The notes under the pieces were generated by a model, which saw only the letters and a list, made by a program, of their open reading frames with translations, was not told the DNA's origin and searched no databases. Shown piece after piece: positions 1 to 55,427 of a DNA stretch of 55,427 bases (position 1 is the first letter of the stretch; the number at the start of each line of letters is the position of its first letter). Location: positions 1 to 55,427 of the forward strand of contig CAINXS010000052.1 in assembly GCA_903854995.1 (NCBI GenBank). Direction: 5' to 3'. The stretch comes from Candidatus Moraniibacteriota bacterium. Lineage in GTDB: Bacteria > Patescibacteriota > Minisyncoccia > Moranbacterales > UBA1568. The position numbers were made by a program, and so were the translations under genes.

Positions 1-40
1 CGAATGGTACGTTTATGCGTTGACATACGCGTATCTTTTT

Positions 41-70
41 ACTAAAGCCGCCCTGCCGGGCGGCTTTAGT
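41..70. repeat. perfect palindrome with 13-bp arms ACTAAAGCCGCCC / GGGCGGCTTTAGT around a TGCC loop
   Basis: Read directly from the sequence. No U-run follows on either strand, so it is not called a terminator. It lies just outside the IS200-like element. Confidence 0.8.
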
Positions 71-95
71 ATACGGCGTCGCCTTCAAACGTACA

Positions 96-668
96 CCCCA
101 GCTTCGCTGGGGGTTTATAGATTAAATCAACTACCCCGCGGCAAGCCGCGAGGTATGTCCGCTAGAACAACGTCGGTTGTTCTTGGTGGAGCCTCACGTA
201 CTCTCTCTCGATCCCCTGGTTTTTTACATACTCCGTTACCGCACTTTCACTTCTGTTTCTCCCTACGGTTGAGATATAATGATCGTCCGTCCAGAATTCT
301 CCTCCCCACAGTTGTTTTTTGACTTCAGGCACTCGGGCGAAGATTTCTCGCGCCGTGATACTTTTCACGATTCGAGCAATCTTGGTCGGAGCATAGGTCG
401 GTACCGATTGGATGAGAAAGTGGACATGGTCATTGTCCGTTCCTATTTCGAGAAAGTGCATCTGATAACGAAGGGCTATATCTTGACAGACATCCTTCAT
501 GACCCCATATCCACTTTCTCGGAGATGACTGCCCGGCGATACTTTGCGGGACAGACGAGGTGATAGATGAGAACGCTGACGTTGTGTCTTTTGTGGATGT
601 ATATGCTCATCGTTCCATTATACGTCTCTCTCCTGCTTCGCAGGAGTTATTCGCGGCAAGCCGCGAGG
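96..668 (-). mobile_element. IS200/IS605-family element: tnpA flanked by paired subterminal hairpins
   Basis: The same 17-mer CGCGGCAAGCCGCGAGG (itself a CGCGGC-AA-GCCGCG hairpin) occurs at 137-153 and 652-668 in direct orientation. Each copy is preceded by a TTC-loop hairpin (96-112 CCCCAGC-TTC-GCTGGGG; 630-646 CTCCTGC-TTC-GCAGGAG). IS200/IS605 ends are known to be same-strand hairpins. The exact ends were not determined. Confidence 0.6.
162..610 (-). pseudogene. tnpA: IS200/IS605 Y1 (HUH) transposase TnpA, split by a one-nucleotide frame change near 497-500
   Basis: The C-terminal part is ORF 162-500, carrying the HVHFLIQ HUH motif. The N-terminal 37 aa (MSIYIHKRHNVSVLIYHLVCPAKYRRAVISEKVDMGS) read from 610 to 497 in the adjacent frame. 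The two frames meet at GGGGTCATGA. Confidence 0.75.
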
Positions 669-748
669 AATGGACCCTAAAAGAGATTCAATTGCGAATC
701 ATCATCAACTGCAATATATCGATCTGCATGCAGTATCTATCTCATCGA

Positions 749-3736
749 CTACACCACCACGTTCACTAGCTTCCTGGGGACGACAATGATACGCTTGGGC
801 TCCTTGCCGTCAAGATACGACTTCACCTTGTCGCTGTCGAGCGCATGCGTTTTCAGTTCGTTCTCGCTGGCGTCGGCCGGAATTTCGAACGAGTCTCGCA
901 TCTTGCCGTTCACCTGTACGACGATTTTGACGGTATCGGACACGAGGTATGCCGGGTCAGCCTCGGGCCAGGCGGCCAACGAGACGGAGCCGGTATTCCC
1001 GATACCTTCCCAGAGTTCCTCCGCGATATGCGGCGCGAACGGCGACAGTATCCGCAGGAAGAGTCCGAACGATCGGCTTGAAATCGACACCTCCTTCTCC
1101 ATGGCATTCACGAGAATCATCATCGAACTGACCGCCGTATTGAATCGCATGGCCTCAATGTCCTCGGATACCTTCACGATTGTCTTGTGCAACAACGAAT
1201 CAATCGTTTTCACCTTCTGTTCCTGCTCCCCTGTTGTCAGTTGTGAGTTTTCAGTTGTCAGTCCGAATTCTTCCGTTGTGAGTTGTGAGTTGTGAGTTGT
1301 GAGTTTTTCTTGCAGTTTCCAGACCCGTTCCAAAAAGCGTCGCGATCCCACCAACCCGTTCTGCCCCCAGGCGATCGGCTGATCGAACGGCCCCATGAAC
1401 ATCTCGTAGATGCGGAGTGTATCCGCTCCGAAATCCGAAACGATATCGTCGGGATTGATGACGTTCCCCTTTGACTTCGACATCTTCACGCCGCCCTCCG
1501 CAAGGATCAATCCGTGCGAGGTTCGCTTCTGATACGGCTCGGACGTCGGCGCTACGCCGATGTCGAACAGGAACTTGTTCCAGAACCGTGAATACAGGAG
1601 GTGCAGCGTCGTATGCTCCATTCCCCCGTTGTACCAATCGACCGGCATATATCGCTTCAGCTTTTCCGGATCGGCAAGCGCCGAACCGTTCTTCGGATCG
1701 ATATAACGCAGGAAGTACCACGAGGAACCGGCCCAGTTCGGCATCGTGTCTGTCTCGCGTTTCGCGGGTCCGCCACAAGTCGGACAGGTCGTATTCACCC
1801 AACTCCCCATTTTTGCCAGCGGAGATTCGCCGGTATCGGTCGGACTGTATCCACCGTCGATCTCCGGCAGTTCGAGCGGGAGTTCCGACTCGGGAAGCGC
1901 GACGATGCCGCATTGCTCGCAGTGCACGACCGGAATCGGCTCGCCCCAATACCTCTGGCGGGAAAAGACCCAATCGCGAAGCTTGTACTTCACGACTTTT
2001 TTCCCGTTCCCGTCGGCTTCGAGTTTCGTTGATATCTTTTCCCGTGCCTGAGACGATGAAAGTCCGGAAAACTCATCGGAGTCCGTCAATGTCCCGTCGT
2101 CGACGAACGCTCCGTCTTTCCCGTCGAGACGCGCGAGCCAAAAATCAAGTTCCGCGCAGGTCATCTCCCGATTCCGTATCTCGTCCAAAGAGAGCCAGAG
2201 TATCGAATGCTTCGCAGCCTCTTCCTCGACGACCCTTTCACGGGTGTCGTCCTCCAACTCGAAGAGAAGCGCCGACGTATTGGCTATCCGATTCTCGTCC
2301 TTATGCGCCGCAAAATATTCGCTTTGGACCTTTCCCCCGAGCGTTTCGATATACTTCAAATTGGAATACCCGGTCTCCTCAAGCACCTCACGCATCGCCG
2401 CCCCCACGACATCCTCGCCGTTTTCCACGCCTCCGACGATGAACGTGGTCCAGGGATGATTTTTCCATTCCAGACAGAGAAATTTCCCGTCCTTCGGGTT
2501 CCTTACGAGCGCATGGATGGTATCTCGCTCGACGGTCTTCTTCCCTTCCCGGGGAGGATTCTTTTTGTCGGTCAGATGAGGCATCACGACCGTCCTGACC
2601 GGAAGGTCGTACTTTTTCGCGAACGCGTAATCACGCTCGTCATGTGCCGGGACTGCCATCACCGCTCCGGTCCCATAATCGCCGAGCACGTAATCCGCGA
2701 CAAATACCGGGACCGCCTCGCCGTTTATCGGGTTGACCGCCATCAGTCCTTCCAACCGCACGCCCGTTTTTTCCCTCCCTTCGGCCGTCCGGTCCATCTC
2801 GGTCTTCTTCTTGGTCTCTTTCAGATAAGCGGCAACTTCTTCCCAGTTCCTGATTCCTGATTCTTGATTCTCAGATTCCGTTCCTTCTTCATTCTTAATT
2901 CCTGATTCCTGATTCTTTACTAAAGGATGCTCCGGTGCGACCACTACGTAGCTGCAACCGAAAAGCGTATCGACCCGCGTCGTAAACACCTCGATGCTCC
3001 CTTGCCTGATTCCTGATTCCTGATTCTTTATTCCAAACTCAATTATCGTTCCCTCGCTCCGACCGATCCAGTTGCGTTGCTGTATCTTTATCTTTTCGAG
3101 ATAGTCCACCGTATCGAGGTCGTCGTGCAGCCGATCGGCATACCTCGTAATAGCGAGCATCCACTGCTCCTTCTCGCGTTTCTCGGTCTCATTCCCACAT
3201 CGTTCGCACTTTCCGTCGATCACTTCCTCGTTCGCCAAGCCGATCTTGCACGACGGGCACCAGTTGATCATCATCTTCGCCTTGTACGCGAGTCCCTTCT
3301 TCAACATCTGCAGGAAGATCCACTGCGTCCATTTGAAGTACGCCGGATCCGTGGTATTGATCTCGCGCGACCAATCGAACGAGAATCCGATACCTTTGAG
3401 TTGTCGGCGGAAATTGTCGGTATTCTGACGCGTAACTTCCCGGGGATGGATACCGGTCTTGATGGCGTAATTCTCGGTCGGGAGCCCGAACGCGTCCCAC
3501 CCGATCGGATACAGCACGTCGAACCCCTCCATTCGCCGTTTCCGCGCGACGATATCCATGGCGGTATTGCTCCGGATATGTCCGATATGCAGGCCCTGGC
3601 CGGACGGGTATGGGAACTCGATCAGGCAATAGTACTTCGGTTTTTCGGAATCGTCATGCACCAAAAACGCCCCTTGTTCCTCCCATTTCGCTTGCCATTT
3701 TCCCTCGATCGTTTTGGGGTCGTATCTCCCTTGCAT
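749..3736 (-). CDS. leuS: leucyl-tRNA synthetase with a nested Nudix domain and in-frame repeat insertions
   Basis: HIGH motif (PSGQGLHIGH), KMSKS, the CP1 editing region and YKLRDWVFSRQRYWGEPIP are present. The ATG at 3736 (MQGRYDPKTIEGKW) fits the homologous N-terminus. The ORF track start at 3757 is a GTG. Confidence 0.95.
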   Translation of the reverse strand: MQGRYDPKTIEGKWQAKWEEQGAFLVHDDSEKPKYYCLIEFPYPSGQGLHIGHIRSNTAMDIVARKRRMEGFDVLYPIGWDAFGLPTENYAIKTGIHPREVTRQNTDNFRRQLKGIGFSFDWSREINTTDPAYFKWTQWIFLQMLKKGLAYKAKMMINWCPSCKIGLANEEVIDGKCERCGNETEKREKEQWMLAITRYADRLHDDLDTVDYLEKIKIQQRNWIGRSEGTIIEFGIKNQESGIRQGSIEVFTTRVDTLFGCSYVVVAPEHPLVKNQESGIKNEEGTESENQESGIRNWEEVAAYLKETKKKTEMDRTAEGREKTGVRLEGLMAVNPINGEAVPVFVADYVLGDYGTGAVMAVPAHDERDYAFAKKYDLPVRTVVMPHLTDKKNPPREGKKTVERDTIHALVRNPKDGKFLCLEWKNHPWTTFIVGGVENGEDVVGAAMREVLEETGYSNLKYIETLGGKVQSEYFAAHKDENRIANTSALLFELEDDTRERVVEEEAAKHSILWLSLDEIRNREMTCAELDFWLARLDGKDGAFVDDGTLTDSDEFSGLSSSQAREKISTKLEADGNGKKVVKYKLRDWVFSRQRYWGEPIPVVHCEQCGIVALPESELPLELPEIDGGYSPTDTGESPLAKMGSWVNTTCPTCGGPAKRETDTMPNWAGSSWYFLRYIDPKNGSALADPEKLKRYMPVDWYNGGMEHTTLHLLYSRFWNKFLFDIGVAPTSEPYQKRTSHGLILAEGGVKMSKSKGNVINPDDIVSDFGADTLRIYEMFMGPFDQPIAWGQNGLVGSRRFLERVWKLQEKLTTHNSQLTTEEFGLTTENSQLTTGEQEQKVKTIDSLLHKTIVKVSEDIEAMRFNTAVSSMMILVNAMEKEVSISSRSFGLFLRILSPFAPHIAEELWEGIGNTGSVSLAAWPEADPAYLVSDTVKIVVQVNGKMRDSFEIPADASENELKTHALDSDKVKSYLDGKEPKRIIVVPRKLVNVVV
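1233..1306. repeat. GTTGTSA heptamer word block inside leuS coding sequence
   Basis: The DNA reads tgttgtcagttgtgagttttcagttgtcag...gttgtgagttgtgagttgtgagttgtgag. It is translated in frame as LTTHNSQLTTEEFGLTTENSQLTTGE. Confidence 0.9.
2123..2545 (-). other. Nudix hydrolase domain inserted inside LeuRS (about residues 405-545 of the ORF)
   Basis: A complete Nudix box, GGVENGEDVVGAAMREVLEETGY (GX5EX7REUXEEXGU), is encoded at about 2366-2434. The insert sits between FAKKYDLPV and the conserved GTLTDSDEFSGL...YKLRDW block. In E. coli LeuRS (recalled sequence) only a short linker of roughly 20 aa separates these two blocks. Confidence 0.85.
2849..2917. repeat. ATTCCTG/ATTCTTG heptamer word block inside leuS coding sequence
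   Basis: The cctgattcctgattcttgattctcagattc...attcctgattcctgattc stretch is translated as KNQESGIKNEEGTESENQESGIR. Confidence 0.9.
3008..3025. repeat. third in-frame ATTCCTGATTC copy in leuS (encodes NQESGI)
   Basis: The sequence ctgattcctgattcctgattc was read directly. Confidence 0.85.
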
Positions 3737-3781
3737 ATACGGAAAATCACGGTTCACCCACCCACTCTACCCTATCTACCG

Positions 3782-3830
3782 CCGTTTTTCAAGGAAAACG
3801 GGTGGAGACGCCCCGACGGGGCGTCTCCAC
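3782..3830 (-). terminator. two adjacent hairpins downstream of atpC
   Basis: GTGGAGACGCCCC-GAC-GGGGCGTCTCCAC at 3802-3830 has a perfect 13-bp stem. CCGTTTT...AAAACGG follows at 3782-3801. Both lie between the atpC stop and the leuS start. The U-run is weak. Confidence 0.5.
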
Positions 3831-3855
3831 GAAATCACGAAAAATCGAACGCTGG

Positions 3856-4302
3856 TCACTGCTGACCAGGGGCGATGAAGCCACCCTTGCTTCGGTGCTT
3901 TCGAGCGACATGCAGGCGGGCGAATTCTTTCTCCAGGGACGCGGCGACACGGGCGTATTCCTCATCATCAAGCAGGCTGCGGTCAGCCTTCAGTTCCTCG
4001 GCCTTCCTCCGCCCCTCCTCGGCCCGTTCGATGTCGATCTCTTCGGCGCGCTCCGCCGTATCGGCCAACACGGACAACACGTTTCCGTGCAGTTCCACGA
4101 ATCCTCCCGACGTCGCGAGACTCTCCGGCTCAGTATGTGCGTCTCTCCGGAAAAAGATCTCGCCGGAACGGAGCGAGCCTATGTACGGGATATGATCGGG
4201 CAAGACGGTGATTTCCCCGCCTTCCGCCGGAAGCGTCACCGAATAGACGTCTTCCTCGAGGACGAGTCGCTCCGGGGTAACTATCTTTAACTTTAGTAAC
4301 AT
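3856..4302 (-). CDS. atpC: F1 ATP synthase epsilon subunit
   Basis: MLLKLKIVTPERLVLEEDVYSVTLPAEGGEITVLPDHIP is typical of epsilon subunits. The gene is in the last position of the atp operon. Confidence 0.9.
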   Translation of the reverse strand: MLLKLKIVTPERLVLEEDVYSVTLPAEGGEITVLPDHIPYIGSLRSGEIFFRRDAHTEPESLATSGGFVELHGNVLSVLADTAERAEEIDIERAEEGRRKAEELKADRSLLDDEEYARVAASLEKEFARLHVARKHRSKGGFIAPGQQ

Positions 4303-4330
4303 ACAACTTACAACTTACAACTTACAACCG
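4303..4330. repeat. (ACAACTT)x3.5 tandem heptamers filling the whole spacer between the four-helix-bundle gene stop and the atpC start
   Basis: The sequence acaacttacaacttacaacttacaaccg was read directly. Confidence 0.95.
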
Positions 4331-4690
4331 TCATTTCACAAGTGTTTTCTTTAACCCACCAAGCTGATTTGAAATCCCATCTATCCGTTTCATCGCCTCA
4401 TCATACCGATCTTCTTGAACCATCCCGTTTAATTTCAACGCATCCATTGCCGCCATTGTCTCATATAGGGAACGGAGCGAAATATTCAGAAAACGATTCA
4501 GTTCCTTATCAGTCGTTTTTCCGCTTCCTTCCGCGATATTAAGCGCTACCGACAAGGCGGCACGGATCATCTGGCTACCTATTTCGAAACGGAATTCTTT
4601 CGGTAGATCCTTAACAATTTTCAGAACAAGGGAAAAGAGCTCCTGCGAATCATTGTATACTTTCCATTTCCTGAACCGAAATTTCTCCAT
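4331..4690 (-). CDS. four-helix-bundle protein (23S rRNA intervening-sequence protein / DGR Avd family)
   Basis: The 119-aa product carries KWKVY...QMIRAALSVALNIAEGSGKTTDKELNRFLNISLRSLYE, characteristic of this family. Confidence 0.85.
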   Translation of the reverse strand: MEKFRFRKWKVYNDSQELFSLVLKIVKDLPKEFRFEIGSQMIRAALSVALNIAEGSGKTTDKELNRFLNISLRSLYETMAAMDALKLNGMVQEDRYDEAMKRIDGISNQLGGLKKTLVK

Positions 4691-4730
4691 ATCATTTACT
4701 GCTTCGAATCACCCCCCGTTCCCAATTCCC

Positions 4731-6268
<1,538 letters not shown>

Positions 6269-6318
6269 GCGTCTCAAACAGCTATCATCTTGCTTGATTC
6301 TCTCTCTTCCTTTCAAAT

Positions 6319-6354
6319 CGACTCATGTCCCCGGACCGTTCCGGAAACAAATAG
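6319..6354. other. conserved small hairpin motif, copy A (CGACTCATG-N3-CCGGA-CCGT-TCCGG-AA-N-CAAAT)
   Basis: It aligns with copy B at 9139-9178. The stem carries compensatory changes between the two copies. Confidence 0.5.
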
Positions 6355-6420
6355 TTGATTTGACAGATGAATCAGGAATAAGGAGTTTTGAATCATGCCT
6401 CAGACCATCTTGTCCCCGTT

Positions 6421-6500
6421 TTTTCTTTATTCTTAATTCCTGTATCTTTGTTCTTCATTCCCAATTCCTCATTCCTTATTCTTTATTCATAATTCTAATT
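6421..6500. repeat. ATTCC/ATTCTT-type word block (right arm, inverted relative to 6192-6268), overlapping the atpG stop
   Basis: The sequence ttttctttattcttaattcctgtatctttgttcttcattcccaattcctcattccttattctttattcataattc was read directly. Confidence 0.85.
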
Positions 6501-7373
6501 TTCGAGTGCCGCCTTACCCGCCGAGAGCTCAGCGATCTCCTGAGTGATCTTCGACTGCCGCAGCTGATTGTACGCGAGCGTGAGCCCCTCGGCCATCTCC
6601 TTGGCCGCGTCCGTCGCGCTGCGCATCGCCATCATGCGCGCCGCTTCCTGCGACGCGTTCGACTCGAGGATCGCGTGATAGATTTCCGCCTCCAAGAGTC
6701 TCGGGACCATCGTCTCGAGCACCGCGTCCGGTCCCGGTTCGATCACATATTTTCCCTCCTCGGGTGCCCGACCCTCATTCTCGAGTACCGCATCCGAATC
6801 TTCCGTAGCTATCGGGAGAATAGTTCTCACGACCGGCTCCTGCCGCATCATGGAAAAGAAGTTCGTGTAGGCGAGCTCGATACGATCCGTCCGACCCGAA
6901 CGGTATTCCTCAAGCAACATGCGCGCGATAGGCCTGACGGCTTCCGACGTCGGAAGCGACAGGATGCCGGGAAACGAAGCGAGCACGTCCTTTCCCATGC
7001 GCTTCACCTGTGCGTCGCTCTTCTTGCCGATCGTCACGAACGTCACCTCCCCGGCTACCCCGGAAACGTGCGCCCGCAGCATGCGGAAAAGCTGTGCGTA
7101 AAAGGTCCCGGCAAGGCCACGGTTCCCACTGACCAAAAGTATGATGCGACGGTCCGCTTCCCGAACCTCGAGCAACGGATGATTGTTGCCCGGAAACGCG
7201 AGTCGCACCTGCCGAAGCACCGAAAGTGCCTCTTCGGCATATGGGCGCAACGCCGTCGCGGACGCCACCGCGCGTCGAACCTTGGCAGCGGACACCATTT
7301 CCATGGCCCGGGTGATTTTCCCCGTGCTCTTCACACCCTTTATTCTCCGTCTGATGTCGGCCACGTTAGGCAT
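6495..7373 (-). CDS. atpG: F1 ATP synthase gamma subunit
   Basis: Gamma-like N-terminus (IRRRIKGVKSTGKITRAMEMVSAAKVRRA) and C-terminus (LTLAYNQLRQSKITQEI). Confidence 0.95.
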   Translation of the reverse strand: MPNVADIRRRIKGVKSTGKITRAMEMVSAAKVRRAVASATALRPYAEEALSVLRQVRLAFPGNNHPLLEVREADRRIILLVSGNRGLAGTFYAQLFRMLRAHVSGVAGEVTFVTIGKKSDAQVKRMGKDVLASFPGILSLPTSEAVRPIARMLLEEYRSGRTDRIELAYTNFFSMMRQEPVVRTILPIATEDSDAVLENEGRAPEEGKYVIEPGPDAVLETMVPRLLEAEIYHAILESNASQEAARMMAMRSATDAAKEMAEGLTLAYNQLRQSKITQEIAELSAGKAALEN

Positions 7374-7384
7374 ATGCTTGCGCT

Positions 7385-7414
7385 ACTTACAACTCACGAC
7401 TTATAACTGACAAC
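7385..7414. repeat. ACAACT-type word block (left arm of the atpG-atpA spacer)
   Basis: The sequence acttacaactcacgacttataactgacaacc was read directly. Confidence 0.8.
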
Positions 7415-7449
7415 CGCCCCCACCCACCCTGTCCCAATCCCTATCCCCG
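7415..7449 (-). other. six consecutive G3-5 tracts on the mRNA-sense strand (G-quadruplex-type motif) between the two arms
   Basis: The minus strand reads GGGG ATA GGG ATT GGG ACA GGG T GGG T GGGGG. Confidence 0.6.
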
Positions 7450-7487
7450 TTGTAAGTTGTTGGTTGTAAGTTGTTCGTTTTCCTTCG
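7450..7487. repeat. GTTGT-type word block (right arm, inverted relative to 7385-7414)
   Basis: The sequence ttgtaagttgttggttgtaagttgttcg was read directly. Confidence 0.8.
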
Positions 7488-8984
7488 TCAGTTTCTTTTC
7501 ATGAATTCCTCAATCCTCCCCTTCAACATCGTTTCCGTCTGTTCGTCGAGCGCCTTCTTCTCGCGGATAGCCGAAAGCACATCCTCACCTTCCGTTCCGA
7601 GATAGGCAAGGAATTCCCTCTCCCAATCACGGATCTTCTCGGCCGGAACGGCGTCGAGATGCCCGCGGGAAAGCGCGTAGAGTACGGCTACCTGGTTCTC
7701 GACCGGATACGGCGAGTATTGTCCCTGCTTCAGGACTTCGACCGAGCGCCTTCCTCGTTCGATTTGCGCGCGCGTCTTCTCGTCGAGGTCGGAACCGAAC
7801 TGCGCGAACGCCTCGAGCTCGCGGAATTGGGCAAGGTCGAGACGGAGCGTGCCCGCAACCTGTTTCATCGCCTTGATCTGCGCGGCCGAGCCGACACGCG
7901 ATACCGAGAGTCCGACGTTGAGTGCCGGACGGATGCCCTTGTGGAAAAGATCCGACTCGAGATAAATCTGTCCGTCCGTGATGGAAATGACGTTCGTCGG
8001 GATATACGCCGAGACATCGCCCGCCTGCGTCTCGATAATCGGCAATGCGGTCAGCGATCCGCCGCCGTTCTCGGCATTCAATTTCGCGCTGCGTTCGAGG
8101 AGTCGGGAATGGAGGTAGAACACGTCGCCGGGATAGGCCTCACGTCCCGGCGGACGGCGAAGGATAAGCGCGATCTGCCGATACGCCCACGCATGCTTCG
8201 AAAGATCATCATAGATGACGAGCACGTCCTTTCCCTGATCCATGAAATATTCGCCGATGGCACACCCGGCATACGGCGCAAGAAACGAGAGTGCTGCGGG
8301 GTCGGACGCGCCGGCCGACACGATGACGGTAAAGTCCATCGCTCCGCGCTTCGTAAGATCGCCCAGGATGCGCGCGACTTTGGATTCCTTCTGGCCGACC
8401 GCGACATAGATGCAGATCACGTCCTGACCTTTCTGATTCACGATCGTGTCGATCGCGACAGCGGTCTTGCCAGTCTGCCGGTCGCCGATGATGAGTTCGC
8501 GCTGACCGCGACCGACCGGAATAAGCGCGTCGATCGCCTTGATGCCGGTCTGGAGCGGCCGATGCACGGACTTGCGGGTGATGACCCCGGGAGCGACCTT
8601 CTCAATCGGCATATCCTTCTTGTCGCCCGCAATCTCGCCACGCCCGTCGAGCGGCCGTCCCAGCGGATCTACCACGCGACCGACGATTCCCTCGGACACC
8701 GGGACGGAGAGGAGCTTCCCAGTCCCCTTCGCACTCTCGCCTTCGCGTACATCGTCCCCGCCGGAAAGCATCATGACGCCGACCTCGGATTCTTCCAGGT
8801 TGAGCGCCACGCCGACCGCGCCGGACTCGAAAGCGACGATCTCGGACGCCGCGACACCGCCGAGTCCGGAAAGCCGCGCGATACCGTCACCGGCCTCCAA
8901 TATGCGGCCGACCGACTCCTTCTCCGCCGAGAAATCGAATCCGGCGATCTGTCTCTTCAGTTCTTCGATGAGCATGTTGGCCAT
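7488..8984 (-). CDS. atpA: F1 ATP synthase alpha subunit
   Basis: Walker A motif GDRQTGKT and full-length alpha-subunit similarity. Confidence 0.97.
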
Positions 8985-8991
8985 AACGTTT

Positions 8992-9071
8992 CAGGAATGA
9001 CGAATAAAGAATAAAACAGAGAGAATCATAAATGAAGCAAAAAGAACCAGACGATAAGAATAGGAAATCAT
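8992..9071. repeat. GGAAT/GAATA-type word block (left arm upstream of atpA)
   Basis: The sequence caggaatgacgaataaagaataaaacagagagaatcataaatg...gataagaataggaaatcatg was read directly. Confidence 0.8.
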
Positions 9072-9100
9072 GCCCGGATGCCTCGTTTGGCTTCGGCATC

Positions 9101-9138
9101 ATTCCTTATTCTACATTCTTTTTTCTTCCTTTTCATTC
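9101..9138. repeat. ATTCC-type word block (right arm, inverted)
   Basis: The sequence attccttattctacattcttttttcttccttttcattc was read directly. A GATGCC...GGCATC hairpin (9077-9100) sits between the arms. Confidence 0.8.
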
Positions 9139-9178
9139 CGACTCATGCCGCCCGAGCCGTCTCGGAAGGCAAATCGTA
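9139..9178. other. conserved small hairpin motif, copy B (CGACTCATG-N4-CCGAG-CCGT-CTCGG-AA-NN-CAAAT)
   Basis: It aligns with 6319-6354. The loop CCGT is identical, and the stem differs by paired changes. Confidence 0.5.
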
Positions 9179-9259
9179 GGAGTGAGGGTTGGTTCTACGT
9201 TTCTAATTTTAACTTTTAGGATGAAGGGAATAATCGCTTTTTAGAGCCGCTTTCAAGTA

Positions 9260-9288
9260 TTGACTTTTTTGATTTTTTGGATTATAAT
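9260..9288 (+). promoter_or_regulatory. sigma70-type promoter TTGACT-17 nt-TATAAT
   Basis: The -35 box is at 9260-9265 and the -10 box at 9283-9288. The spacer is exactly 17 nt. It lies about 45 nt upstream of the ATG at 9333. Confidence 0.7.
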
Positions 9289-9332
9289 GTGTGGTTAAAT
9301 GTTCCTTCCCAATCAGCAAAACACATAACATC

Positions 9333-9665
9333 ATGAAAAGAGCTTATCTCATATCTTTTGTTGTCCGCTCCGTTGACAACGCCGACCGAATCATGTCCGC
9401 CTATGTTTATAGCGGCATCGACGTTCAAACAGTCCCAGGACTCAACACCGTTAAACAAACGATAGCTAAGTCCGGGCTTGTAATGTCGAATGCTTACCCC
9501 GCCGTCCACATCATCGCCTGCCAGCTCCTAAACGATTCTCCCGAATCATGCGAGGAGCAGCTATCTCAGCTGATTGAAGTCCGAGAACTCGTAAAATACG
9601 AGACCGGACTTCCGTGTCAATTTAGAGATCCAGTCATTGACTTGGAAAAGCAAGTCATGTACTGA
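9333..9665 (+). CDS. hypothetical protein (110 aa) in the AT-rich islet, antisense to the atp operon
   Basis: The ORF is bracketed by a consensus promoter and an intrinsic terminator. I recognise no family for it. Confidence 0.55.
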   Translation: MKRAYLISFVVRSVDNADRIMSAYVYSGIDVQTVPGLNTVKQTIAKSGLVMSNAYPAVHIIACQLLNDSPESCEEQLSQLIEVRELVKYETGLPCQFRDPVIDLEKQVMY

Positions 9666-9935
9666 CGACGCGACAAAATTCACAGCAAACCTATCTGGTT
9701 CAAAACCAGATAGGTTTTTTATTCCCCGTTTTTCAAATCTACTATCAGGGCTCGATATACTCGGATCCTGAATGGTGTATTCAAAAGGGATACGTATTGT
9801 CGAATAACTAGGATGGTTTAATGGCTCATTCTTTTTTTCCGTCATCGCGAGGATTCCGTCCTCGGAATCCGTGGCGATCCAGACATTCAGACGGTTCCGG
9901 GTTTCCTGGATTGCTGCGCTCATCCATCGCTCCAT
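9561..9935 (-). CDS. hypothetical ORF (MERWMSAAIQ...); doubtful
   Basis: The frame is open in an AT-rich region. However, it reads through the terminator hairpin and overlaps the 3' end of the plus-strand gene by about 105 nt. Confidence 0.25.
   Translation of the reverse strand: MERWMSAAIQETRNRLNVWIATDSEDGILAMTEKKNEPLNHPSYSTIRIPFEYTIQDPSISSPDSRFEKRGIKNLSGFEPDRFAVNFVASSVHDLLFQVNDWISKLTRKSGLVFYEFSDFNQLR
9687..9722 (+). terminator. rho-independent terminator
   Basis: AAACCTATCTGG-TTCAAAA-CCAGATAGGTTT has a 12-bp stem and is followed by TTTTTTATT. Confidence 0.85.
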
Positions 9936-9975
9936 TTGAGCGACAGATTCGCTCGCAATGACATTGTACGTTTTT

Positions 9976-10088
9976 CGTTGTCGGTTGTCAGTTTCCTGTT
10001 GTGAGTTTTCCATTCCCTGTTGTTCGTTGCTCGCTATAAGTTGTAAGTTTCCTCATCCGTTGTCAGTTGTTTGTTGTTAGTTGTAGGT
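9976..10088. repeat. long GTTGT-type word block overlapping the atpH stop
   Basis: The DNA reads cgttgtcggttgtcagtttcctgttgtgag...ataagttgtaagtttcctcatccgttgtcagttgtttgttgttagttgtagg. Confidence 0.85.
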
Positions 10089-10484
10089 CGAATTTTTCAG
10101 TGTTCCCTTCATCTCCCGCAACCTCCGGCCGACGGACGCGTCGAGCACTTCGTCCTCCGAGGAGAGCCGAACGCCGCCGAGGAGCTCCGGAAAGACGACA
10201 TACGAGACGACGACTTCGCGGTCCGGAAACGCCTCGTGAGCAGCTGCTTCGACTCCGCGGCGCATTGTGTCGTCCGCCAGGATGGCCGTCTCGGCGAGCA
10301 CACGGACACGCCCCGCGGCATGATCAATCTGCTGTTCGGCTACGCGGACGATATCGTCGAGCTTCCGCATCGCGTGGCGTCGCCGCACAAACGACAGAAA
10401 CGATGCCGCGACACGCTTCACATCACCATTCTCCGCGGAGAGGGCGACCAGGACCTTGGCATATTGTATCGGAGTGATTTTCAT
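10077..10484 (-). CDS. atpH: F1 ATP synthase delta (OSCP) subunit
   Basis: Its position between atpF and atpA supports the call, as does delta-like MKITPIQYAKVL...ELLGGVRL. The ATG at 10484 is preferred over the TTG at 10520. Confidence 0.8.
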   Translation of the reverse strand: MKITPIQYAKVLVALSAENGDVKRVAASFLSFVRRRHAMRKLDDIVRVAEQQIDHAAGRVRVLAETAILADDTMRRGVEAAAHEAFPDREVVVSYVVFPELLGGVRLSSEDEVLDASVGRRLREMKGTLKNSTYN

Positions 10485-10522
10485 TGCCGGAAATGATTGT
10501 TCTATTGCCTCATTGCTCAATT

Positions 10523-10634
10523 GTCATCCCGGGCGAGTCTTCGAGTCGAGGGATCTGCGTATGCCTTCGGCAGATTCCTCCGCTCCGCTCCGTTTCACTC
10601 CTCCCGCATGCGCGGGACTTTGGGTCGGAATGAC
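10523..10634. mobile_element. MITE-like element, GTCATCCCG...CGGAATGAC termini, family 1
   Basis: It has terminal inverted repeats and an internal GGATCTGC...GCAGATTCC hairpin. It is closely related to 53360-53464. It lies between atpF and atpH. Confidence 0.8.
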
Positions 10635-10642
10635 AAATTCTC

Positions 10643-11134
10643 TCACTCTTTCTCCAAAAACCTCGTCACCTTGCCCCGGTCGGCATCGCCGTCCAATCTC
10701 TCCCGGAGCACCTTCTCCGTCGTCGCGATCACGAGATCCGCGATTTCCCCCTTCGCTTCACGGAACATTTTTTCACGTTCTTCCTTCGCGCGTTCCCGTG
10801 CCTCTTCGATGATCCGCTCCGCCTTCCGCTCGAATTCCGCGACCAGCTCCTGACCACGCCTCTCCGAAGCCTCCCTTGTCTCGGTCACGATCTTCTTCGC
10901 CTCTTCACGGGCCGTTGCAAGTATCCGTTCTTCGCCTTTCGAAGCCTCCTGCAGCCGCCTTCCGGCCTCTTCCGCATTCTTCAACCCCTCTTCGATGCGC
11001 TCCGTCCGCTTCTCAAGAAAAACCAACATCGGTTTATAGGCAAACCGGTGCAGTATGAACAGCAGCACGAGAAAGTTTACCGCCTGTGCAAGGAGGAGTT
11101 TCCCGTCTATACCGATCTGCGTAAGGATTTCCAT
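10643..11134 (-). CDS. atpF: Fo ATP synthase b subunit
   Basis: One N-terminal TM helix followed by a long charged helix. Operon position supports the call. Confidence 0.85.
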   Translation of the reverse strand: MEILTQIGIDGKLLLAQAVNFLVLLFILHRFAYKPMLVFLEKRTERIEEGLKNAEEAGRRLQEASKGEERILATAREEAKKIVTETREASERRGQELVAEFERKAERIIEEARERAKEEREKMFREAKGEIADLVIATTEKVLRERLDGDADRGKVTRFLEKE

Positions 11135-11236
11135 ACGGTTTGTGACGTTGCTTACGACTCACGACTTCCGGCCGGCACGCCCTCCCCCGCGGGAGGGAAC
11201 CGTGCCGGACACCGGTCGTTCTTCGTACGCCGAAGA

Positions 11237-11497
<261 letters not shown>

Positions 11498-11566
11498 TTA
11501 CTGATTGATTACGGGATACGGGCCGCCGGCTTCCCCTGGGAAACCGATGCCCCGCAGACCGGAATC

Positions 11567-12328
11567 TCAATGCGCCCCCTCCTCGTGCCCCGTAACCGCC
11601 ATCTTGAGGAAGACGATCGTGAGGAGCGAGAATACCGCCGCCTGTACCACGCCCACGAACACCTCCAGAAGCAGGAACGGGAGCGGGACAAGATACGGGA
11701 CAAGGGAGAGCATCACGGTCAGGAGCACCTCGCCCGCGAACACGTTGCCGAAGAGACGGAACGAGAACGAGAGAATCTTCGCGAATTCACCGATAAGTTC
11801 GAGAAGGCCCACGACCATTCCGATAACGTAGGGTTTCTTCCACGGCGCGACCAGGAACTTGGAAGCGTATCCGCGTATACCGAGAGCCAGGATTCCGAAA
11901 ATCTGGACCGAGAAAACGGAGATAAGCGAGAGTGCGACGGTCATATTGAGATCAGCCGCGGGACCGCGCAGGAACGGTACCATGATGATGCGTCCCGCAT
12001 GCTCCTCATTCAGACCGACCGTCCCCGCCCCAGGAAGAAGTCCCGACCAATTCGAGAACAGTACGAAAAGAAAAATCGTAGCGACCAGCGGGAAAAAGTC
12101 CCTCGCCTGCTTTCGGTCGTGCGTGATGCTTTCGATAAAGGAAAGAAGTCCCTCAAACACGGTTTCTATCACGTTCTGCATCCCTCGAGGGACCTGCTTC
12201 GGATTCCTCGTGGAAAATACCGTCGATAAGGCCAAAAGAACGGCAACAAAAACGGCTATCAGCAGCGAATTGGTCACGGAAAACCCCGCTATCGAGAACA
12301 GTTTTTCGGCGATGATCGATATTTCCAT
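11567..12328 (-). CDS. atpB: Fo ATP synthase a subunit
   Basis: A polytopic membrane protein with the RLFGNVFAGE motif. Confidence 0.92.
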   Translation of the reverse strand: MEISIIAEKLFSIAGFSVTNSLLIAVFVAVLLALSTVFSTRNPKQVPRGMQNVIETVFEGLLSFIESITHDRKQARDFFPLVATIFLFVLFSNWSGLLPGAGTVGLNEEHAGRIIMVPFLRGPAADLNMTVALSLISVFSVQIFGILALGIRGYASKFLVAPWKKPYVIGMVVGLLELIGEFAKILSFSFRLFGNVFAGEVLLTVMLSLVPYLVPLPFLLLEVFVGVVQAAVFSLLTIVFLKMAVTGHEEGAH

Positions 12329-12382
12329 ACGCTTCCCACTGCGAAATGAGGTGCTTCCACGACATTATCCCCATCAGAAGCC

Positions 12383-12411
12383 ATTCTACGACGAAAAACC
12401 GGAACCGTCAA
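12383..12411 (-). promoter_or_regulatory. candidate atp operon promoter TTGACG-17 nt-TAGAAT
   Basis: The -35 box is at 12406-12411 and the -10 box at 12383-12388 (minus strand). The spacer is 17 nt. It lies about 55 nt upstream of the atpB ATG. Confidence 0.5.
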
Positions 12412-12448
12412 AGAGAGCGGAACCGGAATGTCGTATATACGCGATACT

Positions 12449-12721
12449 TCAAAGAAGCGATGCTCCGGCCGACTCGTCTTTAAAGTCAGAATCCGAAAAC
12501 TCGCTGAATGAATCGGCGATCCGAAGCGTATCTTTGGCTGGGCCGTTTTCGTCGGATTTCTTCGCCGGATGGCCGAAGTTGATATGCTCCTCACCGCTCC
12601 CCTGGCCCGTTCCCGCATCAGCCCCCCTCCCATTCATTGCAGCGGAAGACTCGGGAACCGGAAGAGCATTGTCCGACGCGCCCGACCATGCCAAACCGGA
12701 AGAATGTGTGTCCGTATCCAT
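12449..12721 (-). CDS. hypothetical acidic low-complexity protein (90 aa); doubtful
   Basis: Only an open frame supports this call. No recognisable motif was found. Confidence 0.25.
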   Translation of the reverse strand: MDTDTHSSGLAWSGASDNALPVPESSAAMNGRGADAGTGQGSGEEHINFGHPAKKSDENGPAKDTLRIADSFSEFSDSDFKDESAGASLL

Positions 12722-12796
12722 ACGATTGTCCCTGAGTTCGTCTTAGCGTCCGTTCCAGTATACCTCAGCCGCTCGAAAAGGGAAAATAAGAAATAA

Positions 12797-13723
12797 CTAC
12801 CCGCCGATACGGAGCAACACTGTCGCGTTCCGGGTCGTTGCCCGTGCGACTTCCTCGAAAGGCACGCCCTTCACGGTCGCGATCTTCTCGGCAACCAGCT
12901 TCACCAGAAGCGGCTCGTTCCGTTCTCCCTTGTGCGGTACGGGTGCAAGATATGGACAATCCGTCTCGACGACGATCCGATCGAGCGGGACCTCACGGAT
13001 AAGCCGGTCATAGGAATCGGAATAGGTCACGATACCGTTTACACCGATCATCCATCCTCGCTCCAGGAATTTCTTCGCCGTCTTATGGCTTCCGATGAAG
13101 CTGTGGATGATTCCGCGTTTTTCCGGCATCGTCTCGTCGAACAGCGCGAGCAGGTCGTCGTACGCGTCCGTTCGAACGTGGTCGAGCTGGTTCGGCATTA
13201 CGGCCGTTCGGGCGTGATCGAGTTTGCTCGATTTTACGCCCCAGCAGTGGATCATCATCGGTTTTCCGACCTCGTTTGCCAGACGCACGAACTCGCGGAG
13301 CACGCGCTTCTGCTCGTCCTTCATCGCCGAGACGTCGTCCCCTTCCTCGAAGTGATGGTAGTCGAGCCCGACCTCGCCGATCGCCACAACATGCGAATCG
13401 CGTGCGAGTTCGAGGTACGCGTCATATTCGAAATCCTCCCCGATCGTCTTTATCTCGGTCGCCGGCAGTTCCCAATCGTTCTCGTCGTCGCGATGCTCGA
13501 ACGACCGCTTCCGGAGCTGTATCGGGTGGAGTCCGACCGCGGCATACACGCCCTTCCCCTCGTATTTCCGCGCATACTCCACCGCCCGCCGGCTTGTCGA
13601 CAGCTGTGACCCCACGTTAACCACCGATATTCCGGCGTCGAGCGCGCGACGAAGTACCTCGTCCGCATCCGCGCGAAAGGCATTAAAATTCACATGCGCA
13701 TGGGTATCGAAAAGGGAAGACAT
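12797..13723 (-). CDS. tatD: TatD-family metal-dependent hydrolase
   Basis: The N-terminus FDTHAHVNF is present, with TatD-like motifs throughout. Confidence 0.9.
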   Translation of the reverse strand: MSSLFDTHAHVNFNAFRADADEVLRRALDAGISVVNVGSQLSTSRRAVEYARKYEGKGVYAAVGLHPIQLRKRSFEHRDDENDWELPATEIKTIGEDFEYDAYLELARDSHVVAIGEVGLDYHHFEEGDDVSAMKDEQKRVLREFVRLANEVGKPMMIHCWGVKSSKLDHARTAVMPNQLDHVRTDAYDDLLALFDETMPEKRGIIHSFIGSHKTAKKFLERGWMIGVNGIVTYSDSYDRLIREVPLDRIVVETDCPYLAPVPHKGERNEPLLVKLVAEKIATVKGVPFEEVARATTRNATVLLRIGG

Positions 13724-13730
13724 AGGGATA

Positions 13731-13746
13731 CTTACAACTTACAACC
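13731..13746. repeat. ACAACTT heptamers directly upstream of the tatD start
   Basis: The sequence cttacaacttacaacc was read directly. Confidence 0.8.
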
Positions 13747-13798
13747 GACGACGCGAAAGGATGAAAACTATGAAATATGGAATCGGGCATCTCTCATG

Positions 13799-14953
13799 CT
13801 ACCACGGTTTTCCGGATCCAGCTGTCTTCCGTCTCGCGAGAGAAAGAAGCGGGATCATTCCGACAAAAGCCATGAGCAGGCCCGAAAAACCGAGGAACGG
13901 GAGTAACGGCATCGCCGCGGAGATAAGCTGACTGCCGACGAACATGTACCCGGCCGCGCCCAGGCGCAGCAGAAGACTCCCGAGTGACAGGACGCTCGAC
14001 CGGACTTCCGCCGGAATGGCCGCATTGATGTCCACCATGATACGGGACTCGATATATCCCCGAAGGAAATGGACGAAAACGATAGACACGAGCGGAGCCG
14101 CCGCGATCCAGGTCAGGCCGATGAACGGGACCGTTGCCGTAAAAGCAAGGAAGGCCGCTGTCAGGGAAAGTTTCGGCCGCTTTCGATATGCGATCGTCCC
14201 TACCGCGACGAACAGGGTCGCAACTCCGGGAACCACTCCCCACCAGACGACCGGTAGGGCAATCTGCCGGAACAGGTCGTTATACAGCCACTTGAGACTG
14301 AAAAGGAACGATCCAGAAAGAAACGAAACGACGAGCAGGTTCCGTACCATCGCTTCCGTCCTTACCGCAGCGAGACCGTCGATCGCCGTCCGAAGGACGT
14401 TCCCTCCACCGTTTCGACTTTTAGGACGATACGAGACGGAGAACGCGAAACAGGCGGCACCGATCATGGCAACCGCGGACAGAACGAATGGCAGCCGAAG
14501 ATCGGCCACGGCGGCGAAGCCACCGACCGAAAGCGCGGCAAACGACACGACCTGCGAAACCGCCTTGATATTCGGGAAGTCACGGGAAAAATCATCCGAG
14601 ACCTCATGGAGAAGCGCCGTATCGCTTCCCGAGATAAGACTCTCGCCGAGCGCGGTCACCATAAGGACGCAGAAAAAATATGCATACCCCGGAACGACCG
14701 GAAACGCGGAAAGCAGGAACGACACCGCGAGAAGGACGTACCCGAGGATGATCGACATCCGATGCGAAAACACGTCTCCGACGACTCCGGTCGGATATTC
14801 GAGCGCGATGGTCGCGACATAGTATGCTCCGAGCAACGACAGCACCTGCGACGTTTCAATTCCGCGGCTGTTGAGATAGAGGACGAAGGTCGGAATCCAG
14901 AACCGGGACGAATACAGGACCTTCACGAACATCATCTTTCGGGCATCGGTCAT
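13799..14953 (-). CDS. MFS-type transporter
   Basis: The hydrophobicity pattern suggests about 12 TM helices, with an MFS-like layout. Confidence 0.75.
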   Translation of the reverse strand: MTDARKMMFVKVLYSSRFWIPTFVLYLNSRGIETSQVLSLLGAYYVATIALEYPTGVVGDVFSHRMSIILGYVLLAVSFLLSAFPVVPGYAYFFCVLMVTALGESLISGSDTALLHEVSDDFSRDFPNIKAVSQVVSFAALSVGGFAAVADLRLPFVLSAVAMIGAACFAFSVSYRPKSRNGGGNVLRTAIDGLAAVRTEAMVRNLLVVSFLSGSFLFSLKWLYNDLFRQIALPVVWWGVVPGVATLFVAVGTIAYRKRPKLSLTAAFLAFTATVPFIGLTWIAAAPLVSIVFVHFLRGYIESRIMVDINAAIPAEVRSSVLSLGSLLLRLGAAGYMFVGSQLISAAMPLLPFLGFSGLLMAFVGMIPLLSLARRKTAGSGKPW

Positions 14954-15025
14954 AGGAAATGTATCATGCGTACAGACGGGTCACCGGAGAAAAATCGAGA
15001 ATCATGAATAAAGAATCAGACATTT

Positions 15026-15117
15026 GTCGTTCCGGACTCTCGACCGGCGAATGCGCGGTTGATCCGGAATCCATACTCCGGAATTCCTGGATCCCGGGTC
15101 AAGCCCGGGATGACGAC
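15026..15117. mobile_element. MITE-like element, family 2 (GTCGTTCCGG...CCCGGGATGACGAC)
   Basis: It shares CCGGCGAATGCGCGGTTGAYCCGGAATCC with the copy inside ileS (34672-34731). Confidence 0.75.
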
Positions 15118-15125
15118 ATGACACG

Positions 15126-15530
15126 CTATTTCCGCTTCATCGCGACCGCATCAATCTCGATATCGCACCCCGGAGTTGCCGTAGCGGTGATACCGACCGT
15201 CGTCGCGGCCGGTCTCGATTCCATAAGATATTCGTTCCGTACAGCGGAAACTTTCTCGAAATCCCTTTCAAAGTGAACGAGGTACATGTTCACCTTTACC
15301 AGGTCGTTCAGATCCGCTCCGGCCTCTTCGAGAATCGCGATCATCTTATCGAATACGCACCTTGCCTGAGCTTCGATATCACCTATGCCGACAACTTTCC
15401 CCTCCGCATCCTTCGGTAACAGCCCTGGGATATAAATCGTTTCCGAGACGCCATCATCAAACCGAATCGCGGGAGTATACGCGCGACCGGACTTATACTG
15501 GTTTTTGGGAACGATGAACTCTTTTGTCAT
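15126..15530 (-). CDS. RidA/YjgF-family protein
   Basis: RidA-like C-terminal block PAATTVGI...DIEIDAVA. The ATG at 15530 is preferred. Confidence 0.8.
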   Translation of the reverse strand: MTKEFIVPKNQYKSGRAYTPAIRFDDGVSETIYIPGLLPKDAEGKVVGIGDIEAQARCVFDKMIAILEEAGADLNDLVKVNMYLVHFERDFEKVSAVRNEYLMESRPAATTVGITATATPGCDIEIDAVAMKRK

Positions 15531-15541
15531 AAATTTACTCG

Positions 15542-16468
15542 TCAAATCCAAGTGAAAGCGAACATCACCACAATCGGGATATAAATCAGCGCAAATGCTG
15601 TACTCACAAACACAGCCGAGGCGGCCTTTTCTGGATACACCTTCAATAGGGAGGCAAACGAAACTGAGTTCGCAGCCAACGGAACGGCCGACATGATAAT
15701 CATTACCTTGTAGATGAACTCGTCATAGAGATGGAGATATCTCATATCCATAAAAATTATTAAAGCCACGATAATCGGCCATGCTAGGAACTTCGCAATG
15801 AGAGAGATCGAGAGAAGTTTGAAATCAAATTTCATCCGACTCATACCGACAAGCCCCAATCCGACTATCATCATTCCAAGAATCGTATAGGCGGCCTTGA
15901 AATTTATCGCCATTTCTTCATAGGCAGAGCCAAGCCCAGAAAAAGCAAAATTAGCCATCACTCCGAATACGAAGGCGTATAGCGCCGGTAAACGCAGTAA
16001 TTTTTTCACGCTTTCTCTTCCGGTATGATTCCCTTTCGCGACCAGATAAAACCCAAGGGAATTTTCGAAAAAAATGACTCCGAGCGTGGCGAACACAGCC
16101 GAACTTAAAGTGTTATTTCCTAGCACAGACAAAACCACAGGTAAACCGAAATATCCCGTGTTCCCGGCACCGGCCATAAAGCCAAGAATATTCGGAGTCG
16201 AGTCGTTCCACATCCGCTTCCCAATAAGATAAAATATCAGACCCAAAACACTACATATGACAAAAAATACCACGGGCAACGAAAGCGTGATTAGGGAAAG
16301 CTCCGCTTTGAAGGTGCCATGAAATACGACGACAGGTGCAATTATATACACTAAGACGGCGGCGACCGTTTCTTTTTTGACATTCAATTTCTTTCCCGCG
16401 AGATATCCAAGACCAATCAAAACGTAAAGTGGAACGATTTTGTAGAGTAACAGAAAAAAGGTCGCCAT
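15542..16468 (-). CDS. AEC (auxin efflux carrier) family permease
   Basis: Two-domain polytopic membrane protein typical of the AEC family. GC is lower than in the flanks. Confidence 0.75.
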   Translation of the reverse strand: MATFFLLLYKIVPLYVLIGLGYLAGKKLNVKKETVAAVLVYIIAPVVVFHGTFKAELSLITLSLPVVFFVICSVLGLIFYLIGKRMWNDSTPNILGFMAGAGNTGYFGLPVVLSVLGNNTLSSAVFATLGVIFFENSLGFYLVAKGNHTGRESVKKLLRLPALYAFVFGVMANFAFSGLGSAYEEMAINFKAAYTILGMMIVGLGLVGMSRMKFDFKLLSISLIAKFLAWPIIVALIIFMDMRYLHLYDEFIYKVMIIMSAVPLAANSVSFASLLKVYPEKAASAVFVSTAFALIYIPIVVMFAFTWI

Positions 16469-16488
16469 ATCAATAAAAGCTACAACCA

Positions 16489-17925
16489 CTATTTCACCCG
16501 CTGGAACAGGATCTCCGTTTTTCCGGTCTCAAGAGCGGTACGGATCTTCGCGGCGGTATCGGGTAAGAACGGAACGAGCGCGACGGAAAGAAGCGCGAGG
16601 CGGTCTAATAACACGCGCATGACGCCTGTAAATTTCTCCCGATCGTTCTTCGCGAGCTCCCACGGTTTCTCCTCCTCGATATAGCGGTTCGCATCACGAA
16701 CCGTCTCCCAGATCTTTTCGAGTGCCTCGGTGAACCGGTATGAGTCGATCAGTTTCGCGACGTCATCGGGGTACGTGGGAATCTCCGCGATTTTTTTCAT
16801 ATCGTCATCGAGACCTTCCGAGAGCCGCATCACGCGCGACACGAGATTGCCGAGACCGTTCGCGAGATCGGCATTGTACTTCTCAGTCATCTTCGCCCAC
16901 GAAAGATCCCCGTCCTTCGAATACGGAAGCGCCGTAAGCAGCAGGTACCGCGCACCGTCCTTGCCGAACCGTTCCACCAGTTCCGCGGGATACAGGACAT
17001 TCCCGAGCGACTTCGACATTTTCTGTCCGTCGATGGTCAGATATTCATGCGTATAGATTTCCGTCGGCAGCGGCAGTTTCGCGGACAGGAGCATCGCCGG
17101 CCAGTAAATGGCATGGAAGCGTAAGATACCCTTCCCGATGATATGGACCCGCTTACCGTCGCCTGACCAATACTTCGCGTAGTCCGCACCGTCGTCCGCA
17201 TAGTCGAGTGCGGTGATGTAGTTCGAGAGCGCGTCCACCCAGACATACATGATCTGCGAATCATCCCCCGGCACCGGCACGCCCCACCCCTTGGCCCGGG
17301 CGACGGAACGTGAGACCGAGAAATCCTCGAGTCCCATCTCGATGAAGGACAACACCTCGTTCTTCCTGAATTCGGGTATGACCGAGAGCTCGCCCGAGAC
17401 AATCAGCTCCTTAAGTCGGGCACCATACGCCGAAAGACAGAAGAACCAGTTCTCCTCCTCGACAACTTCCGGCACGGTCAGGTGTTCCGGGCACTTCCCG
17501 TCGACCAGGTCCTTCTCGAGCTTGAATTCCTCGCAGCCGATACAATACAATCCGCGATATTTCTTCTTGTACAGATCATCGGGATTCATGGCGTTCCAGA
17601 GTTTCTTCGCGCCCGCGAAATGAATATCCTCCGTCGTGCGGATGAATCGGTCGAAGGAAAGATCGAGTGAGTTGCCGAGCGCTCGGAACGCTTCTGCATT
17701 CTCGTCGACATATTCGGCGACGGGCTTCCTCGCCTTCTCGGCACCCTGCACGTTCTTCAGGCTGTTCTCGTCGGTTCCGGTCAGAAAATACGTGTCTTCG
17801 CCGAGCACGTCGCGATGATACCGCGCGACCGCGTCGGAAAGTACCTTCTCGGACGCGTGTCCCACATGCGGAACACCGTTCACGTAGTCGATCGCGGTCG
17901 TGATGAAAAACGGTTTGGTTAGCAT
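16489..17925 (-). CDS. metG: methionyl-tRNA synthetase (short form)
   Basis: HVGH (HIGH-type) and KMSKS motifs are present. Confidence 0.95.
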   Translation of the reverse strand: MLTKPFFITTAIDYVNGVPHVGHASEKVLSDAVARYHRDVLGEDTYFLTGTDENSLKNVQGAEKARKPVAEYVDENAEAFRALGNSLDLSFDRFIRTTEDIHFAGAKKLWNAMNPDDLYKKKYRGLYCIGCEEFKLEKDLVDGKCPEHLTVPEVVEEENWFFCLSAYGARLKELIVSGELSVIPEFRKNEVLSFIEMGLEDFSVSRSVARAKGWGVPVPGDDSQIMYVWVDALSNYITALDYADDGADYAKYWSGDGKRVHIIGKGILRFHAIYWPAMLLSAKLPLPTEIYTHEYLTIDGQKMSKSLGNVLYPAELVERFGKDGARYLLLTALPYSKDGDLSWAKMTEKYNADLANGLGNLVSRVMRLSEGLDDDMKKIAEIPTYPDDVAKLIDSYRFTEALEKIWETVRDANRYIEEEKPWELAKNDREKFTGVMRVLLDRLALLSVALVPFLPDTAAKIRTALETGKTEILFQRVK

Positions 17926-17971
17926 AAAGGATTTATTTATCGATCAATATCGAGTTCTTGAATATTCTCTT

Positions 17972-18097
17972 GTCATTCCGACCCGGAGTCCGGCGAATGC
18001 CGGAGAGTCTTCGAGACACGTCGTTCGCGAGCGACTGTGTCGAGTGGAGGAATCTGCCGAGTCACGATTCAGATCCCTCGACTACGATCGGGAAGAC
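17972..18097. mobile_element. MITE-like element, family 1 in reverse orientation with a family 2-like end module
   Basis: Its reverse complement aligns along its length with 33926-34030. Confidence 0.75.
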
Positions 18098-18115
18098 ATG
18101 AATGCGCCGTGGTAT

Positions 18116-18787
18116 CTACTCATTATACGCCACGATCACGAATTCCCCTTTCACCTTGGACGGATCGGATTCGAATCGCTCTTTCACTTCGGTTACCGTA
18201 CCGCGTACCGTTTCCTCGAACATTTTCGTGAGCTCGCGTCCGAGAATGATTTTTTTTTCAGGCGCAAACGATGAAAGCAGTTCGAGATTCTTCACCACCC
18301 GGTGCGGCGATTCATAATAGACGACCGGCATATCCGACCCGGCGACAAAACGGAAAAAGGTCTCGCGTCCTTTCTTGTGCGGCGGAAATCCCTTGAAAAC
18401 GAATTCGCGCATATCGATACCGGCGACCGATACGATGGCACCCAAGGCCGACGGGCCAGGCACCGGGACGACCGGAATCCCCGCTTCGATCGCGAGCGAG
18501 ACAAGCTTGTTCCCGGGGTCGGAAAGTCCCGGCGTCCCGGCATCCGTCACGTATGCGAACGATTCCCCCGCCGAGAGACGTGAGACGAGTTCGGCGAGCT
18601 TACGATCATCGGTATGCTCGTGACACGAGATCGCCGGGACGGAAATGCCGTGCCGATCGAGGAGCCTGCGTGTCACGCGCGTGTCCTCGGCAAGCACCGC
18701 ATCGCACTCCTTGAGCGTACGAAGCGCCCGGAGTGTGATATCTTCCATATTCCCGATCGGCGTCGCGACGACGTAGAGGGTTCCCAT
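18116..18787 (-). CDS. rsmI: 16S rRNA (cytidine1402-2'-O)-methyltransferase
   Basis: The N-terminus GTLYVVATPIGNMEDITLRALRTL is characteristic. Confidence 0.9.
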   Translation of the reverse strand: MGTLYVVATPIGNMEDITLRALRTLKECDAVLAEDTRVTRRLLDRHGISVPAISCHEHTDDRKLAELVSRLSAGESFAYVTDAGTPGLSDPGNKLVSLAIEAGIPVVPVPGPSALGAIVSVAGIDMREFVFKGFPPHKKGRETFFRFVAGSDMPVVYYESPHRVVKNLELLSSFAPEKKIILGRELTKMFEETVRGTVTEVKERFESDPSKVKGEFVIVAYNE

Positions 18788-18861
18788 ATGCGTTCAGTCA
18801 GTATCGATAAGGTCTTCCCGCTCCCCTCCCCAAGGAGAGCAGGCCGATCTCTCCGTCCCCG

Positions 18862-18894
18862 CTGTTATCTGTTATCTGTTCGATGCTATCTGTC
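18862..18894. repeat. GTTATCT heptamer block overlapping the M16 peptidase stop
   Basis: The sequence ctgttatctgttatctgttcgatgctatctgtc was read directly. Confidence 0.85.
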
Positions 18895-20175
18895 CCCAAT
18901 CTTCAGATCCAGCATTTTCTCGAGTTTCGCCTTCTTCTTGGCATCCTGCGGACCGACGATCGCGAGGTTCAGTCGGTCGTTCCGGAAGATGTCCTGCGCG
19001 ACACGGAGTACGTCGTCCGCCGTAACCCGACTAATCATCCGGACCTTTTCCTTCGGTAGTACGATCTCGTTGCGCAGGACTTCCTGCGAGACGAGATATT
19101 CCGCCACGTCGTCGGACCCCTCGAGCCCCATCGCCATCTTGCCCTTCAGATACTCCTTGGCCTTGCGGAGTTCGTCCTCATCGACACCCTCGGTCGCGAT
19201 TTTCCGATATTCGTCGAGGATGACCAAGATCGCCTTCTCGAGATTCTCATGTTCCACGCCGCACTGCGTCGCGAGAAATCCGGCGTCATGGAAGGCTTCC
19301 ACTTCGGTGCGGACCATGTAGGCGAGCCCGCGCCGTTCGCGGACCTCCATGAAGAGCCGGCTCGACATGCCGCCGCCGAGGATGACTGAGAGGACCGCGA
19401 GTGCGTACCGGTCGGGATGATACATGTCGAAGGTCCGGACCCCGAGCAGGAAGTGCGTCTGGTCGGTCTTTTTCTTCCGGACCGAAAGTTCGGGCCCGGA
19501 CTGCCCGTCGGACGCCCTTTTGAACTCCGGACGGATTCCCTGCGCGATGACACCGAACCGTTCTGCGACCGCCTTCCCGGCCGCCTTCGGATTGATATTT
19601 CCCGCGATACCGACCACGACGTTCCCCGACACATATCCCCGTCTCATGTACCGCACGAAGTCTGACCGCCGAAACGCGCGGATATTCTCCTTGGGCCCCG
19701 CGATATCCCATCCAAGCGGCGTATCGCCGTAGAGGAGCGCCTCCCAGTCGTCGCCCACCTTGCGCATCGGCATGTCTTCGTACATGTTGATCTCCTGGAG
19801 GATCGTCCCCCGCTCGCGGTCGATCTCCTCCTGGTCCAGCTTGGCATTCAGGAACATATCCGAAACTACGTCGAGTGCGGTGTCGAAATGATGCGCCTCC
19901 ACCTTGGCGTAGTAGCCGGTATACTCCTTGCCGGTGAACGCGTTGTAGTCGGCGCCGATCGAGTCGAGTTCGCGCGTGATGTCGAGCGCGGTCGGTCGCT
20001 TTTCCGTGCCCTTGAACATCATATGCTCGAGGAAGTGTGCGATGCCGTTCTCCCTGCGCGACTCGAAGCGCGACCCGACACCGGTCATGACGAGCACCGT
20101 CACCGTCCCCGTCTCCGTCATCGGAGCGAGTATCACGCGCAGACCGTTCGGGAGGGTTGTTTTCTTGAATTTCAT
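18886..20175 (-). CDS. M16-family (pitrilysin-like) zinc peptidase
   Basis: The HFLEHMMF inverted zincin motif is present. Confidence 0.9.
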   Translation of the reverse strand: MKFKKTTLPNGLRVILAPMTETGTVTVLVMTGVGSRFESRRENGIAHFLEHMMFKGTEKRPTALDITRELDSIGADYNAFTGKEYTGYYAKVEAHHFDTALDVVSDMFLNAKLDQEEIDRERGTILQEINMYEDMPMRKVGDDWEALLYGDTPLGWDIAGPKENIRAFRRSDFVRYMRRGYVSGNVVVGIAGNINPKAAGKAVAERFGVIAQGIRPEFKRASDGQSGPELSVRKKKTDQTHFLLGVRTFDMYHPDRYALAVLSVILGGGMSSRLFMEVRERRGLAYMVRTEVEAFHDAGFLATQCGVEHENLEKAILVILDEYRKIATEGVDEDELRKAKEYLKGKMAMGLEGSDDVAEYLVSQEVLRNEIVLPKEKVRMISRVTADDVLRVAQDIFRNDRLNLAIVGPQDAKKKAKLEKMLDLKIGDR

Positions 20176-20193
20176 ACCGTTACGGAAACCGAA

Positions 20194-21177
20194 TTATACT
20201 TCACTGATGACATCAAATCCCTTCAGGCTACCCACTATCGAAAGACAGATGACCTTTTTCGCGACACCCTGCTCTTTCAGCTTTCGTGCCGTCTCATTGA
20301 AGGTCGCCCCGGACCCTACCGCATCGTCTATCAAAAGCACCGTTCCGAACGACCGCCGATCGGAAACGAATATACCGGCTCGTGCGTTTTGTATGCGATC
20401 TTCCAACGAGGACAACGTCTTCTGCGGCACGCGCACCGCTCCGACGATCTTTTCCAACCCGATTTCCGGGAGCGGACTCCGGACCGTTTTCTGCAACCCG
20501 TCCATGAGTTGCACTGTTCGTTTTACCGTAGGCGGAATATATCCGATCGCTTCGATATGATGTTTCGAGATTATCCGCTCCACATACGGCAAAACCCGCT
20601 CCGCAAGTTCCCGTATCATTCTCTTGTCCTGACTCTGCTTCGCGTACAAGAGCAACTGTCCCAGTTTCGTTTTCCCAAAAATCTCCCACGCGTAGAAATC
20701 GACGTAATATACGGCATCGACGACATCGTCATCACCGAACGTCTTCCGAAATTTTTTCGATCCGTCCAGCAGTCCGCCCTTCCGCATGTCAGCATATTTT
20801 TTCGACAGCGACACGTACTCTGCGGCTTTCTTCGTGACATCGAAGCGCCGATCCGCACACCAACGTTCGAATGCGAGCATACCCTCCAAACGCTCCCCCT
20901 GCGGCGTGACCAGGAGAAACTTTTCATCTATGATCGCCTTCGTTGCCGCATCGAGGACAGGAATATCGCGCGCGGATACGTCACGTACCGTATCAGCCGG
21001 AACATATACCACCCTCGGGGCCGACCCGATCTTCATGATAAGCCCTTCTTCGGCCAAAGCCAACAGATGCCGATGAATCATCGCCCGCTCGATATCCACT
21101 TCATCGAGCAGGTCCGAAACGGTCACCTGCTTCCTCTGTCGTATGTAGTCCAGTATCTTTTCCTTATTGGAAGCCAT
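20194..21177 (-). CDS. winged-helix DNA-binding domain fused to a phosphoribosyltransferase (ComF-like) domain
   Basis: The N-terminus has ILDYIRQRKQVTVSDLLDEVDIERAMIHRHLLALAEEGLI. The C-terminus has the PRPP-binding loop VLLIDDAVGSGATF. Confidence 0.7.
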   Translation of the reverse strand: MASNKEKILDYIRQRKQVTVSDLLDEVDIERAMIHRHLLALAEEGLIMKIGSAPRVVYVPADTVRDVSARDIPVLDAATKAIIDEKFLLVTPQGERLEGMLAFERWCADRRFDVTKKAAEYVSLSKKYADMRKGGLLDGSKKFRKTFGDDDVVDAVYYVDFYAWEIFGKTKLGQLLLYAKQSQDKRMIRELAERVLPYVERIISKHHIEAIGYIPPTVKRTVQLMDGLQKTVRSPLPEIGLEKIVGAVRVPQKTLSSLEDRIQNARAGIFVSDRRSFGTVLLIDDAVGSGATFNETARKLKEQGVAKKVICLSIVGSLKGFDVISEV

Positions 21178-21190
21178 ATTTCGTACATAA

Positions 21191-21217
21191 GTATACAATA
21201 TATAGTATACTGTATAC
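21191..21217. promoter_or_regulatory. three GTATAC palindromic hexamers just upstream of the wHTH-PRTase start (possible operator)
   Basis: GTATAC occurs at 21191, 21205 and 21212 within AT-rich TATA-like sequence. Confidence 0.35.
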
Positions 21218-21254
21218 TTTATATCCGGTCAACCTCCCCCGAACGGGCCGTCTT

Positions 21255-21363
21255 AGAATCTCTCTCAAATCTCATGTCGAGAGAAAATTCCGAAATTTCG
21301 GAGTTTTCTCCGGCAAGCGAAGTCTTCGGCTTATGCACCGCGGTGAGATTTGAGAGAGATTCT
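21255..21363. repeat. 20-bp perfect inverted repeat (AGAATCTCTCTCAAATCTCA / TGAGATTTGAGAGAGATTCT) enclosing a 69-bp structured core
   Basis: Read directly. The core contains the CCGAAATTTCGG palindrome. Confidence 0.85.
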
Positions 21364-21555
21364 TACTGTTCCTTCAGTAGTCCGCTTCCTTCGGACAAAG
21401 TGCCTTGTGTATCTCTTCTTTCTTGAATATCGCGATCTGCGTCGGCTGCGCTTCTTTCGTTATCATTTATACGGACCGCACGTTCCCCAGGGTGATATTC
21501 TTGAATTTCATATCGTTACGGGAGAACAAGAAATGAGGAACTACGAATCAGGGAT

Positions 21556-22233
21556 TTATTCTTCATCCATATGCTGGATGGCCTTCTCAGTTGCGTAGGT
21601 ATGCATTCTTGATATCTCGTTAATCCCCATAGCACTTTTTAATTCAGAAAAGAAAGATTCATAACCATTCCCATTTTCTTCTATGAGTTCATCCAAAGCA
21701 CCATATACATCATCAATCATCTTTTTCCGCTTTTCTTCATCCTCTGGAGAATGAGAGTGCTTTTCATAGAAGTTCAATTTTTGAGCATCTGCCATGAAAG
21801 ATATATGCTTCATTTCAATTTTTTCCACCTTCTTCAAATCCTCCTCAGAAAGCCACTTCCCGTAATTGATTCGAAACTGGATTAATTCATGTATATACCC
21901 GTTAAACTCTTTGCCCTTCTCACCTGTCGGATCTCCATTTATCAAAATCCAAAGCCTGATACGAATCAGTTGATCAACATATTTCTCATAGAACTCAGCC
22001 TTCTTTTCTAGAATCAGTTTTGAAAGTGGTGAATTGACACCTAGATCAAACAAATGCTGATTTTTTTGTTTATGAGAATCGATAAACAAGCCAACAATTA
22101 ACGCTGCGATAATCGGAGAGAAAATACCGAAAATCTCCAACCTTTCTTTCCCGATAAGTAAAAGTCCGAGAAATATCCCGAGTAATATCGATATTATGCA
22201 ACACAATAGCCACGATATCACCTTTGTTGTCAT
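21556..22233 (-). CDS. hypothetical membrane protein (two N-terminal TM helices plus a helical domain) in an AT-rich islet
   Basis: A clean 225-aa ORF with a marked AT-rich composition compared with both neighbours. Confidence 0.7.
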   Translation of the reverse strand: MTTKVISWLLCCIISILLGIFLGLLLIGKERLEIFGIFSPIIAALIVGLFIDSHKQKNQHLFDLGVNSPLSKLILEKKAEFYEKYVDQLIRIRLWILINGDPTGEKGKEFNGYIHELIQFRINYGKWLSEEDLKKVEKIEMKHISFMADAQKLNFYEKHSHSPEDEEKRKKMIDDVYGALDELIEENGNGYESFFSELKSAMGINEISRMHTYATEKAIQHMDEE

Positions 22234-22242
22234 ATCTTTCCG

Positions 22243-23652
22243 CTATTTCAAATTCTCCACCAAATACGCCCTCAACTCAGCAACCGGGATGCGGATCTGT
22301 TCCATGGTATCGCGGTCACGGACGGTGACAGTGTCCTTGAGCGAGGCGTCTCCGCCGAGTCCGATCGTGTCGAAGTCGACCGTCACGCAGTACGGCGTGC
22401 CGATCTCGTCTTGCCGGCGATAGCGCTTGCCGACGTTTCCGTTGTCGTCGTATTCGGTAGCGAAGTCGCGTTTCAACATATCGAACACCTCGCGCGCCTT
22501 GGCAGTCAGTTCCGGCTTGTTGCGGAGAAGCGGGAAGACCGCGACCTTGACCGGCGCGAGTTTCTTGGGGAATTTCATTACGACGCGGACATCGCCTTCC
22601 TTCACCTCCTCTTCGGTATACGCATCGGTCAAGACGGCAAGGAAGGTACGGTCGACGCCGACGGACGTCTCGACGATCCACGGGACGTACTTCTCCCCCG
22701 TCTGCGGGTCGCGGTACGAAAGGTCGACGCCCGAGAACTTTGAATGCTGGGTGAGATCGTAGTCGCTCCGATTATGGACGCCTTCGAGCTCCTTGAAGCC
22801 GAACGGGAACTTGTACTCGATGTCCCACGCGGCCTTGGCGTAGAAGACGAGGTTCTCATGCTGATGCCAATGCAAATTCTCCGCCTTGATTCCGAGGTCG
22901 ATATAGTATTGCCATCGCTTCGCCCGCCACTCTTCATAGAACTCGGCGGCCGTGTCGGGATGAACAAAAAATTGCATCTCCATCTGTTCGAACTCCCGCT
23001 TCCGGAAGATGAACTGTCGCGCGGTGATCTCGTTTCGGAACGCCTTGCCGATCTGCGCGATACCGAACGGCACCTTCATGCGTGTCGAATCAAGCACGTT
23101 CTTGAAATTGACGTAGATGCCCTGACAGGTCTCACCGCGAAGATAGGTCGGCTCCTTGTCCCAATCCCCTGTGAAGTTACCCAGGTTGGATTTCACCAGT
23201 AGATTGAAACTCTTCGCCTCGGTGAAATCGTGACTCCCGCATTTCGGACACACCACCTTGTCCCGGTTCTCCGAAAAGAGCGCATTGATCTCCTCTTCGC
23301 TCATCTTCTCGTCGGCAAAGACGCCGACCTCTTCGAGAAGATGATCCACGCGTACGCGCGAGTGACATTTTTTGCACTCCGCCAAAGGATCGCTGAACCC
23401 GCCTACATGACCGGACGCCTGCCAGACCTTCGGATGCATGAAGATCGCGCTGTCCAGGCCCACGATATTCTCGTTGTCACGCACCATCGCCTGCCACCAG
23501 GCCTCGCGGATATTTCGTGCGAGTTCGACTCCGTATGGTCCGAAGTCGTACACCGCCGCGAACCCGCCGTAAATCTCCGAGCTCGGAAACACGAATCCGC
23601 GCCGTTTCGAGAGCGATACCAGCTTGTCCATCAGGTTTTCCACTTGAGCCAT
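22243..23652 (-). CDS. glyQS: glycyl-tRNA synthetase (class II, GlyQS type)
   Basis: FVFPSSEIYGG, class II motifs and a C-terminal anticodon-binding domain are present. The ATG at 23652 (MAQVENLMDKLV) is preferred. Confidence 0.93.
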   Translation of the reverse strand: MAQVENLMDKLVSLSKRRGFVFPSSEIYGGFAAVYDFGPYGVELARNIREAWWQAMVRDNENIVGLDSAIFMHPKVWQASGHVGGFSDPLAECKKCHSRVRVDHLLEEVGVFADEKMSEEEINALFSENRDKVVCPKCGSHDFTEAKSFNLLVKSNLGNFTGDWDKEPTYLRGETCQGIYVNFKNVLDSTRMKVPFGIAQIGKAFRNEITARQFIFRKREFEQMEMQFFVHPDTAAEFYEEWRAKRWQYYIDLGIKAENLHWHQHENLVFYAKAAWDIEYKFPFGFKELEGVHNRSDYDLTQHSKFSGVDLSYRDPQTGEKYVPWIVETSVGVDRTFLAVLTDAYTEEEVKEGDVRVVMKFPKKLAPVKVAVFPLLRNKPELTAKAREVFDMLKRDFATEYDDNGNVGKRYRRQDEIGTPYCVTVDFDTIGLGGDASLKDTVTVRDRDTMEQIRIPVAELRAYLVENLK

Positions 23653-23785
23653 AAATGTGTCGTTATAGAACTTCCTGCTCCCTTTTCGGAGGGGAGCTGT
23701 CGCGTCTTCGCGACTGAGGGGTGGAAGCGGTACCTTGTAAAACGCTCCATTTCCTTTCAAATCTAGCCCGATAAGAGTCAAAAGT

Positions 23786-23815
23786 AAAGAGGATGTCAGT
23801 TCTGACATCCTCTTT
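23786..23815 (-). terminator. hairpin downstream of pyrF (AAAGAGGATGTCAG-TTC-TGACATCCTCTTT)
   Basis: The stem is a perfect 14 bp. The T-tract on the minus strand is only moderate. Confidence 0.5.
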
Positions 23816-23874
23816 AACATCCCGAGATTTCCATCATACTCACCAACCCTTCGCCCTGATTTCAATCCCCTCCT

Positions 23875-24726
23875 TTAGCGACAGCTGTTGATTTCCTCGA
23901 CTGCTTTCTTCGCCGCCGCAGCAACGATTTCGGCATACTCTTCCGGCGATTCCGCCCCTGCCGAACCAGGCGGAAGCATAAGCGAACGGGACTGGTTGAT
24001 CATCGACGTTGATCTTCCCAAGCGCGACACGACCGCTTTCACATCCCCGCCCTGTGCGCCCACGCCCGGTACGAGCAAAGGCATGTAATCGGTCGCTTTG
24101 AGAACCTGGCCGAGTTCCTCCGGAGCCGTCGCGCCGACGACCAGACCGCAGTTACCTCTCCCGTTCCACTGTCTCGCAGCGGTCTCTGCGACCACCTGAT
24201 ACAATGGAGCGGTTCCGCCAAGCATCGCAGGCCGCACGACTTCGAGTGACTGGAAATCTTTGGCACCACCATTCGACGTCCGGCACAGCACATACACGCC
24301 CTTGTCGGCATACTCGAGAAACGGTTCGACGGAATCCGAACCCATGTATGGCGAAACGGTGGTAGCATCTGCTCCGAGTCGGTCGAAAACGTACTGCGCG
24401 TACTTCGCTGATGAGTTTCCGATATCCCCGCGCTTCGCGTCGATGATGACCAGCAGTCCGAGACTGCGCGCCTTGTGGACGAACTCGTTCACTTCAGGAA
24501 ACATTCCCTCGGCCTCCGAAAAGGCAAGGTTGATCTTGACGACCGGGACATACGGAGCGACCGCACGAATGAACGTGTCACCGAAGTTCACGAAACGGGA
24601 GCTTCCGGTAAAGCATGCCGGGATTTTTTCCAGGTCGATATCGATCCCTGCACAGAGCAGAGAACACTTTTCTACCTGCTTTCTTTTCAATTGTTCGAAG
24701 TAGCCCATAATCACCATCCTTTTCAT
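23875..24726 (-). CDS. pyrF: orotidine 5'-phosphate decarboxylase (type 2)
   Basis: The DAKRGDIGNS motif is present. Confidence 0.85.
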   Translation of the reverse strand: MKRMVIMGYFEQLKRKQVEKCSLLCAGIDIDLEKIPACFTGSSRFVNFGDTFIRAVAPYVPVVKINLAFSEAEGMFPEVNEFVHKARSLGLLVIIDAKRGDIGNSSAKYAQYVFDRLGADATTVSPYMGSDSVEPFLEYADKGVYVLCRTSNGGAKDFQSLEVVRPAMLGGTAPLYQVVAETAARQWNGRGNCGLVVGATAPEELGQVLKATDYMPLLVPGVGAQGGDVKAVVSRLGRSTSMINQSRSLMLPPGSAGAESPEEYAEIVAAAAKKAVEEINSCR

Positions 24727-24734
24727 TTGCTTGT

Positions 24735-24761
24735 TAAATAATAAGGGCGGGAAATCCGCCC
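24735..24761 (-). terminator. hairpin GGGCGG-GAAAT-CCGCCC followed by TTATTATTT on the minus strand
   Basis: It lies about 85 nt downstream of the P-type ATPase stop. Confidence 0.55.
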
Positions 24762-24845
24762 TCCCGGTACTACGAGACGGAATCTAGCAGGAAACGACCA
24801 CTCGCGCAAGTAGCTCCTAAGCAAGGAATCTTGCAAATTTTCCCA

Positions 24846-27569
24846 CTATTTCCGAACGGATAACCTCCGTTTTCGCGCCTCCTCGAAGACGAAGACGAGC
24901 GCGGTGAAACACCAGGCGACGATCCAGTCGATCCGTTCGATCGGCGCCATGCCGAGGACGTGCTGGAAGAATGGCACGTTCGTGAACAAAAAGAGCATGA
25001 GGAGCGAAGTGCCGAAACCGGCGAAGACCCACGGGTTCGAGAAGAACGGCATCCGGAAGAACGACCGCGTCTCGCTCCTCGACTGGAAGAGGTTCGCCAT
25101 CTGCGTCAGGGCAAGCGTCACATAGGTCGCCGTCGTCGCATGACGATATGGCAGACCTTCCGGATCGAGCGCCATGCCGTATGACCATCCTTCACGCATC
25201 AAAACCAGAAGGAACGCCGTTACCCCGCCGACCGCCATGATCGCGCCGATCCACATAAGACGCGTGACGCCGCGGACATCCAGGATCTTGCGGCCGGTCG
25301 CGGGAGAGATATGGCTCTGCGAATCCGGCTCCTCGGGCTCGACACCGAGTGCGAAGGACGGGAAGACGTCCGTCGCCAGATCGATTGAAAGGATCTGTAC
25401 CGCCGTAATCGGGGACGGGATATGCAACAGGAATCCAAGCAGCACGGAGAATAGTTCGCTCGCGTTCGAGGTGAACACGTAGTGCGTGAACTTGCGCAGG
25501 TTTTCAAAGATGCGACGGCCTTCACGAACGGCACGTACGATCGATGCGAAGTGATCGTCCAGCAGGATCATGTCCGCCGCGTCCTTGGAAACGTCGGTTC
25601 CCGTGATGCCCATCGCAACACCGATATCGGCCTTCTTGAGCGCCAACGCGTCGTTCACGCCGTCACCCGTCATCGCGACTACCTCCCCCGCCGCCTGAAG
25701 GACGGTCGCTAAACGGAGTTTCTGTTCCGGCGCGATCCGGGAAAACACGGCTCCACTTTTCGCCGCCGTCACGATCGCCTCGTCGGAAAGGGTGTCGAAA
25801 ATCGTCCCGTTCACCGAAATCGGTGCCGTTCCTTCGGAGAAAAAACCGGCCTTCGACGCGATAGCCTTGGCCGTCGCCTCATAGTCCCCCGTCACCATGA
25901 CTACCGAAACGCCGAGATTGCGACATTCGGCGATCGCCTCACGGATTCCTTCCCGCGGAGGATCGATCATAGCCACCATACCGGCCCACACGAGATTTCT
26001 CTCCGCTTCCTCCGGATACGCGTTTTCCGACACACCGTCGAGATCGCGGTAGCCGAGCCCAAGGACACGCAGCGCCTGGGAGGAAAGGTCGTCATATATG
26101 GCTCGCACACGTGTCTTGTCCTCCGCGGTAAACGGCCTCCTTTCGCCCCCGTCGATCCATTCGGTCGACAGCTCCAGAAGGACTTCGGGAGAACCCTTCA
26201 CGTACGATCTCGTCTCCGCATTCGCGTAGACGACACTCATCCGTCGCCTCTCGGACTCGAACGGATTCTCGGCGATCTTCCGGAAACCGACCTCGAAGAA
26301 ATCGGGCCGGGAGTTGTATTTCCTGGCCGCAACGATAAGCGCACCCTCGGTCGGATCGCCGGTCACGACATACCGTCCATCCGTCATCGAAAGGGACGCA
26401 TCATTACAAAGCGTACAGATACGGAACAGCATCTCGGCGCCGGGAACGTCGGCAGGATTCACGAGTTTTCCGTTTCGCGAGAAATCACCTTTCGGCTCAT
26501 ATCCGACCCCGGAAACATCATATCGTTCGGTACCGAGCACGATGCCGGTCACCGACAGTTCGTTCTTGGTCACGGTGCCCGTCTTATCGGTACAGATGAA
26601 CGACACGGAACCGAGCGTCTCCACCGCGGACAGTTTCTTGGCCAGGACGTTCTTTGTGAGCAACCGCTTCATACCGAGCGCGAACGCGACGGAGAGCGCC
26701 GCCGGCAATCCTTCCGGAACCACCGAGACGGAAAGCGCCAACCCGAGCAGCAGCGACTGGTACAGCGGGATGTGCTGATAGTGGCCGATCATGATGACAA
26801 CGCCTCCGATGGATATCGAGAGAAGCGCCACGCCGCGGCCGAACCGTTCCATTTTTTTCTGCAGCGGCGTCGCCACCTGTTTTATCCCGTGCGTCAGTTC
26901 CGCCATTCGTCCAAGCTCCGTAGCGGCTCCGGTCGCGATAATGACGACACGTGCCTCGCCGGACACCACGGATTCGCCCATGAAGACAAGATTTTCGATG
27001 TCACTCCGCGCGACTATTCCCTTCATTGCACCGGAAGCCCGTTTTTCTGGGACGGACTCCCCCGTAAAAATGAAGCTGTTGACCTTGAAATTGTAGGCTT
27101 CGAGAACGTACGCGTCGGCAGGGACGCTCGATCCGGCATCAAGAAAGACGACGTCGCCGGGAACGAGTTCCGACACCGGGATATCGCGTTTTTCGCCATC
27201 GCGGATGACCGTGGCCGTATCGGCGACGAACGTGGCGAGTTTTTCGATGATCCGTTCCGCCTTGAATTCCTGGAAAAAACCGATCGCCGCGTTCGAAAGG
27301 ATGATAATAGCGATGATATTCGAATCGCGCGTCTCACCGAGCGCGAGTGCCGCGATGCCGGCAACCGCAAGGATCCAGACGAATACGTCGTTGAACTGCT
27401 TCACGAACAGTTTCAACGCGACGAAACGGCGTTTCGACTCAATCACGTTCATGCCATGCGTCTTCAGACGCGAAGCGGCCTCCACACCGGAAAGTCCGTT
27501 CATTGAAGTCCGTAACCGTGTCAGCGTCTCGACCGCGGACAACTGATAGAAGTTTTTTTCAATATCCAT
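24846..27569 (-). CDS. cation-transporting P-type ATPase (P2, Ca2+/Mg2+-like)
   Basis: DKTGT phosphorylation site, the TGDGVNDALALKKADIGVAMG hinge and a cation-ATPase N-terminal domain are present. The ATG at 27569 avoids overlap with tgt. Confidence 0.93.
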   Translation of the reverse strand: MDIEKNFYQLSAVETLTRLRTSMNGLSGVEAASRLKTHGMNVIESKRRFVALKLFVKQFNDVFVWILAVAGIAALALGETRDSNIIAIIILSNAAIGFFQEFKAERIIEKLATFVADTATVIRDGEKRDIPVSELVPGDVVFLDAGSSVPADAYVLEAYNFKVNSFIFTGESVPEKRASGAMKGIVARSDIENLVFMGESVVSGEARVVIIATGAATELGRMAELTHGIKQVATPLQKKMERFGRGVALLSISIGGVVIMIGHYQHIPLYQSLLLGLALSVSVVPEGLPAALSVAFALGMKRLLTKNVLAKKLSAVETLGSVSFICTDKTGTVTKNELSVTGIVLGTERYDVSGVGYEPKGDFSRNGKLVNPADVPGAEMLFRICTLCNDASLSMTDGRYVVTGDPTEGALIVAARKYNSRPDFFEVGFRKIAENPFESERRRMSVVYANAETRSYVKGSPEVLLELSTEWIDGGERRPFTAEDKTRVRAIYDDLSSQALRVLGLGYRDLDGVSENAYPEEAERNLVWAGMVAMIDPPREGIREAIAECRNLGVSVVMVTGDYEATAKAIASKAGFFSEGTAPISVNGTIFDTLSDEAIVTAAKSGAVFSRIAPEQKLRLATVLQAAGEVVAMTGDGVNDALALKKADIGVAMGITGTDVSKDAADMILLDDHFASIVRAVREGRRIFENLRKFTHYVFTSNASELFSVLLGFLLHIPSPITAVQILSIDLATDVFPSFALGVEPEEPDSQSHISPATGRKILDVRGVTRLMWIGAIMAVGGVTAFLLVLMREGWSYGMALDPEGLPYRHATTATYVTLALTQMANLFQSRSETRSFFRMPFFSNPWVFAGFGTSLLMLFLFTNVPFFQHVLGMAPIERIDWIVAWCFTALVFVFEEARKRRLSVRK

Positions 27570-27625
27570 AGGGATTGAAGTCAGGGAATCGAAAAATCGA
27601 ATCAAGATTTGACCTATTATCGATC

Positions 27626-28789
27626 CTAAAAAGACCGGTCGGCCTTCGCACGCAAAGCCTCCATAAGCTTCCCGTAAAAACGAAGGTTGTGCATCGATGC
27701 GAGTCGGCTCCCGAGCGGATCCTCTACACGGAAAAGATGACGGAGATACGCCCTGGTATGATTCGTGCACAGCGGACAATCGCATGCGGAATCAACGGGA
27801 GTGAAATCCTCCGCGAACCGTTCGTTATTGATATTGATCGTCTCGTAAAAATCCCCTCGTAGAGACGGGGCATGCCCCGTCTCTATCATTTCGACTCGTG
27901 ACTGACTCTTCCACAAGAAGAGTCTCCCATGCCTCCCTTCTCTCGTCGGAATCACACAGTCAAACATGTCCCATCCGAGCGCATGGCAACGGACGATGTC
28001 TTCCGGTGTCCCGATACCGAGAGCGAACCGGACGCTCTCTTCGGGAATGACGGACGCGGTGTGCCGCACGATTTCCTGGAGGAATACCCCGTCCGAATCC
28101 ACGTGGCGTCCACCGAACCCGTACCCGTCGAAATCAAATTCCCGCAGCCCTTCGGCACAGCGGGTCCGAAGCTCCGGGTACATCCCGCCCTGCACGACAC
28201 CGAACAGGAGCGGGCGGCGATCTTCCGAAATCCCGCGGTCGACGATCTGCCGGTCGTATTCCTCGCGACACCGTTTCGCCCATCGGATCGTCCGCTCGAC
28301 CGCATCCGATATCTCACTCTCTGACGCATCGTTCGGTCGCGGGTCATCGAGAACGACCATCATGTCGACACCGAGGTCGAATTGGATCGCGATCGCCCGT
28401 TCGGGCGTAAGCATTCGTTTCGATCCGTCGAGTACCGACTTGAATTCGGCACCCTCTTCCGTTATCTTTCCCATTTTCGCATCGCGGTGTATAAGCGAGT
28501 ACACCTGATATCCGCCGGAATCCGAAAGGATGGGTCCGCCCCAATCCATGAACCGATGCACACCGCCCGCCTTCCGGATCAGCTCCTCGCCCGGCTGTAA
28601 CATGAGATGATACGTGTTCACGACCAATGCTCCGATACCGGCATCACGGATCTCGGCAACCGTCGTCCCCCGTACCGCGGCACGCGTCGCGTCCGGCATG
28701 AAGAACGGGGTAGGGATACTCCCCGCCCCCGTCCGAAGCAAACCCCTCCGTCCGCCGACCGAACTGTCTTCCCGAAGAAATGCGTTCAT
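27626..28789 (-). CDS. tgt: queuine tRNA-ribosyltransferase
   Basis: TPFFMP..., VLDD, and the CDCPLC...RAYLRHL zinc motif are present. Confidence 0.93.
   Translation of the reverse strand: MNAFLREDSSVGGRRGLLRTGAGSIPTPFFMPDATRAAVRGTTVAEIRDAGIGALVVNTYHLMLQPGEELIRKAGGVHRFMDWGGPILSDSGGYQVYSLIHRDAKMGKITEEGAEFKSVLDGSKRMLTPERAIAIQFDLGVDMMVVLDDPRPNDASESEISDAVERTIRWAKRCREEYDRQIVDRGISEDRRPLLFGVVQGGMYPELRTRCAEGLREFDFDGYGFGGRHVDSDGVFLQEIVRHTASVIPEESVRFALGIGTPEDIVRCHALGWDMFDCVIPTREGRHGRLFLWKSQSRVEMIETGHAPSLRGDFYETININNERFAEDFTPVDSACDCPLCTNHTRAYLRHLFRVEDPLGSRLASMHNLRFYGKLMEALRAKADRSF
27860..27885. repeat. 26-bp perfect palindrome TAGAGACGGGGCA|TGCCCCGTCTCTA inside the tgt coding sequence
   Basis: Read directly. 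It is translated in frame as part of IETGHAPSLR. Confidence 0.9.
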
Positions 28790-28793
28790 GCGT

Positions 28794-30695
28794 TTATGGT
28801 ACGACGGTATCCTTGCCGTCGGGCACGCCCGACCCCTCCGCCGAGTCTGTAAGCATCTTCTCGCCCGTATGCACGCTTACCGGGTTCTTCGTGAACGTAT
28901 CAACGCCTTCGAGCACGGAATCTTGCAGCAGGATCGGCTGTTTTCCGATCAGGTCCGGTCCCGGCACGGAAGAAACCTGGATGACAAGCTCGCGAGTCGA
29001 TTTCCCACCGCCGAGCATGGTCCCGATATCCCACACAAGCTGTCCGGTCCGGTCGTTAAACGAGACCGCTTCCGCATCCGGCGATTTCTTGCCGGCGTAT
29101 TTCACTCCCGTCGGAATCGTCGCGGTCATCTTAACCCCATAGAGATCGTTCAGATAATTCGTCACGCTGAAACGGATCGCGTATCCCGTCTCCTGCCCGA
29201 CTTTCGGGGGAATAGGGCCGTACCCGGGGAAAACCGCATCGGCATACGATATGGAGGCCTCGACTTTCGCGCCGGCACCGATCCGGACATCGAGCGCGTT
29301 GCTCGCGATCACCTTGTTCGCCTTGGATGCCAGCGGCACGTCCGGACTGTCGATCTTCGCGACCGTCCGAACTGTCAATCCCTTTCCGGAATCTATGTCT
29401 CGGCGAATCGGTACGGCGAACCTGATCTCCCCGCCCTGATGCGGTTCGAGTCGGGCGAGTCCGGGAATATCGGATGCCTTCCAGGTAATGATGCCCTTCT
29501 GCACGTCATACGACCCGGTCGTGCCCCCGAACGTCAGCTGGGTCATGTCGAGCAGGTTCGCGTTCACCTCCATGGTGACGATCACGTCCCGCAATCCTAT
29601 ATCGCCGGTATTCGTGTAATCAAGCTGGTACGAGAGCTTCTCTCCGGGACTTGCGGACAGGTCCGTCTTCCCTCCTACCCGCTGCGTTATGGTCAACGGC
29701 GAGGCGATGATACGGGTCAATCGTTCCTTCCGGTCATACGCAAGAAACGAACCATCCCCTTGCAAAGTGCCTATTTCCACGATGGCCGTCTTCGCCTGAT
29801 TGTTCCCGCCGATAAGGATTCCCTTCACGCGGATCTGACCTCCGGAGCCCGACAAAAGGGCACCGATCTTCCAGACCGAACTTCCCTCGGACGGAACCGG
29901 TTCCGCCTGATTGAAGCGGAATCCTTCTGGATAGGTGACCCGGACCCGAAGATTCTGAAACGCGACATCGCCGTCATTGTGATAGGTAATGACGTATTCC
30001 GCCTCGTTCCCGGAAGCCGCTTCCTGCGGAACGACCATATCAAACGAAAGCGGAGACGATACGATCGTGACCCCGAAACGCGATTCGGTTTCGTATCGGC
30101 CGGAGATGCCTGCCGGCGTAAAGCGCGCCAAGGAACGGAAATACGTCAGCGAACCGCGCGACCCGTAGAATTTCCCCGAAAACCTCACCTCACCGGATGC
30201 CCGCCCCTTCACGTCGCCGACTGAAACAGTCGCCGTGTTTCCAGAAATCGTCATGCCCGGCAGGGCATCGGGCCGGAATTCCGTCGGATACGCCAACGAG
30301 ACTTCCAGATTCTTGGCCCCGAGGATATTGTCGTTCACCCAATGAACGGTATAGTTCACCGATTCCGCGCTGGCGACGTCAGTCGGTCCGGTCATTTCGG
30401 TCTTGACGCGCTCGTTCGCGAACAGTGTAGAACGGAAAAAGGAGAGGCTTAAGATCCCCGCGATCACGATGATGCCGACGACGATGGCGGTCTCCGCTTT
30501 CCAATGACGTTTGATGAACATCCACGCCTTCGTGCGATAAGTGGTCCTGTCCGGTACCTGCGATACGCTCCATCCGCCCTGTCCGAAAGTGATTTTTCCC
30601 GTCTCGGGAACGTTTCCCGGGTCGAACGGAGTCCGAAAACTCTCCCCCTCGAAATCGCGACGATGTACGTCCTCATTGTGATCCTGTAAGCCCAT
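28794..30695 (-). CDS. membrane-anchored surface protein with about four DUF11/CARDB-like beta repeats
   Basis: One TM helix (AIVVGIIVIAGILSLSFF). The pattern xYxIxYxNxGxxxxxNLxVxxxYPxG recurs four times. Confidence 0.7.
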   Translation of the reverse strand: MGLQDHNEDVHRRDFEGESFRTPFDPGNVPETGKITFGQGGWSVSQVPDRTTYRTKAWMFIKRHWKAETAIVVGIIVIAGILSLSFFRSTLFANERVKTEMTGPTDVASAESVNYTVHWVNDNILGAKNLEVSLAYPTEFRPDALPGMTISGNTATVSVGDVKGRASGEVRFSGKFYGSRGSLTYFRSLARFTPAGISGRYETESRFGVTIVSSPLSFDMVVPQEAASGNEAEYVITYHNDGDVAFQNLRVRVTYPEGFRFNQAEPVPSEGSSVWKIGALLSGSGGQIRVKGILIGGNNQAKTAIVEIGTLQGDGSFLAYDRKERLTRIIASPLTITQRVGGKTDLSASPGEKLSYQLDYTNTGDIGLRDVIVTMEVNANLLDMTQLTFGGTTGSYDVQKGIITWKASDIPGLARLEPHQGGEIRFAVPIRRDIDSGKGLTVRTVAKIDSPDVPLASKANKVIASNALDVRIGAGAKVEASISYADAVFPGYGPIPPKVGQETGYAIRFSVTNYLNDLYGVKMTATIPTGVKYAGKKSPDAEAVSFNDRTGQLVWDIGTMLGGGKSTRELVIQVSSVPGPDLIGKQPILLQDSVLEGVDTFTKNPVSVHTGEKMLTDSAEGSGVPDGKDTVVP

Positions 30696-30813
30696 ATGCG
30701 TTGTTTCTTTCCTTTCATTGTATCAAATACGCGAAGACGCGGAAAGCGGACCCGTCGCACCGCACGGGTCCGAATACGAAAGAAATATCCGCACCGAACA
30801 ACCGGGAACGGAT

Positions 30814-32526
30814 CTACGACCGCAGCTCACCTCCGACATACCGCATCGCCTTCGACTCATCGGCCATCGACCCGTCCGCATCGGCCGCAGATTCCACATC
30901 GGGATCATAATATTCCGGCGTCAGTATCGGCGTACCGACTTCCGTAAACTCCACGTCTATCTTCCTCACCAATACCGGCCTATCGGGACCGATCATTTCC
31001 CGTTCCGGAGCCTTTCTGGAAGCTTGTTCCGCTATACCACCCTCCTTGCCAGTACTGCAGGAGATAAGCACTATCGGAGCATCGGACCGCAGCAACCTCC
31101 TTAATGCCGACTCGATTCCCTTCCCTTCCGTAAGGTCCGAAGTCGTTATTTTGCCCCGCCTAAGCTCCCAGTCCTCATAGACGCCATCGATTGGAGGCGG
31201 AGCGATCCGGTCACCGAACGTGATGCTCTCCGACGAGCCGTGCCCGCCAAGGACCATGAACGAGATCTTTTCCCCGTTCGATCCGTATCGCTTGTCGAAT
31301 GATATCAGCCGCCTCGCAAGTTCCGTCTTCGATCCGACCTCGACGATCCGGATCGCGAACTTTTCCATTCTCAGTTTCGCCGCCATTTCCGCGATCGGCG
31401 TTTTCATCTGCGCAAATGCGCCGTTCAAATCCTCCTCGGGAAAAACGATCACCCCGTACGGGATATCCTGTCCGGACTGCTCCAATTGCCAGAGCAGCAG
31501 ACTTGAATCATACCGCTGGAAATTCGCAATCCCGTATTCCGAAAACAGGCGGTTCGCCGCATCTTTTCCGATGTTCAGGGACGCCTCAAGCGCCTCCGCG
31601 CAACAGGTCCTATATCGGTTGTTTCCCCGCTCGTCTTTCCCTACGCACGTATCCGATTCTTTCCATTTTTCGACAATCGACGGGTCAAGTCCGATTTTGT
31701 CCGCGACTATCCGGGTCAGTATCCGCTGCTTCACACGAAGATAGCTGTCATTCGCGTCGCTTCCCCTCAGAAATTCCATACCCGACTCAAAATCGGCCGC
31801 CGAGGATATTTCACCACTTCCCTTCACGACAGCCTTGGCAACTTCATTGAACGCTTCAAAATCCTTCGACCGGTTCATGATTCCCAATGCAGTCCGCTGC
31901 GCACGCGAACTTCTTTCATGAAGGTCCGGAAGGATGGCAAGTTCCCGGGCATGTCTTCCGATCCAGGACTCGATATCCTGCCGGTTTCGAGCATTCTCCG
32001 TATCCAACGCCTCGCTCGCGACATACAGCAAATCCTCACAGACCCTCGTGCGCTCATCCTTGTCGCGATCGTCACGATCCAACCACGCGTCAAAATTATC
32101 GAGCGATTTCGCCAGTTCCCCGGAAAGAAACTCCTGAAGACACTCCTTGTTTCCCTGCCGATCTTCCCAAACCGAACCGTCAACCTGCTCCTTATATGAC
32201 CAATACGCCTCCGCCATCACGCTCAATGCCGTCGAAAGAGTCTTGTCGTCGCGAAGCAGGGAACCGAAGTCGTCTTCCGCTTCCCTATACGGTCGAAAGA
32301 ACCCATCGCATGCATCTTTCACCTTCTCGTTCGCTCCCTTGTCCCTTCCGGAAACGGAATAGTTCTCATCAAGAGCGTGCAGGAAATCTTCGGCCCTTTC
32401 TTCAAAGGTCGACGGCTCGTCGCTTTCGACCGTAGGAACATTTTTTTGGCGATGATCGGGAACCTCTTCCACTACCTGCTGAACATCATCACGTGAATAG
32501 TCTTCATGCATATTCTTCGGAGTCAT
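30814..32526 (-). CDS. hypothetical 570-aa protein with a helical N-terminal region and a C-terminal alpha/beta module
   Basis: A clean ORF. The C-terminal module is encoded at about 30922-31464 and carries VLGGHGS and LISCSTG. Confidence 0.7.
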   Translation of the reverse strand: MTPKNMHEDYSRDDVQQVVEEVPDHRQKNVPTVESDEPSTFEERAEDFLHALDENYSVSGRDKGANEKVKDACDGFFRPYREAEDDFGSLLRDDKTLSTALSVMAEAYWSYKEQVDGSVWEDRQGNKECLQEFLSGELAKSLDNFDAWLDRDDRDKDERTRVCEDLLYVASEALDTENARNRQDIESWIGRHARELAILPDLHERSSRAQRTALGIMNRSKDFEAFNEVAKAVVKGSGEISSAADFESGMEFLRGSDANDSYLRVKQRILTRIVADKIGLDPSIVEKWKESDTCVGKDERGNNRYRTCCAEALEASLNIGKDAANRLFSEYGIANFQRYDSSLLLWQLEQSGQDIPYGVIVFPEEDLNGAFAQMKTPIAEMAAKLRMEKFAIRIVEVGSKTELARRLISFDKRYGSNGEKISFMVLGGHGSSESITFGDRIAPPPIDGVYEDWELRRGKITTSDLTEGKGIESALRRLLRSDAPIVLISCSTGKEGGIAEQASRKAPEREMIGPDRPVLVRKIDVEFTEVGTPILTPEYYDPDVESAADADGSMADESKAMRYVGGELRS

Positions 32527-32556
32527 TAAACACAGTATACAGGAAGTCGATCGGTC

Positions 32557-33270
32557 TCACCTTCCAAGCACGTATCCGAGGAACAGTTTCCGTATCCTGC
32601 CGACTTCGGCGAGATCGGCGGCGCCGACACGAAGTTTGAGCACGGAACGAAGCCGGTTTCCCAGAAATAGACGGATAAGTTTCACCGCATTCTCACCGAC
32701 GGCGACCGATTCCCTTCCCGCATGCTCTTCCGAAACGATGCCGCCCGCCGCCGGACTGAAAAAACACCGACTTCCGCGACCGAGCGTGTTTCCGGAAACC
32801 GCGCATGTATCCGCCTCGATCCGGTATCCGAGCTCATCAAGAAACTTCACGAAAAACGCCTCGGTCAGAAGTGTCGTCGCAGCGCCGCCTCCGGCCACAC
32901 CGTCGAGAAGCGTCAGATATTCGTGAAGGAGCGAAAATAACGCCGGATCCGGTTGTTCGAGCCCGACAATCGAATCGAATTCCGCTGCCGCAGCAAGGGC
33001 GAGCGACAACGTCGCATACTCTGATCGGATACGCTGAAACGATTCCTCGGCGATCGCGCCGGCGACCCGCCCGTTTCCTTTCCCGCGAACGATCGTCACA
33101 TCCGAGAGGGTCAGGGTTTCGAGCGCCGCGGCGAGCTTCGCCTGCGATTTACGCACCCCGATCGCCTTGGCCTGCACTTTTCCCAGTTCCTTGGTATAGA
33201 ACGTGTAAAGCCGATCGGTCTCACCGACCTCCCGTTTCCTTAGCGTGATGGCGGTCAGGCGGAGTTCCAT
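32557..33270 (-). CDS. recO: DNA repair protein RecO
   Basis: The start MELRLTAITLRKREVGETDRLYTFYT is RecO-like. The ATG at 33270 is preferred. Confidence 0.85.
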   Translation of the reverse strand: MELRLTAITLRKREVGETDRLYTFYTKELGKVQAKAIGVRKSQAKLAAALETLTLSDVTIVRGKGNGRVAGAIAEESFQRIRSEYATLSLALAAAAEFDSIVGLEQPDPALFSLLHEYLTLLDGVAGGGAATTLLTEAFFVKFLDELGYRIEADTCAVSGNTLGRGSRCFFSPAAGGIVSEEHAGRESVAVGENAVKLIRLFLGNRLRSVLKLRVGAADLAEVGRIRKLFLGYVLGR

Positions 33271-33273
33271 TTC

Positions 33274-33318
33274 GGGAAGAATGAGGAATAATGAATCAGG
33301 AATAATGAATGAGAAAGG
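33274..33318. repeat. GGAATAATGAATCAGG word block between the Nudix stop and the recO start
   Basis: The sequence gggaagaatgaggaataatgaatcaggaataatgaatgagaaagg was read directly. Confidence 0.8.
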
Positions 33319-33328
33319 CCCGACCAGG

Positions 33329-33892
33329 TCAAAGCAGCCCGAGAAAATCGAGCGCAAGGTACCCCATTTCGACATCGGTCAGCCTTCCCGAACGGAGATG
33401 TTCCCGGAATTCCGGAAGTGACATGAGCACGACTTCGAGTTCTTCGCCGTTGTCTTCTGGCTTCGGGTCGGCAACCTTCACACAACCAGTCGCTACGAAC
33501 GCATTTTTTTTGTAAGTCATGTATGCACCGGGAAACACCTTGGTGACATACTCGATCTTCCCGCGATACCCCGTCTCCTCCAGGAGTTCCCGCGCCATAC
33601 CCTCTTCGCGACTCTCCCCGTCCGCAACTCCTCCTCCCGGCATTTCCAGCAGCACTTCCCCTGGACCCGGACGGAACTGTCGGACCAGAATCACCTCCTT
33701 CGATTCGGTCAGCGCAAGACAACACACCGGGTCGTTGTCGGTACTCAGGTAGAAATCCGTTTCGGTCCCATGCGGAAGCCGGTACGTCCGTCGCTCGATT
33801 CCGCGGCCGTATTTCCGGAACACCTCTTCCCGGGAAAGCTCCTCCCATGGCTGGATAACGTCTTGCATATATTCAATCGTTAGACTTTTCAC
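33329..33892 (-). CDS. Nudix hydrolase (ADP-ribose pyrophosphatase-like)
   Basis: Nudix box GGGVADGESREEGMARELLEETGY. The start is either the GTG at 33892 or the ATG at 33868. Confidence 0.88.
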   Translation of the reverse strand: MKSLTIEYMQDVIQPWEELSREEVFRKYGRGIERRTYRLPHGTETDFYLSTDNDPVCCLALTESKEVILVRQFRPGPGEVLLEMPGGGVADGESREEGMARELLEETGYRGKIEYVTKVFPGAYMTYKKNAFVATGCVKVADPKPEDNGEELEVVLMSLPEFREHLRSGRLTDVEMGYLALDFLGLL

Positions 33893-33925
33893 AATTCATT
33901 TTTTCTCGCAGCCCGAGAAGGAATT

Positions 33926-34030
33926 GTCGTCCCGAGCGTAGTCGAGGGACCTGCGATCGTTTACCGCAGATTCCTCGACTCGACACGGTCGTTCGCGAAT
34001 GACGCGCCTCGAAGACTTGCTCGGTATGAC
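33926..34030. mobile_element. MITE-like element, family 1
   Basis: The ends are GTCGTCCCGAGCG...CTCGGTATGAC. It aligns with the reverse complement of 17972-18097. Confidence 0.8.
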
Positions 34031-34048
34031 AAATGTGAATGGATTCAC

Positions 34049-37000
34049 CTATCGGTTCTTCTTGAGCGAGAACGCGAACGGTTCACCTTCGATGTCTGTC
34101 GTGTCGCGATAGTCGGCGTCCGCGATATCGCCGCGGACAATCTCCGTCGCGAGCGTCTCGCGCGCGATCTCGTCGCCGAAGCCGGAGAGATTCTCCGCCG
34201 TATCGCCGTCGAACACCTTCTCCTTGCCGAGGATACCGAGCGTAATCCGATCGCTCACCTCGAACCCAGCCTTCTTCCGTCCTTCCTGAATAGCGCGAAT
34301 GATTTCGCGCGCCTCGCCTTCGAGCTTGAGCGCTTCATCAATTTCCAAATCTAGACATACCATATCCGCTTCATCTCCCTTTATCCAGGCAATACATTTC
34401 CATCCTTGCTTCTCCGCTTCGATGTCGGTCAACAATCCGGTCCGCTCAACCGACTTTACGTTTAGTTCTTCACGTATAATTTCATCGTATACGTCCGACA
34501 ACCCATCGGTTATGACTATCTTTCGCAACGGCTGGCGGACTTTCATTCCTGAATCCGCCCTCATCTGAAGTCCGAGACTTACGATGACGCGGACGGCATG
34601 CATCTCCTTACCCAGCTTCTCATCAACCAATTTCTCCTTCACCTCCGGCCAGTCGGCAAGATGCACCGACTCCGGGATATTCCTGGATTCCGGGTCAACC
34701 GCGCATTCGCCGGTCAAAAGTCCGGAATGACAATTCATAAGGTTCCGATAGATTTCCTCAGCGACAAACGGCGTGAACGGCGCCATAAGTTTCGAAAGCG
34801 TGACGAGCACTTCGTACAGCGTCGCGTATGCATCGTCCTTGTCGCTATCGTTCTCATTTTTCCAGAAGCGTTTCCGGTTCCGGCGGATATACCAGTTCGA
34901 GAGATCGTCAACGAACGGCATGAAGAGACGCGTCGCCTTCTGCAGGTCATATGCCTCCATGGCCGCGTCGATATCGCGGATCAACACCTGCAATTCCGAA
35001 AGGATCCATCGGTCAAGGATATCGATCGATTGTTCACGATTCTTCTTCGGATCCCATCCATCGATCGAGGCGTACGTCGTGAAGAACAAATACGAGTTCC
35101 ACAACATTCGGAACAGGTTGCGCGTCGATTCCGACAGCTCGCGCTCCGAAAAGTTCAGGTTCTCCGCGGATACGATCGGCGAGGAAAGCAGATACAGTCG
35201 GAGTGCGTCCGATCCGTGCTTTTCCAAGACTTCCATCGGATCCGGATAGTTCTTCAGCTTCTTGGACATCTTCAGACCGTCCTCCGCGAGCACGATACCG
35301 TTCACGGTGACGTTCTTGTACGCGACACTGTCACGAAGTCCCGTCGCCATGACATGCAGGTAGTAGAACCAGGCGCGTGTCTGGTCGATGCCCTCGGCAA
35401 TGAAGTCGGCCGGGAACCGCGAATCGAACGATTCCTTCCCCTCGAACGGATAGTGCGCCTGCGCGTACGGCATCGACCCCGAGTCGAACCACGTATCGAG
35501 CACATCCGGAATCCGTCGCATGACGCCACCGCACTTTTCGCACGGCACGGTTATCGGATCGACGACGTGCTTATGTAAATCGGCGACGACCTGTCCACTC
35601 GCCTGTTCCAGTTCGGCGACCGATCCGAACACGCGCATCTCGCCACACTCACATTTCCAGATCGGCATGACGGACGCCCAGTACCGCTGCCGACTAATGG
35701 ACCAGTCGCGCGCACCCTCGAGCCACTTCCCGAATCGGCCGGCCCTCACGTGCTCCGGCGACCAATGGATATCCTTCGCGAGTCCGATCGCTCGTTCTTT
35801 CAGATCCGTCACCCGGATGAACCACGAACTCGTCGCGTAATTGAGGAGCGGTGTATCGCACCGCCAGCAGTGCGGGTAGCTGTGTTCGAACTTCTCCTTG
35901 GAAAACAGCAGGTTTTCTTTTGCGAGGTATCTGATTATTTGAATATCCGCATACTGCGGGTCATCTTTGTCCTTAACCTTGATACCTACCCACAGTGTAT
36001 CAGTGCTCTCTTTCGTATCAGTAAAAAGCCGATAAAGATCTTCATTATGATAGACAATATCTTCATTCAACCGCCCGTCGATACCTACATGCTGTACAAA
36101 AGGAAGGTTATATTTCTTCCCGAGCGCCATATCGTCCTCGCCGAATGCCGGCGCGATATGCACCACTCCCGTCCCGTCCTCGGTCGTCACGAAATCCGCC
36201 GCATAAATCTTGTATGCAGTTCCGTCTTCATCAAACTTTTCTCTTTCCTTTGCTCCTTCGAAAATTTTCTTTGACCTGTCACTAAGCCGTTGTCTGACTG
36301 CAAACTGAGGAGCGATCGATTCATTGGATCCCTGTTGTTTTAAGGACCTCGGCGTTTTCTTATCGGTAATTATATCTTTCAGATAACCAAACAGCGGCTT
36401 GTAAGATTTCGTTACAAGTTTTTCTCCTAAAAACTCGTCAATAACTCTCGGTTCAGAAGGCGGAACTTCATTAGGCCCTATTGCTTTTGCAGACGGAAAG
36501 AGCGTGTCTTTATTGCGCTCATAAATTGATTTGGCGAGTATGAAATACTCAGGTTGTCCCTTTGCATTATCATAACTTACTTTCACATACTCGATATCCT
36601 TCCCCATGGCCAAAGCAACGTTCCCAGGAAGCGTCCACGGAGTCGTCGTCCACGCAAGCACATAGGTACCCGGCTCGTCGACGAGTTCGAATTTCGCGAT
36701 GACCGAAAGGTCCTTCACATCCTTGTATCCCTCGCTCACTTCCTGCTGCGAAAGCGTCGTCTCGCATCGCGGGCAGATATGCATCGAGCGATAATCCTCG
36801 TAAACAAGCCCTTTGTCCCAAAGCTCCTTGAACACCCACCAGACCGACTCCATGTAGTCGCGGTCCATCGTCTTGTAAGCGTTCTCCATATCCGCCCAGC
36901 GGCCGAACCGGTGCATGACCTTCTTCCAATCCTCCGCATACTCGAGCACCTTGGACCGGCAGATGTCATTGAACTTCGCCACGCCGAGCTCCTCGATCTC

Positions 37001-37324
37001 CTTCTTGTGTCTGATGCCGAGCTCCTTTTCCGCGATGTTCTCGATCGGCAATCCGTGGCAGTCCCAGCCCCACTTCCGCTCGACCCGATACCCACGCATC
37101 GTGAAATAGCGCGGCACCGCATCCTTGATCGCGCTCGCCACGATATGCCCGTAATGTGGTGTCCCCGTCGCGAACGGAGGCCCGTCGAAAAACACGAAAT
37201 TACCCTTTGGCGCGGCCTTTTCGACGGACTTCCTAAAGATATCGTTCGCGTCCCAATACGCGAGGATTTCTTCCTCCATTTTCGGGAAATCGGATTTGGG
37301 GTCGATTTTTTTTAATGGGGTCAT
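34049..37324 (-). CDS. ileS: isoleucyl-tRNA synthetase with in-frame insertions
   Basis: HYGH, KMSKK, the editing-domain TGVVHIAPAFGEDD block and the HCWRC zinc motif are present. The ATG at 37324 is preferred. Confidence 0.95.
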   Translation of the reverse strand: MTPLKKIDPKSDFPKMEEEILAYWDANDIFRKSVEKAAPKGNFVFFDGPPFATGTPHYGHIVASAIKDAVPRYFTMRGYRVERKWGWDCHGLPIENIAEKELGIRHKKEIEELGVAKFNDICRSKVLEYAEDWKKVMHRFGRWADMENAYKTMDRDYMESVWWVFKELWDKGLVYEDYRSMHICPRCETTLSQQEVSEGYKDVKDLSVIAKFELVDEPGTYVLAWTTTPWTLPGNVALAMGKDIEYVKVSYDNAKGQPEYFILAKSIYERNKDTLFPSAKAIGPNEVPPSEPRVIDEFLGEKLVTKSYKPLFGYLKDIITDKKTPRSLKQQGSNESIAPQFAVRQRLSDRSKKIFEGAKEREKFDEDGTAYKIYAADFVTTEDGTGVVHIAPAFGEDDMALGKKYNLPFVQHVGIDGRLNEDIVYHNEDLYRLFTDTKESTDTLWVGIKVKDKDDPQYADIQIIRYLAKENLLFSKEKFEHSYPHCWRCDTPLLNYATSSWFIRVTDLKERAIGLAKDIHWSPEHVRAGRFGKWLEGARDWSISRQRYWASVMPIWKCECGEMRVFGSVAELEQASGQVVADLHKHVVDPITVPCEKCGGVMRRIPDVLDTWFDSGSMPYAQAHYPFEGKESFDSRFPADFIAEGIDQTRAWFYYLHVMATGLRDSVAYKNVTVNGIVLAEDGLKMSKKLKNYPDPMEVLEKHGSDALRLYLLSSPIVSAENLNFSERELSESTRNLFRMLWNSYLFFTTYASIDGWDPKKNREQSIDILDRWILSELQVLIRDIDAAMEAYDLQKATRLFMPFVDDLSNWYIRRNRKRFWKNENDSDKDDAYATLYEVLVTLSKLMAPFTPFVAEEIYRNLMNCHSGLLTGECAVDPESRNIPESVHLADWPEVKEKLVDEKLGKEMHAVRVIVSLGLQMRADSGMKVRQPLRKIVITDGLSDVYDEIIREELNVKSVERTGLLTDIEAEKQGWKCIAWIKGDEADMVCLDLEIDEALKLEGEAREIIRAIQEGRKKAGFEVSDRITLGILGKEKVFDGDTAENLSGFGDEIARETLATEIVRGDIADADYRDTTDIEGEPFAFSLKKNR
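34672..34731. mobile_element. family 2 MITE fragment inserted in frame in ileS
   Basis: Its reverse complement, GTCATTCCGGACTTTTGACCGGCGAATGCGCGGTTGACCCGGAATCC, matches 15026-15072. It is translated as CHSGLLTGECAVDPESRNIP just before the conserved SVHLADWP. Confidence 0.8.
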
Positions 37325-37403
37325 ATGGATATATGGATATATTGTTGAATGGTTGAATGGAGAAACCGCCGAATGGCTACATTGCTCAACGGTCAATTGT
37401 CAA
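37325..37403. repeat. 8-mer word blocks (ATATGGAT x2, TTGAATGG x2 and related) between the four-helix-bundle stop and the ileS start
   Basis: The sequence atatggatatatggatatattgttgaatggttgaatgg...gaatggctacattgctcaacggtcaattgtcaatc was read directly. Confidence 0.8.
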
Positions 37404-37781
37404 TCAGACCTTCAGACGATCATTCGTATATTTTATCAGACTGTTGATTTCCTTCGGGAAAGAACTGAGGGCCATAAATGTCCGATCATAATCCTTTTGC
37501 TCAATCAGCTTCCTTCTCTTCGATTTCTCCAACCAATCCAATGACTCATATGAGGAAGCCCTCGCTATCCGATAAAAGAAGACTTTGTCTTTCTTCCCAT
37601 ATCGACCGAATCCCTCCGCAATATTGGCGGATATCGAATCAATAGCCCTCACGAACTGCGATCCGACCGTTTTTCGAGGAAAATCATCCCACTTTACGAC
37701 GATATCCCAAACTTCGTTCGAAAGTGAAAACGCGAGCCGATATGCGTTGATTTTGTTCAATGTCAGATATTCATCTCCCAT
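37404..37781 (-). CDS. four-helix-bundle protein (23S rRNA IVS protein / Avd family), second copy
   Basis: The 125-aa product carries AYRLAFSLSNEVW...QFVRAIDSISANIAEGFGRYGKKDKVFFYRIARASSYE. Confidence 0.85.
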   Translation of the reverse strand: MGDEYLTLNKINAYRLAFSLSNEVWDIVVKWDDFPRKTVGSQFVRAIDSISANIAEGFGRYGKKDKVFFYRIARASSYESLDWLEKSKRRKLIEQKDYDRTFMALSSFPKEINSLIKYTNDRLKV

Positions 37782-37830
37782 AACTCTTCTCCCCTAACAA
37801 TACAGCAATTCAACGGTATGACCATTAAAT

Positions 37831-38140
37831 ACAAAAATCCCTCCCTGAAAAACAGGGAAGGACGGAAAGACCGTGGTACCACCTTCGCTTCGCAAAACAC
37901 GATCCCCAATACACAGAAACCAAACGAGGATGCGCTCTGCCTTCATTCATGGCTATAACGGGCCTACCCGTCGGATTCTACCGCGCCAAGCCGAAGCGCT
38001 TCGCGAAGGCTGGCCACCTTCTCACGCATGACTGACGTTTCTTTCCGAGGCGCGTCCCGACCGTTCGGGACTCCGGAGTGATATCCACAGCCTGCATCGC
38101 TATCGAAAGCATTACGGGCAGGGCTCCATCGGCGCCTGTT
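37831..38140 (-). promoter_or_regulatory. T-box riboswitch leader, probably Ile-specific, with an intrinsic terminator
   Basis: The minus strand reads AAGGUGGUACCACGG (37869-37888), one mismatch from the T-box core GGUGGUACCGCG, and includes the UGGU bulge. The terminator UCCUUCCCUG-UUUUU-CAGGGAGGGA plus UUUUU lies at 37833-37862. A candidate specifier AUC followed by A is at 38079-38082, in GGAUAUCACUCC closing a CCUGC/GCAGG stem. The 5' boundary is approximate. Confidence 0.7.
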
Positions 38141-38142
38141 AC

Positions 38143-38622
38143 CTATTGTAAGAGAATGTCGCTGTTTCGGGAATAAAACCCCCATCCCGTGCGGATATCA
38201 TCCCGTAAACCGGGGATGAAGTCAAATCCCGAAAGCTCATCGATCGGCTGCCACCGACACTCGGAATGTTCATGATCGTCCAAAAGCGGTCCCGTCCCGT
38301 CATCAACATATTCATGCCAGATACAGACGAACTTGAGACCGGGGATCTTTTTCTGCGATAGGTTCGGCACGGCTATCTCATACGTCCCGAACGGAAACGC
38401 CCGGTCCACAGAAATACCGAACTCCTCGCGGATCTGCCGGATGACCGCCTCGTCGAAATTCTCACCGGCATTCACCTGACCGCCCCCACATTCCCACAGA
38501 CCCGGATAAAGCGACCGTTTCGCGCCCCGTTTCGCGATGAGCACCGAAACCCGGCCTTCCGACTCGCGAAAACAGATGCCCGCGACATGCGCCTCGATCA
38601 ATTCGCGGTGATCTTCCCTCAT
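38143..38622 (-). CDS. Nudix hydrolase
   Basis: Nudix box GGGQVNAGENFDEAVIRQIREEFGI. Confidence 0.88.
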   Translation of the reverse strand: MREDHRELIEAHVAGICFRESEGRVSVLIAKRGAKRSLYPGLWECGGGQVNAGENFDEAVIRQIREEFGISVDRAFPFGTYEIAVPNLSQKKIPGLKFVCIWHEYVDDGTGPLLDDHEHSECRWQPIDELSGFDFIPGLRDDIRTGWGFYSRNSDILLQ

Positions 38623-38668
38623 AACAAGTACGAAAAACGACGGTTCGAAAGAGAATAGGCGACCGGCA

Positions 38669-38818
38669 TCAGAACATCGTGCTGAAAACCGATTCCGTCC
38701 AATGAGCGAGAGAGAAGATGTCCGCGACCGCAGCTATCAGAAACGCGGCAAGAATCGGAGTGACGAAATGGATCGCGAATACCGTCGCCTGTTCATCCTT
38801 CTTCAGTTCTCTGGCCAT
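38669..38818 (-). CDS. candidate small membrane protein (49 aa, MARELKKDEQATVFAIHFVTPILAAFLIAAVADIFSLAHWTESVFSTMF)
   Basis: Hand-translated and below the ORF-track cutoff. It has one clear TM helix in an otherwise unassigned 290-bp spacer. No Shine-Dalgarno sequence was seen. Confidence 0.3.
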   Translation of the reverse strand: MARELKKDEQATVFAIHFVTPILAAFLIAAVADIFSLAHWTESVFSTMF

Positions 38819-38912
38819 ACGTTTTTGTTTTGTTCCGACTTATGGATATTACGAAACGAGACAAAGAAAAACGGCGAACCCCCTCCCGTCCGGCGCTGAC
38901 TCCGGGATTCTA

Positions 38913-40577
38913 CTACATTTTTTCCGGAGCGGAAACCCCCACCAGTCGCAAGGTCTCGGCAAGCACGATCCGGACCGCTGAAACAAGCGAAAGTCTCGCC
39001 CTGGTAAGTTCCGGGTTCGTCTCGTCCATCACCCGGCAATCGGCATAGAAGGAATGCAGTCGGTCCGAAAGCCGGATCGCGTACTGTGGCAAACGATGGA
39101 CCGCTCCCGTTTCCGCGACTTCCGCACACAGTTCCGGAAAAGTCAGCAGCTCGCGAAACAGTATCCTCTCTTTCGGATGCGTCAGAAGCGAAAGATCCGC
39201 ATCTTCAAAAGACATCCCGGCTTCTTCGGCCTTTCTCAGGATGCTCGAGAGTCTCGCGTGCGCATACTGGACATAGAACACCGGGTTCTTCTCGGAGCGC
39301 TCCTCCGCCAATCCGAGATCGAAGTTCATGTGCGTATCGAGCGACAGCATCAGGAAGAAGAACCGCGCCACGTCATGCCCGACCAGATCGACGAGCTCGT
39401 CGATCGTGACCACGTTGCCCGCGCGTTTCGACATGCGGACCTCCTGACCATCCTTCACGAGCCGCACCAACTGGACGATGAAGACATCGAACCGCCCGGA
39501 AAATCCGAGTGCCTGTAATGCCGCCTTGAGCCGCGCCACATATCCGTGATGATCGGCACCGAGCGTAAGGACGATCCTGTCCGCCCCGCGCTCGATCTTC
39601 GAAAGGAAATAGCCGCAATCCGTCGCGAAGTACGCACGGCTCCCATCAGATTTCACCAAGACGCGATCCTTGTCGTCACCGAAGTCCGTCGTGCGAAGCC
39701 AAAGCGCTCCATCCTGTTCGTATGTCATCCCCTTTTCCCGGAGCACGTCGATCGCTTTCTCTGCCAGTCCTTTCTCGACGACGTCTTTCCGTTCGGATAC
39801 GTACGCATCGAACGCGATGCGCATCTTCTCGTCCACCGTCTTCTTGATATATTGCTTCAAAACGAAATCCGCGGCGGCGATTCCGACCTCGCGAACACGC
39901 CCGTCATCCGCGGACGGATCATCACCGACTGTCAATGCGGCGCGTATCTCATCGATGTATTCACCGCCGTATACCGACTGTTCATCCCGAAGGACGCTGT
40001 GCCCGAGTTTCAGTACCTGACCGCCGGCATCGTTCACGTAGTATTCGTTCGTCACGTCGTACCCCGCCTTGCGGAGGATCCGCGAGAGCGCGTCGCCATA
40101 AAATCCGCCACGCGCATTGCCGAGATGAAGCGGTCCCGTCGGATTCGCCGAAATGAATTCGTTGTTCACCGAAACACCCGCCCCTTTGTCGCTGTCCCCA
40201 TAGTGACCACCCTTCGCAAGGATATCGGCGACGACGGACGCGAGTGCGACTTGGGGAAGCGTGATATTGATATACCCCGGTGCCGCGATCTCTATCTTGC
40301 CATCCGCCGTGATTCCAAGACGTCCCACTATGAGTTCCGCCAATTCCATCGGCGGTTTTTTCGCACGCTTGGAAAGCGCGAGTGCCACATTCGTCGCATA
40401 CTCGCCATTCCGCTCGTCCCGGGTCCAATCGACACGGATTTCCGGCACATCAAAAGGGGGAAGGATGCCTTCCCCTTGCAGTTCCGCGATCGCATCGTGG
40501 AGCTTCCGTTCCCATTGGGTCTTCATGCCCTCATAGTACGGGAAAACCGCTTCGTCGTGAAGACTTGCTTTTTTCAT
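38913..40577 (-). CDS. argS: arginyl-tRNA synthetase
   Basis: The class I motif SANPTGPLHLGNARG is present, with MSKRAG in the KMSKS position and a C-terminal DALR-type domain. Confidence 0.95.
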   Translation of the reverse strand: MKKASLHDEAVFPYYEGMKTQWERKLHDAIAELQGEGILPPFDVPEIRVDWTRDERNGEYATNVALALSKRAKKPPMELAELIVGRLGITADGKIEIAAPGYINITLPQVALASVVADILAKGGHYGDSDKGAGVSVNNEFISANPTGPLHLGNARGGFYGDALSRILRKAGYDVTNEYYVNDAGGQVLKLGHSVLRDEQSVYGGEYIDEIRAALTVGDDPSADDGRVREVGIAAADFVLKQYIKKTVDEKMRIAFDAYVSERKDVVEKGLAEKAIDVLREKGMTYEQDGALWLRTTDFGDDKDRVLVKSDGSRAYFATDCGYFLSKIERGADRIVLTLGADHHGYVARLKAALQALGFSGRFDVFIVQLVRLVKDGQEVRMSKRAGNVVTIDELVDLVGHDVARFFFLMLSLDTHMNFDLGLAEERSEKNPVFYVQYAHARLSSILRKAEEAGMSFEDADLSLLTHPKERILFRELLTFPELCAEVAETGAVHRLPQYAIRLSDRLHSFYADCRVMDETNPELTRARLSLVSAVRIVLAETLRLVGVSAPEKM

Positions 40578-40616
40578 ATATTAGTGCTATAATATCAACC
40601 AGTTGTTTAATAAAAC

Positions 40617-40675
40617 TTATCGGGAGCCCCACTTGAAGTATAGTCTTCGCATTTGGGGGCAAAAGCTCCCGATAA
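40617..40675. repeat. long nested hairpin: TTATCGGGAGC ... GCTCCCGATAA enclosing CCCCA...TGGGG and GAAG...CTTC
   Basis: Read directly. On the minus strand it is followed by GTTTTATT. Confidence 0.7.
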
Positions 40676-40992
40676 TCAGTCCTGCCATCAGGACCGCAAA
40701 AATGGCATGGCGCCGGATCGAGCTCACCGCTCAATCAGAACCGTCCGCCATCCAGAAAGCCGCGAAGGTGTCCGTCCTTTGCACAAAAATCATGTTGCGG
40801 AAAAAGGCGAAATACATAGCCCTTTTCAGCATTCCGTTCGTCGGAATCGTGACTTGCTCGATCGTACTGATCCGGGATTGCATTCTGGAAATACGGTCGG
40901 AAAAACACGGACATGGAGACGAGTTGTAACCCAACCCGTCTCTTTCCCATTTTCGCCTTGTCTTAAGCATTGGAACGCGGTAGAGTGAAACC

Positions 40993-41439
40993 ATGAAAAC
41001 ACTCGCCGTAAACAGACGCGCCGGATTCGATTACGAGCTCATGGACCGCTATGAGGCCGGTTTGGAATTGACCGGAGCGGAGGTGAAATCGGTGAAAACG
41101 GGACATATAAGCCTCAAGGGAAGCTTCGTGACCGCCCACGGCGAGGAACTCTTCCTTACGAACTCCCTTATTCCACCGTACCCGCAGGCCCACAAGGAAA
41201 CCAGACACGATGATACCAGGTCGCGGAAGCTCCTGCTTCGACGGTCGGAAATCCGCTCCCTGATTGGAAAATCACGCGTCGAGGGCTTGACGTTGGTGCC
41301 AATCAGGGTGTACACTAAGAACCGACTCGTGAAGCTTGAATTCGCCGTCGGAAAGGGAAAAAGGCACATCGATAAGCGCGAGACAATAAAGAAGCGCGAG
41401 GCACGGAAAGACATAGGTCGCGCGATGCGGTCGAAATGA
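40993..41439 (+). CDS. smpB: SsrA-binding protein
   Basis: NRRAGFDYEL..., ELTGAEVKS and a basic C-terminal tail are present. Confidence 0.95.
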   Translation: MKTLAVNRRAGFDYELMDRYEAGLELTGAEVKSVKTGHISLKGSFVTAHGEELFLTNSLIPPYPQAHKETRHDDTRSRKLLLRRSEIRSLIGKSRVEGLTLVPIRVYTKNRLVKLEFAVGKGKRHIDKRETIKKREARKDIGRAMRSK

Positions 41440-41595
41440 AGTTCCCATGACCAAGCATCCGATTCCCCTTCGGAAATCCGCGGCTTGGCACTTGGAATTT
41501 CAGTTCTGGACGTTTTCAAAATCCATTTTCGATTTTGAGATTTGTTTGGATATTGGAGTTTGTGTTTTGGTCATTCCATCGCTTCGCGATGGCAT

Positions 41596-41994
41596 GGGGT
41601 TGTCTAGTTTCGACAGCGTGCTCTTTCAGAACCGGCAAGCCGATGCGGGGAGTCATCGAAAAAAATCCCCACATATGATATCTGCCAACATCACACAGAA
41701 AGTGAAGGCAGCGTTCGCCTCGGCGTTCGCCCCGTCCTTCGCTTCCGTTCTCGCCTAACTTCGGTTTGCGGAACCATCGGACCCCCGACGCCTGATACGG
41801 GAATTCCGGTGCCATACCATCAGGCGGACCAACAAGGGTCTTTCTTCCCTTCACTCTGTTGGCCCGGCATGAAAGGAAGCCCTGGAAAGATTTTCGTCGA
41901 TCTTTCCGCTTTTCAGGGAACCAAAGGTCGACTACGCTTGTAGAAGGTTCTGGAAGGATTCGTCTGGACATGGGTGCGATTCCCATCAACTCCA
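41596..41994 (+). ncRNA. ssrA: tmRNA (transfer-messenger RNA)
   Basis: The 5' end is GGGGUUGUCUAGUUUCGACAGCG. The 3' end is GGACAUGGGUGCGAUUCCCAUCAACUCCA. The acceptor GGGGUUG/CAACUCC includes the G3-U pair. The tag reading frame GCC AAC ... GCC TAA is at 41684-41758. The gene lies directly after smpB, and the terminal CCA is not encoded. Confidence 0.9.
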
Positions 41995-41996
41995 CA

Positions 41997-42048
41997 GGAA
42001 GCTGCCGAAGCTTCGAAAGCTTCTGAAGCTGCAATAGCTTTCGGAGCC
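41997..42048. repeat. GAAGCTT-type word block immediately 3' of tmRNA
   Basis: The sequence ggaagctgccgaagcttcgaaagcttctgaagctgcaatagctttcgg was read directly. Confidence 0.8.
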
Positions 42049-42120
42049 AAAGAAGACTATACGGCGTGATTTTTTTAATTTTTCATGACGCCATTGCGGT
42101 TCATGGAAATCCGAATGTAA

Positions 42121-42164
42121 GCTAAAGAAGCTTCAAAAGCTTCAGAAGCTCCCGAAGCTTGAAC
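42121..42164. repeat. second GAAGCTT-type word block, directly upstream of infC
   Basis: The sequence gctaaagaagcttcaaaagcttcagaagctcccgaagcttgaac was read directly. Confidence 0.8.
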
Positions 42165-42166
42165 AT

Positions 42167-42715
42167 ATGAGACGACGAAGACACAACCGACCGAAGCCGA
42201 AACCGCAGGCAGTACAGCGGTTCCGCGCGAACGAGAAGATCCTCTCCCCCACCGTCTACCTCATCGGCAGCGACGGGAAGCCGCTCGGCGAGATGCCGAC
42301 GGAACAGGCGCTCGAGATCGCGCGCTCGGAAGACCTCGATCTTATCGAGGTATCGCCGCAGGCGAACCCGCCGGTCTGCAAGATTCTCGAATACGGGAAG
42401 TTTCAGTACCAGCAGACCAAGAAGGAGCAACAGGCGAAAAGCAACCAGAAGAAAGTCGACATCAAGGGCATCCGTATCGGACTCCGTGTCGACACCCACG
42501 ATCTTCTCTTCAAGAAAGACCAGGCCGAGAAGTTCCTCAAGAAGGGACAGAAGGTCCGGATCGAACTTCTCCTCCGTGGTCGTGAGAAGGCCATGCGAGA
42601 CCGGGCCAGGGAGGCCATGAAGGAATTCCTCACGCTCCTCGCGATCCCGTACAAGGTCGAAGAAGAGATGAAGAACATACAGAACGGCATCAGCATCCTG
42701 ATCGTTCCGGAATAA
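42167..42715 (+). CDS. infC: translation initiation factor IF-3
   Basis: INEKI-like ANEKILSPTVYLIGSDG and LDLIEVSPQANPPVCKILEYGKFQY are present. Confidence 0.93.
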   Translation: MRRRRHNRPKPKPQAVQRFRANEKILSPTVYLIGSDGKPLGEMPTEQALEIARSEDLDLIEVSPQANPPVCKILEYGKFQYQQTKKEQQAKSNQKKVDIKGIRIGLRVDTHDLLFKKDQAEKFLKKGQKVRIELLLRGREKAMRDRAREAMKEFLTLLAIPYKVEEEMKNIQNGISILIVPE

Positions 42716-42746
42716 ACGACTAAGACACCCGATTAAGCCCATCGAT

Positions 42747-42944
42747 ATGAAGCAGAAGACGAAGAAGTCGGTCAGCAAGAAGATCAAAGTCACCGGAAGC
42801 GGCAAGCTCATGCGCCGTTCGTCCGGACAGAACCACTACAATTCCCGCGATACGGGGGCGCAGACCCGCGCGAAACGGATCGACAAGGGATTCGTGGTCG
42901 CGAAGGAGGAGCAGAACGTGAAGAACGCCCTCCCCTACGCGTAG
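42747..42944 (+). CDS. rpmI: ribosomal protein L35
   Basis: A 65-aa basic protein beginning [24 protein letters not shown], in the infC-rpmI-rplT gene order. Confidence 0.93.
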
Positions 42945-43021
42945 AACGGAAAACCAACCTTGACTTTCAAAGGGATTTTCCGTACCATTGTCGAATATTC
43001 ATCCGTAAACCAGGAAACGTT

Positions 43022-43372
43022 ATGACCCGTGTGAAGCGCGGCGTGGCCGCAAGCAAACGACGCAACAACCTTCTCGAGGCGGCAAAGGGATACCGCTGGG
43101 GCCGCAGCCGACAGTATGCCGCCGCCAAACAGGCCGTCATGAAAGCCGGTTCCTACGCCTATCGTGACCGACGGAACAAGAAGCGCACCTTCCGTTCCCT
43201 CTGGATCATCAGACTCGGCAACGCGCTTCGCGGATTCGATACGAGCTACAGCCGCTTCATCGGAGTCCTGAAGACCAAGCAAGTTGAGCTCGACCGCAAG
43301 GTTCTCTCCCAGCTCGCGGTCCGCGACAACGACGCCTTCAAGGCACTCGTCGAAAAGATCAAGGGTATCTAG
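43022..43372 (+). CDS. rplT: ribosomal protein L20
   Basis: The start [29 protein letters not shown] is L20-like. Confidence 0.95.
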
Positions 43373-43387
43373 TCGGATCTTCCACCG

Positions 43388-43418
43388 AAAAAACTCCCGA
43401 GTCATCGGGAGTTTTTTT
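43388..43418. terminator. bidirectional rho-independent terminator (A-run, ACTCCCGA-GTCA-TCGGGAGT, T-run)
   Basis: It lies between the convergent rplT and VanZ genes. Confidence 0.85.
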
Positions 43419-43442
43419 ATGAGACACGACTGCGGAACGTTT

Positions 43443-43895
43443 TCAGACGTTCGAAGTGTTTGCTGTTCCGGATTTTTTCGGCGGCGACGGGAATGACGCT
43501 CGTTTTTTCCTCCCGGCCAGTGCATGAGCGACGACCATCCCTATCACGATGCCAATCAGGTCGATGCCGACATCGGTCAGCTTCCCCTCGCGACCGGGAA
43601 CGAACAACTGGTGTGTCTCATCGGAAAACGCGTAAAGTAGGGAAAGGGCGATGGCAAGCGATACGCGGAATCCGAACCGTTCCTTCGGATAGGCAAGCCG
43701 GAACGCATTGAACGTCAGCAACGACAAGACGAGATATTCGAAGACGTGCGCCCCCTTCCGCTCAAGCAGGAAACGGAGCGTCATCCCCGAACCCGAGTTC
43801 GCCCCAGGCATAGAGGAAAAAAAGAAAATGACCGCCATCCAGACGATGAGCGCGGAAAAGGCGCGTGAGCGCGAATTAAGCAGTATCATATTCAT
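43443..43895 (-). CDS. VanZ-family membrane protein
   Basis: The motif DETHQLFVPGREGKLTDVGIDLIG is present. The ATG at 43895 (MNMILL) is preferred. Confidence 0.8.
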   Translation of the reverse strand: MNMILLNSRSRAFSALIVWMAVIFFFSSMPGANSGSGMTLRFLLERKGAHVFEYLVLSLLTFNAFRLAYPKERFGFRVSLAIALSLLYAFSDETHQLFVPGREGKLTDVGIDLIGIVIGMVVAHALAGRKKRASFPSPPKKSGTANTSNV

Positions 43896-44020
43896 TTTGC
43901 GGAACGCTGCCGGAAGCGCTCCTGAACCTGCTTGAAGAGAATCGGGAGGACGTAAAACGGCAACCAAATCCACAGTGTCATGCGGAGAAACTCATCGAGG
44001 ATGTCGTTGAATGTCTTCAT
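43892..44020 (-). CDS. candidate small membrane protein (42 aa, MKTFNDILDEFLRMTLWIWLPFYVLPILFKQVQERFRQRSAK)
   Basis: Hand-translated. Its stop overlaps the VanZ start in an ATGA, which suggests coupling. Confidence 0.35.
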   Translation of the reverse strand: MKTFNDILDEFLRMTLWIWLPFYVLPILFKQVQERFRQRSAK

Positions 44021-44053
44021 ACGTATACGTTAGAATCGACCGATTCTCCCCTT

Positions 44054-44794
44054 TCAGTCCATCAAGTCATCAGGGCTTCCGCTGCCGCCTGTTGCCGCGC
44101 ATCGCGTCAGGTCGTAAACGACGTCCTTCTTCTCCACTATGATACGCCATCCGGCCTTCTCCGCGGCTTCCTTCAGGTTCTTGTTCGGATTGAATGCGAT
44201 CGGATGTTCCACGATCCGGAAGATGCCGATGTCCGATTCCGTATCCCCGATTCCGTACGAATCGGCCAGGTCGATTCCGTTCTCCTCCGCATACCGACTC
44301 ACGACCGCGCCTTTCGCCTTCGTCGGCTCAAAGGTCGCCCGCCCGGTATACAGTCCGTTCTCATCCTTCTCGTATACGCTTCCGAACACCTTGTCGAATC
44401 CCAGATACTCGTCATTGTACTCCTCGACGACCTCTATCGGGGAACCGGAAACCGCGATCATATGTCTCCCTTCTGCCCGGAACTTCCTGATGAGCGCTTC
44501 CGAGAACAGATAGGTTCGCTTCATGTGAAACGGGATGACGATTTTGCTCGCCTCGCGGACTTTCTCTTCCGAAACTCCGCGGATATGCTCGGCATACAGA
44601 GCGACGAGCGCACTGCGATAATCCTCGTACGTCCCCTCGTGTTCCAACCAGTTGGAATAGACCTCCGTCAGCCGTCTCCGTACCGACGTCGGGAATGTCC
44701 CCAGCCAGGAAAGTTCGTTGATCAGCTCGAAATGCAGGTTCTTGCGAAATATAGTCCCGTCGATGTCGAATACGGCCAGTTTTTTCTTGTCCAT
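44054..44794 (-). CDS. HAD-IB family hydrolase (SerB-like)
   Basis: The motifs AVFDIDGTIF and GDTESD are present. Confidence 0.85.
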   Translation of the reverse strand: MDKKKLAVFDIDGTIFRKNLHFELINELSWLGTFPTSVRRRLTEVYSNWLEHEGTYEDYRSALVALYAEHIRGVSEEKVREASKIVIPFHMKRTYLFSEALIRKFRAEGRHMIAVSGSPIEVVEEYNDEYLGFDKVFGSVYEKDENGLYTGRATFEPTKAKGAVVSRYAEENGIDLADSYGIGDTESDIGIFRIVEHPIAFNPNKNLKEAAEKAGWRIIVEKKDVVYDLTRCAATGGSGSPDDLMD

Positions 44795-44804
44795 GTGACG
44801 TCCG

Positions 44805-45311
44805 TTACGTGGTTCCTCTCCCCTCCATTGTACTCATGAGCGAAAAAAGGGCAATTCCCGTCGCTACCGAGACGTTCAATGATCGTTTGACACCCCGCAT
44901 CGGCAGACTGATGACGGCGTCGCATGACCGGAGTATGTCCGGATCGACACCCTCGGTCTCGTTTCCCACGAAAATGGCCGCACGTTCCGCCGGAACGAAC
45001 GAACGGTAGTCGATACTCGATTCTCCCGTCTCGAGCGCGACGATGGATATCCCTTCACTCCGAAGCCGTCCGACCAGCTCATGAATGTCGGATACCCGTT
45101 CCCAGGGAACGGCGTGTTCCGCGCCGAGAGCCGTTTTCGCCAAGGACTTCTCCGCATCCGTCATCCACCGCTTCCCTTCTTCCGCGGGAACCTGCGTATA
45201 TCCTGAAACGAAGATTCGCCCTACTCCCGCCCCGTCAGCCGTACGGAACATCGCGCCCACGTTATGAGCGCTCCTGATATCGTGAAGGATGAGGAAGAGT
45301 TCGTGAGACAT
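44805..45311 (-). CDS. SpoU/TrmH-family RNA 2'-O-methyltransferase
   Basis: HNVGAMFRTADGAG, GNETEG and SLNVS motifs are present. Confidence 0.88.
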   Translation of the reverse strand: MSHELFLILHDIRSAHNVGAMFRTADGAGVGRIFVSGYTQVPAEEGKRWMTDAEKSLAKTALGAEHAVPWERVSDIHELVGRLRSEGISIVALETGESSIDYRSFVPAERAAIFVGNETEGVDPDILRSCDAVISLPMRGVKRSLNVSVATGIALFSLMSTMEGRGTT

Positions 45312-45315
45312 AAAG

Positions 45316-45368
45316 TCAGATAACAGGCATCAGTTAACAGATAACTAATGACAGATAACGAATGTCAA
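45316..45368. repeat. CAGATAAC-type word block directly upstream of the trmH-family start
   Basis: The sequence tcagataacaggcatcagttaacagataactaatgacagataacgaatgtc was read directly. Confidence 0.85.
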
Positions 45369-45476
45369 TACACAGAGATCGACGGATGAAGAAGATTTTG
45401 CAGTCTAACCCTGTCGAGCGCTGTACGGACCTTGCCCCACGTCCAATGTTCCATGTCCAATGCTCTATGCTCTATC

Positions 45477-45562
45477 TTAACCTGTTATCTGTTTCATGTT
45501 CTCCGTTCCCTGTTCACTATTTCCCTGTTCAATGATCAATGTTAACTGTTCTCTGTTAACTG
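45477..45562. repeat. GTTATCTG/GTTAACTG-type word block (inverted relative to 45316-45368) overlapping the glycosidase stop
   Basis: The DNA reads ttaacctgttatctgtttcatgttctccgttccctgttcactatttccctgttcaatgatcaatgttaactgttctctgttaactg. It is preceded by TCCAATG/CTCTATG heptamers at 45441-45476. Confidence 0.85.
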
Positions 45563-46578
45563 CCTTGGAACAGCTCCTTCGCGGCATTCCAGACTGCCGG
45601 TTCCCCCTTCGTCACCTTGAGCCAATACCACCACTCCACGCCCCACAGGTACGACTCGGAAAATCCTACGCGTTTCGAATAATCGACATATTCGCGAAGC
45701 AGATCGGGATTCATGGTCTCGTACTGCTCCGCGACCGATGCGTCCGCGACCCAGCCCTTCGCCCACGGCTCCGCCTGCAGTTCCGCGACGATGAATCGGC
45801 TGCGACCCATGAACAACCGCAGCATCTCCGACTTGAAACGATAGTAATTCGGCCCGATAGGATACGTGACATACCCATACGCGGGATTGTTCACTTTTCT
45901 GTACATGGTCGTCCCGAGAATATCGCCACGGGAAGCGGCGGCCGTCCATGCGGAGAATTCACCGCTATCGGTGACGAGTATGGGACGGGATGGATCAAGC
46001 GACCGTACGTACGCGATTTCGGCATCGAAAAATTCGCGGGAAAAAGCCGGGCATTCACCGAAAAATTCGACGAACGGTTCATTTTCGACCTGCCAGACCG
46101 AAACCTCCGGACGCTCGCGATACCGCGATACCGCGGCTCCGATGAAGTCCGTCAGGCGCGCCTGTCGATACGCGTCGTTCCCTTCGTCCTTCACCCAATC
46201 CGGAATATGGCATTCGGGCCATCTCGGCTCACGCTGGCCGACGACCAAGATCACGTCCGCCCCCCGACTCGCCGCCTCGTCGAGCATCCAATCGGTATCG
46301 GAAAAGTCATACACCCCCTTCTCACGCTCCACAAGATCCCAATACACCGGGATGCGAAGTTTCCGGACGCCGAGATCGTCAAGGGTGACAAGGTACGCCT
46401 CCCGCCAATCGAGTCCGAGGTCACGGGCATACGATACCGAAAACGTGACCCCGAGCGCGACGTCCTCCCGTGGGACCGGGCCGGGAAGATTGAAGTACGT
46501 GAAAAAGCCGCCCGCGATCAGAAGCGTGATTCCTACCGCAAGTCCGATGATTTTGAGCACGAACAGTTTCCGTTTCAT
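45556..46578 (-). CDS. membrane-anchored clan GH-A glycoside hydrolase (cellulase / beta-galactosidase-like TIM barrel)
   Basis: An N-terminal TM helix and WQVENEP (the NEP acid/base motif) are present. Confidence 0.65.
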   Translation of the reverse strand: MKRKLFVLKIIGLAVGITLLIAGGFFTYFNLPGPVPREDVALGVTFSVSYARDLGLDWREAYLVTLDDLGVRKLRIPVYWDLVEREKGVYDFSDTDWMLDEAASRGADVILVVGQREPRWPECHIPDWVKDEGNDAYRQARLTDFIGAAVSRYRERPEVSVWQVENEPFVEFFGECPAFSREFFDAEIAYVRSLDPSRPILVTDSGEFSAWTAAASRGDILGTTMYRKVNNPAYGYVTYPIGPNYYRFKSEMLRLFMGRSRFIVAELQAEPWAKGWVADASVAEQYETMNPDLLREYVDYSKRVGFSESYLWGVEWWYWLKVTKGEPAVWNAAKELFQGS

Positions 46579-46594
46579 TCCGTTTCCCGGTTAT

Positions 46595-47539
46595 TCACAA
46601 GATGGACTCGAGACCGGTTCCGACCGACGCGAGCCATATACCGAGCGCCAAGAGTACGATCGCGATCACCTTCCGCACCGTCTCCCGATGACTGATATGC
46701 TCACGGAACACGTGCGGGTATCGGATGGAAAGAATCGTCGCGAATATGAACACGAGCCCGTACTGGACCCCGTTCATTCCCTGCACGAACGTCGCGGAAC
46801 CGAGCGACACCGCATACGACACCAGGATCGTCCCGATTCCCCCGAATACCTGCGTGAGCAGGAAATAACCGACCGTCATCAGGTTCCGTTTCTTTTTCGG
46901 CGTAGCAAACCGGTCATGGCTCGAAAGGATCGCTTCACGGAAAGACGGTACCGCGAACAAAGAAATTCCGGCCAGGAATATTCCGACTTTCGACCAGACG
47001 AAACCGGTCACGAAATTCGACGAGAGGTACGCCGCCTTCAGCAAGACCAACGCGAGGGCGGTAAGCGCGCCGGAAAGCAGTATGGAGCGAACGAAGCCCG
47101 GACCGCTGACCCCTTTTCCGCCGGTCGCGAGGATGATGGCGCCGCCGACCAAGAGTCCGAGGGCGAGCAGGCTTGAAAACGAAACGCTCCCGCCGGAAAG
47201 AAAAAGAGAAAATAAAAAAACGACAAAAAGAAATCCGACCGATGTCACCCCTATGAGCGGTACCGCGCGCGAGACCTCGCTGCGTTTGATCGCCATGTAT
47301 GACGTAAGCAATCCGTATAGGAAGACGAATCCGGACGCGATTCCGAGTGCGATCGCGGCAGGAACGAAGAGCACGAATCCGAACGGGATAAGCGCTATGA
47401 ATGGCAGATTCATCAAAGACATGAAAAACGCGTACAGGGCCGGGGCTCCGATACGTTTTTCAGAAAGCAAAAACTTGTCGAAAACCGACGCGATAGCGTT
47501 CAATCCGTATCCCGCCAATGCCACCGAAATCCAATTCAT
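46595..47539 (-). CDS. EamA/DMT-like polytopic membrane protein
   Basis: About 10 TM helices. The ATG at 47539 (MNWISVAL) is preferred over the long upstream extension. Confidence 0.65.
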   Translation of the reverse strand: MNWISVALAGYGLNAIASVFDKFLLSEKRIGAPALYAFFMSLMNLPFIALIPFGFVLFVPAAIALGIASGFVFLYGLLTSYMAIKRSEVSRAVPLIGVTSVGFLFVVFLFSLFLSGGSVSFSSLLALGLLVGGAIILATGGKGVSGPGFVRSILLSGALTALALVLLKAAYLSSNFVTGFVWSKVGIFLAGISLFAVPSFREAILSSHDRFATPKKKRNLMTVGYFLLTQVFGGIGTILVSYAVSLGSATFVQGMNGVQYGLVFIFATILSIRYPHVFREHISHRETVRKVIAIVLLALGIWLASVGTGLESIL

Positions 47540-47588
47540 AGAACAGCTTCTTTTCCTCCAGTATACCGCGCCCGACCGATTAACGAAA

Positions 47589-47611
47589 CCGCCCCGTACG
47601 GTACGGGGCGG
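47589..47611 (-). terminator. hairpin CCGCCCCGTAC-C-GTACGGGGCGG followed by TTTCGTT on the minus strand
   Basis: It lies 18 nt downstream of the stop at 47629. Confidence 0.65.
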
Positions 47612-47628
47612 ATCGTGAAATCCGTCTC

Positions 47629-48417
47629 TCAAAGTTTCGCGATACGATCGTAGTAGACGCGGACACCGGAAATCCAACTCCGAACGCTCTCGGGACTGTG
47701 TCCCGCGCACGTGTTCCCACATTTCCACACGATCAATTTCTCCGGACTGCTTGCCTGTCGTTTGGCGACAAGTTCCGCGATTCGATCCCCGACGATCTGC
47801 GCAGCTTCTTCGGGAGACCCGAAGCAGGCATAGCCCATCGCCGTTCCGCGTGCGCCGGATCCCTTGTAGCCCCAATAATTGAAACAGTCTCCCGCACCGT
47901 TGCTCGGTACGTGTCTGCCCCAATCGGATTCTTTCTTCGCGATTCCGACGATAAGACCCGCGATCTCGCGGTCATACGTCGCTATCGTCGGCACCATCGT
48001 CTCGATGGGGTATCCACTCACGAGTCCGGTGATTTCCGACTCAAGCTCGCTTGTCGTCTCACTTCGGAAGAACCGTTCTTCCGAAACGACATCCTTGCAC
48101 AAGTCGAGCTCGCTGGACATGGCCACATCGTCCGGTACACCCGCCCCGAACGATTCCCAGAGCTCCCGCTCCAGATAGAGGACACAGAGCCCCTTACCCG
48201 CCTCAGCATCACTCGCGTTCGAGATCAGGCTCGGAACCGTTTCCGAGGGACCCGATTCGCGAGGCGAGAGCGCATACACCGACATCGACGAGAAGAGGCA
48301 TATTCCGGAAACGAAAAGCGCCTGCTTCAGGCGTCGTCCCGAAAATGTACCGACTCGTCCCGAACGTAAATCATCTTCTTCCCCTCCCGGAATACCGTCT
48401 CCGGTTATCCGTAACAT
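47629..48417 (-). CDS. secreted or anchored protein with a Cys-rich C-terminal domain (paralog 1)
   Basis: It has a signal/TM-like segment (FVSGICLFSSMSVYALS). The C-terminal block is IAKKESDWG...DCFNYWGY...WKCGNTCAGH. Confidence 0.75.
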   Translation of the reverse strand: MLRITGDGIPGGEEDDLRSGRVGTFSGRRLKQALFVSGICLFSSMSVYALSPRESGPSETVPSLISNASDAEAGKGLCVLYLERELWESFGAGVPDDVAMSSELDLCKDVVSEERFFRSETTSELESEITGLVSGYPIETMVPTIATYDREIAGLIVGIAKKESDWGRHVPSNGAGDCFNYWGYKGSGARGTAMGYACFGSPEEAAQIVGDRIAELVAKRQASSPEKLIVWKCGNTCAGHSPESVRSWISGVRVYYDRIAKL

Positions 48418-48478
48418 AGGTTACCCTTACAAGGTTAACCCTCCATTTTTGCGATTTCCCCTCCGGAACGCATTTGAG

Positions 48479-48507
48479 ATTGTAGCAAGATTTTGGTGAA
48501 TGGTCAA
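48479..48507 (-). promoter_or_regulatory. sigma70-type promoter TTGACC-17 nt-TACAAT
   Basis: The -35 box is at 48502-48507 and the -10 box at 48479-48484 (minus strand). It lies about 60 nt upstream of the ATG at 48417. Confidence 0.6.
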
Positions 48508-48560
48508 AAAGATTTTAAACTAATTTGCTTATACAAGCTATTTTTTGAAAGCTTTACAAC

Positions 48561-48584
48561 AAAAAACCGGGGCTCATGCCCCGG
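48561..48584 (-). terminator. rho-independent terminator CCGGGGC-ATGA-GCCCCGG plus TTTTTT
   Basis: It lies 23 nt downstream of the stop at 48607. Confidence 0.85.
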
Positions 48585-48606
48585 CCGTTCCCGAATCTTT
48601 TTCCTA

Positions 48607-49695
48607 CTATCCGTTCGTCTCCTCCGGAACATTCAGTTTCTCGTAGTACATGTCGACGTCGGAAATCCATTTCTTTACGCTATATGGGTCGTGGCCCGCA
48701 CAGGTGGAACCGCACTTCCAGACGATAAGATCCTCCGGCGTGCTCAGGTTCTTCTCATAAATAAGCGTATGAAGCCGTTTCGCGACGGTCTCCACCGCGT
48801 CCTTGCGACTATTGAAACAGGTGTGCCCGCCCGTACCCATCATCAGTCGGATGCCGCGATACCCCCAGTAGTTAAAACAATCCTGCCCCTCAAGCACTGG
48901 CGCACGCACTCCCCATGCCGACTCTTTCTTCGCGATCGCGACGAGATATATCGCCACGGTACGATCCTGCTCGACGATATACGGAACCATGTCCTCGATC
49001 GGATAGCCCTTCACCATCTCCCTGACACGGTTCTCAAAATCCTTCTCCGCGGGATCTTCTACCGACAATTCGGAAAGCAACTTTGCCATGTCCGCATCAG
49101 CCTCGGTATTCGCACCCAACACCCTCGCGTCGATCGGCTGCTCGACCTGGACATACTGCACCTGGTCATCGGCTTTCGCTCCGGATCCGAACGAATGCTC
49201 GAGGAACAAGGCGGACACCATGCCGAGCGCCATCGCGCCGACGAGCGGCACATATGCCGTCCGTCCCGAAGTTATGCCGAGACGGAAGCCGGAAATGCCC
49301 GCAGACAGGTCCTCTCCGAATGAGCGCATCTTTTCCTCGAAATCCTGTACGGAACCGAGATCGGGAATCGGAAGCGATATCGCGAACGGGCGGCGTCGCA
49401 TCGGCGTGACGCCCGAAAATCCCGCCGGTCGAAGACCGTCGACCGTGCGAATCGGATTCAGATGAAGCGGCTTCTGACCGAGCGTATCCACCGCATATCG
49501 CGAATACAGGATCGAATCATCAGCAAAAGAAACGACCGAAACGCGACGGCCCCGAGATATGACTTCGGAACGGATTGGTCCGATGGCGCGTTTCGGAACT
49601 GAAATACCGACACACGACCCGGCATTCGCCGAGGAGGAAATACCGTCAATAAAGGGGGTTTTTTTCGTTTTCAGGGGGAAGACCCTCGAACTCAT
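48607..49695 (-). CDS. anchored protein with the same Cys-rich C-terminal domain (paralog 2)
   Basis: The C-terminal block is IAKKESAWG...DCFNYWGY...WKCGSTCAGH. The start is either the ATG at 49695 or the GTG at 49746. Confidence 0.75.
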   Translation of the reverse strand: MSSRVFPLKTKKTPFIDGISSSANAGSCVGISVPKRAIGPIRSEVISRGRRVSVVSFADDSILYSRYAVDTLGQKPLHLNPIRTVDGLRPAGFSGVTPMRRRPFAISLPIPDLGSVQDFEEKMRSFGEDLSAGISGFRLGITSGRTAYVPLVGAMALGMVSALFLEHSFGSGAKADDQVQYVQVEQPIDARVLGANTEADADMAKLLSELSVEDPAEKDFENRVREMVKGYPIEDMVPYIVEQDRTVAIYLVAIAKKESAWGVRAPVLEGQDCFNYWGYRGIRLMMGTGGHTCFNSRKDAVETVAKRLHTLIYEKNLSTPEDLIVWKCGSTCAGHDPYSVKKWISDVDMYYEKLNVPEETNG

Positions 49696-49754
49696 ACACT
49701 GTTGATAGTATTTGTTTCCCTCCGACCGGAATCGGTTTCCTGGCACTTATCGGC

Positions 49755-50141
49755 CTAGATACCGGCCTTCTCGCGGAAATATTTCTCGACATCCGGCGTA
49801 CCGACGTAACACTTCCCTTCCGCGAACAGGAATGGCACACCGACCTCTTTTTCCGGAATCCCGCAGATCTTTGCACGGTTTTTCAATTCGTTCGCGTTCG
49901 CCACATTATGCCACGTCTCTTTTTTCACAAACGGCACTTTCTCCCCCATTTTGTTATCGTCAAGGAATTTCTCTACGTCCTTGCAATGCGGGCATTCTTC
50001 GCCGTAATAGAAAACGATGTCCGAAGAAGATTCTCCGAATGACTGTCCCGTCGGATTCTGTGCCGTATTCCTGAAGAAGAATCCACCGACGAATACTGCC
50101 ACGACCACTACCGCGACTATGATGATGCCTTTCTTGTCCAT
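49755..50141 (-). CDS. membrane-anchored glutaredoxin/thioredoxin-fold protein
   Basis: A TM helix is followed by YYGEECPHCKDVEKF (CPHC active site). Confidence 0.8.
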   Translation of the reverse strand: MDKKGIIIVAVVVVAVFVGGFFFRNTAQNPTGQSFGESSSDIVFYYGEECPHCKDVEKFLDDNKMGEKVPFVKKETWHNVANANELKNRAKICGIPEKEVGVPFLFAEGKCYVGTPDVEKYFREKAGI

Positions 50142-50243
50142 TCCACGGGTCGTTAATCGGAAACTTGCCGTTTCATAATAGCACTTTTTTACGGATAAAA
50201 AAAGCACGGGACTTTTCCGTGCCGTCAACATGGGGTTTTCCAT

Positions 50244-51086
50244 TCATCCGATTTCACGCACCCCTCGGTTCCGCTTCAGAAGCAGAATATGTGAAACGAA
50301 AGCCGACACGAGCAGAATCAGGGAGAGCGCCTGCCCGAAAGTCATCCAGCCGAAAAATCGGGCAGATCCCGGGTCCGGTTCGCGGAAAAACTCGGAAAGA
50401 AATCTCGCTACCGCGTATCCTGAAAGAAACACGACCGAAAGGGTGCCTTCCTGCAGGCGGCGCTTTTGAAGCGCGTTCAGCACGACAAACAGTACCACTC
50501 CCTCCAAGAACGCCTCATAGAGTTGGGACGGGTGTCTGAGCGCCCACCCCGGGTCGGTCGCGCTCGGAAAATACACGCTCCAGGGTACCGTCGTAAGCCG
50601 TCCAGGCAGTTCCAGATTCAGGAAATTTCCTATTCTCCCGAAAAAGAGCGCCAGAGGCACGCTCGGGACGACAAAATCCGTAAATCGGAAGAAGGATATT
50701 TTTTTCCATCCAGTGAATATGATGCACGCGATTATCGATCCGATAAGCGCTCCGAAAAAACTCATTCCACGAATGCCGGAGAAATTTCCGGTTACCGGAT
50801 CGGTCTGCCAAATGAGGGAAATCGGGTTCGCGAACAATGTCGGTTCGTACATCAAAGCGAATCCGAGCCTCCCCCCAATCAATACCCCGAGAAATATGAA
50901 GATGGCGGCATCCCAAACGGTTTCCGCGTCCAACGGCGCCATCGCGCGCCTGGACCGAAGGAGGAGCGAGGCGGTAAGCGCCACATATCCCCCGATAAAA
51001 CAGACGGCATACCACCGGACCGGCAAAGACCCGACCGCAAACGCGATCGGGTCGATATGCTGTGGAAAGTGCTGCCAGAAGCCCAT
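50244..51086 (-). CDS. lgt: prolipoprotein diacylglyceryl transferase
   Basis: PIAFAVGSLPVRWYAV, GRIGNFLN and PSQLYEA motifs are present. Confidence 0.92.
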   Translation of the reverse strand: MGFWQHFPQHIDPIAFAVGSLPVRWYAVCFIGGYVALTASLLLRSRRAMAPLDAETVWDAAIFIFLGVLIGGRLGFALMYEPTLFANPISLIWQTDPVTGNFSGIRGMSFFGALIGSIIACIIFTGWKKISFFRFTDFVVPSVPLALFFGRIGNFLNLELPGRLTTVPWSVYFPSATDPGWALRHPSQLYEAFLEGVVLFVVLNALQKRRLQEGTLSVVFLSGYAVARFLSEFFREPDPGSARFFGWMTFGQALSLILLVSAFVSHILLLKRNRGVREIG

Positions 51087-51097
51087 AGGGGAATATA

Positions 51098-52159
51098 TCA
51101 GTCAGGAGTGGAAGGGTCACCGTCGCCCTTACCTTCTGAACCGAATTCGTGCGCGTATATTTCAGCGAATACCAGGAAAAGCGAGACGATAATCGGGCCG
51201 ATAAGCAGGCCGGAGAACCCGAAGAGAGAGATACCTCCGAGTGTGGCGAAGAAGACGAGCATAGGATGCATCTCCGTATCGTGTCCGACCAGTTTCGGAC
51301 GGAGCAGGTTGTCAATCAGCGAGATAACGAGCGCTCCGAAGGAAAGAACGAAGATGCCTTGCCACAGATTTCCAGTCAAAAGCAGGAAGAGTCCCGTCGG
51401 AAACCAGACCAGACCCGCCCCGAGCATCGGAACGAGCGAGGCGACCGACATGACGATTCCCCAAATGACCGGCGAAGCCACTCCGGCGATGCCGAATGCT
51501 ATGCCGCCGAGAGTTCCCTGCACCAGCGCGACGACGAGCGATCCCTTGATCATTGCACGGCTGATAGACGCGAAGCGACGGAATATGATCCGGTCCTGCT
51601 CCTCATGAAACGGGGAAAACCGGGACCATTCCGCAAGAAGCCGCCTCCCGTCGATCAGAAAATAGAAAAGAGAGAAGAAGAGCGTGAAAAGCCAGATGAC
51701 CGTCCCCGTTACGCCTTCGTACGCCGCCCCGAGCACTCCGATTGCTCCCGAACGGACCTGAGACAGCGAATCGGTTGCGACGGAAGAAGTCGACTCACCG
51801 AGACTCCAGGCGGAACTGAGAAACGGCACACCTGACAGGAAACCGCCGATGCTCTTGGCAAGTTCGGCACTCTGTTCGGAATGCAAGAACGAGTTCGCCT
51901 CACTCACCGCGAAGCTGAGAACGAGAGATAGGGGTACAACGATGACGATTGCCGCGAACAGACACACCAGAAGGGCGCTCCAGCCCCTGCTCCCGAAAAG
52001 CACCCTCTGAAGTCTACGATGCACGCCGGACAAAAGGGAAGCGAGCACTCCGGCCACAACCACGGCAGTCAGAAAGGGCTGGAACAGAAGAAAAACCCCT
52101 ACACCGGAGATGATGAGGAGAAACAGGAAAAAATAGGAGTTCGCGGAGCTTGTATTCAT
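51098..52159 (-). CDS. AI-2E (PerM) family transporter
   Basis: The polytopic profile ends in a typical C-terminal block, VGHDTEMHPMLVFFATLGG. Confidence 0.85.
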   Translation of the reverse strand: MNTSSANSYFFLFLLIISGVGVFLLFQPFLTAVVVAGVLASLLSGVHRRLQRVLFGSRGWSALLVCLFAAIVIVVPLSLVLSFAVSEANSFLHSEQSAELAKSIGGFLSGVPFLSSAWSLGESTSSVATDSLSQVRSGAIGVLGAAYEGVTGTVIWLFTLFFSLFYFLIDGRRLLAEWSRFSPFHEEQDRIIFRRFASISRAMIKGSLVVALVQGTLGGIAFGIAGVASPVIWGIVMSVASLVPMLGAGLVWFPTGLFLLLTGNLWQGIFVLSFGALVISLIDNLLRPKLVGHDTEMHPMLVFFATLGGISLFGFSGLLIGPIIVSLFLVFAEIYAHEFGSEGKGDGDPSTPD

Positions 52160-52227
52160 GCGATTTTTAACCTTTTATGAAGCCATTATATCAGAAAAAC
52201 AGTACAAACGCAAGGAATCGGAAGAGC

Positions 52228-53364
52228 TCAGGCCTTCGGAAGTGTGCTCACAAATATCCGGTATGCCGCATCGTCGCTAGTAGGTAACGCCGGTGTCCCG
52301 AGGAGTATCTGCGCATTAACCAACAATGTCGGCTTTCCCTTCAGACTCAATTTCCGGTGTGGAGGCCGAACGGCGAGTTCGAGTCCGTATCGGTTCCGAA
52401 ACCAGTCCTTGATACCGGCCCGGGTATTGTGTGACGCCGGAACGACGAAAGGCGCATATCCCTTCTTCCGTGAGGAATAGTATTTCCTGTGTCCCTCGTG
52501 CAGGAATAGCATCACCTGGGCATCCTTAAAACTTAATTTCGAATTGCGAAATGCGAAATGCGAATTCGTCTCTGTTTTTGTTTTCTTCGTTCCTGTTCCA
52601 TCTCTCCCTTTCGTAAAGGGAATACCGAGTCTCCGAGGAGTGGGATTTGATCTTATTTCCGTTTCTAATACGTCTTTCGCATTTCGCATTTCATCTTTTC
52701 CGTGATTCCTAAAATATTCGCATCGGTCTCGAAGCGGGCATGCGCCACACTTCGGCCGGGCGACGCAGATCGCACTCCCGAAATCCATCAATGCCCCGTT
52801 CAGGTCTTTCGCCGGTATGCGAAACGCGCCTTCGAATTCCGAAAAAGGTATATCGGACCGTTTCGATCCGAAGAAAAACCGCCCGACGACACGCCGAAGG
52901 TTCGTATCCCACGCGACCGTGTTTTTGCCGTACGCGAAACTCGCGATCGCCGCGGCCGTGTACGGACCGACTCCGGGCAACGATACGAGTTTATCAGTAT
53001 CCTTCGGAAACTTCCCTCCGTATTCCCCGACTACGACGCTTGCAGCCTTCAGCATGTTCCTTCCGCGGGCATAGTACCCGAGTCCCGCATAATACGGCAA
53101 GAATTCCTCCCACGTCGCGGCAGCAAGTCTTTCGACCGTCGGGAACCGATTCAGGAACCGGTCATAGTATCCGATCACGCGCGACACCTGCGTCTGCTGC
53201 AGCATGATTTCCGACACCCACACCTCGTAGGCGGTGACACCTGGTTTTCTCCATGGCAAATGCTCCCGCCCCGCCCGACGGAAAAAGTCGTGAAGTCGTC
53301 CTTCAAAGAATTTCAGTTTTTCTTTCTTCTCCTTTCGCATATTTTGAACAAAATTTTCAGTCAT
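52228..53364 (-). CDS. mutY: A/G-specific adenine glycosylase (MutY-like) with an in-frame repeat insertion
   Basis: VWVSEIMLQQTQV, a helix-hairpin-helix with GVGPYTAAAI, the 4Fe-4S cluster CVARPKCGACPLRDRC and a Nudix-like C-terminal domain are present. The ATG at 53364 lies inside the MITE terminus. Confidence 0.88.
   Translation of the reverse strand: MTENFVQNMRKEKKEKLKFFEGRLHDFFRRAGREHLPWRKPGVTAYEVWVSEIMLQQTQVSRVIGYYDRFLNRFPTVERLAAATWEEFLPYYAGLGYYARGRNMLKAASVVVGEYGGKFPKDTDKLVSLPGVGPYTAAAIASFAYGKNTVAWDTNLRRVVGRFFFGSKRSDIPFSEFEGAFRIPAKDLNGALMDFGSAICVARPKCGACPLRDRCEYFRNHGKDEMRNAKDVLETEIRSNPTPRRLGIPFTKGRDGTGTKKTKTETNSHFAFRNSKLSFKDAQVMLFLHEGHRKYYSSRKKGYAPFVVPASHNTRAGIKDWFRNRYGLELAVRPPHRKLSLKGKPTLLVNAQILLGTPALPTSDDAAYRIFVSTLPKA
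52546..52692. mobile_element. composite insertion in mutY: inverted GCGAAAT heptamer arms around a core of about 105 bp
   Basis: The left arm gcgaaatgcgaaatgcgaattcg (52546-52568) faces the right arm ttcgcatttcgcatttc (52676-52692). The core contains the TCCCTTTCGTAAAGGGA palindrome. The whole insertion is in frame. Confidence 0.8.
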
Positions 53365-53464
53365 CCCGAGCGAGTCTTCGAGTCGAGAGATCTGCTTCGA
53401 ATATTGTGGATTCCTCCACTCCGTGTGCTCCTCCCACATATGCAGGACGTCGGGTCGGAATGAC
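53360..53464. mobile_element. MITE-like element, family 1
   Basis: The ends are GTCATCCCGAGCGAGTCTTCGAGTCGAG...GGGTCGGAATGAC. It is nearly collinear with 10523-10634. Confidence 0.85.
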
Positions 53465-53468
53465 AGCG

Positions 53469-53584
53469 TGTTGTCAGTTGTTTGTTGTCAGTTGTTTGTT
53501 CCCCGTTGTCAGTTGTAAGTTGTGAGTTGTAAGTTCGTAATCGTCAGTCATTCTTCCGTTGTAAGTTGTCAGTTGTTTGTTATC
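53469..53584. repeat. long GTTGT-type word block from the MITE to the mnmA stop
   Basis: The sequence ttgtcagttgtttgttgtcagttgtttgttccccgttgtcagttgtaagttgtgagttgtaagttcg...gttgtaagttgtcagttgtttgttatc was read directly. Confidence 0.9.
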
Positions 53585-54662
53585 AGTTTTCCGAGATAAT
53601 CCCCGAACCGAGGCACTCGTCCCCACGATAAAACGCTGCGATCTGCCCGGCCGCGATGCCGGTATCACCATTCGCGATCGTAACGTGTCCGCAACGTTCC
53701 CGAAGGGACCCCATTGGGGCCGACTGGATCGAAAGCGTGCATGGATATTCCTGCACTCCGTGACGGAGTTTCACCGTCAGTCGATCGTCCACGTCCGGTG
53801 CGTCCGAGATCCATGAAAGACCGTCGACATGGAATTCCGATCGCGCCGTTTCCGAGCTGCGATACGCATTCGATATATAAACGATATTCTTCGCAGTATC
53901 CTTTCCGGTCACGTACCAGGGGCCGCCGGAAAGCCCTATTCCCTTGCGCTGGCCGATCGTATAGAACCAAAAGCCCTGGTGTTTTCCGAGCGTCTCACCG
54001 GTCTTCGTGTCGACGATATCCCCTTCACGCGTCCCGAGTTTCTCCTCGAGGAACCGATCAAACGGGACTTTCCCGAGGAAACAGATCCCCTGACTGTCCT
54101 TCCGTTCCGCACTTGAAAGTCCATACGTTCGCGCGAGTTCCCGCACCTCGTCCTTGCGATACCCACCGATCGGAAACATCGCCTTCACCAACTGATCCTG
54201 CCGAAGCCGGGAGAGAAAGTAGGTCTGGTCTTTATGTTCGTCGGCCGAACGCAGGAGCCGAGCCTTGCCGTCGCGGACCTCCGTCTGTGCATAGTGCCCC
54301 GTCGCCACATGGTCAAACTCGGCCCCGTACTCCTCGACGAACGCCCCAAATTTGATGAGCGTATTACAAAACACGTCCGGATTCGGCGTCCGCCCCGCTT
54401 TGGCCTCCGCGATCACGTACGACACGATCCGCTCGTGGTATTCTTTCTGGAACGGCACGACCGAGAGCGGTGCCCCCACTTCCTCGCAGACCGCGCGGAC
54501 ATATCTCAGATCTTCCTCCCACGGACATTCCCCCAGGAATGACAATTCGTCCTCAAGCCATATCTTGAGATAGAACGCGGTAATATCGTGCCCCGCGTCC
54601 TTCAGAAGACGCAGAGCGACCGAACTATCCACCCCGCCGGAAATAAGCATTGCAACTTTCAT
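53583..54662 (-). CDS. mnmA: tRNA-specific 2-thiouridylase
   Basis: The PP-loop MLISGGVDSS is present, with full-length MnmA similarity. Confidence 0.95.
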   Translation of the reverse strand: MKVAMLISGGVDSSVALRLLKDAGHDITAFYLKIWLEDELSFLGECPWEEDLRYVRAVCEEVGAPLSVVPFQKEYHERIVSYVIAEAKAGRTPNPDVFCNTLIKFGAFVEEYGAEFDHVATGHYAQTEVRDGKARLLRSADEHKDQTYFLSRLRQDQLVKAMFPIGGYRKDEVRELARTYGLSSAERKDSQGICFLGKVPFDRFLEEKLGTREGDIVDTKTGETLGKHQGFWFYTIGQRKGIGLSGGPWYVTGKDTAKNIVYISNAYRSSETARSEFHVDGLSWISDAPDVDDRLTVKLRHGVQEYPCTLSIQSAPMGSLRERCGHVTIANGDTGIAAGQIAAFYRGDECLGSGIISEN

Positions 54663-54709
54663 TGGGTTCCGTTATTGAAAAAGAATCGTAACACGAGATA
54701 CCGGACTTG

Positions 54710-55427
54710 TCATCCGGCCTCGATCCCGTACGAATCCCCTACCCGCCTCCGCAAGCCGTACGTGTTCCCATATCGGAGCAGTCCGAGATACGACTGAACC
54801 GTTTCCGGCTTGCCGTTCTTCGCCTCCAAGTTTCGGAACATCCGCCGCTTCGTCGCCATGCGCAGGACACGATGATCCGGGAAGTGCACCCACCCGAGGA
54901 AGTCTACACCCGAAGCGACCGTCGCAATGAATACCTTGTCCGGGTGAAGCGTGAGCACAAGACGCGAGTCGAGAAACTCCCTTATTTTCGGAAGCATTGA
55001 TTCCAGTTCGCCCCTGTCTGGCGAGAGTATCACGAAGTCATCTGCATAGCGAATATAGTATTTCGCGCGTATCGTGTGCTTCATGAACCGGTCGAACTCG
55101 TTCAGATAGACGTTCGCGAGGAGCTGAGACGTCAGATTTCCGAGCGGGAGCCCCTTTCCCGGTTCCGTATGGAAACTCCCAACGATCTCCGCGAGCAGTC
55201 CGAGGATATCGCGATCCGGGATATGTTCGCGCAGGATGCGAAGTAGGATATCGTGGTCGATGGAGGCAAAGAATTTCTTTACGTCGCACTTCAGTACCCA
55301 CACGGTCCGAGAATGATTACGGGACACCTTCCTGGATAACTTCTGGAATCGATCAAGCGCCTTGTGAATCCCTTTTCCGTCCCGGCAAGTTAAGTGGTCG
55401 GGTTTGTCAAACACGATAGTGTCGACA
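54710..55427 (-). CDS. reverse transcriptase of the diversity-generating retroelement (DGR) type; N-terminus lies beyond the window
   Basis: Motifs present: VLKCDVKKFFASIDHDIL, GLPLGNLTSQLLANVYLNEFD (the [IL]GxxxSQ signature) and YIRYADDFVIL. The frame stays open to position 55427. Confidence 0.8.
   Translation of the reverse strand, partial: VDTIVFDKPDHLTCRDGKGIHKALDRFQKLSRKVSRNHSRTVWVLKCDVKKFFASIDHDILLRILREHIPDRDILGLLAEIVGSFHTEPGKGLPLGNLTSQLLANVYLNEFDRFMKHTIRAKYYIRYADDFVILSPDRGELESMLPKIREFLDSRLVLTLHPDKVFIATVASGVDFLGWVHFPDHRVLRMATKRRMFRNLEAKNGKPETVQSYLGLLRYGNTYGLRRRVGDSYGIEAG

Follow-up and report, generated by a model that had tools for sequence, protein, structure and literature searches.

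The leuS gene and its protein

The window analysed here is a 55,427-nucleotide stretch of DNA from a Candidatus Moraniibacteriota bacterium (contig CAINXS010000052.1). Its leuS gene lies on the minus strand (749..3757), where the list of open reading frames gives one uninterrupted frame of 1002 amino acids from a GTG start. Judged from sequence and model, the true start is likely the ATG at 3734-3736 (Met8); close LeuRS homologues begin MQGRY or MEGRY, and residues 1-7 have a pLDDT of <50 in the AF2 model. The bacterial-type identity of the protein is given by the equivalog HMM TIGR00396 (leuS_bact, 1005.6 bits against a cut-off of 548.4) and by matches to LeuRS entries in the PDB down to E 1e-225, and the class I motifs are found at residues 57-60 (HIGH) and 758-762 (KMSKS) of the translation. 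The full-length AF2 model (pTM 0.79) superposes on E. coli LeuRS (PDB ID 4aq7) with a TMt of 0.86.

The CP1 editing domain is encoded in two parts. The N-terminal part (residues 228-391; 2585..3076, minus strand) is recognised by Pfam PF13603, whose match runs over residues 228-399 and covers profile positions 1-148 of 185 (195 bits). Its editing residues are intact: both the Thr-rich motif TTRVDT (259-264) and the HDERD motif (372-376) are present, and T259, T260, R261, D263, T264, H372, D373, R375 and D376 are invariant among 87 homologues. The C-terminal part (residues 550-592; 1982..2110, minus strand), which aligns with Thermus LeuRS from residue 375 and reaches to the KYKLRDW junction, is also conserved in orthologues that lack the insert described below. 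The remainder of the protein (residues 593-1002 and the stop codon; 749..1981, minus strand) supplies the other half of the catalytic core together with the KMSKS loop, and also the anticodon-binding and C-terminal domains, with Pfam matches to tRNA-synt_1 and, at 850-965, to Anticodon_1. The leucine-specific domain is absent, Thermus residues 593-636 being without a counterpart in the alignment. Combined, these features show the host protein to be a canonical and, by its motifs, editing-competent bacterial LeuRS of a Moranbacteria-like CPR bacterium.

A Nudix domain nested within CP1

At the tip of a β-hairpin of CP1, a position that we call site A, Pfam, direct reading and AF2 all place an inserted Nudix hydrolase domain (residues 392-549; 2111..2584, minus strand). 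Pfam NUDIX (PF00293, gathering score 21.1) matches LeuRS residues 412-529 with 46.5 bits (E 4.8e-12), and the insert on its own gives 49.9 bits. Positions 2117..2584 of the minus strand translate to MPHLTDKKNPP...GGVENGEDVVGAAMREVLEETGY...HKDENR...ARLDGK. The Nudix box itself, GGVENGEDVVGAAMREVLEETGY (residues 442-464; 2366..2434, minus strand), is the metal-binding catalytic motif and fits GX5EX7REUXEEXGU exactly. It is followed by the X-loop and a family signature, [YF][FY]AxHKxENR (residues 481-490; 2288..2317, minus strand), in which residue 481, a Tyr in the window protein, is the aromatic position 17 after the box.

The boundaries come from alignment with Thermus thermophilus LeuRS, in which query residues 11-391 correspond to 3-362 and 549-766 to 375-592, so that ~157 residues stand in place of the 12-residue Thermus loop 363-374. 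In the Thermus protein the block that follows the insert (GTLTDSDEFSG... to KYKLRDW) has its counterpart from residue 375, presumably still within CP1, whose boundaries there we take to be 224-417. In GC content (0.54-0.55) the insert does not stand out from the remainder of the gene.

These results bear out the structural part of an original prediction made from the DNA letters. It had claimed a complete Nudix domain nested in frame in LeuRS and a resulting LeuRS-Nudix chimera, and we find an HMM score above threshold both in the protein and for the excised insert, a confident fold (pLDDT 92, Foldseek probability 1.0), the same architecture on many independent contigs and a single unbroken frame; the canonical box that it named was confirmed by direct reading. 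Its span of 2123-2545 (residues 405-545) lies inside the domain and misses the first β-strand, and its placement of the insert after the end of CP1 has to be corrected: the insert is within CP1, as PF13603 positions 1-148 of 185 precede it.

Modelled alone, the Nudix domain reaches a pLDDT of 92 and a pTM of 0.84; in the full-length model its blocks have pLDDT values of 82-95 and its junctions are confident, without a floppy linker. The model has the α/β/α-sandwich Nudix fold, and in Foldseek it pairs with many solved Nudix enzymes at probability 1.0 and TM values of up to 0.76/0.82, the closest being PDB ID 2azw (TM 0.76/0.82, E 1.3e-09). These neighbours also include RppH, human NUDT2, and Ap4A/Ap6A hydrolases from Aquifex and Thermus. 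In a profile-to-PDB search lupin Ap4A hydrolase, Dcp2 and AvrM14 rank highest and NudC is among the best, the matches to Ap4A hydrolases having E values of ~1e-5 and covering mostly the Nudix box.

Conservation of the insert and spread of its family

Purifying selection on the Nudix domain is at least equal to that on the LeuRS core: dN/dS is 0.07-0.10 in the Nudix segment and 0.19-0.22 in the remaining LeuRS sequence. In the 87 sequences R411, G442, G443, E457, E460, E461, G463, K486, N489, R490 and E513 are invariant, while E448 is kept in 85, R456 in 86 and H485 in 84 of them. Position 481 is always aromatic (Y in 52/87, F in 35/87, or 40%), a feature that we take RppH to share. The insert is shown by its sequence to belong to a distinct Nudix family bearing the signature R-x30-GGx5Ex7REx2EExG[YF]-x16-[YF][FY]AxHKxENR...E. 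Because of the low dN/dS, the invariant catalytic residues and the confident model and junctions, the domain is probably functional.

Using the [YF][FY]AxHKxENR pattern we recovered the family from GTDB species-representative genomes, where at least 530 confirmed stretches encode it. The best 80 of these are all Patescibacteria-type LeuRS in MAGs, with the domain at site A in 74/80. PF00293 is present in 117/120 of the best LeuRS relatives, the identical LeuRS-Nudix protein is recorded on 8 contigs, and the architecture is also found in a code-25 lineage. In the LeuRS of Patescibacteria the insert is an ancient trait, passed on mostly by vertical descent. A literature search found no published description of a LeuRS-Nudix fusion, an architecture that this tiny-genome CPR/Patescibacteria bacterium has in common with hundreds of related species.

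The family has further settings. There is a second LeuRS insertion site for it, and some LeuRS carry two or three copies, some of the second copies having a degenerate box (e.g. AEIIEE in L008). We scanned one by one 46 multi-domain proteins drawn from the 150 best family representatives: the hosts were LeuRS or LeuRS fragments (one of the latter with a foreign C-terminal piece), save for one ProRS, which carries it between HGTP_anticodon and ProRS-C_1 (P0132), and two fragments whose host was not recognisable (P0080 and P0125), and no non-aaRS host or unrelated enzyme was seen among the 46. Free-standing members of ~160 aa also occur, some far from any aaRS gene, and these have no RNA-binding extension. 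Moreover, other CPR LeuRS carry different inserts, namely Ham1/ITPase-like (P0045, P0028), HAD_2 (P0155, P0140, P0195) and, in many, Ser_hydrolase domains; nuclease-like DUF559 and PDDEXK_3 inserts lie near the second site in some, and one LeuRS of 1722 aa combines three Nudix domains with Ser_hydrolase and HAD.

Two syntenic orthologues that are ~85% identical (P0168 and P0169) cleanly lack the Nudix domain and have a ~9-residue linker at the insert site, a net difference of 151 codons. They too are without the leucine-specific domain and have nothing in its place. Since such close syntenic orthologues do without it, the Nudix domain is, on the sequence comparison, an accessory module dispensable for aminoacylation, and given also the free-standing members far from aaRS genes, the coupling of LeuRS and Nudix is not obligatory.

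Possible function of the nested domain

We tentatively favour, as our leading reading at somewhat less than even confidence, that the insert is an active, LeuRS-tethered Nudix pyrophosphohydrolase acting on ApnA or on related 5'-polyphosphate/Np4-capped ends. The domain would be a Mg2+-dependent enzyme and give the synthetase a third active site that works autonomously. The substrates would most likely be adenine dinucleoside polyphosphates of the Ap4A/Ap3A type, by-products that arise at synthetases from the enzyme-bound adenylate and ATP or ADP, or closely related 5'-polyphosphate/Np4-capped ends. In genomes with so few regulators, tethering to an abundant and constitutive aaRS could then provide clean-up or signal termination at source. 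Chemically, aminoacyl-adenylate is an acyl-phosphate anhydride and not a nucleoside diphosphate-X compound on which established Nudix chemistry operates, and for this reason it is unlikely to be a substrate of the domain.

A Tyr ~17 residues after the Nudix box correlates with ApnA hydrolases (Dunn 1999, cited in PMC5389931); the marker is correlative only and is common to RppH-type RNA pyrophosphohydrolases. This aromatic residue and the nearest characterised folds weakly suggest a diadenosine-polyphosphate/RppH-type activity. None of the curated Nudix subfamily models of NCBIfam reached its cut-off for the insert: the best of them, that for RppH (NF001938), scored 23.5 bits against a cut-off of 116 and matched locally, at the Nudix box alone, and neither the NCBIfam models nor the PDB profiles place the insert at sequence level in a characterised ApnA hydrolase family. 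The ADP-ribose and NADH pyrophosphatase subfamilies, marked respectively by a Pro ~16 residues after the box and by SQPWPFPxS (PMC5389931), were considered and rejected; the four commonest residues at +16 are E, H, K and N, with no Pro among them, and inspection of the Nudix domain sequence found no SQPWPFPxS motif. A separate ADP-ribose-pyrophosphatase-like Nudix gene lies elsewhere in the window, so that this role is probably already covered.

A serious rival, to which we give a somewhat lower probability, is that the domain is a hitch-hiking house-cleaning enzyme, an ordinary nucleotide-sanitising or metabolite pyrophosphatase (for oxidised or non-canonical (d)NTPs or other NDP-X) whose chemistry is unrelated to leucylation and for which LeuRS is a permissive, constitutively expressed carrier in reduced CPR genomes. 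The unrelated hydrolase and nuclease-like inserts of other CPR LeuRS, including Ham1/ITPase-like, HAD_2, Ser_hydrolase, DUF559 and PDDEXK_3 domains and the multiple inserts of the 1722-aa protein, suggest a scaffold that is permissive in general more than a mechanism specific to LeuRS and Nudix, and together with the Nudix-less orthologues, which show that clean loss is possible, and the free-standing members they argue against tight mechanistic coupling; fragments are also annotated as MutT-like in one source. However, the recognisable hosts among the 46 multi-domain representatives are only LeuRS and one ProRS, LeuRS has taken up the domain at two sites and sometimes more than once, and the X-loop aromatic residue and nearest characterised folds are of ApnA/RppH type rather than MutT type. 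Nesting of the same family in ProRS, like the X-loop aromatic residue and the Ap4A/Ap6A hydrolase and RppH folds, lends mild support to the adenylate or ApnA clearing suggested in the original prediction. ProRS is likewise a tRNA-binding host, and CP1, on which the domain sits, binds the tRNA acceptor end in known LeuRS structures; both would also suit an RppH/Dcp2-like module directed at the 5' end of tRNA(Leu) or of other RNAs, removing a 5'-triphosphate or Np4N/NAD-type caps. E. coli RppH (TM 0.69/0.69 to the AF2 model), Dcp2, the decapping effector AvrM14 and NudC among the best PDB profile matches, and RppH as the best local match in NCBIfam point the same way, but each of these matches is weak and concentrated at the Nudix box (RppH falling far below its cut-off), the free-standing members lack an RNA-binding extension, and mature tRNA 5' ends are already monophosphates after RNase P cleavage. 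We therefore regard an RNA-directed role as improbable.

That the fold is non-catalytic, recruited only as a structural, tRNA-binding or protein-interaction module that might, for example, compensate for the missing leucine-specific domain, we consider very improbable. Non-enzymatic Nudix homologues do exist (PMC5389931), the junctions are rigid in the model, the leucine-specific domain is indeed absent and some second copies have a degenerate box; however, the REx2EE metal-binding residues and the flanking invariant residues are strictly kept in the 87 homologues, which is unexpected for a purely structural role, and in the orthologues without Nudix the leucine-specific domain is missing too, with nothing to replace it. 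An artefact or selfish element is effectively refuted, whether as a chimera of the assembly or as an intein-like or mobile sequence that would be lost from the mature protein. The original prediction had itself raised an assembly chimera as one of two results that would overturn it, and a first search did give only short, fragment-like ORFs pairing PF13603 with PF00293, but in-frame TGA codons (code 25) and short contigs account for these; no sign of a chimera was seen, the same junctions recurring in hundreds of genomes from unrelated samples, with no break in composition at the insert, a compact modelled domain with confident junctions and purifying selection on the coding frame. The nuclease-like inserts near the second site of some LeuRS would fit a selfish element. 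A self-splicing insertion was rejected, as Pfam finds no Hint domain and only aaRS and NUDIX domains in the protein, and the insert folds as Nudix.

A bolder reading, which we would call a long shot, is a LeuRS with three active sites, in which the synthetic or editing site would hand over directly to the rigid Nudix site on the editing domain either adenylated by-products (ApnA, or perhaps species derived from non-cognate adenylate) or the end of the bound tRNA, adding nucleotide-level proofreading or signal termination, an arrangement that would have been reached independently at the second LeuRS site and in ProRS. If true, such a step at the nucleotide level would be new for an aminoacyl-tRNA synthetase.

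Comparison with known systems

Canonical bacterial LeuRS (Thermus thermophilus, PDB IDs 1h3n and 2byt; E. coli, 4aq7 and 4arc) share with the window protein both class I motifs (HIGH, KMSKS), a CP1 editing domain bearing the Thr-rich motif and the catalytic Asp, the Zn-binding Cys motifs, and the anticodon-binding and C-terminal domains. The window LeuRS differs in having the 157-residue Nudix domain for the 12-residue CP1 hairpin loop, in lacking the leucine-specific domain and in two disordered loops encoded by heptanucleotide repeats. Enzymes with an added domain are known elsewhere: NadM-Nudix (NMN adenylyltransferase/ADP-ribose pyrophosphatase, PRK05379 models) likewise joins an adenylyl-transfer enzyme covalently to a hydrolase, and among aaRS an added enzyme domain, GNAT, is also found in IleRS (NCBIfam NF040702); both came up in the NCBIfam search as weak matches or named entries. 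Their extra domains are presumably terminal and not nested in an editing domain, and NadM-Nudix acts on ADP-ribose, whereas the LeuRS Nudix family lacks the ADPRase Pro marker.

For the domain itself the closest structural match over its whole length is the uncharacterised Enterococcus faecalis MutT/Nudix protein 2azw, which also appears in the profile search (aligned over positions 14-139), is free-standing, comes from a Firmicute and is 16% identical to the insert. The group of Nudix ApnA hydrolases and RppH (NudH), represented by NUDT2, Aquifex aq_158 (3i7u), Thermus Ndx1 (1vc8) and E. coli RppH, has the same single-domain fold of ~130-160 residues, the same GX5EX7REUXEEXGU box and the aromatic residue at +17, and matches the insert with Foldseek probability 1.0 and TM values of 0.6-0.8, although identity is only 14-26% and no subfamily model reaches threshold. 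The LeuRS insert is set apart from this group by its own invariant HKxENR motif and conserved N-terminal strand (…VER…), and whereas the members of the group are free-standing, it is nested in another enzyme.

A Nudix domain is nested within the editing domain of LeuRS

The leuS gene (749..3757, minus strand) is a single unbroken ORF of 1002 codons whose product scores 1005.6 bits against the NCBIfam model for bacterial leucine--tRNA ligase (TIGR00396; cut-off 548.4), aligns with LeuRS structures in the PDB at E 1e-225, and is assigned class I catalytic, editing and anticodon-binding domains by Pfam. The editing-domain match covers residues 228-399 (positions 1-148 of the 185 in the profile). 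Between it and the rest of the protein lies a match to the Pfam NUDIX family PF00293 that spans residues 412-529 and scores 46.5 bits (gathering score 21.1) with E 4.8e-12, and the insert segment, when excised and searched alone, scores 49.9 bits. Its Nudix box, GGVENGEDVVGAAMREVLEETGY, read by direct translation of 2117..2584, agrees with GX5EX7REUXEEXGU at all defined positions. The original prediction of a LeuRS-Nudix chimera in an intact frame is thus confirmed by the unbroken ORF and by TIGR00396 and PF00293 matches above their cut-offs, with the HMM match of the insert significant both within the full protein and on its own. GC content runs on across the insert without a break. The true start of LeuRS is probably Met8 (ATG at 3734-3736), because close homologues start there and residues 1-7 have a pLDDT below 50 in the AF2 model. 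Two plus-strand ORFs, at 1471..2442 and 2207..2860, were dismissed as antisense shadow ORFs, the minus-strand frame being the one that holds the conserved, selected protein. We also observe that this LeuRS is without the leucine-specific domain, Thermus residues 593-636 having no counterpart (LeuRS residues ~755-760; window 749-1981).

In an alignment to Thermus thermophilus LeuRS, query residues 11-391 correspond to 3-362 and 549-766 to 375-592, and therefore residues 392-548 stand in place of a 12-residue Thermus loop (363-374). The insert had been placed after the CP1 editing domain, which is not so: the replaced loop is within CP1, and the conserved block behind the insert (GTLTDSDEFSG... 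to KYKLRDW) aligns with Thermus residues 375 onward, which still belong to CP1 if, as we assume, its Thermus boundaries are 224-417. In the AF2 model a strand (VRTVV) runs ahead of the Nudix domain and a short strand behind it, which we read as a predicted insertion at the tip of a β-hairpin. The full-length model (pLDDT 87, pTM 0.79) superposes on E. coli LeuRS in its aminoacylation conformation (4aq7; TMt 0.86, rmsd 4.3 Å), and the Nudix blocks and both junctions have pLDDT values of 82-95, so a floppy tether is not indicated by the model. The editing residues TTRxDT (259-264) and HDxRD (372-376) are intact, and invariant in 87 homologues, and therefore the Nudix domain supplements the editing site without replacing it.

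Among 87 aligned proteins with the insert at this CP1 position (site A), Nudix residues R411, G442, G443, E457, E460, E461, G463, K486, N489, R490 and E513 are invariant, and at least 90% of them also share E448, R456, H485, W436 and W521. Compared with two related loci, L004 and L005, dN/dS is 0.07-0.10 in the Nudix segment, 0.11-0.15 in CP1 and 0.19-0.22 in the remaining LeuRS. This pattern of conservation and selection is the one expected of an active enzyme rather than of a decaying or purely structural insert. Identity to the same two loci forms a mosaic, at 83% in the Nudix domain, 76-78% in CP1 and only 63-64% in the remaining LeuRS, and two LeuRS core types can be told apart by their signature motifs (HIGHIRSNT/KMSKSKGN vs HVGHPKGY/KMSKRWGN); together these suggest that LeuRS modules may have been recombined or replaced among CPR lineages.

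The leuS gene also carries in-frame heptanucleotide tandem repeats (1233-1305, 2847-2915 and 3005-3034), with others of the same kind at 4298-4328, 4714-4801 and 53469-53588. On the coding strand (AATCAGG)n is translated as NQESGI(R/K), and (CACAACT)-like repeats give HNSQLTT. Those in leuS encode two loops, at residues 287-298 and 823-841, which are the only loops modelled by AF2 with low confidence, and the repeats vary in length among relatives of 94-99% identity, and comparable 7/14/21-nt repeats are found in intergenic DNA throughout the window. Just downstream of leuS lies an N-terminally truncated ORF for an IS200-like Y1 transposase (162-500, minus strand; PF01797, profile positions 29-121).

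LeuRS-Nudix is a conserved trait of the Patescibacteria

The first pass of a search with only the insert returned only short ORFs (153-308 aa) that pair the Pfam editing-domain family PF13603 with PF00293. An assembly chimera or gene-call artefact was nevertheless rejected, as these short ORFs are pieces of code-25 LeuRS genes split at their in-frame TGA codons, or lie on short contigs, and intact full-length examples are plentiful. On one 39-kb contig (L001; JGI 3300077097) the entire LeuRS-Nudix gene is split by in-frame TGA codons, and its sequence indicates a putative code-25 organism (Gracilibacteria/Absconditabacteria-like) annotated under code 11. The ribosomal protein L2 gene of this contig is likewise split by in-frame TGA codons, and one in-frame TGA aligns with a Gly of homologues. 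An intein or mobile cassette was also rejected: a Hint domain is absent, composition is unbroken and purifying selection acts on the frame.

Using an alignment of the Nudix domain alone to scan a single genome from each GTDB species, we confirmed at least 530 stretches that encode this Nudix family. Every one of the best 80 of these lies on a Patescibacteria/CPR-type MAG, with labels that include Moranii-, Taylor-, Uhr-, Wildermuth-, Nomura-, Zambryski-, Berkel- and Paceibacteria, some MAGs among them under evidently wrong submitter labels. A single copy at site A is found in 75 of 81 loci (the best 80 and L001), and the Nudix domain of one Candidatus Moraniibacteriota MAG (L002) is 99% identical to that of the window. 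PF00293 is present in 117 of the 120 best full-length LeuRS relatives, some on contigs of more than 1 Mb, and the window's own LeuRS protein is on record for 8 contigs. LeuRS-Nudix is therefore more than a one-off, having been conserved across a major bacterial radiation.

Two orthologues from which the Nudix domain is entirely absent, P0168 (806 aa; locus L084) and P0169 (833 aa; locus L083), share ~85% identity with the window LeuRS and carry at the position of the domain a ~9-residue linker (...VVS-GGEGDxPF-TDDG...), a net difference of 151 codons. Gene order is common to the window and both loci, reading atpG-atpD-23S_rRNA_IVP-atpC-leuS on the longer contig (L083) and atpC-leuS-RNase_T on the shorter (L084); the 23S_rRNA_IVP gene, for a four-helix-bundle protein, lies in the window at 4331-4690 (minus strand) between atpD and atpC, a position kept in L083. 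Since the insert occurs widely and has diverged roughly in step with its host, the absence probably reflects a recent and precise loss. Whether or not this was a loss, LeuRS works without the Nudix domain, which is dispensable.

Other sites, hosts and inserts

We searched 1.84 billion cluster representatives exhaustively with a profile; 131 clusters had E ≤ 1e-30, and 414 had E ≤ 1e-10. From the 150 best representatives we scanned 46 multi-domain proteins one by one, and all were LeuRS or LeuRS fragments except P0132, P0080 and P0125. P0132 (643 aa) is a ProRS with a nested copy of the same Nudix family (motif HKDVNR) between its anticodon-binding domain (295-379) and ProRS-C_1 (574-642), so that the family has two unrelated aaRS hosts; in P0080 and P0125, both fragments, the host is not recognisable. 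ArgRS was not accepted as a third host: P0062, in which Pfam flagged DALR_1, consists of the N-terminal two-thirds of a LeuRS with its Nudix domain, joined to the final ~90 residues of a DALR domain, and a chimeric or rearranged call is likelier here than a genuine host. Free-standing members of the family (~155-200 aa) share the N-terminal strand and an HKxENR motif, and form a separate clade. The genes around them are unrelated and hold no functional clue, encoding Peptidase_M14, hypothetical proteins and another Nudix; one member lies on a contig of 696 kb.

CPR LeuRS is a general insertion hot-spot, with inserts mostly past a ...PIPxxHC motif or near a second position just before CP1 (site B, between ...YAxRLLxDLD and WPESIKExQRNWIGRSEG). 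The inserted domains include Ser_hydrolase (PF06821), HAD_2, Ham1p_like, DUF559, PDDEXK_3 and a second, unrelated Nudix, and occur in the LeuRS proteins P0195, P0045, P0155, P0037, P0070, P0088, P0043 and P0050 and at loci L005, L007, L012, L021 and L056; an ASCH-like identity guessed for the L005 insert was not borne out, Pfam assigning it no family. Several of these inserts are house-cleaning enzymes, and the Nudix domain too may be a general sanitising enzyme merely carried on an essential, constitutively expressed LeuRS. We regard this as the main rival reading, a serious one and only somewhat less likely than our best guess below; it is opposed by the facts that the Nudix family is near-exclusive to LeuRS (plus ProRS), has been re-inserted at a second LeuRS site and has multiplied within LeuRS. 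Site B holds the Nudix domain in six of the 80 genome loci (L008, L009, L011, L012, L013 and L021), two of them with two tandem copies there and two with one copy at each of sites A and B. LeuRS representatives with three Nudix copies were found, and the LeuRS P0195 (1722 aa, on a 563-kb contig) combines three Nudix domains with Ser_hydrolase and HAD. Some second copies have a degenerate box, e.g. AEIIEE.

Candidate function of the Nudix domain

None of the curated Nudix subfamily HMMs matched the domain at its cut-off, the best being RppH (23.5 bits vs 116), and a profile-to-PDB search gave weak matches (E about 1e-5) to the decapping effector AvrM14, the lupin and Aquifex Ap4A hydrolases, Dcp2 and NudC. 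The AF2 model of the domain (pLDDT 92) matches many Nudix enzymes in structure. Its best match (2azw) is an uncharacterised protein, the characterised enzymes with the top TM-scores are Aquifex 3i7u (0.69/0.80), Thermus Ndx1, both Ap4A/Ap6A hydrolases, and E. coli RppH (0.69/0.69), and NUDT2 ranks third by E-value. Specificity markers described for Nudix enzymes include the residue 17 positions after the box, the ADPRase Pro and the NADH pyrophosphatase motif (PMC5389931). Here the +17 residue is aromatic in 87 of 87 sequences (Y in 52, F in 35; Y in the window), and the ADPRase Pro and NADH pyrophosphatase motif are absent. The window also encodes a separate Nudix protein (187 aa; 33329-33892, minus strand) with weak, sub-threshold NudE/ADP-ribose pyrophosphatase-like matches, lying upstream of recO (32557-33375, minus strand) and immediately downstream of the gene for IleRS (1115 aa, with DUF5915; 34049-37396, minus strand). 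This is another aaRS-Nudix neighbourhood, though it may be a coincidence.

From the structural matches, the specificity markers and the window's separate ADPRase-like Nudix, our best guess, tentative and somewhat short of probable, is that the domain could be a pyrophosphohydrolase of the ApnA/RppH type, with adenine dinucleoside polyphosphates as its substrates or else related ends, whether polyphosphate or capped. Synthetases generate adenine dinucleoside polyphosphates and are the chief source of Ap4A-type alarmones in the cell. The clearing of adenylates or ApnA put forward in the original prediction is plausible; an aminoacyl-adenylate is an acyl-phosphate and not an NDP-X compound, and is an unlikely substrate for a Nudix enzyme.

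Discussion

In full-text literature searches we came upon no account of an aaRS with a Nudix domain, and a comprehensive review of the Nudix clan nowhere mentions tRNA (PMC5389931). The Pfam domains are already held in databases, and many of the proteins are named by NCBI only as ‘class I tRNA ligase family protein’, an annotation that our findings affect; the data are public, yet as far as we could see the LeuRS-Nudix feature is undescribed, and the architecture will probably be unexpected to specialists. More widely, CPR LeuRS is revealed as a hot-spot for hydrolase-domain inserts. If the Nudix domain is an ApnA hydrolase, the control or disposal of ApnA in very reduced genomes may be answered by a hydrolase borne on the source enzyme itself. 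Natural controls are on hand, since some orthologues have the domain and others lack it, some family members stand free and some LeuRS carry several copies, and these make the question of aaRS and ApnA directly testable. Synthetases with appended or inserted editing or accessory domains are well known, NCBIfam including a model for IleRS with a GNAT domain, and Nudix fusions to adenylyltransferases are known in NadM-Nudix; a catalytic Nudix hydrolase nested in an aaRS would be a new kind of accessory domain for synthetases.

Follow-up and report, generated by a model that had tools for sequence, protein, structure and literature searches.

The DNA analysed here, called the window, is a stretch of 55,427 nucleotides from a Candidatus Moraniibacteriota bacterium in which the ATP synthase operon is read on the minus strand. 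Within this operon, atpH and atpA are separated by a spacer of 1092 nt. The corresponding gap measures 29 and 20 nt in L106/107 (comparison loci are given by L numbers), 101 nt in L084 and 102 nt in L110, and amounts to tens of nucleotides in more distant CPR genomes; in a relative co-occurring in the lake, both atp spacers together come to at most about 200 nt. Since this gap spans only 20-102 nt in most relatives, the islet in the window is regarded as extra DNA. Its neighbours are atp genes, tRNA synthetases and further housekeeping genes, not those of a phage or prophage, and comparison with PHROGs gave no match. The islet region is identical in contigs assembled from three lake samples, among which neither an empty-site allele nor a circle junction was seen, and the 55-kb window holds no second copy. 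The features of the locus, in the direction of operon transcription, are as follows.

10520-10077, minus strand: atpH (delta/OSCP; PF00213, E 1e-15), the operon gene upstream of the spacer
9976-10088: ACAACT/GTTGT heptamer block, directly past the atpH stop codon
9841-9963, minus strand: GTCAT...ATGAC closed multi-hairpin repeat (fold -63 kcal/mol, z -5.1)
9561-10013, minus strand: ORF of 150 aa (gene finders give 120 or 150 aa), probably spurious
9718-9801, minus strand: hairpin element A, gamma type, terminator-side border (model R1 63 bits, E 2e-13)
9687-9723, plus strand: predicted intrinsic terminator with a perfect 14-bp stem (9687-9717) and a 3-nt loop, then TTTTATT
9333-9665, plus strand: ORF110, the cassette cargo, 110 aa, the sole open frame there
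9260-9288, plus strand: predicted sigma-70-type promoter TTGACT-17-TATAAT, 11/12, equalled by no other site in the 55-kb window
9118-9200, minus strand: hairpin element A, alpha type, promoter-side border at the head of the atpA leader (R1 79.5 bits)
8985-9135, minus strand: atpA leader, in which a purine-rich arm, a loop and a pyrimidine-rich arm would form a long hairpin ending at the ATG
8984-7488, minus strand: atpA (alpha subunit; 74% identical to its counterparts in related CPR genomes), the operon gene downstream
6298-6378, minus strand: hairpin element A, solo delta type, at an unoccupied site in the atpG-atpD spacer (R1 77.6 bits)

The initial annotation described this spacer as an AT-rich islet carrying an autonomous antisense transcription unit. 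The compositional drop is real, with a GC content of 0.40-0.49 at 9050-9950 against 0.58-0.66 in atpA and atpH, 0.48 in the unit against 0.59-0.61 in its neighbours, and a GC3 of 0.53 in ORF110 against 0.65-0.75 in native genes and 0.69-0.75 in the neighbours. It is, however, not special to this spot: AT-richness is shared by every spacer of this genome and by several of its accessory genes, and marks its non-core DNA in general. The atpA leader contains the inverted repeats I1 and I2 (fold z-score -2.8); a hairpin of this kind makes up the whole 101-nt spacer in L084 and is also found before atpD.

The anatomy of the proposed unit, namely promoter, ORF and terminator, was borne out at the level of sequence. 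The promoter call is based on consensus match alone; when the dinucleotides of the spacer are shuffled, a match of at least 11/12 arises in 2.2% of cases, and transcription would start near 9295. The -35 and -10 boxes with their flanking bases (TATTGACTT...TA[T/A]AAT), as well as the distance to the ATG, recur in the L082 and L108 cassettes. On the minus strand, there are weak promoter-like sites at 9620-9593 and 9136-9108, and the sole convincing transcript opposing the unit is that of the operon itself. The terminator, which had been called strong, has a stem that none of 1000 shuffles equalled (10 bp was the most that a shuffled spacer gave). The hairpin has a T-run in one direction only, the operon strand having none, and the terminator is therefore unidirectional. 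The plus-strand transcript would be highly structured (z -7.1), and the terminator hairpin accounts for much of this. The suggestion that the unit could produce antisense RNA to atpA did not survive: the promoter fires away from atpA. Because it points towards atpH, read-through would be antisense to atpH, before which the terminator stands.

ORF110 occupies its region unopposed, the remaining five frames having 3-9 stops each. Its length is marginal when taken alone, as an open frame of at least 124 codons occurs in 5% of shuffles; its codon-position pattern (GC1>GC3>GC2) resembles that of real low-GC genes of the window. The product is acidic (pI 5.0), with a maximal 19-residue hydropathy of 1.28 and no TM segment. 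The absence of a known family, claimed from the letters alone, was confirmed: no match was found in Pfam, NCBIfam, PHROGs or PADLOC, a word-indexed search of 5.8 billion proteins and an exhaustive phmmer search against 1.84 billion representatives returned no homologue, and neither tblastn on phage genomes nor IMG/VR yielded a relative. No confident fold was obtained (pLDDT 39 for the AF2 single-sequence model). No clear Shine-Dalgarno sequence precedes ORF110, which is likewise true of native genes here. As judged by these searches, ORF110 is a strict orphan and a putative lineage-specific protein gene, and because there is no comparator, its coding status is argued solely from anatomy. Comparison of the junction, which might have revealed a gene native to this position, found ORF110 in none of the relatives' atpH-atpA spacers.

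Two further elements of the spacer had been interpreted. The ORF running the other way, already held to be doubtful, does exist and spans the 3' end of ORF110, the terminator, the gamma element and the GTCAT repeat. In the closest relative, L082, it is not conserved, the gamma stretch being the sole part that can be aligned. The ORF shows a weak codon-position GC signal, it has no match in Pfam, PHROGs, PADLOC or NCBIfam, and on sequence criteria it is probably spurious. Gene callers differ at this locus, and the 55-kb record annotates this ORF instead of ORF110. The heptamer block past atpH (28 matches to GTTGTNAGTT in the window against 0.19 expected) was thought to have lost its inverted partner to the insertion; this idea fails, as the block stands equally unpaired after atpH in L086, L108, L082 and L112, whether a cassette is present or absent. 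The GTCAT...ATGAC repeat lies outside the cassette, and an element related to it is found at 10521-10636.

The limits of the unit are set by a structured hairpin element, A, of roughly 55-80 nt, two direct copies of which bracket each cassette. The islet noted at 9240-9975 is real as a unit, but its true borders, at 9718-9801 and 9118-9200, lie partly outside that range. Across 10 loci, 23 copies of A were found, every one on the operon strand. In the structural alignment, 94% of cells are paired and compensatory changes affect 10 of 19 pairs; because G-U pairs are frequent, the structure is strand-specific. The alpha type is confined to the promoter side of cassettes (5/5) and the gamma type to the terminator side (3/3), all seven solo copies are delta, and cassette flanks consist of a gamma or delta copy plus an alpha copy, always on the operon strand. 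The gamma copy of the window shows 78% identity to L082 4122-4206 and 88% to L113 1609-1668. The alpha copy matches L082 at 49 of 50 positions and, along 130 nt, has 90% identity to L113 1093-1222, a stretch of the other (atpG-atpD) spacer. Because all comparison loci were retrieved via atp genes, the confinement of A and the cassettes to atp spacers was checked on about 50 kb of other window DNA and on short flanks. A 19-nt gamma motif gave chance matches alone in JGI metagenomes and IMG/VR, an atpH scan of JGI metagenomes found no relative, and Rfam gives no match in the spacer, whether at its gathering threshold or with E relaxed to 1. A role of A as a sigma-70 promoter for atpA and atpD was considered and set aside, as there is no consistent -10; some alpha modules contain a 9/12 site, ATGAAA-17-TAGAAT.

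Six sequenced cassettes of one build occupy atpH-atpA or atpG-atpD spacers of related Moranbacteria, all antisense to the operon and all bracketed by copies of A.

Window, plus strand: ORF110, 110 aa
L082 (=L113), antisense: cargo of 79 aa
L112, antisense: cargo of 78 aa, weak promoter-like site
L113 c1, antisense: cargo of 87 aa
L113 c2, antisense: cargo of 73 aa, 12/12 promoter
L108 (=L117), antisense: cargo of 62 aa

Each of the six has its own promoter-like site, matching 10-12 of 12 positions in five of them, followed by one clean ORF whose ATG lies 44-61 nt past the -10 box. A different hairpin occupies the terminator position in each, followed by an identical T-run/A' junction. In L113, two cassettes form a tandem array. 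A promoter copy, identical at 33 of 36 positions, in the atpG-atpD spacer of the co-occurring lake relative points to a seventh. Five of the six cargos are small basic proteins with two TM segments (62-87 aa), the window's ORF110 being the exception. The cargo proteins are mutually unrelated except for those of L082 and L112, which share 60% identity and show a dN/dS of 0.25, and because of this value the cassette cargo is taken to be a real protein. A kinship between the L082 and L108 cargos, which look alike by eye, was dismissed for want of BLASTP similarity. That the unit belongs to a cassette family had been overlooked in the earlier reading.

Pieces of the L113 atpG-atpD spacer are 88-91% identical to the borders of the window's atpH-atpA cassette, the identity of atp coding DNA being about 77-90%; at the sequence level, cassette modules from different spacers or genomes resemble one another more closely than do the atp genes around them. 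A single old insertion may be common to the window and L082. It was considered whether the lake relative could be a closer sister without the islet, which would imply a recent insertion, but by nucleotides it is about as distant as L082, and the cassette pieces in its other spacer also rule this out. No published account of such cassettes was found in the literature, and hairpin-flanked cassettes with interchangeable cargo in atp spacers are a previously undescribed family.

The explanation that we favour, with moderate confidence, is that the islet represents a moron-like accessory gene cassette lodged in the atpA leader; such a cassette is probably mobile. Its core would consist of a strong constitutive sigma-70-type promoter, ORF110 and a one-way terminator, all antisense to the atp operon, with the gamma and alpha elements as direct copies on the operon strand forming its true borders. 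Cassettes would spread and exchange their cargo through recombination or single-strand transposition, with the A hairpins as the sites. The cassette neither contains nor adjoins a recombinase or transposase, and because there is no internal transposase, mobilisation would take place in trans. ORF110 would be expressed from the unit independently of the operon, and the terminator would shield atpH from antisense transcription. Operon transcription, in turn, is proposed to pass to atpA because no T-run follows the hairpin in that direction. Over 9295-9720, convergent transcription with formation of RNA duplexes would probably lower expression of atpAGDC or uncouple it from that of atpBEFH, and insulation of the neighbouring cistrons would fall to the A hairpins at the two borders. 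The odd cargo, acidic and devoid of TM segments next to basic proteins with two, is a point against this explanation, and so are the missing recombinase, the lack of empty-site alleles and circle junctions among the contigs, and the possibility of a single old insertion in the window and L082. More tentatively, and with some doubt on our part, the cassettes could form a new class of CPR elements, non-autonomous, hairpin-bounded and promoter-carrying, that specifically colonise atpA and atpD leaders, travel from one spacer or genome to another, build up arrays and trade cargo. Recombination or transposition ends would then be provided by the alpha, gamma and delta copies of A, and operon mRNA might exert antisense control over the cargo, mostly small membrane proteins.

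Other explanations place the function elsewhere or deny one. It could be that the promoter-terminator pair produces a cis-antisense RNA of about 430 nt against the atpH-atpA intercistronic transcript, tuning or splitting atpBEFH and atpAGDC through interference and duplex cleavage, the ORFs being incidental. Promoter, terminator position, orientation and site are indeed kept between cassettes while the cargo is not, the predicted transcript is unusually structured, and ORF110 is an orphan. We nevertheless consider an RNA function unlikely in view of the purifying selection on the L082/L112 cargo as protein, the single clean ORF at a regular distance from the -10 in every cassette, the coherent two-TM proteins encoded by five of six, and the lack of any Rfam match; most relatives, moreover, do without such a unit. 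A type I toxin-antitoxin-like or addiction system is also conceivable, in which a drop in operon transcription would allow a small, mostly membrane-active protein to be made from a strong promoter, the fully complementary atp operon mRNA otherwise serving as antisense antidote. Near-consensus promoters antisense inside an essential, highly transcribed operon would suit such an arrangement, as would the small, basic two-TM cargos and the location of the units in repeat-bounded modules, for which E. coli Ldr/Rdl and Ibs/Sib may offer an analogy. Yet the window's own cargo is acidic and soluble, cargos of 62-110 aa are longer than typical type I toxins, PADLOC, Pfam and NCBIfam are all without a match, and no dedicated promoter for a small antisense RNA was found, which makes an addiction system improbable in our estimation.

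The islet might, finally, be a relic, either a decayed old insertion or chance signals in AT-rich, repeat-flanked junk, with no transcription or translation at the present day. An orphan ORF without a confident fold, whose length alone is matched by 5% of shuffles, in a genome with spacers crowded with repeats, would be in keeping with decay. This explanation has little probability, since promoter, ORF and terminator stand in the right order at shuffle frequencies of 2.2% for the promoter and 0/1000 for the terminator, the architecture recurs with intact ORFs in five more sequenced cassettes, and the region is identical across the three lake samples.

CPR/Patescibacteria genomes are small and streamlined, and their routes of gene gain are poorly known. 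Against this background, an essential and normally compact operon tolerates backward mini-genes with their own signals in two particular leaders. If mobile, the cassettes would provide a simple and tractable system for studying the entry and turnover of orphan genes in ultra-small bacteria, and could show how convergent transcription in an ATP-synthase operon is tolerated or exploited.

Several known systems share part of this design. Type I toxin-antitoxin systems (Ldr/Rdl, Ibs/Sib, Hok/Sok) resemble the cassettes in their small hydrophobic cargo, strong promoters, complementary opposite-strand transcript and repeated modules; the Ldr/Rdl and Ibs/Sib loci of E. coli lie in repeat-bounded modules. 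In the cassettes, by contrast, the antisense partner would be the operon mRNA and not a dedicated sRNA, and the cargos exceed those toxins in length and carry two TM segments, that of the window being soluble and acidic instead. With IS200/IS605 elements, PATEs and REP/RAYT systems, the cassettes have in common similar imperfect hairpins at both ends on one strand, the lack of terminal inverted repeats and the want of an internal transposase. The only Y1 (IS200-like) transposase gene in the window, apparently frameshifted, lies at 162-500, within an IS200-like element at about 100-670; the hairpins at the ends of this element (CGCGGCAAGCCGCG) do not resemble A, and R1 detects no copy of A in it. 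Solo copies of A hold orthologous leader positions, whereas precise IS200-type excision would leave none.

Integron cassettes, in which an ORF with an attC hairpin site is inserted by IntI at attI/attC, are likewise small single-gene units with interchangeable cargo, separated by structured, strand-specific hairpins in direct orientation, and the tandem of L113 recalls their arrays. However, each atp cassette has its own promoter and terminator in place of a promoterless ORF under a common Pc, A contains no evident attC core sites as judged by eye, and the host sites are operon leaders. No IntI, attI, Pc or integrase/recombinase domain was found among the 30 large and several small ORFs of the window scanned with Pfam. 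The nearest parallel in our interpretation is the phage moron, a concept of Hendrix and Juhala that denotes autonomous promoter-gene-terminator units inserted where related phages have two genes side by side, often of deviant base composition. The islet differs in its location, a housekeeping operon of a CPR cell and not a phage or prophage; the cassettes are always antisense, are confined to two leader sites and are bounded by direct copies of a structured hairpin, whereas morons are not known to have defined ends of that sort. The likeness lies in the build: the islet comes with a sigma-70-type promoter and an intrinsic terminator of its own, the two genes around it abut in relatives, its composition departs from that of its neighbours, and the functionally unrelated cargo of the cassettes varies from genome to genome.

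The window belongs to the genome of an uncultured Candidatus Moranbacteria (CPR/Patescibacteria) member, recovered from lake-water metagenomes, and carries an F-type ATP synthase operon on the minus strand, in the order atpB-atpE-atpF-atpH-spacer-atpA-atpG-atpD-23S_rRNA_IVP gene-atpC.

Operon features in the window
12328-11567, minus, atpB
11488-11237, minus, atpE
11134-10643, minus, atpF
10520-10077, minus, atpH
10076-8985, atpH-atpA spacer of 1092 nt
8984-7488, minus, atpA
7373-6495, minus, atpG
6186-4789, minus, atpD
4690-4331, minus, 23S_rRNA_IVP four-helix-bundle gene
4302-3856, minus, atpC

A TTGACG-17-TAGAAT site (10/12) at 12383-12411 on the minus strand, ~55 nt 5' of atpB, is likely the promoter of the operon and indicates that this organism uses sigma-70-type promoters. 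The atpA and atpD leaders are long hairpins, in which a purine-rich arm (GAATAAGGAAT-type) pairs with a pyrimidine-rich arm ending at the ATG; such hairpins occupy 8985-9135, 6187-6300 and 6390-6494, and 5397-5497 of the related locus L084. No Shine-Dalgarno sequence is evident directly 5' of either start codon.

The AT-rich islet that the initial annotation placed between atpH and atpA is a real feature, namely a variant of the autonomous accessory cassette that has definite borders and belongs to a definable family. Spacer GC is 0.40-0.49 versus ~0.6 in the flanking genes. All three parts ascribed to the islet, an operon-opposed promoter, a 110-aa ORF and a strong intrinsic terminator, are present. 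The promoter (TTGACT-17-TATAAT, 9260-9288, plus strand, 11/12) is the top match of all 55 kb, and an equally good one arises in 2.2% of 1000 dinucleotide shuffles of the spacer. The terminator at 9687-9723, a perfect 14-bp hairpin followed by a T-run, is equalled in 0/1000 such shuffles. ORF110 (9333-9665, plus strand) is the sole open frame at its place; its length by itself is weak evidence (p ~0.05), and its GC1>GC3>GC2 pattern (0.56/0.34/0.53) is that of the window's genuine low-GC genes.

Transcription of the unit would start at 9295 and proceed to higher coordinates, converging with that of atpBEFH and diverging from that of atpA. The suggested antisense RNA to atpA is therefore not expected, as transcription points away from that gene and toward atpH, to which read-through would be antisense; the terminator presumably prevents this. 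Read on the operon strand, the hairpin has no T-run after it, here as in the L082 and L108 units, so it should not stop operon transcription. The extent first proposed, 9240-9975, holds only in part: the unit spans 9118-9801, so it reaches further at the low-coordinate end and stops short at the other.

By sequence comparison the ORF110 product is a strict orphan, in agreement with its original description as of unknown family. No relatives were found among 5.8 billion clustered proteins or by exhaustive phmmer against 1.84 billion representatives, no match in Pfam, PHROGs, PADLOC or NCBIfam, and nothing in phage genomes or in IMG/VR. ORF110 encodes an acidic protein (pI 5.0) that has no TM segment; AF2 without an alignment models it at a pLDDT of 39.

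In distant CPR genomes, only tens of bases separate atpH from atpA. Within the clade the gap varies widely.

The atpH-atpA gap in related Moranbacteria loci, ordered by atpH identity to the window
L082, 78% (closest): 1156 nt, containing an operon-opposed ORF of 79 aa
L106/L107, 62%: 29 and 20 nt
L084, 61%: 101 nt, one purine/pyrimidine hairpin leader
L108, 57%: 465 nt, without a gene
L086, 56%: 427 nt, without a gene
L110, 53%: 102 nt

Alignment of the window and L082 spacers reveals colinear conserved blocks around a non-alignable cargo: the ACAAC block 3' of atpH, 90 nt just past the terminator (78% identity), the promoter (also TTGACT-17-TATAAT in L082), a 50-nt block (49/50) and the atpA leader. 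Elsewhere in the operon, the atpE-atpF gap is 541 nt in a co-occurring lake relative versus 100 nt in the window (11137-11236), so the spacers that are expanded differ between lineages. Another recurrent spacer occupant is a DUF559 (endonuclease-like) gene in operon orientation, found between atpG and atpD in L084 (8060-8491), L110 (8366-8722), L115 (7092-7448) and L117 (6479-6835); in L108 one lies 5' of TatD (1423-1770, operon orientation).

The conserved spacer blocks represent copies of a single structured element, A. It was first noticed 5' of atpA and of atpD, and it also aligns with the post-terminator block. RNAalifold predicts a two-helix hairpin of 19 pairs, with compensatory changes in 10 of the 19. 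The covariance model of A, R1, matches 23 copies at 10 loci (the window, L082, L084, L086, L108, L110, L112, L113, L115 and L117), all on the operon strand and all in atp spacers, and none in the remaining window or in distant CPR loci. In the alignment of these copies, itself fitted to the model, 94% of cells are paired, and the covariation is higher than in any of 500 shuffles or any slid control. Its frequent G-U pairs place the structure on the operon strand, either in RNA or in single-stranded DNA.

Copies of A in the window (R1)
6298-6378, minus
9118-9200, minus
9718-9801, minus

Across this Moranbacteria clade A lies 120-220 nt 5' of atpA and atpD. It has no Rfam match and may serve the atp operon in mRNA processing, mRNA stability or regulation. 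Its subtypes follow position.

Subtypes of A
delta, …TTTCCGGANNGGTCCGGGGACATGAGTCGATTTGAA: 7/7 solo copies
alpha, …CCTTCCGAGACGGCTCGGGCGGCATGAGTCGGAATGAAA: only on the promoter side of cassettes, 5/5
gamma, …CAGGAT…ATCCTGATAGTAGATTTGAAAAA: only on the terminator side of cassettes, 3/3

The architecture recurs in every unit. Along the operon strand it comprises an A copy, an A-run, then the terminator hairpin, cargo and promoter (all reverse-complemented), 0-100 nt, a further A copy, the leader hairpin and the ATG of atpA or atpD. The cargo ATG lies 44-61 nt past the -10 in 6/6 cassettes.

Cassettes, with their spacer and cargo
Window: atpH-atpA, ORF110, acidic, no TM
L082 (=L113): atpH-atpA, 79 aa
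L112: atpH-atpA, 78 aa, sharing 60% identity with the L082 protein
L113 c1: atpG-atpD, 87 aa, in tandem with c2
L113 c2: atpG-atpD, 73 aa, 12/12 consensus promoter
L108 (=L117/L118): atpG-atpD, 62 aa

Cargo turns over: five of the six are basic 2-TM proteins of 62-87 aa, and all are mutually unrelated except the L082/L112 pair, whose dN/dS of 0.25 indicates that cassette cargo is real protein-coding sequence. Modules, in turn, are shared. The L113 atpG-atpD spacer retains an orthologous delta copy in its middle (81% identity to the window's atpG-atpD leader), and its two cassettes bring alpha modules 90-91% identical to that of the window's atpA leader and a gamma block with 88% identity to its window counterpart, where coding DNA between these genomes is ~77-90% identical. 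This indicates that the ends move along with the cassettes, both from one spacer to the other and from genome to genome. The lake relative, whose atpH-atpA region is short, probably carries a further cassette between atpG and atpD, judging from contig pieces near-identical to the window's (promoter 33/36, gamma block 21/21, alpha block 43/45). A literature search found no description of such cassettes.

Other spacer sequences lie outside the cassette. The closed multi-hairpin bounded by GTCAT…ATGAC at 9841-9963 (fold z -5.1) is one of the genome's many spacer repeats; a second occupies the atpF-atpH spacer (10521-10636), and L082 holds related GTCATTCCGACC elements. The ACAACT block at 9976-10088 is another such repeat. 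The proposal that an insertion had displaced its inverted partner fails, as the block is equally unpaired 3' of atpH in L086, L108, L082 and L112. Blocks of the GTTGTNAGTT heptamer repeat number 28 in the window versus 0.19 expected by chance (1233-1305, 4305-4328/4739-4794, 7405-7472, 9984-10082, 13736-13745, 53470-53574); some form inverted pairs, as in the atpA-atpG hairpin and the arms around the four-helix-bundle gene, and others are unpaired. The opposite ORF that had been called doubtful, a minus-strand frame of 150 aa and the one recorded on the 55-kb contig, crosses the terminator and spacer repeats, matches no family and is not conserved in L082; it is regarded as spurious.

Elsewhere, two 23S_rRNA_IVP/four-helix-bundle genes of GC 0.42-0.43 occur on the minus strand (4331-4690 and 37404-37781). 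The former, between atpD and atpC in operon orientation with inverted GTTGTAAGTT arms on either side, represents another insertion in the operon, unlike the cassette in kind. At the window edge (54710-55414, minus), a gene encodes a protein with a reverse-transcriptase domain (RVT_1, E 6e-22); with the Avd-like four-helix-bundle genes, it may point to a diversity-generating retroelement or group II intron. The lowest-GC gene (0.36; 21556-22233, minus) has a 225-aa product with a TM region at its N-terminus, and the gene contains a weak R1 match (23 bits, 21819-21889). Its neighbours are a 512-aa unknown-family gene (19888-21426) and a class II aminoacyl-tRNA synthetase gene (22243-23865); neither the 225-aa nor the 512-aa product matches Pfam. 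A tmRNA gene (41596-41997, plus, Rfam 117 bits) encodes the tag peptide ANITQKVKAAFASAFAPSFASVLA.

In the proposed mechanism, ORF110 would be expressed independently and constitutively, and the one-way terminator would protect atpH. Operon polymerase would pass through the unit, with head-on transcription and RNA duplexes exacting some cost, and the A hairpins would insulate flanking cistrons. Recombination or single-strand transposition at A could spread the cassettes, with the enzyme supplied in trans; no recombinase was found within them. An IS200/IS605-type element at ~100-670 (minus) consists of tnpA (162-500) and an upstream fragment to ~612. Its Y1 transposase (PF01797, E 7.5e-25) is apparently frameshifted, and a CGCGGCAAGCCGCG hairpin, unlike A, marks each end of the element (132-155 and 650-672) in direct orientation. 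This shows that the genome has enzymes of this kind, but it does not tie them to A.

Among known systems, the cassette operates much as a phage moron does, but it does not lie in a phage, and its ends are structured and well defined. It shares modularity with integron cassette arrays, whereas every cassette here brings a promoter of its own, and neither an integrase nor attI was found. Small membrane cargos of the other cassettes recall type I toxins, although ORF110 does not. As in IS200/IS605-derived PATEs, similar hairpins mark the two ends of the cassettes on the same strand, but no cognate enzyme is known.

Follow-up and report, generated by a model that had tools for sequence, protein, structure and literature searches.

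A DGR-clade reverse transcriptase gene of Moraniibacteriota most likely inactivated by an IS3-family element

The reverse transcriptase gene at the end of the window

The stretch of DNA that was analysed (the window, 55,427 nt) ends in a minus-strand open reading frame, at 54710-55427, which encodes 238 residues and a TGA stop codon when read from position 55426. The reverse transcriptase (RT) gene contained in this frame lies immediately upstream of mnmA. The features of this end of the window are as follows:

53583-54662, minus strand: mnmA (Pfam tRNA_Me_trans families), the downstream neighbour, outside the element
54663-54709, minus strand: 47-nt spacer between the RT stop codon and the mnmA start
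54710-54712, minus strand: RT stop codon (TGA)
54713-55387, minus strand: 3' fragment of the RT gene, codons 97-321 of a 321-codon RT assigned to the DGR clade; protein identical to residues 97-321 of the RT of sister contig L003
55037-55048, minus strand: YADD catalytic box, RT motif 5; aligns with YMDD of Brt
55124-55144, minus strand: LGNLTSQ, the (I/V/L)GxxxSQ signature of RT motif 4; aligns with IGSLTSQ of BPP-1 Brt
55387-55389, minus strand: CTT, one copy of a 3-bp target-site duplication, from comparison of the junctions in L003, L140, the window and L004
55390-55427, minus strand: outermost 38 nt of an IS terminal inverted repeat, at the end distal to the transposase start; 37 of 38 nt identical to L124 1778-1815

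A preliminary description of this DNA had proposed a DGR-type RT on the basis of its motifs, and these were readily located in the minus-strand frame: LPLGNLTSQLLANVYLNEFD, at 55091-55150, includes LGNLTSQ, and the YADD box forms part of YIRYADDFVIL. FFASID, LHPDKV and GVDFLGW are also present. The 47-nt distance between the RT stop codon and mnmA was correctly described, as was the absence of a template repeat (TR) or variable repeat (VR), since a repeat search of the 55-kb window returned no TR/VR-like pair. The RT fragment matched Pfam RVT_1 (78.8 bits, cutoff 29.6), which was the only Pfam family matched by the ~321-aa protein.

Assignment of the RT to the DGR clade is well supported, on sequence comparison, by the signature motif, by similarity to Brt and by the adenine-biased TR/VR pairs found at homologous loci. 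The (I/V/L)GxxxSQ motif in RT motif 4 is a signature of DGR RTs (PMC3521204). The closest intact allele (P0001, 321 aa, 98% identical to the window fragment) aligned along its entire length with PDB chain 8ub7_A (E 3.3e-43, 151 bits), which was identified by tblastn as the brt product of Bordetella phage BPP-1 (100% identity). The best group II or retron-type PDB chains gave no more than 74 bits (E 1e-19 or worse); i.e., Brt scored twice the bits of any group II RT, and did so across the full length of the protein. It is barely conceivable that the RT belongs to another prokaryotic class (group II intron, retron or UG/Abi/DRT defence), for although some sources call homologues 'retron-type', and sub-threshold NCBIfam matches were obtained for group II RT/maturase, Drt3a, retron St85 and Abi models, the curated cutoffs (300, 200 and 235 bits for the first three) were missed by far (TIGR04416, group II RT/maturase, cutoff 300: fragment 110.5 bits, intact allele 147.2 bits; NF038233, retron RT, cutoff 235: 60-65 bits), the protein has only ~321 residues with RVT_1 alone, and its homologues are accompanied by Avd and by adenine-biased TR/VR pairs. 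Rfam scans of the window and five related loci listed no group II intron RNA.

The last 38 nucleotides of the window

The preliminary description had read the RT frame as a gene cut by the window edge. The frame is indeed open to 55427, but the last 38 nt of the window (the first 13 codons of the frame) are the end of an IS and not RT sequence. RT sequence starts at 55389, from which point the window matches the intact RT genes of the sister contigs L003 and L001; residues 97-321 are identical between the window and L003, with four nucleotide differences, all synonymous (99.5% nucleotide identity). CRxGKG is preceded by S-[YF]-S in 111 of 111 full-length homologues and by HLT in the window. 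In a MAFFT alignment the first 13 residues of the window were placed on RT motif 0, with an apparent internal deletion of ~50 aa; this reading was rejected, as the stretch is IS DNA.

The divergent end of the window resembled L003 96-140, which lies beside a transposase-like N-terminus, and a degenerate pattern built from both sequences was run against JGI metagenomes. It matched 48 stretches, most of them 57-88 nt from a contig end. IS ends matching 55390-55427 were found on dozens of metagenome contigs with unrelated flanks; 55390-55427 is the sole such end in the window. Three contigs (L122, L124 and L126) each held two inverted matches ~1250 nt apart, i.e., complete copies. The ends were invariant up to ...CCCGACCACTTAA or ...CCCGACCATTATA, with unrelated flanks beyond, and TTAAGTGGTCGGG... 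and ...CCCGACCATTATA were constant across ~50 copies. The ends seen on L003 and L004 had at first been taken for one end present in two diverged IS copies, but comparison with the complete copies identified them as the two different ends of a single IS.

The complete copy at L124 1778-3033 encodes an OrfA of 109 aa and an OrfB of 329 aa. OrfB matched NF033516 (IS3 family transposase) with 270.6 bits (cutoff 160), together with Pfam HTH_21, rve and rve_3; OrfA alone reached 24.8 bits, which is under threshold. The element resembles IS3-family members in having two overlapping ORFs, imperfect terminal inverted repeats, a 3-bp duplication, a length of ~1.25 kb, and an A8 run within the OrfA/OrfB overlap of the L124 copy, where IS3 members have a -1 frameshift site. 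TG...CA tips are typical of IS3 members. They were not seen here, where the element ends TTAAGTGG... and ...CCATTATA, and the element also departs from the family in its sub-threshold OrfA and in the lack of a clean target duplication around the complete L124 copy. Duplications were observed at the RT site (CTT) and around the L126 copy (GGG). The family assignment rests on the L124 copy, to which the 38 nt held by the window are tied by 37/38 identity. IS and RT have the same orientation.

Comparison of the RT junctions located the insertion site:

Intact RT, L003: TATTCTTGCCGGG
RT 5' side, L140: ...TATTCTT/TATAATGGTCGGG (the other IS end)
RT 3' side, window and L004: ...CCACTTAA/CTTGCCGGG

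The three align such that CTT is duplicated. An insertion at this position predicts a reciprocal product comprising RT residues 1-96, a leucine and a stop codon, and a search with RT residues 1-96 retrieved exactly such a protein (P0121, 97 aa, ending ...FIADSYSL) from L140. L144, from the BUCK21-1 sample series that also yielded L004, encodes a 97-residue RT stub and has the same junction as L140; both junctions were seen in independent assemblies and in two sample series. The RT reading frame of the window allele is interrupted, its products being the 97-aa stub (P0121) and a start-less fragment of 225 codons. The residues missing from the 3' piece (1-96) include the PKPRHIHKASVRDRVVHRAV block, which we take to be the fingers region (motifs 1-2). 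As window residues 97-321 are still identical in protein to the intact allele, the insertion is recent. Intact RT alleles (L003, L142 and P0001) coexist in the same sample series, and the insertion is therefore polymorphic. The window is probably joined to the segment carried by L140 and L144; this connection is drawn from the matching insertion site and duplication rather than read through.

It is very probable, taking these observations together, that an IS3-family element is inserted in the RT gene after codon 96, that the contig stops inside this multi-copy IS, and that the cassette is inactive. The ORF would seem to run off the edge because the repeated IS halts the assembly after 38 nt. 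The view taken in the preliminary description, in which an intact DGR RT is cut only by the contig end and a working cassette follows directly, is highly improbable. The reading frame is open to the window edge and sister contigs do hold intact alleles with avd and a TR, but the final 38 nt belong to an IS3 terminal repeat, HLT stands in place of the invariant S-[YF]-S, and the reciprocal junction with its CTT duplication is present on both L140 and L144. Among the sister contigs, the last 38 nt were matched by L004 alone, an independent assembly (seen in two samples) that has the identical junction and extends 17 nt further into the IS. The terminal 27 nt had no exact match in GTDB representative genomes. 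An assembly chimera formed at a repeat is next to impossible: the junction does sit at a contig end, and many contigs of these samples break at this IS, but the same junction was obtained by different assemblers from different samples (the window, and L004 in two samples), and a complementary junction at the exact same RT position with a 3-bp duplication is not a product of chimera formation.

The cassette in sister contigs and relatives

Sister contigs were obtained by exact look-up of the mnmA protein, and their flanks were 99.5-100% identical to the window. L001 carries a complete cassette, with the following features:

L001 291-929, in RT orientation: target ORF, 212 aa, with the VR at its 3' end
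L001 801-919: VR
L001 1254-1372: TR, 119 nt
L001 1388-1765, opposite to RT: avd
L001 1775-2767: RT, with mnmA next

The TR and VR of L001 differ at 22 positions, 17 of which are adenines of the TR (28 A in 119 nt; Fisher p 2e-9). Its avd product matched PF22296 (56 bits, cutoff 40) and reached 75.9 bits against NF033474 (cutoff 80). L003 represents a second allele ('B'), in which avd and TR differ from those of L001; the Avd of L003 and L140 scored just below the cutoff for PF22296 (37.9 bits, cutoff 40) and 54 bits against NF033474 (cutoff 80), with full-length alignment. Searches of PDB sequences with the L001 target and with Avd gave nothing useful, the targets had no Pfam or PDB sequence match, and no homology was detectable between the targets of L001 and L012, a contig from a Moraniibacteriota MAG with an RT of 89% identity. 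The preliminary description had expected the template repeat and any avd gene beyond 55427 or elsewhere in the genome; in the same lineage they are found just past 55427, on L003, L140 and L144.

The Avd gene that adjoins the RT is present in the sister contigs only. The preliminary description had also noted two orphan genes of the Avd family within the window:

4331-4690, minus strand: TIGR02436/23S_rRNA_IVP gene (TIGR02436 88.8 bits, cutoff 24; PF05635 passed)
37404-37781, minus strand: TIGR02436/23S_rRNA_IVP gene (TIGR02436 83.1 bits, cutoff 24; PF05635 passed)

Both ORFs exist as placed, but they encode generic TIGR02436 proteins that fall far under the cutoffs for DGR Avd. The gene at 4331-4690 reached 28.6 bits against the DGR Avd model NF033474 (cutoff 80), the gene at 37404-37781 matched neither NF033474 nor PF22296, and the score of the two against PF22296 (cutoff 40) was 18 bits or no match. 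Judging by their translations, the ORFs on either side of the first gene resemble atpC and atpD, and the second gene lies upstream of a 1115-aa ileS-like ORF; the surrounding ORF lists showed no RT-like or other DGR-like product.

A wider set of relatives was assembled by fetching 80 GTDB loci with RTs 57-89% identical to P0001, nearly all from Patescibacteria MAGs, the nearest being from Moraniibacteriota. In 62 of the 80, a direct repeat of ~100-140 nt formed a TR/VR pair with adenine mismatches; these pairs were selected for at least 75% of mismatches at adenines, and 1020 of their 1085 mismatches fell at adenines of the RT-proximal copy. On the RT strand the affected base was an A in every case. 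Spacing was constant: the TR ended ~440-570 nt before the RT, and the VR lay ~470 nt ahead of the TR. Most of the 18 loci lacking such a pair offer less than 700 nt upstream of the RT. The order in intact relatives, in RT orientation, is a target gene with a C-terminal VR, ~110 nt, a ~270-nt leader, the TR, a 9-bp stem-loop, avd (on the opposite strand), the RT and mnmA.

Two features of the presumed template RNA were observed outside the window. One is the 9-bp stem-loop after the TR. The other is the leader, in which the ~270 nt from a conserved start, GG(T/C)AGTAGGTGAATA, to the TR have a very strongly covarying structure across 55 loci. RNAalifold gave 54 pairs in 11 helices for these loci, 43 of the pairs with compensatory changes. 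In the alignment, 95.4% of cells were paired, vs 82.0% in shuffles (0 of 500 reached the observed value), and pairing fell to 36-51% when the partners were slid; cells changed on both sides numbered 502, vs 139 in shuffles. Five representative loci gave no Rfam match to the leader at E <= 0.1. This covariation-supported RNA 5' of the TR could be a scaffold for RT and Avd in this clade.

Comparison with the BPP-1 DGR revealed both likenesses and differences. The RT aligns with Brt over its full length (321 vs 328 aa) and shares I/LGxLTSQ and Y-x-DD, the cassettes have an Avd-family partner and TR/VR pairs with adenine-specific differences, and the TR is closely followed by a 9-bp stem-loop, a feature reported for 207 of 278 Avd-type DGRs (bioRxiv 10.1101/2023.10.23.563531). 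Unlike that of BPP-1, which belongs to a phage, the cassette is chromosomal and lies beside mnmA, with avd placed between TR and RT on the other strand. Its structured RNA is found on the 5' side of the TR, while descriptions of the Bordetella RNA have it flanking both sides. Neither Pfam nor PDB sequences gave a match to the targets, and the RT of the window is split by an IS. The cassette also resembles the DGRs of Patescibacteria/CPR, in which DGR clade 2 is restricted to Patescibacteria (Roux et al. 2021, PMC8144416) and architecture B3, an avd/TR arrangement, accounts for 90% of CPR DGRs according to Wu et al. 2018 (PMC5758913). The cassette type of the window is likely to be B3. The closest RTs come from Moranbacteria/Moraniibacteriota and other Patescibacteria MAGs; they are cellular and from aquatic or groundwater samples, and the avd-TR-RT core differs from that of Bordetella in order and orientation. 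In contrast to other Patescibacteria/CPR DGRs, the copy studied here is interrupted by an IS and has a TR uncoupled from the VR next to it.

State of the DGR in the window's lineage

By analogy with the family, the RT of an intact cassette, together with Avd, would reverse-transcribe the leader-TR RNA; adenines would be miscopied, and the cDNA would replace the VR. The 1.25-kb IS3-family element is proposed to have transposed into the RT gene past codon 96, duplicating CTT, after which the 5' piece would encode the 97-residue stub and the 3' piece would lack the N-terminal 96 residues. A second, inverted copy of the IS would have entered directly upstream of the leader, after the presumed promoter box. 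Beyond the IS, L140 carries the 5' part of the RT gene, avd-B, TR-B, the leader and this second inverted copy, which in both L003 and L140 directly separates a TATCAT box from the first conserved base of the leader. The TATCAT box may be the leader promoter.

The resident TR (TR-B, L003 ~392-520) has an adenine-poor 3' end (CCCTGTCCGCGGTTCTCGC) and is present on L003, L140 and L141. Exact look-up of a short ORF spanning TR-B led to L141-L145, of which L141 (142 kb), L142 and L143 combine an intact RT with an upstream gene orthologous to the L012 target gene. The preliminary description had placed the variable target beyond 55427 or elsewhere in the genome. Relatives do have a neighbouring target gene with a VR, but in this lineage that VR matches the TR of L012 and not TR-B: the 3' end of the L141 target gene has 26 mismatches to the L012 TR, 19 of them at TR adenines (p 5e-10), and it gave no alignment to TR-B. 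The 261/279-aa upstream gene (L141 and contig 0TQZOAPT) was rejected as the TR-B target on the same evidence. The region of the neighbouring VR (L141 9583-9683) is 100% identical in L141, L142 and L143, and is therefore unlike an actively diversified VR. L012 and L141 are ~93% identical through the leader and again past the TR, and the TRs between are unrelated. The 55-kb window, L141 (+-10 kb) and L142 yielded no cognate VR for TR-B, and a protein search with the TR-encoded peptide returned short TR-spanning ORFs alone and no VR-bearing protein.

Judging by its sequence, the DGR in the lineage of the window is most likely inactive, because the RT is split, the leader may be severed from its promoter, and TR and neighbouring VR are uncoupled. 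Part of the population may still have a live DGR, and it is possible that TR-B has a remote VR elsewhere in the genome.

A speculative and rather unlikely interpretation of the same arrangement is that the template RNA is modular, comprising the leader, an exchangeable TR and the stem-loop, and that the allele of the window has swapped its TR between the conserved flanks. The swap would have uncoupled the TR from the neighbouring VR, possibly retargeting it to a remote gene outside the sequences seen, and the polymorphic ISs, at the leader promoter and in the RT, would represent on and off states within the population rather than simple decay. It is also improbable, and a little more so, that the IS junction is real but harmless, i.e., that it marks a minor variant while the dominant genome has a working DGR in which TR-B diversifies a remote target. 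Intact RT alleles in the same sample series are consistent with this, as is the similarity of TR-B to the TRs of many clade members (e.g., 81% identity to the L061 TR), and remote targets are known among DGRs (PMC5758913). However, the insertion is found in the window contig, L004, L140 and L144 alike, no cognate VR was found in the window, in 20 kb around L141 or in L142, the neighbouring VR is static across three assemblies, and the peptide search yielded only short TR-spanning ORFs.

The RT of the window is most likely of a known Patescibacteria DGR kind that has recently been inactivated; an apparent orphan DGR RT without a template would be a standard Patescibacteria DGR split by an IS. 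The locus cautions against taking ORFs at contig edges as intact genes, and against counting generic TIGR02436 four-helix-bundle genes as Avd. Outside the window, near-identical strains show a DGR in successive stages of decay: TR and VR have become uncoupled, one IS has entered at the start of the template RNA, and another has entered the RT. The TR also appears to have been exchanged while its conserved flanks were retained.

Insertion sequence copies and contig breaks

In the sister contigs of the window lineage, a second copy of the IS3-family element lies after the TATCAT box and directly ahead of the leader's first conserved base, in inverted orientation relative to the copy within the RT gene. 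The two copies bracket a 1.1-kb segment that comprises the leader, the template repeat (TR), avd and the 5' part of the RT gene. The upstream copy was located as follows:

L003:1-140, upstream IS copy, sister contig
L140:1-138, upstream IS copy, sister contig
L141:9800/9801, corresponding site in a relative with an intact RT

The IS is strongly multi-copy in metagenomes Ga0209697, Ga0118677, Ga0073936 and Ga0116204. Approximately 50 IS ends with unrelated flanks were found in JGI metagenome contigs (L092-L139), the majority of them 57-88 nt from contig ends, and the element is therefore a major cause of assembly breaks in those metagenomes. Separately, window position 54783, 73 nt within the RT 3' end, is the common starting point of no fewer than five independent contigs (L002, L005 and three lacking DNA). 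This position marks a further branch point in the population, which may be a SNP bubble (k = 141).

Repeats and other genes of the window

Tandem heptamer arrays (GTTGTCA/GTTGTGA/GTTGTAA, with TTCCTGA as a second type) occur at many sites in the window, including the flanks of ATP synthase-like ORFs and the surroundings of the mnmA 3' end. Those arrays that were compared with ORF lists, a subset, were all intergenic or at the end of an ORF. Repeats of 40-52 nt, both direct and inverted and with 76-92% identity, are also dispersed over the window and may constitute a small REP/MITE-like family.

Repeats and tmRNA gene in the window

1233-1305, 4714-4801, 7448-7479, 9977-10093, 53469-53588: heptamer arrays
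2847-2915, 3005-3034, 6423-6496, 9100-9126: further heptamer arrays
10518-10585, 18006-18084, 33940-34035: dispersed repeats
15024-15073, 34684-34733: dispersed repeats
41596-41997: tmRNA gene scoring 117 bits against Rfam; its tag peptide is ANITQKVKAAFASAFAPSFASVLA

The TIGR02436 four-helix-bundle gene at 4331-4690 is flanked by ORFs resembling atpC and atpD; a heptamer array separates it from the atpD-like ORF, and a short array lies on its opposite side.

The leader RNA

Outside the window, a conserved RNA of approximately 270 nt lies directly 5' of the TR in this Patescibacteria DGR clade (L003:137-406 and its counterparts in 54 further loci). The alignment of these loci supports 11 helices with 54 pairs, 43 of which show compensatory changes, and 95.4% of cells are paired, compared with 82% in shuffles and 36-51% with slid partners. 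A scan of five representative loci returned no Rfam match to this RNA, which may be the scaffold of the DGR RNA.

Possible cassette transfer and apparent template exchange

In L142 (L142:1516-4383), a more distant relative with flanks that are ~86% identical, the RT gene precedes a 175-nt copy of the 5' end of mnmA, 97% identical to the window. Beyond this copy come a NUDIX gene and then the full-length mnmA resident there. This arrangement suggests that the cassette moved in along with a piece of mnmA. The same cassette in L141 is followed by dnaJ rather than mnmA.

The TR and variable repeat (VR) were compared between L141 and L012, a Moraniibacteriota MAG contig, over three regions:

L141:9583-9683
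L141:10050-10185
L012:1396-1491

The leader and post-TR sequence are ~93% identical between the two, and the TRs between them are unrelated. The VR adjoining the L141 cassette, in a region identical across L141, L142 and L143, matches the TR of L012 (19 of 26 mismatches at adenines) and not the resident TR. The TR appears to have been swapped between conserved flanks.
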